Under the pieces are notes generated by a model. The model was not told the DNA's origin, searched no databases, and saw only the letters and a list, made by a program, of their open reading frames with translations. Shown in pieces: positions 1-64,000 of a stretch of 64,000 nt of DNA (position 1 is the first letter of the stretch; the number at the start of each line of letters is the position of its first letter). Origin of the DNA: Tubiluchus corallicola. Its lineage: Eukaryota; Animalia; Priapulida. The stretch lies in NCBI GenBank assembly GCA_030141605.1, contig JAQGDQ010001056.1:1-64000 (forward strand), read 5' to 3'. Both the position numbers and the translations under genes were made by a program.

Positions 1-1029
1 CTATAACAGGCTGTCGTCTTTTTTTATTACTAAGACGATTAGTCATCGTGTTTTTAAACATTTAAGCAATTTTTCGACGTTTTTTCTCTGTCTGAAGACG
101 CTTTGTAATTCAAAGGAAAAGGTTTGAACAGAGCAGATGTGTTTATAAAAGTAACGACTGGAAATTCGAAGGGAAAGGTTTGGACAGAACAGATGTGTTT
201 ATAAAAGTAACGATTGGAAATTCGAAGGGAAAGGTTTGGACAGAGCAGGTGTATAAAACAAACAAATCTTCAAAAACATGAATGTATACAAGGGTGTGGT
301 ATATCTAATGTCATGCATCAAGATAGCATAAAGCAGACAGACAATACAATCGGAATAAAGTGAAATCGCTGAACCAAAAAGTTAAAAACTTGCTCTGACG
401 TTGCTAGTTTTGCGTGGTTTCAATCCGAAACCAGATGTGAAAGTGAAACCTAAATGCCGAACCTCTGCTTCATCCGCTTCACTGTCACGATCATTTAAAT
501 TGGAACAGTTTTCTTCTAAATGACCCCCGGTCGCCATGGCGTCCATACCAACGTCAACAGCTGTAAGTGACTAGTACTTAGGTTTCACTTTCACATCTGG
601 TTTCGGATTGAAACCACGCAAAACTAGCAACGTCAGAGCAAGTTTTTAACTTTTTGGTTCAGCGATTTCACTGTATTCCGATTGTATTGTCTGTCTGCTT
701 TATGCTATCTTGATGCATGACATTAGATATACCACACCCTTGTATACATTCATGTTTTTGAAGATTTGTTTGTTTTATACACCTGCTCTGTCCAAACCTT
801 TCCCTTCGAATTTCCAATCGTTACTTTTATAAACACATCTGTTCTGTCCAAACCTTTCCCTTCGAATTTCCAATCGTTACTTTATAAACACATCTGTTCT
901 GTCCAAACCTTTTCCTTTGAATTACAAAGCGTCTTCAGACAGAGAAAAAACGTCGAAAAATTGCTTAAATGTTTAAAAACACGATGACTAATCGTCTTAG
1001 TAATAAAAAAAGACGACAGCCTGTTATAG
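1..1029. repeat. Long near-perfect inverted repeat (foldback element); arms 1-453 and 578-1029, 124-bp spacer; left arm cut by window edge
   Basis: CTATAACAGGCTGTCGTC at 1 is the reverse complement of GACGACAGCCTGTTATAG ending at 1029; the match continues inward to GTGAAACCTAA(453)/TTAGGTTTCAC(578) with only a few differences; each arm holds a ~58-bp internal tandem repeat. Confidence 0.95.
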
Positions 1030-1742
1030 TGAAGAATCGTTTATGTTGAGAAACAAACGACTTGACAGGGATGATAACAGAAGATTTTAATGGAACTACT
1101 TGTAATATAAAAGAAAACAAACTTTGACAAACACTCAAAATACCGATTACAAGTGGGTTTTGATACTTGATAGAAAAAACAGTAAACAAGTTATTGCGTT
1201 TGCACTATGTACGATGCGACACACATAAACCTGCTGTTGCGTCCAAGTCAACACTGAGTAACTTCCGATTGCTACGATGAAGCCAGTCAGTATGCTGATG
1301 ACGTCACAGCCTCATAAACAGGTTTAAGTAATTAAATGAAAAAGAGAAACCCACCAAACGTCAGATTACGTAATGTTCACGAAAAGGTGAAGCCATGCAA
1401 GTTTGTCACGTCCTTGTCTTCGCGGTCGCTGTCAGATATCTTTGACGGCTGTGACGCGAGCAGGTAATTCCAGAATGTCACATAAAGCGTGTAAAAGCAG
1501 CTTCAAGTTGACGAACTAATTATCCTACCTTAACTTTATCAGGTCCCTGTAGTTACGTAATTATAGTGAAATGAGTGAACGCTTGCACGAGGCCTATAAG
1601 CTCTCATGTCCCCACTGCCTTTCAAAGCAATTAGCAATATACGTGAAGTTGCAAGTGACAGGCACAGGAGTGTATAGAAATAACAAGTTCTCTGTGGGAT
1701 AAAGCAGAGAGATAGTAATCATCAGAACATTTGCTGCTCTAT

Positions 1743-1806
1743 GATGTGTGTGTGTATGTGCGTGCGTGCGTGCGTGCGTGTGTGTGTGTGTGCGTGTGTG
1801 TGTATT

Positions 1807-1880
<74 letters not shown>

Positions 1881-2070
1881 CGTATGTGTGTATTTGCGTG
1901 TGTGTGTGTGTGTGTGTGTGTATTTGTGTGTGTGTGTGTGTATGTGTGTGTGTGTATTTGCGTGCGTGTGTGTGTGCGTGTGAGTGTGTGTGTGTGCATG
2001 TGAGTGAGCGTGTGCGTGCGTGCGTGTGTATGTGCATGTGTGCGTGCGTGCGCGTGTGTGCGTTTGTGTC
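1743..2070. repeat. (TG)n/(TGCG)n compound microsatellite
   Basis: Directly visible; explains the HT/VC-rich ORFs. Confidence 0.98.
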
Positions 2071-2139
2071 GACAGTGTGTCTCATAACAAAGCTAATGGT
2101 TAAAGTTGACTTTTCGAAACCAGTTATTGTACATTTGTT

Positions 2140-2456
2140 ATAATGCTTTAAATAATACCAAGACCACAATGGTAAAGTTTCAGCATTCACTGCACAGTGC
2201 ACAGGTATATGCAGTCATACGGTAACTACATTTAAACACATAAGACTTTGCAGTCAGTAACAAACGTGGCTGCTTTCAGCAACAATTTTAGTTCTGTGCT
2301 TTGCAGAAGTGTAATTGCAGAAGTAGACACGGAAGAGCTCAGCTCAAAAGTGTTATGTCTTTCAATTTAGCTGCTGTAGGACTGCATATACTTGTGCACT
2401 GTGCAATAAATGCTGAAACTTTACCATCGTGGTCTTAGTATTATTTAAAGTATTAT
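2140..2456. mobile_element. MITE-like element with ~100-bp imperfect terminal inverted repeats
   Basis: TTTAAATAATACCAAGACCACAATGGTAAAGTTTCAGCATT... is mirrored by ...AATGCTGAAACTTTACCATCGTGGTCTTAGTATTATTTAAA. Confidence 0.8.
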
Positions 2457-3174
2457 TGAAATTCTATACCACAAAGAATCTGTTTAAACATTATTACAAT
2501 ACGTTAAACCAGTGCAATATTCGTACATTCTGCAAAATTATGGTAACGCTTCGACACAAGTATAATAGGTTCGTTGAACACTTTTTCAGACCGCTTAAAT
2601 AGCTTAAAACAACTACAATAGCAGCAAAAAGGTGAAAGAATTAAAGTTTGCCAAATGCACTAGCAAACTTGCTCTTTTCCAGGATGTTTTTACTGCAAAA
2701 TACTCAAAATGCACAGAAATTGTACACTGAGTGAAAAACTTCGCTATTTTGCTAATCAGTGTGTTTCAAGTTCAGTACAATAGTATAAATGTTCCCCACT
2801 GCAGTACAATTATTCTTTTATGGTAACTATAGTGTATGAAACAATAAGTTATTACAATATGAAGTAACAATTTTGATGTCACAATGTATTGAATATCACT
2901 ATATTGTACTGAACGTGACAATAATAGAAACTTCAAAAAAAGTTTATTATTGATTTTGAGAGGTTTGCTTTGCAAAGATCATCATCGCAGTTTGTTTATT
3001 ACTGAAGGTGAATTTTGACTCAGTATTGTTGTATAAAGGAACGGCAGAAAATTAAATTCTCCGTTTTGGAGATGGAAACGACGTAGAAATATTTCGTTTT
3101 GGAAACTAAATTCGTCTCACAGTACTACTCTTTCCACCATTGTACCACGTTAATATCATCATTCATCATCATCT

Positions 3175-3590
3175 GTGGAGTCACACCTCCTCTGAAATGA
3201 CCCTCCTGATCACTTTGCTCCATGCTGCCCTGTCACCCGCAACCTCCCATGTCTCTGTATTTTTGATACCTAATGGTGTGTTTTGGAAAGATCTTTTCGG
3301 ATGAAATTGATATAAGTCAGCAGCTGTCCTCCTTGTAGTTTCTTTTCTTTCTGCAGCGCATCTTTGAAAGCTAATTTTAATGGACTGTCATCTGGTAGTC
3401 GAATAACATGTCCTGTCCATCTTAATCTTCTCTTTTTGATTTTAACTGTCAATTTCCTCTGCCTTGACTTTATTATACAGATCCTAGTTTGATATTTTCC
3501 TAAGCCATTTTATTCCAGTAGTTTCTTCTTTGAAATTCATCAATTTCTGATTCGTCTTGTGCTTTAACTGCCCATAATTCTGAGTGTCAT
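3175..3590 (-). mobile_element. Degraded RTE-clade LINE, 3' fragment
   Basis: ORF 3270-3452 reads KIKKRRLRWTGHVIRLPDDSPLK, the RLRWxGHVxR motif C-terminal to RTE reverse transcriptase; short (GAT)-type tail next to the 3' end. Confidence 0.85.
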
Positions 3591-4056
3591 CATTGACTAT
3601 CATAGTAAAACAGAAGAAGTATTGACGTCATAGAGTTGCATGGTGGCGACAGCTGTTGGAGAACTGTTAATATTTGAAAATCACAAAGTTAAAGCAAAAG
3701 GAAACATCATTCTTACATTGGTAAAATTGTAAGCTAATTACATTGGTAAGCTAAGAGAATTTGTCTTGAAAAATTTTTATCCATTACATATTGTATATAG
3801 AGCTTGCGTTAGCAATTTAAACTCTGATGATAACCATTAGACACATCTATTTTACCGGTAAGTCATTTGAAACTAGTTTAGATAACACTTTTTATATAGT
3901 CTGAAAAATAATCAAAGCATTCGTAACACACTCTAAGTTCACTAAGCAAAAATGTAAATTAATTTATCTTGTCAATAACATTAATAATATTTTTTGAACT
4001 GAACTGAATTGAAGATTTTATGCAGAACCAAAGTTCCATATTATGAAATGCATACA

Positions 4057-4318
<262 letters not shown>

Positions 4319-4805
4319 AATACACACATATCATTATATAAAAAAAATTAAATAGTGTAAATGGTGCAAAATACGGCTATATGCATATATACAAAAAGTA
4401 ATAATCATAATAGTCATTTCTACAAGATAATATTGAATTCAAAGCTTTTCGAGATGCACTTTAAAATTCTCCTTTTTTCCCTTTAGTGTCTCAACCTGTT
4501 TCTTAAAAAAAATAATAAGGATAATAATCAATTTCCAAATAGGTCAAAACATATTTATAAGAAGCCATTTCTACATCGCTGCAAATCATATGACTCGAAT
4601 ACCACGAATCCACAGTGTAAACTTACAGAAAGGAGCATGAATGCCTCGGTCAGTCAACATAACAAGCATTTTTATGCTTAACTGGCAAGATTAGGTGCTA
4701 CGCTGCATCAAGAGAAGGGGGGGGGGGCGTAGAAGGACGTTTGTAAATAACTTTGGAACATGTTGCAGACGTTTGTTGCAGAAAAGATAATGAAGACACA
4801 CTCAC

Positions 4806-4844
4806 GGCGGAGACGTGTGTTGCTAACAAGGGTACAGAACCATC
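4806..4844 (-). other. Candidate 39-nt micro-exon
   Basis: Minus strand: aatttAG|GATGGTTC...CTCCGCC|GTGAGT; canonical splice signals, open in two frames; no independent support. Confidence 0.25.
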
Positions 4845-4964
4845 CTAAATTAATGACAATTCGTAGACGTCTAGAAGGTTGTTTTTGTCATCAGACCGCC
4901 AATGAAGGCTGTCTCGCAGTTTAATTTACTAATGGCTTTCTCTGTTTGGCAATCTCAGCGCAGT

Positions 4965-5226
4965 TTCAAACAAACTTTATAAGGAGCTCAGTAAGTGGAT
5001 TAAATCACGTCTTTGAAAAGTTATAAACACTACTACACAAAACCTGCATAAGACCACACAAAACTCCTTTCATACAATAAGTATTAGATTAATTTGAAAC
5101 ATACAAAAACGCTACGGATAACACTGTAGCTTTCTCAGTGCAAGCTCTCACATTACAATACTTATTATTATGCATCAAAGAAATATTTTAATCCACTTAC
5201 TGCGCATGTTACAAAGTTTGCTTGAA
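4965..5226. mobile_element. Old MITE-like element with ~40-bp degenerate TIRs
   Basis: CAAACTTT...CAGTAAGTGGATTAAA versus TTTAATCCACTTACTG...AAAGTTTG. Confidence 0.6.
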
Positions 5227-5383
5227 AAATATGATTACAGTCTTTTGTAAAACATGTTACTAGTTATTCGCCGTTTAAGAAACCGATTGTACAGTCTAGT
5301 GTTTGTTTCAGTTGCCCAGAGATGGCGCAACGAAGCCGTATACAAACACAACTATATCACTAGAAGCAATAGACTTTCTTTAA

Positions 5384-5984
5384 AGCAAAACCGCACCCAA
5401 TCTTAAACTGTAGGTCAAAACAATCTTTAAAATAATGAAAGGAAACACACTATTTTTTTTCAAAATGACTTGTGTGAAAGAATTATTACCACACAAACAC
5501 AATCACGTTTGCGCCATTAGCTCTTCGCTGTTACATGCATTTCGCCATTCTCTAGTTAGGCAGGCACTAGTGCCTGCATTTCGGAAACGCGATTTGCACA
5601 AAAACCAGGTTCTGTACCTCTCAGTTCAGAGGTCTTAACTACACACGTTCGACAGCTCATGCGTGAACACAGCGGTAAACTTGAAATTTGAATTTGTATC
5701 CTAAAACTTGCCTTGTTTTAGTACAATGCACTGAATATCTTACAGTAGTACTGTACTTCAATTTTCGCTTTCGCAAACACATGCAGCACGCTCATTGAAT
5801 GTTTTTGCTGTTGAAAATTATGTTAGTTTGTGATGTCGTCAATAGTTGGGCTCGCGCCGTTAATTAAGTTTTTAGTCTATTATTTAATTAACTGAAGCGC
5901 TTTTGCAGTATTAAATGCGTTAAAATGTGTACTTTTTATCGGACTTGAAAATGGGATAGTATATGAAAAACATCCTATCTTCCT
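5384..5984 (+). mobile_element. Family A ~600-bp non-autonomous DNA transposon (Kolobok-like), copy 1
   Basis: TTAA|AGCAAAACCG...CTATCTTCCT|TTAA: TTAA duplication and AG...CT termini; homologous to four other copies in the window. Strand is a relative orientation only. Confidence 0.85.
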
Positions 5985-6269
5985 TTAAGTGTTAATGGTT
6001 CGATATGTATAATATGTTTGTGCCTGTAAATTACCTTTATAGTTGGACTGTTGCAGCTTATAGACCTTAAATTTCGTACGATTTTTCATAGAAATGACTT
6101 GATTTTGGGGTAAATTGCCGCACAAACGACTGCAAAGGAGTTCAAACGTCATTTTGGTAAAAAATGATGTATTTCTTCAGAAGCATGCAAAATAGACAAA
6201 TAGTTTACACTGAGTACAGAAAGGCAACCTCAAATAGAGACATCACTTTTCATCATGGTTGCCACTTAC

Positions 6270-6299
6270 ATCGGAGGGCCAAGCTTGGATTTATAAATT
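6270..6299 (-). other. Candidate 30-nt micro-exon
   Basis: Minus strand: acattCAG|AATTTATAAATCCAAGCTTGGCCCTCCGAT|GTAAGT; open in the phase left by exon 20152-20897 (..KVER-IYKSKLGPP..). Confidence 0.3.
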
Positions 6300-6471
6300 C
6301 TGAATGTACTATATAGTAAAACAGAATGGCCAGGACGAAGGGTGAATTCAGTACATTGAAATTGTTAAGATGAAATAAATAACAGAAACTAAACGCACAG
6401 TCCGGTGTACGAGGTCCACCCGTGTTTTCACCGAATGTTTTATCAGTTTGTTTGGTTCGTCAGTCACGTAA

Positions 6472-7116
6472 GGCCCATTTCACAATGAGGACGCAAGGAA
6501 AAATGAGGCACGGAATTGCGGTACGAAAAGCAGAAAAATTCCTGAAAATTTTCGATTTTCTTCGAAATCCCATTCTGCAAGAAAGTTTATTTCACTGTGA
6601 AACCGCCCGGTTTTTTTCAGCGCGTCCATTAACTACAGCTACGTTGTCTAAATCAAGTTATACTTGCCATATTTCTCACAAAGTACAATTAATAATATTA
6701 GCCAATGTAATGTCTGCCGTGTTTGTTCTTTAGTAAAGTTCTACTAACCACTTTAAAATCTGAAAATATACATACATAAAAGAAATATATCAGTTCGTTG
6801 CTTTTCTTTTACACGAATGTAGCCATCGATGTTGCATTAATAAAACATTAAATCGTCAGTCAGTTAAAACAGAGATTAAATCTTAAAATTTTATGCTGAA
6901 ATGTGTTAATTGTTGTTCGTTATTTAAGAAAGAATTGAGTAGTTAAATTTAAGACAAAATTCCGCGAGGATGCCTCACGAAAATGGAACATGCAGTATTT
7001 CTACGCTGCAGCTAACTTTTTCACGAGGAGGACGCATAGCTTCTAGCTGGTAGCAGAATTCATCATGAGGAATTGCACGAGGAAGTTTGCTGCGCGTCCT
7101 TGCTGTGAAATGGGCC
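6472..7116. mobile_element. PIF/Harbinger-like MITE
   Basis: TAA|GGCCCATTTCACA...TGTGAAATGGGCC|TAA: perfect 13-bp TIR and 3-bp TAA duplication; subterminal GAGGA repeats. Confidence 0.9.
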
Positions 7117-9184
7117 TAATATTCCGTATCTCATAATGATACGTTTGCTTACTGATATTGATAACTAAATAAAGAAAGTACAGAAAGTACCTTACTATGC
7201 ACTTTTACCATGTTATATTAATGGACAATAATCTCCATAAAGCTGTAAGCATTAAAGAGAAAATCACTGAAACGGTCAGTGATAATTGTGAGTGGCACCA
7301 AGCTTTCTCAGTTATTCTCACATTACAACACTTTTCAAGAAACTTACATAATGACTGTCTGCATTCACTGATACAGACTTGAAAGTTCCACAACTATTGA
7401 ATATTTCACTTTGCCAATAGTGGAGGGCGTAGTAGCAAATCTCGGATATTTATTGTGGAGAATTGAAAATACGTTTTATTCATATTGGCTTCAATATAGT
7501 TCAGACCTCTAACTAGGTCAATTTATAGATAAAGATTTAAATAATTTAGTTTAGGGTACTATATATCTAATGATGCCTTTCTCTACGCATCGGAACTCTG
7601 CAACATTTATAGCTTCGTATGATTGTAGTACCGCAGTAGAGGGCTAAAATAGAAAAAGATTTAGCCTTGATATAATTAAAGTTTATTTCCCTACAGAACG
7701 AATAAAACGGATTTTTCTGGTCTTGTTTTGAGTTTTGACTTGTGATGTCTGACTCTGTTGATTTCTAGTAAAATAGGGATTAAATATATGTAGTTCTTGA
7801 GATTACTGATTGTAACTCTTGTGAATTTAAACATTGAATTGGAATTTAATAAATTGGTATATCAATTTATCTGCATTTTTATGTTACTTCACAGGAAACT
7901 TGATGCATTAATAGCCTTGATGTTAGCACGCACTTCAATAGTTCTTGTTTAGTATCACTGTAAGAAATGTTATACGCACAAATTAGAAAAGCTAATTACA
8001 GAATCCGTAAATGTAATATTGTAGAATTCACTCTGTATAGTGTCTATGTAAAATTGTATAATGTTAGTACAGATGTTTTTGCTTGCAAAAATAATAAAGA
8101 TTTATCATCATATCATCTTCATCTGACTAGAAACATTTATTTGAAATCTAGAGAACAATTACTCAGTTATCGATGTTTTCTGTTTCTATCGGTATGAGAC
8201 ACGGATATGATTTTTACACACAGTTCTCCGGGAAATTTTTTAACCGGGAAAGTTGTTAAAACCATGCGAGTGCACGAAGCCTGCTCAAACAGAAAGCACA
8301 AAGAACCGAAAGTACAAACGCCCCACGGGAAATGTTCAATTCTGTCTTATGATGTTAGAACAAAAGGAAATGAAACATAACCGCGCGTGCGCAGTCACAT
8401 TATAATTTTACTAACTTCTACAATCGACGTTTTAACTGGGCAAATCATGACTAGATGTCATCTCACATACTTAACCAAGCCGGGTGATCAGGTTTATTCA
8501 TTTTTTGATTTCAGTCCATCACTCACGCATCCAGTCAGTGAGATGGCATGAGGAGCGTTTACAGTCCTGTATAATCTTTAAAGGTAAACTGTAAGTCGAA
8601 AAGGAACATACTCGCAACTGTATGAACTTATCCGAACATCTTAAAGAATGGCGAGTCGTGTATACTGTATAGGTACTGTGGAACTGCAGCGCCCCCTATT
8701 TTCACTCAATATAATCGTTAACATTCAATGTAATAAGTCTTTTTTTAGTTCTTTCTTTGGACTTGTACGGAAACAGTGCACGTGAGGGTAGTACTAATTG
8801 CTTCACAGCCCAGCACAGTTGGCTGTTGTTCACATGTCTGAGCACAGGCAGAGAGGTAGGAAAAAGTACTGTCACTCACACAGTTTGTTGTCAGTTGTCA
8901 CGTGCTTACTGTGAATGGATCAAGCTTGAACTGCAACAGTTTAGGCTACTAGTCAACAAAAAATATTTTTGTTTAGAATTTTATCAAGCTTATGTATAAA
9001 CTTTCATGTGTTTGTTTTTTAAATTACAATTACAACATTAAAATTACGTATGTTTGTTTCGTTTTACACAGTGTTAAAACAATGGCTAAAAATTTTCTGA
9101 AGCAGCACTCCCACTAATTTTAGCTACGAGCCGCCATTGTTCTTGACATACTTAAAGTACAAGAAAACGTCGCTCTTACATCGT

Positions 9185-9660
9185 CTTGAAATTTTGTATC
9201 ATCTATATGATGTCTTACTGCGCGCACACCTTCTGTATTACGGCAATAAGGCTGTATAAAATTTGTAAATTTAAACTCCCGCGATGACTGTTAGGCTCAG
9301 CCGTTTTAATGCTAAGTCGTTTGAAACAAGTTGAGGCAACATTGCTTAAATTTTGCAAAAATAATCAGAGCATTTGCAACACACTCTTTGCTAACTAAGC
9401 AAAAGTATAAATTATTTTATCTTGATACTAAAATTAATAAGCCTAATATATTTTTTGGTCAGCCAGTGACGTTTTTATTTTGTACGAACTGGGAGAGTGA
9501 AACAGAGAAGTTTTACCAGTTGGCACGAACAATTTAAATTAATAATGTTTTTTGCACTTGTATAAATCATTCAAACAGTAAGTTTAAGGCGAAATATGGA
9601 CAATTGGACAGTTTGTATGGACAGTTTTTTGAGATATATATTTTAACATTTCCCTTTGAG
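9185..9660 (+). mobile_element. Family B interspersed repeat (MITE-like), diverged copy
   Basis: Shares TGTAAATTTAAACTCCC.CGATGAC.GTT...GTTTGAAACAAGTT...AAGCAAAAGTATAAAT with 18285-18780 and, inverted, with 14560-14780. Confidence 0.7.
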
Positions 9661-9782
9661 TGCTTGTCTGCTTGTTGAAACGTGACAATAAGCCAAATTA
9701 GATATTTTATGGAGTGCTGGAAAATGATAGCGAAAGCTGCTTTACCTGAAATTACCTGGTTAATGTAACAACGCTGGCAGAC

Positions 9783-10154
9783 AATAAGCCTTTTCATAGT
9801 TCCAGCGATTGATGATGATCGTGAAAAGGTTAAAGGTTAAGTGCACCAGACAACGCATTTGTGTACAATTGACAACGCCTCGCAGTCTATGCTATTGCAA
9901 TAGTAATTAAAAAAACGGACGAATGCTAGCTATAGAACCTTACCTAGTTCGTTTCTCTTGTTCCAAAGTAAGATCCTGCGCAGGCTAATGTATAATTAAG
10001 TAAGGTCCAAGAAAACAACTGTAGTTATTGAACTGGGCTTTGCTTTACCCACATATCAAGTGATGGTTGTAGCTAAGACGCGTTGCTGTGTCACACTTAA
10101 CCTTTGACCTACAGCAACTGCGCGCGCACACAACGAAACAGTGAAAGGCTTATT
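9783..10154 (+). mobile_element. Family C ~400-bp MITE, copy 1
   Basis: Termini AATAAGCCTTTTCA...GTGAAAGGCTTATT; homologous to 27349, 50990 and 52902; superfamily not assigned. Confidence 0.85.
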
Positions 10155-10363
10155 GTCGTAGTTATGCTTCATTATTTGCTTACTTGCAACATTTCAATAA
10201 CACATTTATACAGCTGCAGTATAATCATTTTCTTTTGCTGCTTCAAGTATTACTTCAAAGCATGTGCAAATAAGTTAACGAATATGAATAGGTATATTTA
10301 ATAAGGAATGTTATAATCAATATTACGTGTATATGAATGTATATAGAAGGTTCTATAACCTTA

Positions 10364-10602
10364 GGGTGCGTTCAAACTAGCGAGCAAAACTTGTGAGTTA
10401 CTGTCATTCTGACATTCTGACGCAAGCTGACATTCAGCACTCTATTCACTACGAGATGTGTCGAGAGTAACTCGCCGAAGCGTTCACACAAGGAAGTAAA
10501 TCAACTCACAGCACTGTCGAAGAGTTTGCAAAAACTTACCGACAGTAACTTGCAAAGCAGTCCACACTTGCGAGTTTCCTGTCAGAGATAAAATACGCAA
10601 CA
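10364..10602. mobile_element. Harbinger-like MITE fragment related to 54233-54400
   Basis: Begins TTA|GGGTGCGTTCAAACTAGCGAG; 10541-10600 matches the reverse complement of ~54262-54326. Confidence 0.6.
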
Positions 10603-11163
10603 ATTGGGAAAATGCTTATTGAGCAAGCCAATGTAGCAAGTTTCATTTATTTGCTTACACAAAAAAACTCATCATACTTACATGTATATATGCAAAACAG
10701 AAGCTGAAAACAAGAGGAAAGATTTTGCTATAATTTTTACATTCAAACTTCGTAAGATTTAGCGATAATAGAGTGTCCTGTAATTATGTAATCTTTTAAT
10801 AATTATGACGTGCATTCGTGAATATACTTCGACACCTGGTTTCCATAAATAATGTACAAATACATGACCGTCGAGCTGTCACACTAATGATTGAGCACAC
10901 GTACTACTGAGGTGAGCATACCTCTTGGGAAATCAAGCTTAATAATGTATTACAAGTGGCTAATATCACTTCTCCTAGTGACACGTTAAAGATTAAGCGT
11001 GTTTTGAAGGTATGCTCCCAGTAGGATGTGTGTTTTTGGCAATGTGTCAGCGTCTTTCTCTCTTTCGTGAATTTGCTTGTAACTGAAAACTGAAACCCAT
11101 TAAGTGATTTTTTATGCGTACACCCACGAGAAAACGTCATGGATGAAATAACGACTCCTGGAT

Positions 11164-11765
11164 TTAAGGAAAAACCGGACCCAATCTTAAACTGTAGCTC
11201 AAAACAATCTACTCTTTAAAATATTAAAAGGAAATAAACTATTTTTTCAAAAATGATTTACGTGAAAGAATTATTACCACACAAACGCAATTTCACGTTC
11301 GCGCCACTAGTTCTTCGCTGTTACATGCATTTCGCCATTCGCTAGTTAGACAGGCACTAGCGCCTGCATTTCGGAGAGTGATGCACAAAAAACTGGTGCT
11401 GTACCTCTCAGTTAAGATGTATTAGTTTGTGAAGAACTACGCACGTTCGACAGCTCATGCGTGAGCACAGCGGTAAATTTGAAATTTGAATTTTTATCTT
11501 AAAGCTTGCCTAGTTTTAGTACAACACACTGAATATCTTACAGTAACACTGTACTTCAATTTTCGTTTTCTCAACCCGTTTACAACACGCTCATTGAATG
11601 TTTTTGCTATTAAAAATTATGTTAGTTTGTGACGACATCAATAGTTGGACTCGCCCGCCGTTAATTTAAATTTAATCAAATACTTAATTATCTGAAAGGC
11701 TTTTGCAGTATTAATTATGTTAAAATGTATACTTTTTTTTATCAGACATAAAAATGGGGTAGTAT
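11164..11765 (+). mobile_element. Family A Kolobok-like MITE, copy 2 (right terminus missing)
   Basis: Colinear with 5384-5984 up to AAAATGGGGTAGTAT, then breaks off. Confidence 0.85.
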
Positions 11766-12009
11766 TGGTAAAAGTATTATTACCGTAGAATCTTAATTAC
11801 CTCGCTATTGCATGCATTTGCATTACACGCTCTTACATGCTGTTACATTTACAGGTGACTAAACTTGAAGCTGATGAAGATAATTTATTAGAAGATCCAG
11901 CAAGTGAAGAAGAAGTGGATGTCTTAGAATTAAACAGTGAACATCGTTAGACCAATCAAGCATAAACAATATACTGCAATGGCCTAAAGCCTCTTTTTAT
12001 CCTTGGTGC

Positions 12010-13457
12010 CAAGGCTTGCAGTACGGTACAGTACGAAAAAAATAGCGTACCGTAATTCCGTACAGTACCTACAAAATCGAATCATACCGAACTAGTGCGT
12101 TAAAATACCCTACGTAATTTCGTACAGTACCTACAAAATCGAATCATACCGAACTAGTGCGATAAAATACCGTACCGTAATTCCGTACAGTACCTACAAA
12201 ATCGAATCATACCGAACTAGCACGATAAAATACCGTACCGTAATTCCGTACAGTACCTACAAAATCGAATCATACCGAACTAGTGCGATAAAATACCGTA
12301 CCGTAATTCCGTACAGTACCTACAAAATCGAATCATACCGAACTAGTACGATAAAATACCGTACCGTAATTCCGTACAGTACCTACAAAATCGAATCATA
12401 CCGAACTAGTACGATAAAATACCGTACCGTAATTCCGTACAGTACCTACAAAATCGAATCATACCGAACTAGTACGATAAAATACCGTACGTAATTCCGT
12501 ACAGTACCTACAAAATCAATCATACCGAACTAAAAATACCTACGTAATTCCGTACAGTACCTACAAAATCGAATCATACCGAACTAGTACGATAAAATAC
12601 CGTACCGTAATTCCGTACAGTACCTACAAAATCGAATCATACCGAACTAGTGCGATAAAATACCGTACCGTAATTCCGTACAGTACCTACAAAATCGAAT
12701 CATACCGAACTAGTACGATAAAATACCGTACCGTAATTCCGTACAGTACCTACAAAATCGAATCATACCGAACTAGTGCGATAAAATACCGTACCGTAAT
12801 TCCGTACAGTACTACAAAATCGAATCATACCGAACTAGTGCGATAAAATACCGTACCGTAATTCCGTACAGTACCTACAAAATCGAATCATACCGAACTA
12901 GTGCGATAAAATACCGTACCGTAATTCCGTACAGTACCTACAAAATCGAATCATACCGAACTAGTGCGATAAAATACCGTACCGTAATTCCGTACAGTAC
13001 CTACAAAATCGAATCATACCGAATAGTCGATAAAATACCGTACCGTAATTCCGTACAGTACCACAAAATCGAATCATACCGAACTAGTGCGATAAAATAC
13101 CGTACCGTAATTCCGTACAGTACCTACAAAATCGAATCATACCGAACTAGTGCGATAAAATACCGTACCGTAATTCCGTACAGTACCTACAAAATCGAAT
13201 CATACCGAACTAGTGCGATAAAATACCGTACCGTAATTCCGTACAGTACCTACAAAATCGAATCATACCGAACTAGTACGATAAAATACCGCACCGTAAT
13301 TCCGTACAGTACCTACAAAATCGAATCATACCGAACTAGTACGATAAAATACCCTACGTAATTTCGTACCGTACCTACAAAATCGAATCATACCGAACTA
13401 GTACCCTAAAATACCCTACGTAATTTTGTACCGTACTGTGCCGTACTGTCAGCCTTG
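12010..13457. mobile_element. hAT-like non-autonomous element filled with a 63-bp tandem array
   Basis: TIRs CAAGGCTTGCAGTACGGTACAGTACG / CGTACTGTGCCGTACTGTCAGCCTTG; 8-bp flanks CTTGGTGC (12002-12009) and CTCGGTGC (13458-13465). Confidence 0.9.
12048..13435. repeat. 63-bp tandem repeat, ~22 copies
   Basis: Unit TACCGTACCGTAATTCCGTACAGTACCTACAAAATCGAATCATACCGAACTAGTGCGATAAAA, head-to-tail with no spacers. Confidence 0.98.
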
Positions 13458-13574
13458 CTCGGTGCCCTCATATATCTATGCCAACTTGCCGCAAAACTTA
13501 GTTTTGTACTAATAGAAATACCTCAATTACCAGTTGGTCATTCTGTCCAGTTAGTAACACATATTAAGCAAGAC

Positions 13575-13773
13575 TTTCACGAGGTAATTTTTTACCCCGC
13601 TTGGTCTTTGTTGTAACAAAAAAACCACTTGGTCGGCTAAGGGTTAATTAAGTTTTTAACCGGTTATTTAATTATCAGAAACGCTTTGAGAGTATTATAG
13701 GTGTTAAAATGTATACTTTTTGCCGTACTTCAAAATAAAGTATGATTTGAAAAATCATCCCATTTGCCTTTAA
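13575..13773. mobile_element. piggyBac-like right end (to 13643) joined at TTAA to the 3' part of a family A MITE
   Basis: GGTAATTTTTTACCCC...CTAAGGG|TTAA resembles the end of 62173-62780; the following TTAATTAAGTTTTTAACC...GCCT|TTAA matches the family A 3' end. Confidence 0.7.
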
Positions 13774-14559
13774 ACGCATTTCTTGGTTTTCCTTTTTACC
13801 AATATACATATATATTGTATGTTCAAAGGATGTTGGATGTTTTATTGTGAACCAATAATGGATTGGCTTAGTTTGTTGAGTAATGTAATTATTTGTTGCC
13901 TAGCTTTTCATCACTAGTAATGTTTATAGTGCAGAATGCTACTACTAATTTCTTAATACATTAACCTTGTAGGCTCAGCTGAAATTGTCAATTTATCCGA
14001 TATTGTGCCACGACAAACACATGATAATTACTAGCACGGCTGATAAATACTCTTCACAATTTCGCAAAATTACTGTTATTGCTATGGTTACGGCGTGTCG
14101 CTAATGGTGAAATATCAAACTACAACTAACAGGGAACGGACAATAATTACTATGTAAAAGTTTATTATAACATTTGTGCCTACTTGCATATTTCGTTATA
14201 GAACACTATTGGGCAATAATGCATGATTATCCAATTACGTAGCCCCCCGACATCAATTTGTACTTACTTGCACGCCTTTGTGGATGCTAAAAGAGAATTT
14301 GCTTCGACCTTAAAGCCTATTATATTACGGTCATCAAACAAAGAAGTTGTTAAAGGACAAGAAAAGGGGTGCCTGAAGTAGGTTTTAGAAAATTCGCCTT
14401 AAAAACTTATATTACTTTATAGCAATTTCATACGTATATCATACTCGTATTGAAAGGAATTTTTGTTTGTTTTCGCTTTAAATCTCTCCCAATTCTGTTC
14501 CGACCCCGCCATTACTTGACGTCACTAGGCAAACGTTGCTGACACGATAGAGTTATTTA

Positions 14560-14780
14560 AAATTTTACTCAATTAGTGACATGTGCGAAACGAATTCTCG
14601 GATTATTTTTTCAAAGTTTACACAATGTTATCCTAACTTGTTTCAAATGACCTGTCGTCAAAATGGCTGCGTCTAACGGTCATAGCAGGAGTTTAAATTT
14701 ACGAGTTTTATACAGCGTTACTGCCGATTGGAAGTACTGTGTGTAAAAGGCAGTATGTAAGTGATATAAAATTTCAAGAC
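14560..14780 (-). mobile_element. Family B repeat, inverted partial copy
   Basis: AACTTGTTTCAAATGAC...GGAGTTTAAATTTAC is the reverse complement of the family B core. Confidence 0.65.
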
Positions 14781-15564
14781 AAATTTTTAAGCTTTATGCA
14801 TACGGAGGGTTTCTTGTGCTTTAAAACAAAAGCTTTATTTCAAGAACGCAAAGGTCAATAAAATGAAACAACAACGTGATTTTAGTGCTTAACTGAGACT
14901 GCTAAACTGAAGTTTTACTGCAAGGCTATTAACAGCTTTTAGCTTGTGTAGAAAATATTATTTCAAATTATTTTGACGCAAGAATTTACTTTGTTACAAC
15001 TTTGTTTTGCGACAAAAAAGGAAGCTAAGTTTGACTAATTATTTTGTCCAATCAACATGTTTAGGCAAACTGTAAAAATCTACCGCACGTCATTTAGTAC
15101 TTTCAACAAAGTACAAGCACAGAACATGAGTTTAAATCAACACATGTTGCGACCTATCGGATAAAGGTATATCTGATGAGGCCAAATTGATGTCGCTGAC
15201 TATACGAAAATAGCAATTTTGTTACGAGTGGCGTATAGTGATATCATTTGCTAAGTTCCTGAATGGAGATACATTGGAACTAGATTAGTGCTAAGCTCGG
15301 CAGGGGCAAGCGAGCTAATAAATAATGCATTGAACGGCAAATAGATCTATAGGAAGTAATCAACTTCGTATTCTAAAATTGCACAAATGTCACAACGGTC
15401 TTTTAGTTGTCAATGAAGTGTGACTGCTGAAGGTAATTAATTGAACAATGTGCACCATTGCGATATCTGTACATGTAGGTGCGTTTAGGTTTTGGAAACA
15501 TTGTACCCATAAACACGTCACACCAGTTTCACGTAATTTGAGAAATCACTACTCTATTCATCAT

Positions 15565-15773
15565 CGGTTTAGTTCCCAGAAAAAGTGTTTCCCAGAAGAA
15601 ATAATTTCCCGAAAAAAATTTCTGGGAAATGGCAATTCTGGGAAATTTTTTTTCGAGGAGTTTTTTTGGAAAGTAAATTTTTCTGGCAAAAAAGTTTTCT
15701 GTGAAATTTTTTTGTCGGGGTAAAATGTTCTGGCAAAACACATTTTTTGAAAAAGCTTTTTGGGAAACGAATC
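15565..15773. repeat. Short foldback-like element made of TTCCCAGAAAA / TTTTCTGGGAAA motifs
   Basis: The repeated motif switches orientation near 15620; the ends are imperfectly complementary. Confidence 0.55.
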
Positions 15774-15952
15774 TTCCCCTTCATCATCTCATACAGTTTA
15801 AATATAGCCGCCATTTGAGTTTGGGTGTGTACACGTACGAGGAACGAACGACAGGGTCAAAGAAAGGAAAGGATATTTGGGCGCGTACAACGAGGAAAAA
15901 TGGAGGGGTGGATACAAAAAATAATGTTGCACAGACAATCGAGCTGCTTTAA

Positions 15953-16587
15953 AGGAAGACAGAACGATTTTTCATGTACTACCTCATTTTCAAGTCCGTT
16001 AAAAAGCATACATTGTAATACAATTAATATTGCAAAAGCCTTTCTGGTAATTAAATTATAGATTAAAAACTTAATTAACGGCGGGCGAGCCCAACTGTTG
16101 ATGACATCACAAATTAACATAATTTTCAACAGCAAAAATATTTCACGAGCGTGTTACACGTGCTGTGTGTGTGTAAGATATCAGTACAGTGCTGTGTGTA
16201 AGATATCAGTGTGTTGTACTAAGACTAGGCAAGTTTTAAGATAAAAATTCAAATTTCAAATTTACCGCTGTGCTTACGCATGAGTTGACGAACGTGTGTA
16301 AAATATAAACTATATTTATTTATATATATGACGTTCGTTATAAACTAACACGTCTGAACTGAGAGGTACAGCACCTGTTTTTCGTGCAGTGCGTTTCCGA
16401 AATGCAGGCGCTAGTGCCTGTCTAACTAGCGAATGGCGAAATGCATCTATCAGCGAATGCGAAATTGTGTTTGTGTGGCAATAATTCTTTCACGTAAGTC
16501 ATTTTTGAAAAAATAGTATGTTTCCTTTCAATGTTTTAAAGAGTAGATTGTTTTGACCTGCAGTTTAAGATAGGGACCGGTTTTGCT
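15953..16587 (-). mobile_element. Family A Kolobok-like MITE, copy 3
   Basis: TTAA|AGGAAGACAG...CCGGTTTTGCT|TTAA. Confidence 0.88.
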
Positions 16588-16789
16588 TTAAATGCTGTGT
16601 TTTGTACTGCCTTTCATTACCAAACATTCACGTGATACGCAATATAAGAAAAGTAAATTAAGCAAATCCAGCCAACGGCTACGTTATATAGTCTACCTAA
16701 ACAATTACTAATTTTGCCACGCCAATCTTCTCTTGTCCACTAATAGAAACAGGTGGATAACTGAATGCCTTTGCGTTGCATATATGTGG

Positions 16790-17345
16790 ACGAAACTAGT
16801 TACAAATCATTCTAAGATCGATACCCACTGCGTATTTATATCACACAGCTTTTTGTATGGACTTAATATGAGTGATACTAGTTTATGTCCATGTGGAGAA
16901 GAAGAGCAAACTCCTCAGCACATTTTATTCAAAAGCAATAAAGTAGATAACACAAAAAGAATGCGTTTCATAGAAACAGCTGATGCCAGTTATGCAAGTA
17001 ATATTATGCCTCAATCTAATAAAAATTTAATAATGGCTTTTACTAACCTGATAAGAGATAGTTTTATACTAAATAATTGTTAATTTTGGGCACGCTCGGG
17101 TATATAAAAATAAATTATGTATGTGTATACAGCTAATTAATGTGTATAATACTTGTGAATCATTTGAAATTAAATCTAATTTAAGTATAATATGTTATTC
17201 ATTGTACATAGTGTGAAACTGGAAATATTTAAAAGATTTGTTATATGAAAATGTAAATTGTTGATCTGAGCCTGCAGAAAGAGGCACCTTTTTGTACATA
17301 CGTTCATTTTTTTAATAAAGACTTATTACTAAAATAAAAAAAATT
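16790..17345 (+). mobile_element. Degraded non-LTR retrotransposon 3' end (C-terminal zinc knuckle and AT-rich 3' UTR)
   Basis: Translation FLYGLNMSDTSLCPCGEEEQTPQHILF fits the CxC-x8-H zinc knuckle at the end of LINE ORF2 (last Cys lost); AATAAA and an A-rich tract near 17314-17343. Confidence 0.7.
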
Positions 17346-17600
17346 ATAGGGGTAGGCATAAGAACATGAAGATTTGAAATTTTGTACCGCCTACCTGCTG
17401 GCTTTCTGCACACAGAGCTTGCGTCAGCAGCAACGCCGTATAAAACTTAAGGCGAAGATAAGGCTATATTAAAGTTTGTCCCAAAGAAAATTGCGTACAA
17501 AGTTATAATAATTACTTAACATTCATCTCGCCTGTTTGAAAGATATGTAACTGAAAAGGAAAATTCTTAGTAATTTAAAATGTTCGGGGCAGCAGGTAAA
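17341..17600 (-). mobile_element. Family B repeat, inverted partner of 18555-18840
   Basis: TTGAAATTTTGT..CCTACCTGCTGGCTTTCTGCACACAGAG is the reverse complement of CTCTGTGTGCAGAAAGCCAGCAGGTAGG..ACAAAATTTCAA. Confidence 0.75.
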
Positions 17601-17742
17601 CGTGATTGGTTCACTACAAAACATATTACACTTTATTACTCTTTACTGAAAAGGTAAAGTAATTCATATTTTTGTTTATTTAGTAGAGTGTGTGCTACGA
17701 ATCCTTAGATTATTTTTCCGAACTTCACGTAATGTCATTTAA

Positions 17743-18181
17743 AGGAAGACAGGATGATTTTTCATTTACTCTGCCCCATTTTCAAGTCTGTTAAAAACTA
17801 TACATTTTACCACAATGAATGCTGCAACCAGCGAATGGCGAAACGCATGTAACAGTGAAGAACTGTGATGTACCGTTGTGCTCACGCATGAGCTGTCGAA
17901 CGTGAGCAGTTCGTCACAAGCTAGCACATCTGAACTGAAAGGTACAGCACTTGTTTTTGTGCAATGCGTTTCTGAAATGCAGGCGCTAGTGCCTGTCTAA
18001 CTATTGAATGGTGAAATGCATGTAACAGCGAGGAACTAGGGGCGTGAACATGAAATTGTGTTCGTGTGGTAATAATTCTTTCACGTAAGTCATTTTTGAA
18101 AAAAAAATAGTATGTTTGCTTTCAATATTTTAAAGAGTAGATTGTTTTGAACTACAGTTTAAAATTGGGTCCGGTTTTACT
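17743..18181 (-). mobile_element. Family A Kolobok-like MITE, copy 4 (internally deleted)
   Basis: TTAA|AGGAAGACAGG...CCGGTTTTACT|TTAA; ~160 bp shorter than the other copies. Confidence 0.88.
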
Positions 18182-18284
18182 TTAATTTCTTATTCAACGA
18201 CTGGCCGTTAATATGGCTGCGCGCGGAGTATGATAATTGTCATCGCGGGAGAAAACTTTTACTTACGTAAAACTAGAAAATTCG

Positions 18285-18840
18285 CCTTGAAATTCACCTA
18301 CATACTTATCTTATTGTATTAACAGCAACGCTGTAAAAAACTTGTAAATTTAAACTCCCTCGATGACCGTTGGGTGCAGCCATTTTGACGGGAAGTTGTT
18401 TGAAACAAGTTTAGACAACTATTATGTAAAATTTGAAAAAACAATCACAGCATTCGTAGCACAAACTTCACAAACCAAGCAAAAGTATAAATAAGTATAA
18501 ATTAGATTAAAGTCAATAAGATTAAAAATAAAATGAGAAGGTGAGTCAGCGACATTTTACCAGTTGGCGGGAACATTTTAAATGGCTAAGAATTTTCTTT
18601 TCAAGTTAAGTAAGTTATTCAAGCAGGTAAGCAATGCTGGGTGATATAACTTTGTGTGGAAAGTTTTTTGAGACATTAGTTTAAAATAGCCTTTTTCCCT
18701 TTTAAGTTTTAAACAGCGTTACTGCTAACACAACCTCTGTGTGCAGAAAGCCAGCAGGTAGGTGACACAAAATTTCAAAACGTATTTTTGGGTATATGTA
18801 ATAATTCTGTATCTTTATGTTCTTATCCCTCGATCAATTT
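18285..18840 (+). mobile_element. Family B repeat, most complete copy
   Basis: Homology to 9185-9660, 14560-14780 and 17341-17600; degenerate terminal inverted similarity. Confidence 0.7.
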
Positions 18841-20151
18841 GTGGGAATTGGGAGAGAGTCATCTTAAACAAACTTATGATTCCTTTAAAGTTCTAGAACT
18901 GATGTAAAACGCTCGGAAGAGAATGGCTCCAATTTTCCGTGTAACGTTCAAAATAGCTGCATTCATAAGTGTTAACACGCTTTACATAAATCTTTGTATA
19001 TAATAATCCGAAATGGCATAAATAAGCGGCTATGTTCACAGTTTGAGGATCAAAGCAGACAATCGTTGTACCACAGATACCACAAGCGCTAAATGGCCGT
19101 CAAGAATGCCAAAACTATGCATATGTGCACCCAAACACCAAACAAACAAACAGAAGACAACTGACGTGTCTTTGAGTGCCAGTAATGCAGTAAAAAGCTT
19201 ACGAAACGCATAAATGAAACCCAAGAAAGTTGGTTTTGTTACTTGCAGGGATAACGATATACTTCTTCAGTTCACAATTTTCTTCATTTGCCAGGAAGCA
19301 CCATCATAGTGAACAGGAGCCTGAAACTAACCTCACAATATCTATTCCCTCTAGTCAAATTCATGTATATTTTTTTCATGACGCCATCACGTTGTGCATG
19401 AATATTCAGATGCAACTGATTGAACACTGAATCGTTAGATGGAGAGCCAAAAAGGAGACGCTTATAAAAAATGACAGGATCTTTTCAACTGGTGAAATTT
19501 TGCAAACAGCTTTGTTAAGCCATGTCAAAGTCTGGCAAAGACGCATGTCAGCACCACAAAGACAAGCAATACGCTTTCCACTCGCTATGTTTGTCGTGTT
19601 TTTGTCATCTTCGCAAAATGTAAATGGAAAATATTTCTGTCGAAGAAAGCTACAATTGTCCATCGTTCAAACAAAATGTCAGCTATATGAAAACGCATCT
19701 GCATGGCTTCCGTCTATACGAGAGAGCAAAATATTGTGATGCCTATATACCCTCGGGAATGTAGCGAAATAAAATTTCCTGGGCTGGCTGAAAAATATTT
19801 TTGCTTTATTTACCATTGTTCGACGACGATGGAATATGGACAGGTATTGTGAAATTTAATTAAGATAAGCACTAGACCCTGTAACGTTTATTTTTGAAGT
19901 AAATTACGTAGAATGCGTTGATAATAGAAATGTTTCTTCAATAACGACACACGCCAAGCTTCGTGCAAATTTACACTGCCCAAAACTACAAAAAGTTTAA
20001 CAATAGACTATATAATAGCCGATCAGATAAAATAAAGTAAAATGTTTTTGTGGCGAAACTGTGTTTTCTAATCAAACAAGGAATATTTTTTCTCTGTTTT
20101 TATAACTGATCTACTATTATAAAGCAATAAAATATGAAATGTTTAACATAC

Positions 20152-20897
20152 CTCTCCACTTTGTGCAAAGCAGGGTTACGTTTACTTATGACTCCAGCGA
20201 GAGGTGCAGCAACTAAATCACATAATCCAACACTACCACTACCAGAGGGCGCGCTAGGAGGCGTAGTAGTCGACGACGTAGTTTGTACAGGAACTGGATC
20301 AAACTTATCCAACAGTTCATCAGTTAGATCCACACTGTTTTCATTAACAACTGGTTTCCTGTGCTGCCCTTTTGCGTTTACCTTGCTCGTTGCACTCTCA
20401 CTCATTTTAGAAACCTGATCGGTCTCGTCACCGTCAACTTTCTTCACTTTACCAACCAATAATTGACTTTTTTCACCATCATTTTTGTATTCTTGTGCTA
20501 GACTTTTAGTTTGTACTTGTGCAGATTCAATATTGGATGAGGTTACGTTTGATTCTTTTCCACTCATATCTGTGCGAACACTGCTATCTGATTCATTTGT
20601 TGTTTCAGCACTAGTACTGGTAATGGCTGTTGATTCTACAGCAGGATTGTGCATTGTTCCTTTAGTATCTTTACCCTCATTGTCTTTCATTTCTAGGTCA
20701 TTCTCGCCACCCGCTTCCACTCCAAAGAACTTTGAGACTTTGTTAGAAGGTTTCCCCGTAGTTGATTTGAACAGCTGCTCATCATGTTTTTTATTGATTG
20801 AATCGTTTTCTGCCCAAGTGCTCTCACTGGGAGATTCGTAATTGATAATTGCATTTCTACTGCCAACCTGGGTACAAGAGAAATCACTTTCAGACAT
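20152..20897 (-). CDS. Probable first coding exon (248 codons + 2 nt) of an unidentified protein with an S/T/E/K-rich disordered N-terminus
   Basis: Longest non-repetitive ORF in the window; in-frame TGA just upstream of the ATG; strong donor GAG|GTATGT at 20152/20151, where coding-like composition ends. Confidence 0.75.
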
Positions 20898-22114
20898 ATT
20901 CTTGTGTCATTTGACGATGGCACTAATAGAATTATGACATGTGCACCTGCTACTCCGACTCAACTGCACTTTTACACGGTCATAGTCACCGCTTGGTTAT
21001 GATCGTCTTAGTGTTAAACTTTCACTTCCCATCTAATAGCTTAGTTTATTACTCCTATAGAACAAAACTTGTCTCGTTAGCGTTTGATTAATGGTGATTC
21101 TACCTACATTTTCTTTAATCGCTATAAATAATGAATAAGAGCGGCACACTTAGCGATGATGTATCAACGCATAACCTGATTACCATCAGGTTAAGTGGTA
21201 ATTTCGCAAAGAAAGTAGTGCTATCGTCTCACGCAACGCGAGAAGGGAGGTATTAGGAAAAGAAGAAAGCCTTTCCTTGCGATAATCAACTAAAGCGGAA
21301 AAATAGAGAAACTTCCAGTAGAGGAACTCGAAAAACGACTAACAAACCTGTACCAAACAAACACATTAGTTTTTAATATAAATAACTTAGACTCTCAGTT
21401 AAAAAATTCAGTTTCTGGTAGTTTTCTACTAAGTTATGGACAGAACATCATCGTATTTCACCTGGTACAGCAATACGTTGATTTATCTAACCGTTTTAAT
21501 TATTTTAATTAACAATTGGAATACTACTTATGTATATTTTGCGACAGACTTGTTTTTCCTGCCAAACTGCATTCCTGAAAATCTTGCAGCCTGAGACAAT
21601 CCGTTCAGCATCTATTTGTTGTTTGCCAAAGGCAACTATTTCAAATAAATGTTTAAAAAAGCAGAAAAAACAAAAGACCGACAAAGAAGCAATAAGCCAT
21701 TAGTCTCAGTCAACAAAGACTCGGGTAAAAGCACAAACAGCGATTAACAGAGAATAATTCACAGAACTCAACAATCTAAATCACAAAACTCGTGAAAATT
21801 GTGAAAATATCCTATTAAAAGTTTTGGTGTAATAAAATCAGTGTTAAATCAATATTATCTTGCATGGACGAAAAGGTATTACTGTATGTTATAGAAAGTA
21901 TGACACTATGACCAATAACTATTAGCTGCTAGCATATAATTTTCACGAATTGCAACGCTGCAGCCCAGTGCTCTTTAATTTGACCTGTTGTGATGTGACC
22001 TATTATTAAAGCGTTGATGAATAAAATCATTTTCAGAAATAAGCCAGTTAATTCTTATAGCATCTGCCATTATTTTTGTTCAGTTGAACGTACACTACAT
22101 TGTTATGTCTAGAG

Positions 22115-22840
22115 CTACGACTCTATGTGCGCGTAATGCCTAATGCCTAATGTGTGATTACGCAAACCGTAAACGTAATGCGTAATTGGCGATCCGTAAC
22201 GCGTGATGCGTATTAACTGTTTCCATGTGTCCGTAAACGCTACGCGTATTAACAAAGCTCACGACGCTCTTTCCGCAATTTTCGTTGCTGTTCGTAAAAA
22301 TTGCAGGCAATAATTTTGGACACCATGTAATGTGGAAATTTTACAGTGATAATTACAGCTGTAGCATTAGCTCTTTATTGTACTGTAGATTTACTGTAAA
22401 CGAAAAAATTCAAAAGAAAGCACACATTTTGGGTGCACAATATTTAGCAGGGGAGAGAATACAGCACCTATCAACTATTAATGACAATACCGTAACTACA
22501 TGCTTCTTCCATCTCTCAAAAATTCAGGTAGAAAAAATATTATTGCTTGTAAGTCCTAAAGCGACCAAAACTCACCTAACTAGAATTTTCAGAAAGCCAA
22601 ATAGCGAAAATAGTCACCTTGAGTTCAAAAACTCGCTATAATCACCTAGGCAACGGCGGTTTCCCGTATGCGTATTGCTGCGTGATGCGTATTCGGACGA
22701 CAGCAATCACGTTCGAATTATTACGGATCACGCATTACGTACACATGGAAACACTTCTACATATTTAAATGCAAACTGTTGTACGCGCATTAATGATCAC
22801 GCATCGGGCATCACACATTACGTAAACATGGAGCCGTACT
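22115..22840. mobile_element. ~725-bp MITE-like element with GCGTAAT-rich subterminal repeats
   Basis: TACGACTCTATGT..CGTAATG versus CATTACGTAAACATGGAGCCGTA; inner inverted pair TGTTTCCATGTGT / ACACATGGAAACA. Confidence 0.7.
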
Positions 22841-24249
22841 TTAGCAGTTAGGCCTACGATCTAGGTAACGCAAACCATTCTGCAGCCAGAGTAAAATGAA
22901 ATCAAGCTTTTTAAAGTACACGTCGACACCAATGACGTTTTAGCTGTTTTGCGACCACTCTTCTGCTTTCCTATTGGCTCCAGCAGGTGCCGTGATTAAA
23001 TTGTGACTGTATGGATGTAGTTTTACCCCTGGGGGAAAATTAGTTTTGCTAAAAATCTAGAAATCATATAGTAACTCAATTCTACATTTATTAAAATATT
23101 CATTATCCTTGGTGTCGCACTATTTCCTCCCGCGGAGTAATACTCATAACCCTGCCGTGTTTTCCACCACACACAGAGAGCCTTGTATATAGCAAAAGTA
23201 GTGACACAGAAAGCATTTATCACATATTTTATTTACAAAAACCAAGAGCCAAAAACCAAAATATTACAATAACTTGTTCGAACCTTGAGTTACAAGCAAT
23301 ACATTTTAATGGCGAAAAATTATGTTAAACCGTCATCGTTCATCCTGCATTCCAGACTTTTTTGCCCTTGTTTTAATGTTATTTCATGATTAGTTCTGTT
23401 AACCACACGAAATTTATAGCAACAAGCTTGGGTCGTTAATTTTCGCAACAATTCAGACGTTTCTGAGAGGACAGCGTTACACCGGGGATGTAATTAAATG
23501 GTGATGATGGGTTTCATTTAGATGATTTATCACGTGTAGTGCAGGTATGGATTGAGATGCACGGTAATTAAACTGTTAAATCAAGGCACAGTTAGTCTTG
23601 TAAGTTTCAGTGTGAGCTGTAAACATACTGGAGATGTGTTGTTAGAAATGAATCAGTATAAACGTGTTTGTTGCTTTTCAGGAAACAGCTCTTACAGCTT
23701 ACATATCCATCCGGGATGCTCTTCAAAGAAACTCTATAGCGCAGATTAGATCTATACCTAGACGAGCTTCAAATAATTGCGGCTAGTATTCAGCTCCAGT
23801 GGATTGTAAATAATTTTGATTAAATCCACAAAATGCATTTAATTTAAGTAATAAATGCAAATCTGAATTTCACATGCATCTCTGAACAGTAGTGAATGTT
23901 CCAGAGAAATTCCAAAACACAGAGAATTGCACCAATGTAACGAGCTCCGCGATGCATCTAATGCACCCACACAAATTATTGTTTGAACTGAGGTGTTCGT
24001 CAAACTCTACAAGATACTCTGTAAACTCGTCTAGTAACCTTTCGTGTTGTTAATTTTTTTTATTGAAGTTAATCACATTTTCATAAGGTCTGCTGTACTG
24101 ATCTAATATTGGCAGACGTAAGAAAAGTGAAGAGAGTACAAGATGAGAAATCCAATAAAAATCCTTTTATTGAAGAAGAGAAGCTAATCTACTTGCACTA
24201 TTCAACCTGAGATGAGAGGCAAGCTTGACCCGCAAACAACAAGTTTTGT

Positions 24250-25070
24250 CTTCATCATCATCATCATCATCGTCGTCGTCGTCGTCGTCATCATCTTCAT
24301 CATCATCGTCGTCGTCATCATCATCATCATTACTATAATCGTTGCCATCATCGTCGTCATCGTCATCGTCGTCATCATCAGCATTATCACCATCATCGTT
24401 GTCATCACCATCATCACCATCACCATCACCATCATCATCATCATCAGCAGCAGCAGCAGCACCAGCAACATCAGCATCAGCATCAACATTAGCATCATCA
24501 TCAGCAGCAGCGTTAGTATCATCATCAGCAGCAGCAAAACTTTTTGCCACAAAGCACACAGATAGAAGCTGGTTAGCAGACCAGTTGATATGCAAATAAC
24601 AAATTTTGCAAATCCCTTAAGGCCAACATATAAAATGCAGTCTGAAAGAACTTCATTATTGCGCAACTAATAAAACTTGATCCGTCATTAAACAGGAATT
24701 GAAAATAATTGTAGTAATGACGTAAAAGTTTTTCAAATCTTGCTTACTTAACTTACTTTTCTGAACTGCTTCAACGCGATTTAAACTGATGCACGGACGC
24801 GAATTTAAATGTTACTATGACTGAAATGTTGTTGTCGTCGTCGCTGTCGTCGTCGTTATCGTCGTCGTCGTCATCATCGTTGTTGCTGTTTCATTTTTTA
24901 TTGTAACATTCTGTTATCAGTGCCATTGACGAAAAAGGTGAAGATGAAGAAGAAAAAATAATAGTAGCAATAGTAATAGTAATAATAATAATAACAACAA
25001 CAACGACAGCAACAGCGACAACGACAACAACAACGACAATGACAACAACAACAACAATAATAATAATATT
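24250..25070. repeat. Cluster of compound trinucleotide microsatellites (CAT/CGT/CAG; GTC; AAT/AAC)
   Basis: Tracts at ~24250-24537, ~24828-24890 and ~24960-25070. Confidence 0.95.
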
Positions 25071-25372
25071 ACCAAAATTGTATTTCTTATTGCTATCTTC
25101 AATTCTTTATCTATGTTTCGTTATCTACCTGTTGTAAGTTGACAGATCGCGACTAAAAAGAATTTTAGAAATCTTCATACATCCAGGGGACAAATTTTGT
25201 TCACCTCTGTTCTACTGGTTGTTGAATAGCTATTTCTTCACTGGACAACCATCAGCTAGTCTGTACCCAATCTATCTTAAACGACGCGTTTTATTTTCCT
25301 TGCCCATTTTAGAAGAATAACTCGATACTCGTTACCATGGAATTAGTCTGCGTCATGACTGAAGTGCGTCAG

Positions 25373-25570
25373 GACACATTGCGTCATTCATATGACGATA
25401 ACAATTCGTTGCCATGGCAAAGATTGTTCTTCGTTCTTGACACATTACGTCATTCATATGACGATAACAATTCGTTACCATAGCAACGATTGTTCTTCGT
25501 TCTTGACACATTACGTCATTCATATGACGATAACAATTCGTTGCCATGGCAACGATTGTTCTTCGATCTT
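25373..25570. repeat. 66-bp tandem repeat, 3 copies
   Basis: GACACATTACGTCATTCATATGACGATAACAATTCGTTGCCATGGCAACGATTGTTCTTCGTTCTT x3, with internal palindrome TCGTTGCCATGGCAACGA. Confidence 0.95.
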
Positions 25571-25659
25571 GCAACTGACCTAATAGATGTCAGTCTTTGT
25601 TCGGCCTCATTTCTTTCTTTGCTTTCGATGCGAGAAAGGCGTTATTATTTGCAAGTCTC

Positions 25660-26050
25660 TAGTGCATTCTTTAGTGGACTATCATGGGCTGTTTTGATTT
25701 TTTATGCAACCGCGAGCGCCGTGAGGACAGTGAGGACCAACCGGTGCCTAGATGCTGGAGGATCCGGACCATATGGTCTAGGGCCCGGGGGCAAGTCGCT
25801 CCTATGCCCTCAGTCCATTCGTCTTCTGGGACCTCCACGCGTTGTAGTGGTGAGGTAGAGTCATCCGGGACAACCGTGGGGGTGGTTCGTCTTGGAAGCT
25901 CGAGTAGCATGGGTTTCCCTCTGGTTGAGTGCTGAATGTCATTCTTAAGTACCAACCTTACAGTACCATGCTCTCACATCTGGGTTCTGGTCAGGACAGC
26001 CACTTTTGGACTGTCAGAGCCCCGTAAGGTGCCTCGGGGGAGGGGGGGCC
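25660..26050 (-). mobile_element. Probable RTE-clade LINE 5' region (distal 5' UTR and ORF start), truncated
   Basis: GC-rich island; minus translation ...PEDEWTEGIGATCPRAL...RLHKKSKQPMIV resembles the leader just before the AP-endonuclease xxTxNVRTL motif of invertebrate RTEs; the motif itself is decayed. Recognised by eye, not by alignment. Confidence 0.55.
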
Positions 26051-26051
26051 T

Positions 26052-26230
26052 GGCTCGCGGTAGTGCGTGCACTACAGGGGTGTGTGATGCGTTAGGCGTA
26101 ATTGCCTACTAAAGCTAAGTGTAGACGAACAGTTGGCACACAGCCTCTCCACACCCAAGACTCCTGCGTAACCTCCACGAGGTGCGAGCTGGTAACTGCC
26201 CCATTACAGGAGCAGGCTAATCAGCAGGGG
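26052..26230 (+). ncRNA. HDV-like (nested double pseudoknot) self-cleaving ribozyme
   Basis: P1 GGCTCGC(26052-58)/GCGAGCT(26184-90) with G1-U wobble; P3 ACC/GGT; L3 TCCACGA; P1.1 CC/GG(26191-92); P4 CTGCCCC..GGAGCAG; J4/2 GCTAA with C26217; P2 CTCCTGC(26161-67)/GCAGGGG(26224-30). Confidence 0.85.
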
Positions 26231-27039
26231 ATCTCGGAGCAGTATGGAGCCCCAGAGGTGCAGTGCTGAAAGGCACTCACCATTCCATACCCCAACTATG
26301 GGTTAAATAGCATAATATATTTCAGAGCAGATCTACGTATACTAAAAACAGAAGTTTTTTTGTATTTTCTCTCATTATAATGGAAATTAAGTTTAATAAA
26401 AAGTTAACAGGTTAACTGTATTGTTTACTGTTTTTTATTGTTTGATTTTTCTATGTATAGTAGATTAAATGCTTTTAATTGTCTCCAATATTTATGCAGA
26501 AAATTGACTTTAAATGAAATTTGTCTTGTCTTACTTTATTTTATCTTACGTCTTCTCCTTTCCTCTCCTCTCTCCTCCCCTCTCGTCTCCTCTCTTTCCT
26601 CTCCCCATTCTCTTTATTATTGTATTTTTTGTTTTTGTGCAAGTTTGTGTGATTTGTTTGTATTGATTTTTCTTTTTATATAATGTTGAATGTTGTAAAT
26701 ACGTCAATTATAATATGAGCTTCAGTTTGAAATAAAGGATTAAATCAAATCAAATCCTCTCTCGTTTCGCCTCTTTCGTCTAGCACATCTAATTCTTCTG
26801 GTCTTACGTTAATTTTAATGCTAATGAACATGGAAAATGATTTACTTCATAAAATTTCCGTACGAGGCAGTGGTGGATAAGGCACAGGCTTTATTAGTTG
26901 CGACCAGGAGCCTCCACCAGCTGAGGGACCTCCAGGGATTACGTAAATTACCGTGAAATTACTACAGAATGAGAACAGAATTATACTGAATTGTCTCTTT
27001 GAAAACGGCTCAATTAATTAATATGCCGTAGAATAATAC

Positions 27040-27153
<114 letters not shown>

Positions 27154-27348
27154 ACTGAAAAGGGAAAGTTAAAAAGAAACATAAATACACAGACAACACT
27201 TAGTTCGCTAAAAGAAGGAAACGTTCCTATTGCCTCACAGAATAGAAAGGGGACCCTTTGCATTCTATTAGAGATCATGTAGACAAGCAAAACAGGTTAG
27301 TGGTAAAGACAGACACAGAAATTATATAAGAGACTAAAGAGTTGACAG

Positions 27349-27754
27349 AATAAGTCTTTTCACAGTTCCAGCTATTGATGATCATTGTGAAAAAGTCAAA
27401 GGTTAAATGTAGCAGACAACGTACTTGTGTACACTTGGCAACGTCTCGCAGTCCATGCTATTGTAATAGTAACAGTTTTAACATGTTTTAACAGCTAGCT
27501 AGAACCTTACCTAGTTCATTTTTTTCTTGTTTCCAAGTAAGATCCTGTTAGTAAATCACTCTACGCACAGACTAACGCATAATTAAATAAAGTTCACGTA
27601 AAGCAACTGACGTTACTGAACTGATTCGGCAGACGGCATTGCTTTAGCAACACGTTCTACGACGGTTGCATTTAAGACGTGTGACTGCGGTACACGTAAC
27701 CTTTGACCTGCAACAACTGCGCGTGCGCACAACGAAATTGTGAAAAGGCTTATT
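27349..27754 (+). mobile_element. Family C MITE, copy 2
   Basis: AATAAGTCTTTTCACAGTT...AATTGTGAAAAGGCTTATT. Confidence 0.85.
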
Positions 27755-28940
27755 AAATTTAGGTAACTAATAAGCACCTTCTTCTTACGCATGTGTTGCA
27801 GGGGGCATAGTGGTGAACACCATTTAAAAAGTGCTCAGTTATTAGCGGACATCTACAAACTAAACCGATGAAATTAAAGTTGACGGTTTGTAGAAACTGA
27901 GTGATTTACGAGAAAGAGGCTTGTGAAAAATCCAGCAAAACCGCAAGATTGAAACTAGCGCCTCTTTTGCATGCAATTTCAACATCAAAGCAGAGAAACC
28001 CAGCGGAAATTACAAGGTCAATTGAAGAAAATTGTCTGGCTTCATAGTTTGAAATGTATTCCTCCCAGATAATTGCGCGTAATCAGGCGTGTTGAAAGAT
28101 GGCTAATTTTACCGAAATAAATTTCGTAGCGCTTGGCTCTCTGGTCACGCAACAAAGATTCACTATATGATAGTTAGGCGCCATGTCGTATTGGGGTATT
28201 ATCTACAATCAGACGAACGCAAGAGCGAGTTGCTTCAAAGCACTGATATACGAAGCGAAATTGATTATAGGCATTCTGTGTTTTAGAAATTGAATATTAC
28301 ATTGAATGCTATCACTTTGAATGTTATCAGCTATTATTCTGTATTGAAATTTAACGATATAATAAAATAGCCTGGTAAATAGTTGATAAAACACTCATAC
28401 GTAAGTAGTTTACGGTTTTGTTCTACAGCATGTGGAATGTAGAGAAAAATTAAGCGAATGTTTATGTAGCTAAAATAAAAAAACAATGTACGAAGAAATA
28501 GTTTAAAAGTACCATACACGTCTAAAACATCTTTTCAAAAACGTTATAACTAAAAATTAAATATTGTGCCGGTCGTAATAGGAAATTTTTGTCAAAAATA
28601 CTACAGCCTAGGCACTGACACAAGTATATAAAACAACCACCAGTGATACGAAACACCTGCACACTTAATACGCCACAAATTGTTTGTACGAAGTCGAGTA
28701 TAACAAATGCATTTGCGAGCACAATGCTTGCACGGCTATTACACCACCCTTCATGAGAAAATCATTTAAAGAATTAGAAATCTAGAAAAATTGTACAAGC
28801 AATAGATTTTTATGTTCAACCGGAGAAAAAACAGATACCCATTGACTGGTATACTGCAGCTCGCAGTTAACAAAACTCACAACACCAGTTTTTTTACCAA
28901 ATCTTATTAACATATAGTAGTCTTTCTATCTTTTATATCA

Positions 28941-30470
28941 TCCCATATATGAGCTTCATTCATACATCATTCCATTTTAAGCACTAATGTTTTTTTATCA
29001 CGATTCAGTTTAAATTTTCAGATTATCTCCATTACTTTTTTTTCTATCACTGTGTGGGACAATCTAACAAGCCCTGCTTTTTGATTGCCCGCAAGACAAT
29101 TACCTTCGTGTATAAGTGAACGGTGTGTGAGGCTTTTCCTGTGCAGTATTTCTTATTTGTATTATATCCATTGTAGGCCCTTTCACTAGATATCGTAAAT
29201 GTAACCATTGTAAATGTGTAAGGTGAAACAAATGACTTATAACTTACGTCATCAAAACACACTGCCAGTTTATGTACTTCAATGTCTTGCCTTTCACTTA
29301 AGTTATTCGTTGCTGACTACTCATACCCTCTAGTTACTTCACCGAACACCTATACATTTTAAAATCGAAAGAGAACGGCTGGGTTTTTACTGGAAATGTA
29401 CATCATTTAGTACTACTGAGATTTTTCTAATTTTACAACGTGCAGTCTTCCGTAACATCGAGAAATCCTCCTTATCCCAACGAAGGATAACAGGATTGAT
29501 TCAGCGAGAATTTTTGACTTAAATTTCTTTGTTATGTTATACTCGTACAGCTTTTAAAGGAAGACATGATGATTTTTCATATACTATCTCAATCCGATAA
29601 AAAACATACATTTTAACACAACTAACACTGCAAAAGCGTTTCTGATAATTAAATAATAGGTTAAAAACTTAATTAACGGCGGGCGAGCCCAACTATTAAT
29701 GACATCACAAACTAACATAATTTTCAACAGCAAAAATATTCCACGCGTTGCACGTGTTTGCGAAAGCGAAAATTGAAGTACAGTGCTACTGTAAGATATT
29801 CAATGTGTTGTAATGAAACTAGACAAGTTTTAAGATAAAAAATTAAACCTTCAAATTTACGGCTGTGCTCACGCATGAGCTGTCAAACGTGCGTCGTTCG
29901 TTACAAGCTAACATAATTGAACTGAGGGGTACAGCACCTATTTTTTGTGCATGCGTTTCCCAAATGCAGGCGTTAGTGCCCGTCTAACTAGCGAATGGCG
30001 AAATGCATCTATCGGCGAATGCGAAATTGTGTTTATGTGATAATAATTCTTTCACGTAAGTCGATTTTGAAAAAATAGTATGTTTCCTTTCAATATTTTA
30101 AAGAGTAGAATGTTTTGACTTACAGTTTAAAATTGGTTCCGAATTTGTTATTAATTTTTCTTCTTCCCATATATGAGCTTCATTCATTACATCATTCCAT
30201 TTTAAGCACTAATGTTTTTTATCACGATTCACTTTAAATTTTCAGATTATTTCCATTACTTTATTTCCTATCACTGTGTGGGACAATCTAACAAGCCCTG
30301 CTTTTTGATTGCTCGCAACACATTTACCTACGTATATAAGTGAACAGTGTTTGAAGCTTTTCCTGTGCAGTTTTTCTTATTTGTAATATGTTCATTGTAG
30401 GCCCTTTCACTAGATATTGTATATGAAACTATTGTAAATGGGTAATGTTAAATAAATGACTTATGACTTC
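28941..30470. repeat. ~300-bp direct duplication (28941-29247 and 30164-30470)
   Basis: TCCCATATATGAGCTTCATTCAT...TATCACTGTGTGGGACAATCTAACAAGCCCTGC...AAATGACTTAT occurs twice. Confidence 0.92.
29558..30150 (-). mobile_element. Family A Kolobok-like MITE, copy 5
   Basis: TTAA|AGGAAGACATG..., colinear with copy 3; decayed far end followed by TTAA at 30151. Confidence 0.85.
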
Positions 30471-30884
30471 TTTGAAAGAGTGCTGAAAAGCACCAAAATT
30501 TATCCCCATGCAGCAGGTAGCTTAGAGCAAATGTAAGTAAAATAAATGATGCTTCGGCAAATTGTTCTGATACGCTCGAGGTGAATGTTTTATCTGTAGC
30601 AACTAAAGTCAGTTTCAACTCTTTTAAGCAATAGTGTTAATCTTTTCTCTCTTTTATTCTTTCTGTCTTGTTGTCTTTGCAGTGCCTAAAGATTCGATAC
30701 TGTTTCAGTTAATATACGTAAATCAGAATCAGGTGGCGCATAGAATTAACCTAAAGACTGCCAATCAAAGCGAATTCAAATCTTTGTTATCAAAGATTTC
30801 TCCTCTTTCTCTTCTTCCTTTTAACTTTGAACGAAATTGGTTCGTATGCAGTATGCTGATGATGTGGCATAGATTGAAAGGAAC

Positions 30885-31733
<849 letters not shown>

Positions 31734-32728
31734 GAAATTGGTGCCGTCACGGAAGTGGTGCTGATAAGCTATTGGCATAGCAGTGTCTGGTTTTTTGCTG
31801 GATTGCTGCCGTGTTTGCCTGTCTTGAAGACTTGTTTGTTTTATTTTGAAATTTCCGTCTTTCCAGTGTCTACAATATGATATGATGATGAATAAAATAG
31901 GCCTAACCTGTCGGAACATATCTAAAAATCTTCGAACTTACGTACAAACATTTTAATTAGCGAATCCCATTAACCTTCATTTCCAAATCAATGACATTTA
32001 TGCAGGTTTACAGCCGAATGGAACAGACCGAAAGAAACATTAAAAGGATGACTGTAATAATTCAACTCTGTAACGACCGTTCATATTATTATTTTAAAAA
32101 TCACGCCATTAAAATATGCATGAATTATAGCCAACTTTGCGCTTGTAACAGTTATTTTCACAGAGCAGCAACATTCTAAACCGTTACACAGGTTACCACT
32201 GGACATTTAGAGAGCGTACTGAATGAAGCCAGTTTAATTAAATATCGAACGGCTTCTCCGCGGGCAGACCTCAGCGGTTGCTAATCCCATGGAAATATGT
32301 TCCCCGAGCATAGGCAACAGACCGAAGTTTATAAACTCGCCAAAAATCACGTTTTCACTTTATTTTCTGCTTTGCACTGACAGTGTCCTATTGCGAGGTG
32401 AGTTTTGCATTTAGATTAGATGACACGGTACAGTGACAAGTTGTGCAATCAAAGACCAACTCAATCATCTAAGTACATGTAATGTAAAGGAAAACGGAAA
32501 CTGCATCTGATTCTTCCTTTAAAATCATAGGCGTACATGGCGGGGGTCGGAGGGGCGGCGATTGCCCTCCCAGAGCAAATGAATTTTACATTTTCAGGGC
32601 AAATAAATTTCCGAATTTAATTTTGAATATTAAAAATCGCTGAAAATGCACGAGAATAAAATTTGTCGGCTCACGGGCTTTAAAGAATGCAATACTAAAC
32701 TCACAATTTCATTTTTCTAAAATCATAA

Positions 32729-34150
32729 TCCTGACTGGGCCCATGTTCACACTGTGTTCTAAGTAAGCGCATGTTCACACTGTGTCCTAAGTAAGCCCAT
32801 GTTCACACTGTGTAATGACTAGGCCCATGTTCATACTGAGTCCTGACTGAGCCCATGTTCACATTGCATCTGTTCACATTGAGTCCTGACTAAGCCCATG
32901 TTCACACTGAGTCCTGACTAAACCCATGTTCACACTGAGTCCTGACTGGACCTATGTTCACACTGAGCCCATGTTCACACTGAGTCTTGACTGAGCCGAT
33001 GTTCACTCTGAGTCCTGACTGAGCCTATGTTCACCCTGAGTCCTGACTAAGCCTATGTTCACACTGAGTCCTGACTGAGCCTATGTTCATACTGAGTCCT
33101 GACTGAGCCTATGTTCACACTGAGTCCTGACTGAGCCTATGTTCATACTGAGTCCTGACTGTGCGTATGTTCATACTGAGTCCTGACTGAGCCCAAATTC
33201 ACACTGAGTCCTGACTGAGCCTATGTTCACACTGAGTCCTGACTGAGCCTATGTTCATACTGAGTCCTGACTGTGCCTATGTTCATACTGAGTCCTGACT
33301 GAGCCCAAATTCACACTGAGTCCTGACTGAGCCTATGTTCACACTGAGTCCTGACTGAGCCTATGTTCACACTGAGTCCTGACTGAGCCGATGTTCACAC
33401 TGAGTCCTGACTGAGCCTATGTTCACACTGAGTCCTGACTGAGCCCATGTTCACACCGAGTCTTGACTGAGCCCAAGTTCACACTGAGTCCTGACTGGAC
33501 CTATGTTCACACTGAGTCCTGACTAAGCCCATGTTCAAACTGAGTCCTGACTAAGCCCATGTTCACAGTGAGTCCTGCCTGAGCCTATGTTCACACTGAG
33601 TCCTGACTGAGCCCAAGTTCACACTGAGTCTTGACTGAGCCCAAGTTCACACTGAATCCTGACTGAGCCCAAGTTCACACTGAGTCCTGACTGAGCCCAA
33701 GTTCACACTGAATCCTGACTGGACCTATGTTCACACTGAGTCCTGACTGAGCCCAAGTTTACACTGAGTCCTGACTAAGCCCATGTTCACAGTGAGTCCT
33801 GCCTGAGCCTATGTTCACACTGAATCCTGACTGAGCCCAAGTTCACACTGAATCCTGACTGAGCCCATGTTCACACTGAATCCTGACTGAGCCTATGTTC
33901 ACACTGAATCCTGACTGAGCCCAAGTTCACACTGAATCCTGACTGAGCCCAAGTTCACACTGAATCCTGACTGAGCCCAAGTTCACACTGAATCCTGACT
34001 GAGCCTATGTTCACACTGAATCCTGACTGAGCCCAAGTTCACACTGAATCGTGACTGAGCCCAAGTTCACACTGAATCGTGACTGAGCCCAAGTTCACAC
34101 TGAGTCCTGACTGAGCCTATGTTCACACTGAATCCTGACTGAGCCTATGT
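32729..34150. repeat. 28-bp minisatellite, ~50 copies
   Basis: Unit ACTGAGTCCTGACTGAGCC(C/T)A(T/A)GTTCAC. Confidence 0.98.
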
Positions 34151-37100
34151 TTGATTCTGTGCAAGGTAACCTCTGTGTAAATTATTATTACGCAAAGCTT
34201 TTAGACAGGATAAACCTGATTGGGCAAAGTGCTCATTTACAAAAATGTCTTGTGTTAAAAGGCAGCTCACAACAATAATCATAAATAAGATTTAAACTTA
34301 TGGAACAAAATTATTAGACGAGGTTGCAGAACTTCCTAGCTTGAATACTATAGATTGATGAATTTACAGTTAACACATACACAGGCAGCTTAAATCCTTA
34401 AATTGCATTATTTAGCTACTCTTCAAGGTTTAAAAGAAAAATTAATCTTGAACGTATTTTTGACTTGACTTTTAAAAGCTTTCGTATTTGAATAATGACG
34501 TATATGAACAGGTAGTTGATTCTAAATTACTGTCCACGTGTAGCGGAAGCATGGCCGGCTAATGTTAGTTCTAAGTAACAACGACTTGCAATCGCCTCAT
34601 TGTTTTGATCTCGTGTTATAGTCACGATCTATGGGAAAAATATCAACATATCATTGAGTACGATGTTCATTGAAAATAATTTTATGCATTCATATAGAAA
34701 AGTGACTTTTACGTCTAATAGTTAAAGACGGCCAAATTAAGGTCCTTAACATATTGGACTGCCGTCCGTTCATAACGGAGGCAGGACGGATGACACCGCG
34801 GCCTAAATTATGCTGCATGTTTTTAATTAAGCTAATCAAACGCTCCAGCTAAAAAAAATTCGAATCATGGAGTTGAATTGACTATTTATTATCAAGTACA
34901 ACTACACTTTCAGTTTAACCCAAATGTCGACTTTAGAAGAAAGAACTCAACCGGCCGGTTTGTGGCAAAGCCTGTGAACAGAGCTGGAGGACTAAATGAC
35001 TTCGACCACTGACAAGGATCTACCTTCCCATTTTATAAGCTCAAGTGTGCACGTGACAGGTAGCCTTTACTAACACAAGGTCAGAATACGAGTCTGTACT
35101 AGATAAAGCCACGTTCACATGCGCACCTGAGAGGTACACTGCATTCCTTGCCAGCATTAAATTTGCATTTCTTTATTAATAATTTAATTTTAACATGAGC
35201 CTACTCTAGCGCTGAGTACAATAGCAACAACAACAACGTCACGTACTTCAAGGTTAAGCAGAATTCTAATAGCTACGTTCTGACATATTTGCAATCTTCC
35301 CAAATGCTAGATTAAATCGAGGCTGAGTACATTAGAATGTCTAGCTAACTGTGCCATCTTATAAATGAAATCAATTTCTAGTGCTCTGAGGACGGACGAT
35401 CACTGCTTTACTCTTACGGTCAATGGAAACACGCATTTACAAAAATCATTAGCAATCCTAGTTCGTTGTCACTTCAACTAGCAAAATAACGAACCGATCT
35501 TGTTAGAGGAAATTGGTTGAAATTGTCGAAACCTTTCTAAAGGGTAATATAATACGCGTAACAATTGCAAAGAGACATCTAGCTTTTATTGCTATGGTTT
35601 TATCTCCAAATGCAGGTTTACACCATTACGTTCTGCACACTATTGTATATTGTACATTTTCTATGGCATGTTAACTCAATGAAATAGTCATAAATTCTCT
35701 CGCCAAGCAACCTTACAAAAGCAAATCATTCACCCAGAGACGACAATTTATCAAAACTGTTTTTAACTAACAACGGGTTCGTTTCGCAAAACTCAAGAAA
35801 GACTGATTCGTTAAAGGAAAAGTCAATCTTTCTGGGAAGTTATGCTTAGTTCAATGTTCGTGAAAGACATTAGGATTTAGTAATAATAAGCGGTAATAAG
35901 TGTAATTGGTAAAGCGACTTTAAAGCCGCGATCATTTCATTCCCACTTTGAATGCCCATTCTTACACCAATGGCGCGTTAGCACAAACATTAGGCAAGCT
36001 GCAGAGGTTTGAATTAATTTAAGCAGTGCCCGCTTACCAAAAGCACAGTTACCGTCTTGTGAAAAATCACGAAGTATATCAAAAAATTTCAAGTAAATGG
36101 CGACTATTGCTGGGATTGAAAATTTCTTGGCAATTTTTTTGCAAATTCTTTGTTGATGACAGGAAATTAAACCTAAGATTCTGAATGACTTATCTTTTCC
36201 TTTAAGATTAATTGCCCTTTGTAACAAGTCTAGTTATCTCACATAGATGCAGTTTGTTAATCAAAGTTACGGAGCAGGTTGTGGCCTAACAAGGAGTTGC
36301 ATGGAAGCAGTTTTATTATCTCACAAACGACCTTGTTCTTTTAATGGCTTTGACAATTAACTGTACTCAAAGACAATTCAATTGCTTGAATAGGGTTTGA
36401 TATTTTTTCTTGACTCACTATATAGACGTTTTGGCTTTCAGTTTATTACTTAAGCAGGGAAATTTTGAGAAATTTCTGTACTAAATTGGGCAGGCTCCTA
36501 ATAGCACATGTAACTGCTTATTAAGCCCTCAGTCTGTATATCATTTATTATTTGAATGTACATTAGTAAACCAAGCCAAAAGAAATGATTTATTAGCACT
36601 CTACCTGCGTTAGATTCAGACTATGTTTTCTCTAGCCCGGATAATAATGCTACAAATGCTTCTGCAAATCTTATCTCGGAAGAATTCCCATCGTCTTTCG
36701 CCCGTATATAAACAGTCTGTTGGTGATGAAATTGTACTACTCTCGTCGTGTTTTCTATATGATGTTTTGCTTTTATTTATGATTATGTGTAACTTACTTT
36801 AGAATTGGTAATTATGTTTATTATAATTGTACTCGCTGTTTTTCATTGTGTATAATGTGTGTAAATTTTTGTTACTAAGTATTAAAATATGTTCGTTATC
36901 GTTTATTATGTATGTAGGTACTGTTGAATTATAATTTGTAACTATGTCTATTGTATATGATCATTGTCGTTCAATGTGTCTCATGCGTTAGATTCTAAAT
37001 TATATATACATGTGAATAGGTTTAATATGTTGTAAATGCTTTTAGAAATTTTAAACGTATCCCTAAAAATAGAGGGAATGTATTCTGTACATAGTTTTTA

Positions 37101-37863
37101 AAAATAAGGAATTATAATAATAATAATATAGACGTAGACACTGGAATATCACTGCAGTTCGTGAATGCTTGATGCTCTGTATGCCGAGCTGTAGCAATGA
37201 TTCCCCCCACTCTGGGTAGATTTTACAAAATTATATCAAACAGTGTTATGCTTGTCTGTGTGTTATGAATGTCATGCCATGCACTCTAAATATTGAATCC
37301 TAATATTAAATATTAAATTTACTCTTAATTATACTATAAACTCTACCAATAATTATACAAATTAATAGTTACAGCAACAGTAATTCATCATTCATCATTT
37401 AATCATCCGTTCCCGATACCACTTTAAACAATAGAACGGAAAATTTAAAGCAAATTACAGTAAACAATAAATTTGGAAATAATTCTATGTCAAAACAAGC
37501 CATACGTTTATGGAACTCACTACCCAGTGAAAAAAAAACAAATAAAATCTTTCCGCCGGTTTAAAAATAAATTAAAAGAATATCAATATGGCAGGTTTCA
37601 ACTTCCAAATTATGCATCTGATACTAATTACACAGACTCAGCTTTCATCTACCCCCGCCCCTGATCTAGATAAAATGATTAAAATTATAAAATGTTATAT
37701 CTATTATAACGAATATAAAATTTATGTAATGTAATGCGTGTTATGTTAATTGTGTCGTGTTAAATGTATATGCAGTGCAAATGGCATGTAAAATTTAATG
37801 TTCTTTTGTAATATTCTTTTGAAAATATGTTTTAATAACGTGTTTGTATATGTGTGTATATAT

Positions 37864-38156
37864 TGTTACGAAGGCGAAATGCCCTTTATTTTCGACCCTC
37901 CCCCTCTACATTGTGATGGTTTCATCCATTACGAAGCCATTGCATATCAGCGTTGCATAGCAGCTATAAGTAGCTGGTATGGAATGGCCTCGTCGGTTCA
38001 GTGGGCTGACGGGCAGGTGCGTCTTCCATCTCAGCACCTGTTCCGCAATGACAGCTGCCTGGCGTGTTACTTAATTCAGTAATTTTACTGTTGTTTTACG
38101 TTTTCTTCTCAACTATGCGACAATCGGCGTATCAGCACCATCCGTTCATCGTTACA
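37864..38156. mobile_element. Solo LTR (293 bp), probably Gypsy-type
   Basis: ATAT|TGTTACGA...TCGTTACA|ATAT: TG...CA termini, short imperfect inverted ends, 4-bp duplication, GC-richer than its flanks. Confidence 0.75.
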
Positions 38157-39197
38157 ATATTGTAAATAATTATATCCTAGTTTTGCACTTTAATTTTTTT
38201 AGTCTGCCCTGGACGCATTTGTCTTGAACGGTGTCGTTATTTTGACACCAAGCTGAGGCTTACTCAATTTTATTATAATGAGTGAACCATTTTAATGGCA
38301 ACAAATAAAGAATTAATATATAGTATATATATATATTAAATTGACTAATTAATCTTAGTTTTACTTCTAAAAATCTACTGGCACTATGACTTTTTATAAT
38401 GTTATTAATCACAGATTTTTTCCATTCATAGTTATTAATCAGATGTTTCAGGCGGAAAGTTTTACCATATCAGCTTCTGTTATAGTGAACGTGACGTCTA
38501 AATTTGTTTAACTTTAGCACGTTTCTCTTTCCACATTGGTGTGGTGAAAATAAAGTTACATTCGCTTCAGAGTGAGTAGAAATTTGCTGTTTTTAGAAAA
38601 TTGTGAACTAAATAAAATTCGTTCAACGCTGCAAAAGGTTTTCGTCGTTTTTCGTTATTATTTCACGCCACAAAGAGGTTTTAGATCTTTCGGGATTTCG
38701 CGAAATTTTATGAACCCAGAGTAAACAGCGATTATTTTGCAACAAATTATTCCTTTGGGCGACACGTCTTAACAATTGTGACGTCACAAAACACTACTTT
38801 GGTGAATTGGGATTTCAGGATTATAAAAATACAACAATTTTGAAAATTTTGAAAATAGATTAAAGAAATTTTATTTAGCGCAGTACGAGAATCGAACAGT
38901 ACCTGCGCATGCTGTTAAAATAAACAATTTTATCGATAACAGCGCCAATTAATTTGTCGCTTTTTGTTTAAGTTTTAACCATTTTAACAGCATTGTAACC
39001 ATTTTTAACTGCATTTTCACTACTTTACAAGCATGTCAGTAGTTTTTATAACTAATTGCTTAGTTTTTGTTGTGTTTTGTTTCTCTCGGAAGGCTCGTAG
39101 AGCAAACCAGAAAACACGTCGTCAAATTAGACTAGTTTATTATGCGAGAATTCTACAACCCAAAAGTATGAGGGAACGCGAAATGTTTACAGTAAAT

Positions 39198-39417
39198 GTG
39201 ATAATATGGAAACGTGAAAGCGAGAAAGCGTATCTGAGAATACAAGAGAATGTGAGAGAATAAACTTCAGCGGCCAGCTCCGCCTTATATATCAGTGCAA
39301 AGGAACAATCTAGAAACAGAAAGTTCTCGAAACTTCTACAAGGTAAGAAGATTGTTCTACTATGCCATAGAACATTCTACAATTTTCTATTTACTTCTAG
39401 TGTGGATCTCCACAACA
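39198..39417 (-). mobile_element. Possible short solo LTR
   Basis: Minus strand TGTTGTGG...TATATAAGG...ATCACA with TAGAA-type repeats upstream of the TATA; no clear TSD. Confidence 0.4.
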
Positions 39418-39759
39418 GTTTTTATGACACTATTTCTGATTGTCTTAGACTGATTTGTCCTTTCTGTTGGATATTCGATGAATTTTAAATTGTATTTTAC
39501 GATTTGTATGCTTAATTTAGTCATCTTGCCATCTAATTAGTCTTGAATGTCCTATTTATTTTGAGTCTTTATTGATTTTCTATTTTGTTACCGTTATACT
39601 TACTTCATCCTTTAATTGCCTTCGTTTTAGGGTGTAGGCTTTTATTTTTTAGTACACGATTTTTTTGTAAACAAATTGTTTTATATTAGCTTAAGTGATT
39701 TTTCTGCATAAAAATTTCAAAGTAAAATAAAAATGAGAAATGGTTTCCTTATTAACTAC

Positions 39760-40530
39760 ACATTCTTTTCTTCAAAGACTCGTTCCGTCTGTGTTGTAGG
39801 CATTGAGGCATTGACATTTATTAGAGTATTCCACCCACTCTTATCCGCAGCTAACAGCGTAAGTTCTTCTGCTTCTAAAGATAGATTTGGTTGAAGTTGT
39901 TGAACATCTTTATTAATCTTACCTATATAAGTTGTTGTAGGTTTGCCAGGTGGTTTTTTTTGCAAGGTTTTAAGGCTTCCTTTAAAGCTGTTTTACTGGT
40001 ACTTCACTTGGTAATCTTAGAAGATGTCCTAGCCATTTTAATCTTCGGATCTTGACTTTTGAACTCCAATAAACTTCTTTCGTTTTGGTGTATAAATCTT
40101 CATTTTTGATTACGTATAGCCATCTTATCCTTAAAATTTTTCTTAGAAGACTTCTATGAAATGTGTTAATCTGTTTTTCTTAAGTAAGCGTTAAACCCTA
40201 AGTTTCACTGCTGTACATAAATATGCTGGCAACGTAAACATTAAATAATCGAAGTCTCACGTTATGACTTGCTAGTTAATACATTCTTATGCTGAAGAAA
40301 AGCATGCATTGCTTGTTGCTTTCTACTTTTAATATCATCTTCGGTGCTTAGGTTTCCACGTTGTTTTAGGTTTCCCAGGTGGTTTTTCGTAAGATTTTAA
40401 GGCTTCGTTTAAAGCGACTCTTACTGGTGTTTCATTTTGTAATCTTAGAAGATGTCCTAGCCACGTTAATATTCCGAGCTTGACTTTTGAAGGCCAAGGG
40501 ATTTCTTTCGTTCTAGTGTATAAATCAACG
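39760..40530 (-). mobile_element. Degraded RTE-clade LINE fragments (two adjacent pieces)
   Basis: KVKIRRLKWLGHLLRLPSEVPVK-type coding remnant, very similar to 56045-56665; 40355-40527 repeats part of it. Confidence 0.88.
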
Positions 40531-40865
40531 AATGTTGTTACACGAAATTCAACATAAGAAATAAACAGAAACGAGCTCTTTTAAACCATTACAATTACGT
40601 AACGTATGTGAAGAGATAACAATGAACAAACTACTGAAGCTTTACGGTGTAGATTTGCTGTCCGTAAAGTAAAAATCACCCATCAATAAACCACTCAGTA
40701 GAAGAATGAGTTCTAATCCCTCTGAGAAATTGACTCTCACTATTTTTGAGCCGTTTTGAGCTGCTCCACTTTAATTCCCAACTAGTGAAACCTTAATTAT
40801 TAAAGAGTCAGCTTTTAAATCTTTCATTGTCTATCCGAAAATTCGTAGTCTGGCAGTATAGCATC

Positions 40866-41261
40866 CAGGGGCGTAGCAAGACTTTACGACACCCTAACCA
40901 AAAAGTTTTGTCCCGCCCATCTCTATTGTGAAGTTATGGTTGTTAATGTAATGAGCATATTAAACAATTACTTGTGATGTATTAGAATTTAGAAACACTA
41001 TTAACCTAGTTTCTACGTAGTCGTTATTAATTACATGTATTTGCTTGTTGTGTACTACCTTGCACCTGTTCGTTATGTGGCACTTATATAAAAGCTGCTC
41101 TCAGTAACGGCCTGTGGCGTCTTATAAGATGCGCCCTTTACATGAATATGAAAGTATACACATTTTACGAGGAGAATAAGAATTTTTTTCTAAAATGTGA
41201 CGCCCCTCAAACTTTGGCTCTAGGCAGTAGCTTAGTTAGCCTGTTGGTTAATACGCCTCTA
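40866..41261 (+). mobile_element. hAT-like MITE family D, copy 1
   Basis: CAGGGGCGTA...TACGCCTCTA; colinear with 45834-46260. Confidence 0.8.
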
Positions 41262-41686
41262 CTGCAGTACAGAATTTATTTCATATCTTTTCTTGTAATT
41301 CAAATACTGCTACACTTAGGCTGTGTTATCTACTAACCGTTGTTATTAATGTGCAGGGTGCGTTTCAATATGCATTAAGCTTCATGACGTATTTTTCTCT
41401 CTGTCAGTGTTCTAGACTCTAGAGAATATCAAGCTTTCAACCAAATGCTTCTTTTAGAGCAATATAAATGGACCAAACCTGATTCATATAGAATCACTTC
41501 AGGACTATCCACGTATTAACATTGATGAAGTAGCTACAGCAACTACAGATGTCTTATAATATGAAATTTTTTCACGCCTCATCCTGTTCCTTCTTCTTTT
41601 TTTAACAAAGATTTTCCCTAACAGAGCGCCTTAATTCTTCCTAGGCTCTGAGCGTCTCACAATTGCTATAAAAATGTAGGATAGAA

Positions 41687-41905
<219 letters not shown>

Positions 41906-43410
41906 TTCATTATTATTTTATGTTACATTTGAACAACATTAAAATTTTTGCACACACAATAAATTTGGCATTCGCTATATCAATAGGAATAAACGGGCTT
42001 TTAGCTTTACTGGCAGGCAGTGAAAGCAATGCGAAAAACACTTATAATTTAATGGAGATCATTCATACCTGTAAATACGAACTTTACCAGACTACTTTGT
42101 TCAGTGAGTTTCCTACTCAAACCAATTCATTGTAAGTCAAAAACTGTCAATTCATGAAAAATATTATCAGAGCCAATATTACTAGGTATTGCTGTATTAT
42201 TCAGGCTTTGTTTTCCTGACTTGCGATTTAAAATAATTATGCAATCAAAGATTGATGATTACTTTGAACTGATTTTAACGAAAATCGAAAATTGGCCTAA
42301 TTCAGTCTTTGTCCTGTAAATTTACTTGATTTTTACGCGGCAAGAAAATTTGAAAATACAGAAAACCTAATGAAAGAAGAACCATGGATTTATGACGCAA
42401 ACGCCATATGAATCCTCACAGCATGCAGTTCAAGTCGAGTTAGCTTTATTACATATTTCAAGGCTCATATTAATCCTGCTTGGATCTCACTGCGGATGAG
42501 TAAAAAATTAGTAGACTTAACTTTCTGTCAGTGAGTTTAGCGCTGTCAACATCAGCTTTGCTTAAAGAAAATATGAACTCAAAAAGAAACGTTTACACAA
42601 GGGTATCGATTAAAAAAGCTCTTCTCCTAGACAAACACAAACCGCTGTAATAAAATTTAAACGCAGTACAGCCCACAGCAGAAAAAAACTCAAGAAATAT
42701 TACTCAAAATTTATGGGAAGGACAACTATACATTGAAGAAGAAGACATAGTTCCATCATAACAGCATTAGCGAAATTAACCGTTTCAGATAAGCGATGTT
42801 AAGACATGAGGCTATGGAAAGTAAAAACATGCTGATTTGTTTACTGTAATGTCGAGAACACGTGGTGTAAACTGCAACCAGCTTCAAACTGCTAAACGAA
42901 CTTGGCTGGTGCTGGTCTAGATGTTGTTCGTTCTGTTAGCTTCATCTTCTAGCTTGGTGAATGTGTGTCTTCCATGAGTGACTAAGAAGATTAAGACTGG
43001 ACGTAGAGGAGTACGTAGGAGGATATCATCTCATCAGCTGAGTGAAGCCGAGAAAAATTAAAACCGTAATGAGCGGAAAAGGATGGTGAAGCAACGTGAA
43101 CGAGTAAAGACCGAAACTTACAAACCAATTATCGTTAATAACAACTGCTGTGCAATTAGCTGATGCAATTAGCTGTTATTCTTGACTTTGCAATTCCAAA
43201 CCTGCCCTGCAGGGATGAAAGATTTTACTAATTAACTTCTTAATCGAATTTAAGCACATCTTCCTAAGGCTATCCAATAATCATTTTGTCAGAGTAGTTA
43301 GCGTCGGGAGGCTGTTTGATATATATTAAAAACAACACGAAAGACAAATGCAAAAGATACATAGTTGTAAAGGTAACAAATTAGCCAAAAATGTAGTAAT
43401 TGTGGTTAAG

Positions 43411-43925
43411 ATTTGTGTTGGGAAATTTTTGGCTGCCTCCTAAAGGAATGGGTGATTTGAGTTGCATTAGAAATGTTCATTGTTACACCATTGGACTTGC
43501 TAATAAACACTGACTAGATTGATTTTATATTGTTCACTATGAATCGCATTTTATCAAGGTTCGTACTTACTGAAATAACGTCAAGTAATTATCTTTTATA
43601 CCCCTAGTTGACAATAGGTCCCGAGTTGATAGTTGATAAGTGCTCTGCGCCTGCGCAGAACTGTGTTGTCGTGAACCGCGCAATCATAAAAATGGCATTA
43701 TGATGTTAACAGAAACCTATTAAAACACCGAAAGATAATTATTTGACGTTGTTTCAATAAGAGGTAGGTTCCGAAGCTTGATAAAATGTCATACATAATG
43801 AACAATGTAAAATCAATTTAGTCAGTGTTTATTATAAAGTCTGATGGTGTAACAATGAACATTTTTAATGCAACTCAAATCACTCGTTCCTTCAGAAAGA
43901 CAGGGAAAAATTTCCTAGCATAAAT
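43411..43925. mobile_element. MITE/foldback element with ~185-bp inverted arms
   Basis: GTGATTTGAGTTGCATTAGAAATGTTCATTGTTACACCAT...ACGTCAAGTAATTATCTTT is mirrored by AAAGATAATTATTTGACGT...ATGGTGTAACAATGAACATTTTTAATGCAACTCAAATCAC. Confidence 0.88.
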
Positions 43926-44721
43926 GCACTATTATGATTGTTAGTTCACCTAGAAAAAAGTGATACAGTTTTATTAATAATTCTGATTCCTTTCGTACAG
44001 ATAGTTTTGCAGGTGATGAAGAGTAGAACTAAACGTGTATAGAAGAAATTCAAAGTTGCACAAAAAATAATAATTGAAATGAAAAGTGAAATTAAATCTC
44101 AGTTAGTTCCTTGCTTGTTTACTTGCTGGCTTACTTTCTTAAATTTTCACTAGTTGGCGTTAAATGTTAAACTAATACTTAAGGTTGTCTAAATAATACA
44201 TTTTCTTGTTTGTAATCCCATTTTGGAGTCAATCCTACCACAAGATGAGAATGCGAAGTGACCTCTGTCCAGTATGATGTCCAGATTTTTTTGGGCGAAT
44301 TGGAATTTCTTCCACATGCGTTTAGTTTTACAACTCATCAGCTGCCAAATCTAATTGGACAAAATGAGGAAAAATTATTTAAAAAGCCACATAGTTTTTG
44401 AAAATGACCATAAAAATCTATTTACATTCACCGGCCATCCCTCACTGAACTTCTTTGTATTCTCAGATATTCATACCCAGTCTGACGAGGCTGATCAAAT
44501 TGCTTGTTGAATTATTGATTATGGCTGCAAATTTTATCGTCTTTAGTTTACGGCGTTGCCTGTTTACTTTAAACAGTGTTTACTGCCGCTGGTGAATGTA
44601 GTGCACTTGCTCGATAACTGAATAACAAGAAAAAGAAAATTCCTTCCACACTTTAAGATGTCAGCACAGCACGGAAACATTTTATCAAAACCTCCAGCGC
44701 GCGCGTGAAATAAAAAAACAT

Positions 44722-44801
44722 AGTACAATGAACCTATCCCATAATGCAATGAACCTATCCCATAATACAATGAACCTATCCCATAATGCAATGAACCTAT
44801 C
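44722..44801. repeat. 21-bp tandem repeat, ~4 copies
   Basis: CAATGAACCTATCCCATAAT(G/A) repeated. Confidence 0.9.
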
Positions 44802-45833
44802 AGTGCTTAGTTTTCATTAAACAAAAGAACGATTGTCAGCACAGTACAAAGATATTAAAAAATTTATCAACACCGCCAGTACGTGCGTGAAATAAAAAAC
44901 ATAACGGGGCAAACTATAAACTTATTAAAGTTTAGTTTTCAGACAACGAAAGTAAGATAAAAAGAAACACGGCTACATAAAAAATCATTTCACAAACCAA
45001 GCTCAACGTGCACTAATCCTGCTATGTGAACGGAACAGCGACGATGTTTGATATTTGATGGATATAGTTACAGGAAATGTGTAATGTGTAAAATTTAGAT
45101 ATTTTACAAAGTTCTTATGCAATTCATATATGAGCTATGTATTTCGAAAAGATGTGAAATAAATCTTTTTTTGCGGATTTTCACACTTTACTTAGACGTT
45201 TCGTATAATAGCTAGGACCTGGATAAAATGTGTAAAGTGACTTCAGCAAGGTATAAATTGAGGAAGACTGGACGATTGTTTAGACTCAATCTCATTTTAA
45301 TTTACAGTCCAAAATATACATTTTCTTATCTATAAGTTAACAATTGTTCCTTATATTTGTATAATTAGCTTAGAAAATTAATTAACGGCCACCGAACACA
45401 GCTATTGCTTACATCAGAAACTAACAACAGTTGGTGCAATGGCAGGCGTCTTCCCTTGCCCGTCAAGCACATTTGCATAGGTGTTACAGTACTGTTTAAA
45501 TGCATGATGTCACGAAAAGTGGGCTTTACACCATATGACGTTATGAAACTAACACCGCAGTTCATGATCATGCTTATCACGCTACCGTCTTCTATTTGTC
45601 GGCCATGTGAAGGTGACAAAAAGGCACCGCTGTCAATCTTAGTAGATTCACTGAGCAGCGCGTAGCTTTGAAAGTTTAACGAAATTTGAGTATCCGAGGT
45701 AATTATTACGTAATCTAAGCTTTGATTTAAAAAAAGCTATTGTAGTTTCAATATTTTTGAGCATTCTTTATTATGAACTAATGTTTACACAATCACCGGT
45801 TTTCCTTTAAGTATAACTTTTCTTAGGTGTTTT

Positions 45834-46260
45834 CAGGGGCGTATCAAAACTTTACGACACCCTAGGCTGATAGTTCTGTCCCGTCCATCTCTATTGTGAA
45901 TTTATGGTTGCTTATGTAATGAGCATTTTAAACAGTTACTTGTGGTGTATTAGAAACAGTATTAACCTAGTATCTACATAGTCATTATTAATTACGTGTA
46001 TTTTCATAGCGCTTATAGTCAAGTAGGATGCGCCAATTCTTGTTGTGTAATACCATGCACTTGTTCGTTACGTGGGACTTATATAACAGCTGCTTTAAGT
46101 AACTGCTCTGGTGTGTTATAAAATGTGCCCTTTACATGAATATGAAAGAACATTATACACATTTCCCATGCGAATAAGAATTTTTTCTAAACTGTGACGC
46201 CCCTCAAACTTTGGCGCCCTAAGCTATAGCCTAGTTAGCCTATTGGTTAATACGCCCCTG
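45834..46260 (+). mobile_element. hAT-like MITE family D, copy 2
   Basis: Perfect TIR CAGGGGCGTAT/ATACGCCCCTG; 8-bp flanks GGTGTTTT / CGTGTTTC (6/8). Confidence 0.85.
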
Positions 46261-48850
46261 CGTGTTTCATACATTCCCTGGTGATTGTACAGAATACGTG
46301 AAACGACTTAATCAATGCATTAAATTAAGGAAGCAGTTCGAATAAGCCAGTGAGTTAATTGTTTTATTAGCAGTGGATGCAACATCACCATCTATGACAC
46401 GCCACTTGACGAGAGAGGCCATTTTCCATTTCCCTTCAACAAGTCAGTTTTGCTCTCTAACTAATATACTTCCGAAAGGGCTGAATTGGAACGGCTAATG
46501 TGTCTTTTGGGAAACTTGCGAGATAACCCAAAATTAAAATGCATTGGTCTATCAAGCTATCGTCATCTCAACCCATCTCTGTGGCTGAGAAACTTAGGTT
46601 CTATTATCATGTCATCAAAACAAGAATTGAAACATTTCATCACCAAAATTTTTCCTCCATCCTGAACATCAAACACAACTAATACGTCACCAACATCACC
46701 ACCTCAAAAAAGCAAATAGCCACAACATCGAGTCAGTAATCTTGAAGCACTGTCTCAGTTGATGACGATATATCGTCAAAATGTAGGAGACCAGGCTACC
46801 TCATCAAATTCTCTTCAGTGAACTGACAAAAGATCACAAGGATGCCCTTTTCATTGTTACAAAGACCAACAGGAGCCAAAATATTCAGAAACCAAGTCCT
46901 GCAGCCGATGTAGAACATGACATCGGAACCCACAATGGAACCCAGTATTTCAAACCCAACGAAGTAAAGAAAAGTGGCACAAAATCAAGGTCAAAATTGG
47001 ATAAGCCAAAAGCGACCAAAGTAGACTACTAAATATACGCAGAGAAGCAGAGTTTTTTCACTGTATTTAGTTATACATGCACCCCTCCCCCAAGTCTCAA
47101 ATGCCTTCTGTGTTTCACGCAAGAATTGGTCTCCTGAATCATTAACCATAGAAGAGGAAACACACTGGAACTTGACCAACCTGTTTACTAGAAAAATTTG
47201 CAAGTTCGTTGAAACTGAAACATCGCTAATTTCAAACATTCCTTAAAATAAAATTGGCATTTTATAAAATGTCTAAGAAAATTGTATCAAAACAACTGAC
47301 AATTTGCTTGTATTTTTCACATTAAGGTTCATTGAACATTGTTAGAAAAAGTATATCCAACTATAATCTAAGAAATACGTGCTTTGCCTAAACAAAAATT
47401 TGCATTATATATAATGCCTAGGAAAAGCAGAAGAATTTTTTTAGACACATTGCCTGGTTTGTTTTAGCATTCTATATAATGTCTCCCAGCATTCTGCACA
47501 ATACCCGGTTTCATACTTTGCCTATAACGTATCGTACACAAAATATAAGACGCTAATTACTGTAGTTCAGATATTCTCTATACTTCAGAGTCTGAGAAAT
47601 GCTTTTCAACCCATAGTTTATAAAACTAGAAAAAGTTCTATAATTAATGTAATACTATTTTGTTCATTAGCTTGACAAATTTGAAATTACGATGTATTCT
47701 CAGTACTTATTATTTTCAATGCAGTTTGTGGAACCGTATGACGATTATGTATTACCACAATGGCTTTCACTCGTAAGAAACAAAATGACGAAAATGCTGC
47801 AACTACAAAATTTCTGTTGAAACAATTTTAATAACCGACGTAGCAAAATCTGCTGTTGACTTTTGACAGTTACTTTTTCTGACAGCTGTTAATTAATGAC
47901 AAACTGATATTCAATTAAGTAGCCGTGATTAATAAACAATATATGTTTAATAGAAATTAAGGGTCTTTAAGCACTTATATTTTTCAGAAGGTGCCTGTTA
48001 CACTAGCTACCCCATGCATAGCTACTGCACTTCCAAGAGTAATACACCTATCAACAACACTCCTCCATCTCTTATCAGAAGCTGAAGTGAAAGTAATTAA
48101 GGGAAGCAGGTGACAAGTAGACCAAGGCGTGAGATGAAACAAACGCACCCAGTAGCCTGACATAGTAACATGTTTGTTGAACGATACATCATCACTACTT
48201 TTGCCATCCTTTAATCTATTTGCTTTTTTTAACAACTTCGCTAAAACAGACATTGCTGAACACGCAGTTTAGAAGATAGAAGAAAAATGAAGAGAAACGC
48301 AATACACCTAATGCTCATCACACAGTTTACCTGTAAATCAAGCTGCTTTCAATACACAGCACATATAATAACACTGGCAACAATAAGTGCTTATTACACG
48401 CGCGTATAATCCGTGTCTCACAAAAATAAAGCCAACGTTAAACCGGTCTAGAAGATTACGTTTGGCTTCACTAGGATGAGCATTATGTGCTGGAGAAGGT
48501 GGCGCGCGCCGGCGGGTCCTGCACATGCGTCAAAAAGAGCACCCTAGTTTTAGTTCCGTTGAAGCCACTAATTTTATCCGCCTCTTATAAAGTGAACTAA
48601 ACTGGCAATTATTATTCGCAGAAGCCACTCCACGTAAATTTTGCCGTTTTCCTGAAAATTTGCTTGGTCTGTAGTCGCTAATATGTAATTATAGTTTTAA
48701 CACAGAAATGTGTGTGTCGTATCGTGTAATTTATATTAAGAATAAGAAATCTTAAGCCCCAACTCTTGAACTTATATTAGCCCCACACAAGCCTACAGAG
48801 TGTTCACGGTGACCTAAACTTGTCTAGTACATGTAGTTTTAGTCGGTTAA

Positions 48851-48920
48851 AGCAAAACCGGACCCAATGTTAAACAATTTTCATCAAATGGAGGTGAAAA
48901 CAATCTACTCTATCTTAAAA
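48851..48920 (+). mobile_element. Family A MITE, left-end fragment
   Basis: TTAA|AGCAAAACCGGACCCAAT...AAAACAATCTACTCT. Confidence 0.7.
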
Positions 48921-49189
48921 TAAGTATGTTTTAATCTGTATTTTAGATAGATAAAACGTAATGAATAAGTAAATAAAACGTAAAACTGTTTTTGAGCAGA
49001 AACTCAGATTGACGTGCACGTGCAGACATTGAGGCAGTCATATAAACATTTCCTGTGGAAGCCATAAGAGTGTCATTTTAGACCTTGATTATCCAGAAAA
49101 AGCTCTTCTGTTCGCATTGTCATTTAGATTAATAAACAATTAAACAATCGACTATTATCAACACAAAACTACTTTCGAAAAAATGAGGT

Positions 49190-49212
49190 TATCATCATCA
49201 CCATCATAATCA

Positions 49213-49245
<33 letters not shown>

Positions 49246-49482
49246 TCATCATCATCGTCGTCGTCATCATCATCATCGTCGTCATCGTCATTGTTATCGT
49301 CAGCAGCAAACCGCTTACCAAAAACATCAATAGGTTTACCCACCATACTTCAGTGTATACCACCGTACTGACATTACTTGCTTAAAAAGTTGATTAGATT
49401 GGATTTTTTTCTTTACCTTATGCCTTGCATGTTTGCTTGCCTGCATGTTTGCTTGCCTGCATGTTTGCTTGCCTGCATGTTT
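49190..49482. repeat. (CAT/CGT)n microsatellite and a 16-bp tandem repeat (GCATGTTTGCTTGCCT x3.5)
   Basis: Tracts at ~49190-49300 and ~49426-49482. Confidence 0.92.
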
Positions 49483-50989
49483 GTTTTCTTACATGCTTTG
49501 CATTTCTTAAGAGAAGAACAAATTTCAAACTACAGATAGCAGGCTCTAGTTTATGAAAGTGCGCATTTACAACCATGCGCGATCGTTCACAAGTGCAAAT
49601 AAACTGGCTTTAAACTTATATTATGGCATTTAAACGTTCTTTACTGCAACGACTGTGGTAAATATTCATGGCAACTTGTAACAATAAAATCTTCAGAATT
49701 TTGCTGCGTTTAGCTAACTAGGCCATGCTTAGTTTTACCAAGTAAGTAATTATATGACTACATTTTATATTGGGAAACAAAGAAGAGAGGCAAACAGATG
49801 CAGGCAGACGGGCGCGGATAAATAAATATTAACACTACTTTAAATAATTATACCAAGCTTTAAAATGCTGTCAGTCAGCACCATCTTGCTTTCAAGATGG
49901 AAAATTAGAAGAATTTTCATTCTAAAAAAATGTCGCAAGTAGGCCAAACCTAGAAAATTACGTAGTTTCAGTCCAGTTGATTATTCTAGTCAATTGTAGC
50001 TATACGTGACATCTCTTGATGCAGAACAGCTGCTGATAAATCCATTTTCCTCCGTGTCTCTTATCAGTGGAATTTTCTGCCTACAACCTTACTTGTTTCA
50101 ATGAGAATGTGAAGAGGTACTTTCTGTCACCTCTGTCAAGAGTTCATTTTGCTGACGTGCAGTCACACTTTTATTTTAACACTGCAACTGCTCACCCTGA
50201 GTGGCCAATGGTTTCAAAACTGAAACGATTTTGTCTAAAAACTACTCAGCACAAATGCTGTTGTACTGCATGCGAATGAAGGATGAATGAAACTCGCGTG
50301 TGACTAAATAGTTTCAAATAACAACAATTAACCTTATGTCTTTCATTTCCGTAGAGTGGCAGCTCCTATTTTAAGTATGAATCACCATCGCTTAGTCCGG
50401 AATGCGAAGCATTCGGTTACTCGCCTGCAGCACACGCTCACGCACACATGCACGTGCATTTTGCTTGCGCGCATTTGTAGAATGTGCAAACTTTAGCAAC
50501 ACACAGTTTTAGATGATGCCTTTCGTGGGTTTCTTTAAGCCAATCGACAACTTTTCTACAACAGTGCTGTATTGTGATGTCACAATATTAACCCCCCCCC
50601 CCCACCACCACCACCACCAAAAAACAGCATCACTCACACCACACCATGCGATAAAAACAGCAACAATAATACCATTTTGCCCAATATTATAACTGTGTTT
50701 TTATAACAAACGAAAATAAATCCGCCTACTGATGATCAGCAATGCGCGAACATTATGCATAGTTTTTCTTCACTACTGCCGAAAATCATGGGACTGAGTA
50801 AACAGAGAACAGTGGAATCCAAATACGTGAAAATTTTGTAACCATTGTTTGCCTCACGATGAACAACAGGCAACATTTTCTATTACTCGAATCACGAGAA
50901 CATCACATCGAGTTGAACGACTAAAGTTGTTCGCAAACGAGTCATTCAAGAACAGATGAAAATGTTTCCTTATTAGGTTCTGCAGTTTT

Positions 50990-51395
50990 AATAAGCCTTT
51001 TCACAGTTTCAGCGATTGATGACGATGATGAAAATGTCAAAGGTTAAGTGTACCAGACAATGCATTTTTGTACACTTGACAACGCCTCGCAAGCAGTCGC
51101 AGCCCATGCTTTTGTAATACTAACAGTTTTAACAGCTAGCTAGGGCCTTACCTAGTTCATTTTTTTATTGTTCCTAAGCAAGAACCATCCGTGTAAATTA
51201 CTCTACGCACAGACTGATGCATAATTAAGTAAAGTCCACGTAAAAAAACAAAAGTTACTGAACTGATGCGACAGACGGCTTTGCTTTATCCAGACGCGAC
51301 GTGACGGTTGTATTTAAGACGCGTTGCTCTGGCACACTTAACTTTGATCTGCAGCAACTGCGCGTGCGCACAACGAAACTGCGAAACGACTTATT
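50990..51395 (+). mobile_element. Family C MITE, copy 3
   Basis: AATAAGCCTTTTCACAGTTTC...GAAACTGCGAAACGACTTATT. Confidence 0.85.
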
Positions 51396-52043
51396 CATTC
51401 ATTTAGATGTATCCATCATCTACAGATCAACATTTTTCGGTCTAGACATGACTCTTTCAACCATATTTGCTTGTTAAACCTGTTTCATCGCATTAATTAG
51501 AGATTAATTTTCTGACGCTGCAGAAATCTAATTTTAAAACGTAATAAAATCTTAATGCCTTTAGTCGATAAATGTGGTGGGTGAGGCGGCATCAATGAAC
51601 AGCCACAATCATCAAAACTTCCTTCATGCAGCTGACATTTAAGCATCGCTTATTTCATTACAATTTTACGCGCTAGTTAGCTTCGGCTTTTTAATAATGC
51701 ATGCATCCCTGCGGGAACTTAATACGTTTCCATCATTCATTTAAAACTATCTGTGGGATTTATTAAGTGCGTTTGATAAAGCACAAAAAACCGAAGTCAG
51801 TATTCGCTTCGAAAAGTTATGCCGCCATGTTGTAGAAGAAATTAATTGCGGTGCGTATTTATGCGCGGTGCTGTGTGCAAGTGAACTGGGAACTGGGAAC
51901 TAGTTTATCAGGGAAACATGAATGAAGTCATTAAAAATTAATGAAAGAGTTATTATGAGTCATGAAAGCATGAAATAGGTATAATGTCAGGTCAATACTT
52001 GTAGTATATAGAGTATATAGAGTGCACACGCCAAACAAACAAA

Positions 52044-52174
52044 TGCAGAGGGTGGAAGACAACATCTGTATAGTGCATGACGACGGTGATGATAATGATT
52101 CTACTGCTGCTGCTGTAGCTGCTATCGTCACTGCTACTGCAGCAGTGCAGCTACTTCTATCACTGTTGTTGTTG

Positions 52175-52206
<32 letters not shown>

Positions 52207-52490
52207 GGTGGTGGTGGTGGTGCTGTGGCTGATGATGATCGTGATGATGATGATGATGATGATGATGACGACGACGATGATGATGATGATGAACAGACAC
52301 GCACACGCCAAAGAAACAACTGCAGAGGGTGGAAGAACTGACAAGATCTATGCAGTGAATGACGACGACGATGATGATAATGATTCTACTACTATTACTA
52401 CTGCTGCTGCTGCTGTTGCTACTACTACTACTCCCACTGCTACTGCTGTCACTGCTACTGTTGTTGTTGTTGATGATGATGATGATAGTT

Positions 52491-52530
<40 letters not shown>

Positions 52531-52557
52531 CGAAGACTACGATGATGAACAGACACA
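52044..52557. repeat. Tandem duplication of a microsatellite-laden ~240-280-bp unit
   Basis: Both units start TGCAGAGGGTGGAAGA, contain GATGATAATGATTCTACT and end GATGATGAACAGACAC. Confidence 0.85.
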
Positions 52558-52901
52558 GATTCTAAATTGCAACAATGAGTATTTTAAGAAGAGAGGAGAG
52601 AAGAAGAAAGAAAACGAAAGTAGACGAAAAAGTAGAAGGCAACACTGGCACAGTACTAGAGATATTTTTGGAGCTTTCAGTTTACTGCTTATAAGTACGT
52701 ATTTGTAAACAGTTAATTTATCAAATAAACATAATTTTTTGTTAAAACGTGCAATCCCTGAAAGAGAAAGAAAAGAGCAGAGGACAGAAGATGGACGAGC
52801 TTGAGGGGAGACGACAGGAGAGGTGTGTTTGTTTTTGTGCGGCCAGTACATAAAATCGATAATTCATTGCAGTTGTGATACTATTTACTACTCTATGCTC
52901 T

Positions 52902-53188
52902 GCAGTTGCTGCAGGTCAAAGTTAAGTGTGCCACATCAACACGTCTTAACTGCTAACGCACTTCACATGTAGGTAAAGCAAAGCCGTCTAAGTATCTGTT
53001 CTGTAACTTTAGTTGTTTTACGTGAACTTTACTTAATTATCCATTAGCGACCGTGTAGAGTGATTTGCTAGCATGATCTTGTTTGGGAACAAGTAAAAAA
53101 ACGAACTAGATAAGGTTTTAGCTAGCTGTTAAAACGGTTACTATTACAACAGTTTGAGCTGCTAGGCATTGTCAAGTGTACACAAATG
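52902..53188 (-). mobile_element. Family C MITE, copy 4 (partial, inverted)
   Basis: GCAGTTGCTGCAGGTCAAAGTTAAGTGTG...TTGTCAAGTGTACACAAATG is the reverse complement of the family C interior. Confidence 0.85.
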
Positions 53189-54232
53189 TTTGTGAAAAAG
53201 CCACGAATGAAATTTTCTAGCAGTTGTCATATTTGTTCGTTCCTGTGTTCGCTCGTTTAGCCTCTTTCCTTCCTGTTTACATAGCAGTTCGATTTTACTG
53301 TGAAACTGAATATTTTGCAAATCGATTTTTCATTTAGTTCTCTGTAAGTCAACAATCTGCTCACGCCGATTTTCCACAAAAGTCAATTAATTGAGTAAGC
53401 AAATAACGGAGCATAAGTTTTCTGTAACGATTTTAAGTAATCCAAGTGGGCATACGAGAACTGTTACATGGCTTCCTTTGAACTGGCCATAAAAAATTGC
53501 ATGCTGCTGCCATCTACTGTGAGGTTTAGCGTCAGCTACCCACGGTAAGTTTCTAGTTACCTGTGTGCCAACAAATTTCACACATCCTTGGAAAGGCCAC
53601 TGGTCCACTGTGATTCTAAATCGTTGCTTACTGACACAATTAAATTACACAATTAAATTCAATGACTTACCGGAAAAGTGTTACAGCAAATGAGGACATA
53701 CTAATGTCCTACTTTTAGCAGATCCGTATGTCTTTTATATAAATCAGTGTAAAAATGTATTGCACTGAGTTTATACTAGAATTTCGAACTCAAGACTTAT
53801 ATTAATCAGCATTTTGAGAAACCAACAAAGAAGGCAACAGTTTTTCTTTAAGAATTAAACAAAGACTTACTGAATAATTTTGCCGAATTCATTTAAACAG
53901 GAAGTGAAATCAGCTTGTTTCCGTTCATTCATTTCCCGACTATTCTTGCTTCGTTTCCGTAAGTTTAGTGTGAGTTGGCAGAAGCAAGGTTTCTATAACT
54001 GCCAGACTTGTCTGTAACTGACATGATTGTCGTTCTAACTGCCAATTTTACTTAACTGTTTTGCAAAGTGTATGCTATTCTGCGAGTACCAATTAGAAGA
54101 ATCTATCACGATTTAGAGTATTCTAGTTATAACTCGAGGTACTGTAAGTCACGCTCACAGATATATGATTATTTTGTAGTATAGCAGGCGTAATTATTAT
54201 TTTGTAGATTAGAGTCTTTCTTAGCTTTAGCC

Positions 54233-54400
54233 GTACGCTGCGCGTTCAGACTACCGGGTTTTCTGTCGCGAAATTTGTCTCTGACAGCAAACTCGCCAAT
54301 GTGAACTGCATTGCTAGTTACTGTCTGCATCGAAAACGCTTGCGGGTTACTTGGCGAGTTAATTTGGGTGAGAAAACTCGCTAAGCTGAGCGCGGCGTTA
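54233..54400. mobile_element. Small Harbinger-like MITE
   Basis: GCTGCGCGTTCAGACTACCGGGTTTTCT versus AGAAAACTCGCTAAGCTGAGCGCGGC; related to 10364-10602. Confidence 0.6.
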
Positions 54401-54425
54401 TGATTATAGTTGTGCCTTAATTTAA

Positions 54426-54885
54426 CCCTTTCATACCCGTTGTATCCCGTGGGATACGAGAATATTTTCTGCCTTTAAAATTAATAAAATTTTAAAACTG
54501 ACAGTTATTTGATCTGTTAATAGTTATTTTGATTTAAGCCAATAACAATAGACTAAAAATGGTGATAAAATGGCAAACTAGAAAATCTACATAGCATAAA
54601 AAACTGCGCAAGGTACAGTACTTTAGAGACGACTTTGTACAGATCAGCATAGCATGCATACTAAATGTCTTCAATACTTTAAAAAATTATCAGGAGTTGC
54701 AAAATGAAGCACATTTTATGCTTCCATTGAATCCCAATGTATCCCGTGGGATACAGGCTATATTTAGCACGCGGGCACAGGTAGAAAAAAATAATTATTA
54801 TGTGTAAACAAGATGGACATTCTGAACAAAAGTACCGAGCCGAAAATTTTTTTCTTATTAAAAAAATAATTTGGGACTGAAAGGG
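54426..54885. mobile_element. piggyBac-like MITE
   Basis: TTAA|CCCTTTCA...TGAAAGGG|TTAA; subterminal palindrome TGTATCCCGTGGGATAC present twice. Confidence 0.9.
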
Positions 54886-55460
54886 TTAAGTCATAGTTAA
54901 GTCTATATCAAACTCTACAGCCGTGAGACATTATCACTCTTTTCACACACACGTTTAAAGCAAAACATTAATATTAGCAATTATAGGCAACTGCAACTTT
55001 TTATCAATGTATATTGTAAAAAAATCTAAACGTTTTTTAAGCTCTTTATATAATTTATAGACCGCTGAAGCAAAGCGTATGACACCAAAGTGTATGACAC
55101 ATTGTTAGACGTAATTGTTTATTTGTGTTTACGTCTCACTATAACTGCCTAAGGTGCACAGTAAAAACTTCGAAATTTCTTCGACTCTCCTGCACAAATT
55201 TATTGATTTGGGAGATCAAACTGTAGATAAATCCTAAACTCAACACCTTTCAGTACCCGACAGCCGACTATTCGCCTAGTGAATTTAGATCAGTCCCCCG
55301 AACTCTTCCTTAGCTCCATATATATATGTATATATATATGTGTATATATATGTATGTGTATATAGGTATGTATTAGATGTGACATATGTATAATATGTGA
55401 TTACATGTACTTTGTTTCCAATGAAATCAAGTATGGTTCAATTATGTCCATATCCAGATT

Positions 55461-55857
55461 CAAGGCCTATTTCAGCCTAGGCGAGGCCCGGGGAAGTGAG
55501 GCGTGCGAGGCCCCATCGGGGGGGGGGGGGGGCGCTACCATGCTTGGCGCCCAGAAATTTTTTGAACTGCTAGAACGCCGGAGAAGCATTTTCGAAGAGA
55601 AAATATGGAATTATACAGTCGTTAAAGGAAAGAACAATTGAAAGAAAAACTGCTTTATTCTCAAGACCAGTCCTTAATACTTGTCAATACTGGCAAACGG
55701 CACGCGTGCGGCAAGAGAGAGAGAGGGAGAGGGAGAGAGGAGGCAGCATGTTCGCATAAAGCAAAAAAAGTGTTACCTTGGCGCGAGGCCCCCCTGGAGC
55801 GTGAGGCCCCGAGGAAGTATCCCCACTTCCCCCCTCCCCCGCTTGAAATAGGCCCTG
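55461..55857. mobile_element. hAT-like MITE
   Basis: TIR CAAGGCCTATTTCA / TGAAATAGGCCCTG; flanks TCCAGATT / TCTAGGTT (6/8); subterminal GAGGCCC repeats. Confidence 0.85.
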
Positions 55858-56044
55858 TCTAGGTTAAGCAGTTATCAGTCCTAGAGGAAAAACGTAAAAG
55901 CATAATAACCAAATAGTTATAACACAACTTAACAATGCGCACATACGTTTATCACACATAGAGAGACAAAATGTACATTTATAGTAAAGGGTACATCACA
56001 GCTTGTATAAAAAGAAACTGTTTACAATATAAAAACAATGGTGA

Positions 56045-56665
56045 TTTTTCTCCTTCAAAGTCTCATTCCATCTAATGTAGGCATTGGGATATCAACATTT
56101 ATCAGAGTATTCCACCCCTTTTATCTGCAGCTAACAGCATAAGTTCTTCTACTCGTAAAAATAGATTTGGTTGAAGTTGTTGAACATCTTTGAGGCTGTT
56201 TTACTGGTACTTCACTTGGTAATCTTAGAAGATGTCCTAGCCATTTTAATCTTCGGATCTTGACTTTTGAACTCCAATAAATTTCTTTCGTTTGGGTGTA
56301 TAAATCTTCATTTTTGATTATGTATGGCCATCTCATCTTTAAAATTTTCCTAAGAATACTTCTATGAAATGTGTTATTCTGCTTTTCTTGAGTAATCGTT
56401 AAACCCCAAGTTTCACAGTTGTGCATAAATATGCTGGTAACATAAGCATTAACTAATCGAAGTCTTCTGCTAAGACTTAATTTCTTTTTTTTAAATACAT
56501 TCTTGCATTAAATAAAATCATGCATTGCTTGTTGCTTTCTACTTTTGATATCATCTTCGGTGCTTAGCAAAGTGCCCATGTACTTGCACTTTTTCCAAGA
56601 CTGATTACCATAAGCCTTGCAATAATATGTTTTTCTGTTTTTGACTGGTTTACTTGAAGATTATT
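56045..56665 (-). mobile_element. Degraded RTE-clade LINE 3' fragment
   Basis: ORF 56121-56426: NCETWGLT...TFHRSILRKILKMRWP...KIRRLKWLGHLLRLP, a typical RTE post-RT region. Confidence 0.92.
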
Positions 56666-56786
56666 GTTTTAATATTAGATTAACTATTATTTTAAAGGCA
56701 TATTAGAGGGTTCCAAGAGGGTTCGCAAAGAAAATTACGTTTATTATATTCCTACTCTCTGGGCTAGTCACTGATTCGAAAGTAGA

Positions 56787-56920
56787 TGATACTGCTTTTT
56801 TATCATTTTGCATTTATTCTCCCTTGCAAAAACAATAAACGTATGTAAATTAGGTGATACTGCCTTTTATATCATTTTGCATTTATTCTTTCCCACAAGA
56901 GTAATAAACGTATGTAAATT
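56787..56920. repeat. ~68-bp tandem duplication
   Basis: TGATACTGC..TATCATTTTGCATTTATTCT..AATAAACGTATGTAAATT x2. Confidence 0.85.
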
Positions 56921-57775
56921 CATCTAAAATGTGACAGTTCATTTGCCAGAATTTTGTAGAAACGGTCTACTTTATTATTGAAAGTAAATATGCGTGTGAG
57001 CGAGAGAGGTGCTCAGTGCGTGCGTGCGTGAAGCTGCGGGTGACTGAGTGACTGAATGAGTACGCGAATAAATGCACTGTTCGGAGATCTCACTAAAGAC
57101 AGCATCGCCCTCATCTGTTTAAGTCGAATTTACAAATAAGTTTCTAACATCTTCGCCTGTCATTGAAGTAATGGATGCATGTGACAAAAATCAAGTTATT
57201 CTGCATACCAAAATGTCTACCAACAATTACAGATGTTTGCGCCAATTTTCGGCAACGCGTTGAAGACTGGAGGCCTAGATTTTGATACAGAAAAAGCTAC
57301 AGCATCAGCAACAGATGCAACCTAACATCATCAATCACTCGTCAGAGATCGGCAAACGGTTTTAGCATCTAAATCCGTAAGAAACATGCCGCAAGGATGG
57401 AGATGTTTTGTTCCACAAGATTTTAACAACTAAAAAAAGCTACGAAGACGCTAATTGTTGTCTTGAACTAGCTGTATACGTGTACCTAGTTTCTTGTTAT
57501 TTTTGTTATGGGCTAGAAGTTTTACAATTTTCAATAATAAGTTTGCAGATGTTTAGAATTTAAGTATTCGACTCAGGGTGCCAACTCCAAGATGGCATGG
57601 CGGTCGTGATATTCTGCATCATGAAGATGCATTTTTGTATCGTGTGTAATATGTATAATTAATTTGTATAATTAATAATTTTGTATAATTGATTACTTAA
57701 CTACAAATGTTAATTTTAATTATAAATGTTATGCTAATTAATTAAACTAATGTCTGTGAACTAATAGCATATATC

Positions 57776-58061
57776 TGTTATAGCGTGTCATTTAACTCTC
57801 ACAAAATAAGACACAAAAATTACACTGTACGGAGTTGATTACCAGCACTAATAAAAATAGGGAAACAAAATACACATGCACAAAAAAATAGCAAACTAAG
57901 TACGCCCGAGTTCCTGTGTCAGAAATCAGGGCTGTGGTGACCTCTACGTGTAGGCCCAAACAAGACGTCTGAACCTACAAGAAAGGGGTGAGTCGCTGCT
58001 GACGTGGAAGCAGGGCGTGTAGAGGACCCTACACCTGACCCGACACAGATACCTCGTAACA
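57776..58061. mobile_element. Possible solo LTR (286 bp) with an internal GC-rich imperfect hairpin
   Basis: ATATc|TGTTA...TCGTAACA|ATAT; termini, size and target resemble 37864-38156. Confidence 0.5.
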
Positions 58062-58065
58062 ATAT

Positions 58066-58325
58066 GTTGATAATGACGATGACGATGATGAGAAGGATGA
58101 TGACGATGATAACGATGATGATGATGATGATGATGATGACGATGACGTTAATGACGATGACGATGATGATGATGACAATGACGAGCAGGAGGAGGAGGAG
58201 CAGGAGGAAGAGGAGGATGGCGACGACGAAGAGGAGGCAGAGGAAAAGGGAGAGGAGGAGGATGATGAGCAGGAGGAGGAGGAGGGTGACGATTATGACG
58301 ATGATGATGGCGATGATGATGACAG
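58066..58325. repeat. (GAT/GAC/GAG)n compound microsatellite
   Basis: Directly visible. Confidence 0.95.
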
Positions 58326-58787
58326 TTGCTTAAAGTTGCTTCAGTAACTGGAACTATATAACCAAAATTCCACACACGATTAGTGGTAGGCTCTTTTCAG
58401 CAGTTTCGACACCCTGCAAAAACTGCACAGGCTTCTGATTTCAGCATTTACACTTTGTGCACATGCTTCTGCGAGGTCGACCGTAACTGTTCTCTTGTTA
58501 GTGTTTACTTTACAGCTAAGCAGGAATATCTGTTCGCTAATTTCATGATTTAGAGAAAGTGGTGTCATCTACAGTCTGATATTAAAATATTTATTTTCGT
58601 TTTTTTGATTGCGTGTTATCTTTCTAATTCGTCTATTTATAGGAGTTAGAAATTTCATGATTAAATGGATCCTTGAAGAACTACGTGTTTGGAAAGCAGA
58701 AGTGGCCAGTGTCTGCTACATAAATTACTACCAGACTTCAACTTCACGGTAGGAAGCATCTTATTTTCACAATAAGCGACTTTTGTG

Positions 58788-59114
58788 ATGTGGATTAAGC
58801 GCATTTCTGCATTGTTAGTGTTGACGATTGGCTTCTGCCAAAGTCAGTGCCCAGCACGATGCAGCTGTGGTCAAAGAGACCCCATTGTTGTAGAATGCAG
58901 GCAAGCTGGACTAAGACAAATGCCATCTACTAGTGAGCTTCCGCCACTGACGTCAACGTTGGTGCTGATTGCAAATGAGATACCCGTGATTCAAAGTGAC
59001 GCTCTAAGAGGCATGAGTCACCTGAAGAAGGTGAAGATATTTAATAGTGGTGTGACGACCATAGAACCCTATGCTTTTAGGGGCTTGGGCAGACTAAGTG
59101 AACTACAAATGCAG
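58788..59114 (+). CDS. Extracellular LRR protein, coding exon 1: signal peptide, LRRNT and first LRRs
   Basis: MWIKRISALLVLTIGFCQS signal; CPARCSC...VVECRQAGLRQMP LRRNT cap; LxLxxNxIxxIxxxAL/F repeats; donor CAG|GTATGA; likely acceptor TTTATAG at 58642, implying a spliced 5' UTR. Confidence 0.93.
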
Positions 59115-59470
59115 GTATGAAAAGTCCGACTGGTATGTTGCCTTTTAATACTGTCAATGTCACGGATGAGCTTGTTCAATTACTATTTAGCAATTAATTA
59201 ATTAATCTTACTTAATTAATGCTCAGTTGGCTAAAATCGTTGTTTAAATGGTTGTGTGCACGTCAATTTCCAGGTTGACGATTTTAAACGAACTTTTGAT
59301 TCGTTTATAAGACCAAAAAGCTATAACACTTCTGGCAGAAGATTCTTAATGAAAAGAAGACCATATGGAAATCATTTTTTTGTAAATGACTAAACGTAAT
59401 GAATAGAACGGTCAAAATATTAGTTAGAAAATGCTGACGATGCTAAATGTAGTTGTTGTTCATTTCGAAG

Positions 59471-59615
59471 GGGAATAGCATTCGAATACTTGGAACGCAT
59501 TCCATGGCCGAGCTAAAGGGCAAACTAGACGTCCATTTAGAAAATAACAGCATTGAGGTGATTCAATCGTACGCTTTTGATGGCAGCCACATTGATCGTC
59601 TGTACCTCTCTTCAA
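59471..59615 (+). CDS. LRR protein coding exon 2 (absent from the ORF track)
   Basis: tttcgaAG|GNSIRILGTHSMAELKGKLDVHLENNSIEVIQSYAFDGSHIDRLYLSS|GTAAGT; phase 0 in, phase 1 out. Confidence 0.92.
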
Positions 59616-60519
59616 GTAAGTGAGCCTAGAATGGCTATTTTTTCATAAATCAAAGCTGGAAGTGACTGGGTGTTGCCTTATGTCATGAGTCAATTTAGTC
59701 ACCATTCTGTGATGAGTCACTTACAGGATGAATCCCATGTGGGATGTAAGCAACCAGGTAAATCCTGCTCGAGTGAAACGTATAAACCTCTATTATCAAA
59801 CAGGTTTTCAATACTCGTTGAGGTAGAATGATTCGTTCATAAACAGTTCGCAGTTTTTTGCATCATTTTCACCTTCAGCAAATTGTGTGTGTGTACTCAC
59901 AGAAATCATCATTTATCATCATTCTTATCATCATTGATCAATCATAACTTCAATTTAGATTTAGAATTAGATTTTTTCTCACAAATAGCAAGGCACATTC
60001 AAACATACGAAACTATAATTACAAAATGGCATACCAAAAAAACTAATTGCATGCAATAGATGCTTTAAGGTGTGCTGAAAGACAATCTTGTAAGCACAAC
60101 ATTTATAGTGAAAAATGGTTAGGCAAGACAAGGCAGGGTATAAAATTAGGGTGTATATAGAAAAGAGTGCGATTAGAGGTGCAGTTTAGTCAAGTGAGAT
60201 AACTTGCTTTGGTCATTGTTATCATCAATACACGAGACAATAGTTCCGTGTGCATTGGGCAACACACATTTCCTTTCCTTTTACATTATTCATTATACAC
60301 AAAACGATAATGATTGTTAAAATCACAATAGTGCATATTACTTTAGTGCTTACATATACAAATAAAGCTGTTACGTATAAATTTTTATAATTGCGCGCTT
60401 TCTTACAAGTAAATAGTACAAATAGCCCAATGTAGAGAACAAATTCAAACCACCAAGAGAATTAGTTCTGCGAGGATGTGGCTTATTGTAGTGCTAGTGG
60501 GCAGCTGGTGCGAACCGTG

Positions 60520-61350
60520 TTAGGCTTTGTCACGGGAACATTCGGGTCACATGTACATTCCACAGGTCACAGTGTCACAGGTCACAACCTGGGCTGGCTT
60601 CGGTCTTGTCACGGGAATATTTGGGTCACATGTACATTCCACAGGTCACAGTGTCACAGGTAACAACCTGGGTCGGATTGGGCCTTGTCACGGGGATATT
60701 CGGGTCACTTGTATATTCCACAGGCTGCAGTCACAGGCCACAACCTGGGCCGGATTACGCGTTGTGATGGGAACATTCAGGTCACTTGTATATTCCACAG
60801 GTCAAAGTCACAGGTCACAACTGCTTCAGATTGACCTTGTCATAGGAACATTCAGGTCACTTGCATATTTCACAGGTCACAGTGTCACAGGTTATAACCT
60901 AGGCCAGATTGGGCGTTGTCACGGGGACATTCGGGTCGCTTGTATATTCCACAGGTCACAGGTCACAACCTAGGCCAGATTGGGCGTTGTCACGGGGACA
61001 TTCGGGTCGCTTGTATATTCCACAGGTCACAGTGTCACAGGTCACAACCTAGGCCAGATTGGGCGTTGTCACGGGGACATTCGGGTCGCTTGTATATTCC
61101 ACAGGTCAAAGTCACAGGTCACAACTGCTTCAGATTGGCCTTGTCATAGGAACATTCAGGTCAGTTGTATATTCCACAGGTCACTGTGTTACAGGTCACA
61201 ACCTGGGCCGGATTGGGCGTTGTCCCGGGAAAAACTTGGGTCACTTGCATATTTCACAGGTCACAGTGTCACAGGTCACAACCTGGGCTGGGTTGGGCGT
61301 TGTCACTGGAACATTCAGGTCACGTGTATATTCCACAGGTCACAACCTAT
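60520..61350. repeat. ~79-bp minisatellite (~11 copies) with nested GTCACAG heptamers, inside an intron
   Basis: Unit TTGGGCGTTGTCACGGGGACATTCGGGTCGCTTGTATATTCCACAGGTCACAGTGTCACAGGTCACAACCTAGGCCAGA. Confidence 0.95.
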
Positions 61351-61545
61351 TCAAATTGAATAGAGTAACTCCTGTCGTCCATTTACAGATGAGCGATAAA
61401 ATAGAAAACGTTTAGTATAACTAATGATATTTGCGACACGAGCTTGAATGTTCTTCCAGCTTTATAAAATCAATTAGTTTACAGCTAACTAGTAATTAAT
61501 AATAATTAAACAATCAGTAATTAAGTTGTTAATTGAATATTTCAG

Positions 61546-61736
61546 GCAACAAGATAACAACGATTCAAAAATATGCTTTTGCTAATTTGAGAGTGAAGTA
61601 TTTAGATATGACGTTGCCACACTTGAAGAACTTGGAATCATTGTCCTTTTACCAGATGAACAACGTTGAACGCTTCAGTTTGAATGATTTAGATATAGAT
61701 GTTCTACCAACTAACACATTCCACAGCATATATAGG
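61546..61736 (+). CDS. LRR protein coding exon 3
   Basis: tttcAG|(S)NKITTIQKYAFANLRVKYLDM...DVLPTNTFHSIYR|GTAATG; 191 nt, phase 1 in and 0 out, matching its neighbours. Confidence 0.92.
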
Positions 61737-62172
61737 GTAATGTAAAACTTTGGGTGATAATTCAGGCGATGTTCTTCTTAAGCGTAAGCTAAAGTCAGAT
61801 TTCTCGTGTAGTAGAGCTTATTATAATAATTTGAGAAAATATTAAAAAGCTTTAACAGTAAAATCGTGATATTTTACTCGTCTAATTAGTAAAATCAATT
61901 TAAAGTCGGGATGATTCGTGCTTGGACTCTCCCACTTTGAACAAAATTATCGTCATCCGGTTAAAATATGAACAAATATCGTGCCAGGTGCTTAAGCAAA
62001 ATTTTTGCAGTTTTAGTTACTACTGTATTATCGACTGCAAGCAATATAACACGCTAAACAAAAGATTGTTAATACTATTTATGATGAATCCCATTATTCA
62101 CTATGTCACCAAAACCAGCTACCGACGATAATAGTAACTTCCAACTCGGCAGTAACAGAAGAATTATTTTAA

Positions 62173-62780
62173 CCCTTATAGGGTCACCGGGGGGTAAAAA
62201 ATTACCCCCAGACCGGTTTTTTGCATTTTAGCCTTTTACCATACGCATCCCAGTAAACCTTTCCTATGACTTTTTCTAAATATGTTTTGTGCACAAAATA
62301 CTTTCAGTTATTTATTCTAGGCGCATTGTCTCACCACGAAATAAAAGTGAATATGCAATATGTCGATTTTTTAACATTGTCGAAACTTTACTTCGCTTGT
62401 CTATACATTATTGTTTTGTGGCCATGTCAGTTGCTCAAATTACTCCACCTAAAAGAAGTATGTAGTAGACAATAAATTCAAAATAACAATGATTTTTGCA
62501 CACGCGCTAGCAATGTCGGTTGTCTACAGTTATTCCAGCATAGATAAGGGAACGTAACTAAGTGAATTTAAATTTCGTATTACTAGTAAGTCACATGTCT
62601 TTAAGCAGAGGTATAATGTATCCTATGGTGGTCAGCATAACCACAAATTATGCTGTTGCTGTTTACTAATGAAACACGGCGGTTTATCAAAAGTAATTTA
62701 CGAATTGTGGTGGGGGTAATTTTTTACCGCCCCCCCCCGGTTACCAAAATCGGTTGTAAAAAATCGTGACCCTATAAGGG
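62173..62780. mobile_element. piggyBac-like MITE in an intron
   Basis: TTAA|CCCTTATAGGGTCAC...GTGACCCTATAAGGG|TTAA: perfect 15-bp TIR; subterminal GGGGTAAAAAATTACCCC inverted repeat. Confidence 0.92.
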
Positions 62781-63575
62781 TTAACAAGCTAAAATTGACG
62801 TCTATAAGCTAAGAACCTGGGCGGTATTTACTTTATGTTCGCAGCTTCGCAGAATTCCATTCTCATCTGAAATTATATTATAGGTAGTACTTACGAAATT
62901 TATTGTATAACACTGTGGAGTTAAGCTATGTAAGCATTTTAAAGTTGTTGCTGATTGATGCGACGACAATTTTTTTCAAAAATACGCTTAAACACAAAGA
63001 TTTAATCAGTTAGAATAACAGCATTTCTGAGTGAACTTCAGAAGCTTTGTTATGCGTGCCTTCGTGCTGTCCACCAGTTTACGTCATTTTTTAAACATGT
63101 CCGCATAGAGGTTCTCTTGGCAGGAGATGCGAATGATTTAAATTTCCTTTGTATTTTTAAGCAATGCATTTTATGTGGATATATTATTCGGTAATTTCAA
63201 TATTTTTCAAGTGTATATTAAAATACAATGAATATTGTTCGAGCGTTGTTCTTCCCTATAAACGCAAAGCTATCACTGGTGGTGAACTTTTGGAAGGGTA
63301 CAACCTACAGTTACTACACGTAGTAGGCTGACTAGACGTCTGGCTAGTATGAGATCTTGCAAAAGCTAACGTTCAATCGATAATGATTCTATATGCATTC
63401 TGTGAAGTATTTATTACCAAAACTCTAAACTGTAAGAAAGATCATTAAATTAGATTGTGTAATAGTTTTAAAATACGCTGCCTCAAATAAAGGAAACCTA
63501 CAAACGAAAATCGTATTTAAATAATTGTGTCGTTTAGAAATGCTCTTAGTAAATGAGTTTAATTTTATATTTCAG

Positions 63576-63719
63576 ATAAACAAGTTATTTATTTTGGACG
63601 GCAACATTGGCATCATACAACCAAGAACTTTTGAAAATGCCAGTATCATAACAAATTTTAAATTCAGCAATATGACCATAGGAACTCTCTCCACAGATTC
63701 GTTCTACAACATCAGTCAG
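63576..63719 (+). CDS. LRR protein coding exon 4 (gene continues beyond the window)
   Basis: tttcAG|INKLFILDGNIGIIQPRTFENASIITNFKFSNMTIGTLSTDSFYNISQ|GTAAAA; 144 nt, phase 0/0. Confidence 0.9.
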
Positions 63720-64000
63720 GTAAAAGTGAAATTAGTTTTCTAATCTGGTTTACCAAACCTCACCAACAATATCTACTACTAGTAGTAGCTACTAATATAC
63801 TGGTAGCTAAGGTTATGACTTAATACCTATGGAGTAGTAGTATGGTGGTATTTATTCAGACCTTTAGCTTATCTAATAAGAAGAATATGGCGTGCTAAAG
63901 GTGTAATTCAAAGATAACAATCAGTTTAGAGTTTCACCTAACTGAATAAATGGCTGTTTAAACTTAATAAAAGGTTTTTATAGTTAAAAACAGCACAACT

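Follow-up and report, generated by a model that had tools for sequence, protein, structure and literature searches.

Does an HDV-like ribozyme that is complete in its layout also mark the 5' end of a mobile element? This question is raised by a locus in a 64,000-nucleotide stretch of DNA from the priapulid Tubiluchus corallicola (contig JAQGDQ010001056.1, positions 1 to 64,000; this whole stretch is called the window in the following). HDV-like ribozymes cut 5' of their first residue, G1, with the aid of a J4/2 cytosine and Mg2+, and they release the RNAs of non-LTR retrotransposons from co-transcripts (PMC6765202, PMC3774820). The explanation that we favour, with a probability of roughly 0.55, is that a retrotransposon-type HDV-like ribozyme heads a non-LTR element that is non-coding, either internally deleted or a relic, and embedded in a composite repeat.

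The fold of the ribozyme

The locus has a complete HDV-type double-pseudoknot layout at 26052-26234, and this fold is real. All five helices (P1, P1.1, P2, P3 and P4) occur in the right order and at the coordinates given in the preliminary description of this DNA. The parts are the following:

26052-26234, plus strand: HDV-like ribozyme, with the predicted cleavage between U26051 and G26052
26052-26058, plus strand: 5' strand of P1, partner 26184-26190
26059-26157, plus strand: J1/2 insert, with a hairpin at 26060-26075 and an arm at 26078-26156 that encloses the hairpins 26093-26108 and 26114-26137
26158-26170, plus strand: 5' strand of P2, with three outer pairs, seven pairs, the 2x2 mismatch at 26168-69, and A26170-U26221
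26171-26192, plus strand: core of P3, L3, P3', P1' and the GG of P1.1, the sole such core in the window
26196-26215, plus strand: P4 hairpin
26216-26220, plus strand: J4/2 GCUAA with the candidate catalytic C26217
26221-26234, plus strand: 3' strand of P2, A26231 bulged

P1 comprises seven base pairs (26052-58/26184-90), namely a G-U wobble at G1 followed by six Watson-Crick pairs. The three pairs of P3 (26171-73/26181-83) close the seven-nucleotide L3 UCCACGA (26174-80), the GG of P1.1 (26191-92) comes directly after P1', and J4/2 (26216-20) has its candidate catalytic cytosine where the preliminary description had placed it. P4 is short, with 26196-99/26212-15 plus two pairs and a predicted energy of -8.3 kcal/mol. 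The consensus features are present as well (wobble at G1, P1 of 6-7 bp, U..CC..G in L3, a J4/2 with C and RA). P2 has the seven pairs 26161-67/26224-30, one of which is G-U, and at its inner end the two mismatches G26168/A26223 and U26169/C26222, which are followed by A26170-U26221 in the Rfam alignment. Beyond the one-base bulge A26231, P2 can be extended outward by three pairs (26158-60/26232-34), and the motif therefore reaches 26234, not 26230 as initially delimited. J1/2 (102 nt when counted up to the seven-pair part of P2) folds locally: the helices already named were recovered with pair probabilities of 0.72-1.0 when J1/2 was folded alone, and the hairpin 26114-26137 comes in addition. 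With one hairpin and a branched arm that has two inner hairpins, few linker bases stay unpaired.

That such an arrangement arose by chance within a GC-rich repeat is extremely improbable. An HDV descriptor search returned one locus in 64 kb, both strands included, and none in 60 shuffled windows; on dinucleotide shuffles of the GC-rich island 25700-26330 it gave 0/4000, and when the core was kept fixed and the flanks were shuffled, 9 out of 20000 sequences had P1 plus a loose J4/2-P2 and one had the strict form. The active-site letters, moreover, agree with known ribozymes. What speaks for chance is the Rfam score below the cut-off, and also the fact that the descriptor, once a core is given, can fire in DNA of 74% GC. 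Scans with the 22-letter core pattern yielded two loci in metagenome contigs, three in prokaryote genomes and none in viral contigs, and the descriptor fired in two of these five bacterial loci (L002 and L003, with identical translations), all of which had been preselected by their core, so that it must be considered unspecific in very GC-rich DNA. The five loci, which lie in bacterial DNA of 72-77% GC with open frames through the match, were dropped as chance occurrences and not kept as relatives; the two that were compared with the window (L001 and L002) have no similarity to it.

The best Rfam match is drz-agam-1 (RF01787), which aligns over the whole model with 22.5 bits and an E-value of 0.064 and thus stays under the gathering threshold of 37 bits; no Rfam match reaches gathering level anywhere in the window, and among the matches up to E 10 within 25600-26500 there is no hammerhead. 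The core ACCUCCnCGnGGU and the J4/2 letters CUAA agree with the drz-agam-1 consensus and also with the R2 catalytic-region primers given in PMC3414825. Structure, chance controls and the sub-threshold match thus back the assignment as an HDV-like ribozyme with a structured J1/2, for which cleavage is predicted.

A second copy of ACCTCCACG, as it is present in P3/L3, lies at 25831-25839 within a long hairpin of the upstream leader, without a fitting P3' or J4/2. A second ribozyme around this repeat at 25831 was considered and rejected, as neither the descriptor nor Rfam gave a match.

Surroundings and relatives of the ribozyme

Whether G26052 is the 5' end of an element depends on what precedes and follows it, and these neighbouring features are:

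25642-26051, no strand assigned: multi-copy non-coding leader, preceded by a short TTA run whose length varies; GC-rich from about 25700
25709-25720, plus strand: part of the leader with complementarity to 26047-26061, on either side of the cut
25945-26031, no strand assigned: short module, head to tail in other contigs, with joints from 26028/26031 back to 25978-25991
26027-26051, plus strand: predicted hairpin that adjoins the cut on its 5' side, -13.2 kcal/mol
26235-26330, plus strand: GC-rich post-ribozyme segment to which divergent relatives align up to 26247-26261; no long ORF
26331-26756, plus strand: T-rich segment that ends in AATAAA (26731-36) and (AAATC)3 (26742-56)
27040-27152, no strand assigned: (ATT)37 microsatellite, where the repeated unit may alternatively end on the right

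Relatives are contigs of four runs (at most two samples) aligned on 25100-27040; the contig data considered here comprise the 40 of 166 variant rows and the 32 of 1227 pieces listed, and contig depths serve as hints only and give no copy number. A search for sequencing runs that contain the sequence listed no RNA run, a result that bears in no way on expression. The 410 bases upstream of G26052 are themselves multi-copy. One X2 contig spans 25978-26275, the linker position 26041-42 is covered by 10-11 X1 contigs, and the leader repeat begins sharply, with several contigs starting at 25642-25648 beside the variable TTA run. The module 25945-26031 is structured, occurs in units of 75-90 nt, has the deepest coverage of the stretch and contains a loop complementary to 25950-25961; it has no Rfam match. 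The upstream sequence is shared in the near-identical contigs, whereas the divergent records are unaligned upstream, with alignments that stop inside J1/2 and not at G1 and with long unaligned parts to either side among the pieces listed. No target-site duplication was found between four left and eight right ends: the longest word shared in these 32 end pairs has 7 nt, and no shared word is flush with both ends. Of the initial proposal of a retroelement 5'-processing ribozyme, the ancestry is plausible, whereas the shared upstream sequence, the lack of a target-site duplication and the lack of a coding remnant count against a 5' end of the element at this locus. As a side observation, 25688-25708 and 26309-26331 form an imperfect inverted match flanking the GC-rich island (-17.3 kcal/mol), and 25770-25790 has what we take to be a faint likeness to a tRNA A box.

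Two near-identical records cover the ribozyme, X1 record 4 (26061-26182, one difference, at 26119) and X2 record 13 (25978-26275, five differences and five gaps), the latter of which possibly represents the same locus and not a paralogue. Divergent relatives with 83-89% identity were found in one sample:

26080-26247: X1 record 5, 18 other letters
26140-26261: X1 record 6, equal to X3 record 22, 20 other letters
26068-26187: X3 record 21, 18 other letters

The latter two types belong to longer records (312-2381 nt) that are unaligned elsewhere among the pieces listed, in agreement with a ribozyme head that is mobile and sits in differing contexts. As to single positions, G26119>C restores a J1/2 pair and is present in all contigs listed there (X1, X2, X3), T26116>C in other contigs converts a J1/2 U-G into C-G, and among the variants listed G26127>A falls into a loop and the changes at 26202/26203 into the tip of P4. 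A26131>T would break a J1/2 pair and G26224>A (three X1, one X2 and two X3 contigs) a P2 pair, unless the respective partner co-varies. Changes in P1', P3, L3, P1.1 or J4/2 are absent from the 40 of 166 variant rows listed, which is compatible with a conservation of the core and is not equal to a covariation test. The mismatches in inner P2 had been suspected to reduce activity in this copy; they are indeed present, but they are not private to the window, because X1 record 4 carries them as well.

Downstream, the T-rich segment 26331-26756 is what we take to be a candidate LINE-like 3' end. Its tail with AATAAA and (AAATC)3 (26731-56) is deeply covered by contigs whose upstream ends differ from one another, and contigs have loose ends at 26724. 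In other copies, the joints 26326>26551 (X1, X3) and 26323>26614 (X2) connect the sequence that follows the ribozyme with the T-rich 3' segment, and together with the deeply covered tail this points to a build like that of the ribozyme-headed, internally deleted R2 SIDEs (PMC3414825). In X2 record 15, the (AAATC)3 end is no boundary, since this record crosses it and continues to 26872.

The region offers no coding partner for the ribozyme: no similarity to reverse transcriptase (RT) or endonuclease lies between 26230 and 30837 (4.6 kb downstream), none of the 109 frame fragments of 19000-31560 matches Pfam at the curated cut-off (only a weak DUF6451 occurs, at 31109-31198), and phmmer with the longest frame across the core, 26102-26266, returned no protein. 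The match to six RT proteins that is nearest to the ribozyme, 30837-31512, was considered as the 3' end of the same element and rejected, because the intervening 4.6 kb are devoid of RT and endonuclease similarity; members of other repeat families lie within this distance. The window as a whole contains the following repeats:

3282-3628 (minus), 30837-31512 (plus), 39807-40544 (minus), 56070-56633 (minus): four decayed, RT-bearing, 5'-truncated LINE fragments, identified by tblastn with the six RT proteins
5379-5988, 11162-11773, 15948-16593, 29553-30157 and, in part, 17736-18188: members of an interspersed repeat family of about 600 bp, in both orientations and 77-83% identical

By their motifs, the LINE fragments are presumably RTE-type; downstream of the one at 30837-31512 comes a (GAT)n run (approximately 31570-31730). 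Most 2-kb segments of the AT-rich window have 32-40% GC; microsatellites and interspersed repeats are abundant and long frames few, and the ribozyme lies inside a GC island (25701-26300, 49-64% GC) flanked by DNA of 23-43% GC. ARAGORN detected no tRNA in the 64 kb, and thus this program gives no tRNA-headed SINE. We infer that the window is animal non-coding DNA that carries decayed LINE fragments.

Elsewhere in the window, a 268-codon open frame at 20103-20906 (minus strand) is rich in S/T/E/K, has no Pfam match and may be the start of a LINE ORF1 or a host exon. A frame at 58776-59117 (plus strand), about 32 kb from the ribozyme, presumably encodes a signal peptide, a cysteine cap and leucine-rich repeats, and we regard it as a probable first exon of a host gene. 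Positions 1-453 and 578-1029 form an inverted duplication (99% identical, spacer 124 nt) that is either a young foldback or an assembly artefact, and minisatellites with periods of 63, 28 and 66 nt are located at 12007-13488, 32701-34151 and 25373-25571, respectively.

Competing explanations

If the ribozyme heads an internally deleted or relic non-LTR element, the J1/2 helices would hold P1 and the extended P2 together upon transcription, and C26217 would, with Mg2+, catalyse the predicted cleavage of a read-through RNA at 26051/26052, leaving an RNA with a 5'-OH that begins at G26052. The released RNA would consist of the ribozyme, the short GC-rich segment and the T-rich tail to about 26756, and it would represent either a short element with an internal deletion or what remains of such an element, copied by an autonomous LINE elsewhere. 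The ribozyme would descend from a non-LTR 5' end and would have spread by copying in trans or by a later passive duplication with the upstream repeat; at this locus, it is fused to that repeat and was probably duplicated together with it. It is also conceivable, albeit rather unlikely, that only the descent is HDV-like and that the subfamily no longer cleaves and spreads by passive duplication alone. Cleavage would then be lost because the 2x2 loop adjoins P3 and because upstream sequence traps P1 or P2. This agrees with the mismatch in inner P2, with the missing coding partner and with two predicted competing duplexes: the G-rich strand of the linker 26027-26051 can alternatively pair with P2/P3 (-24.0 kcal/mol), and the leader segment 25709-25720, which has nine perfect pairs with 26053-26061, can sequester P1 by pairing across the cut site (-23.2 kcal/mol). 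For a transcript 25700-26195, the predicted probability of P1 is 0.01, as compared with 0.88-1.0 for later starts, and upstream pairing is described as a strong inhibitor of the HDV ribozyme (PMC4615214). Against a loss of cleavage stand the intact P1, P3, L3, P1.1 and J4/2, the ability of the linker to form its own hairpin, and the inner-P2 mismatches in about a third of R2 ribozymes; moreover, the native fold is underrated in such calculations, because the folding model cannot hold pseudoknots. The upstream sequence may modulate the ribozyme.

The same leader pairing bears on a further possibility, which we consider unlikely: a larger mobile unit, with its left end at 25642 and its right end either at 26395 (754 nt) or at the (ATT)n run (roughly 1.4 kb), could contain the ribozyme in its interior. 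A multimeric RNA of tandem copies would be cut into monomers and circularised by a host ligase, in a retrozyme-like manner with an HDV core replacing the hammerhead. In one X1 contig, 26395 is indeed followed by TTA and then by 25642, the sharp left ends beside the TTA run would fit, and so would the pairing across the cut site and the folding of 25700-26330 (z = -2.5). However, the joint, which a nested insertion could also explain, occurs in one contig of one of the four runs, the window holds no second copy, the minus strand folds almost equally (z = -2.2), and the animal retrozymes described in PMC7229834 have 170-400 nt and type I hammerheads. The leader pairing is a lead only, because it is near-equal to P1 in energy (-209.0 vs -207.9, better by about 1 kcal/mol) and because 4 of 300 shuffled leaders pair equally well with 26052-26063, in a test that was chosen after the match had been seen. 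Still more doubtful is the specific version in which the 754-nt non-coding unit 25642-26395 is an HDV-core retrozyme, arranged head to tail, with multimers that are cut to monomers and a leader that acts as splint: 25709-25720 would pair over the cut site and hold the ends for ligation, and this pairing would turn the ribozyme off in the circle, like the rod of hepatitis delta virus. Literature searches listed no HDV-core retrozyme by title, and the relevant parts of the retrozyme and Penelope papers describe hammerhead versions only (PMC7229834, PMC7761336, PMC8557442, bioRxiv 10.64898/2026.07.22.740005). If this is true, the genome would encode a circular RNA element that has a delta-virus ribozyme and a built-in splint, and such an element would link retrotransposon ribozymes to delta-like circles, a link that reviews, in the parts concerned, propose and do not document (PMC7761336). 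A domesticated, CPEB3-like host-regulatory ribozyme in an intron or a long non-coding RNA, finally, is very unlikely. In its favour, neither element ends nor an ORF were found, and there is the presumed host exon at 58776-59117; the ribozyme is, however, multi-copy with divergent relatives and lies in repeat-rich DNA with no sign of an enclosing gene.

Relation to known ribozymes and elements

What do known systems contribute to the interpretation as a ribozyme-headed, internally deleted or relic element? The Anopheles ribozymes drz-Agam-1 and drz-Agam-2 (RF01787, PMC4908430) have the same P3/L3 core and J4/2 letters, and Agam-2 shares the large structured J1/2 and the extended P2; its fast cleavage has been attributed to the structured J1/2, short linkers and a long P2 (Webb et al., PMC4908430). 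The window ribozyme differs from both in the sequence of J1/2 and P4, in the 2x2 loop of inner P2 and in the lack of a linked ORF. Drosophila R2 ribozymes likewise have the HDV fold, a variable J1/2, UAA in J4/2 and tolerated P2 mismatches (PMC3774820, PMC3414825), and the R2 and R2-R1 SIDEs are similar non-coding elements that combine a ribozyme with a 3' end (PMC3414825). In contrast to these, the window ribozyme lies outside rDNA (no Rfam rRNA match), has no target-site duplication and is preceded by another repeat.

The dispersed, multi-copy HDV-like ribozymes of RTE, baggins and L1Tc/NARTc have been proposed to release their element from a transcript of the host, and their downstream sequence is conserved while the upstream sequence differs (PMC6765202). 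Here, the upstream sequence is common to at least some copies, and the similarity of the divergent copies stops about 30 nt past the ribozyme. With the animal non-LTR retrozymes, the locus has in common that it is a non-coding, structured, ribozyme-bearing repeat, and that a head-to-tail joint occurs, here a single one; retrozymes, however, have type I hammerheads, tandem units of 170-400 nt and demonstrated circular RNAs (PMC7229834; bioRxiv 10.64898/2026.07.22.740005), whereas the window has an HDV core in single copy. The alternative pairings of the linker, either in a duplex with P2/P3 or in its own hairpin, resemble Alt1 and P(-1) of HDV (PMC4615214). A parallel exists in the twister variants that head Perere-3, where duplications lie beside the cut site (PMC8501958); such duplications are absent at the window ribozyme. 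HDV ribozymes in Hydra/Naiad Penelope-like elements were dropped as a further comparison: the text of PMC8557442 contains neither 'HDV' nor 'hepatitis' and reports Hydra hammerheads.

The HDV-like ribozyme type is well known, and this locus is a further example of it. It adds a natural HDV-like ribozyme whose J1/2 is large and branched and which has a natural 2x2 loop beside the active site; it could be used to test whether peripheral domains, as the rule has it, pinch P1 and P2 together.
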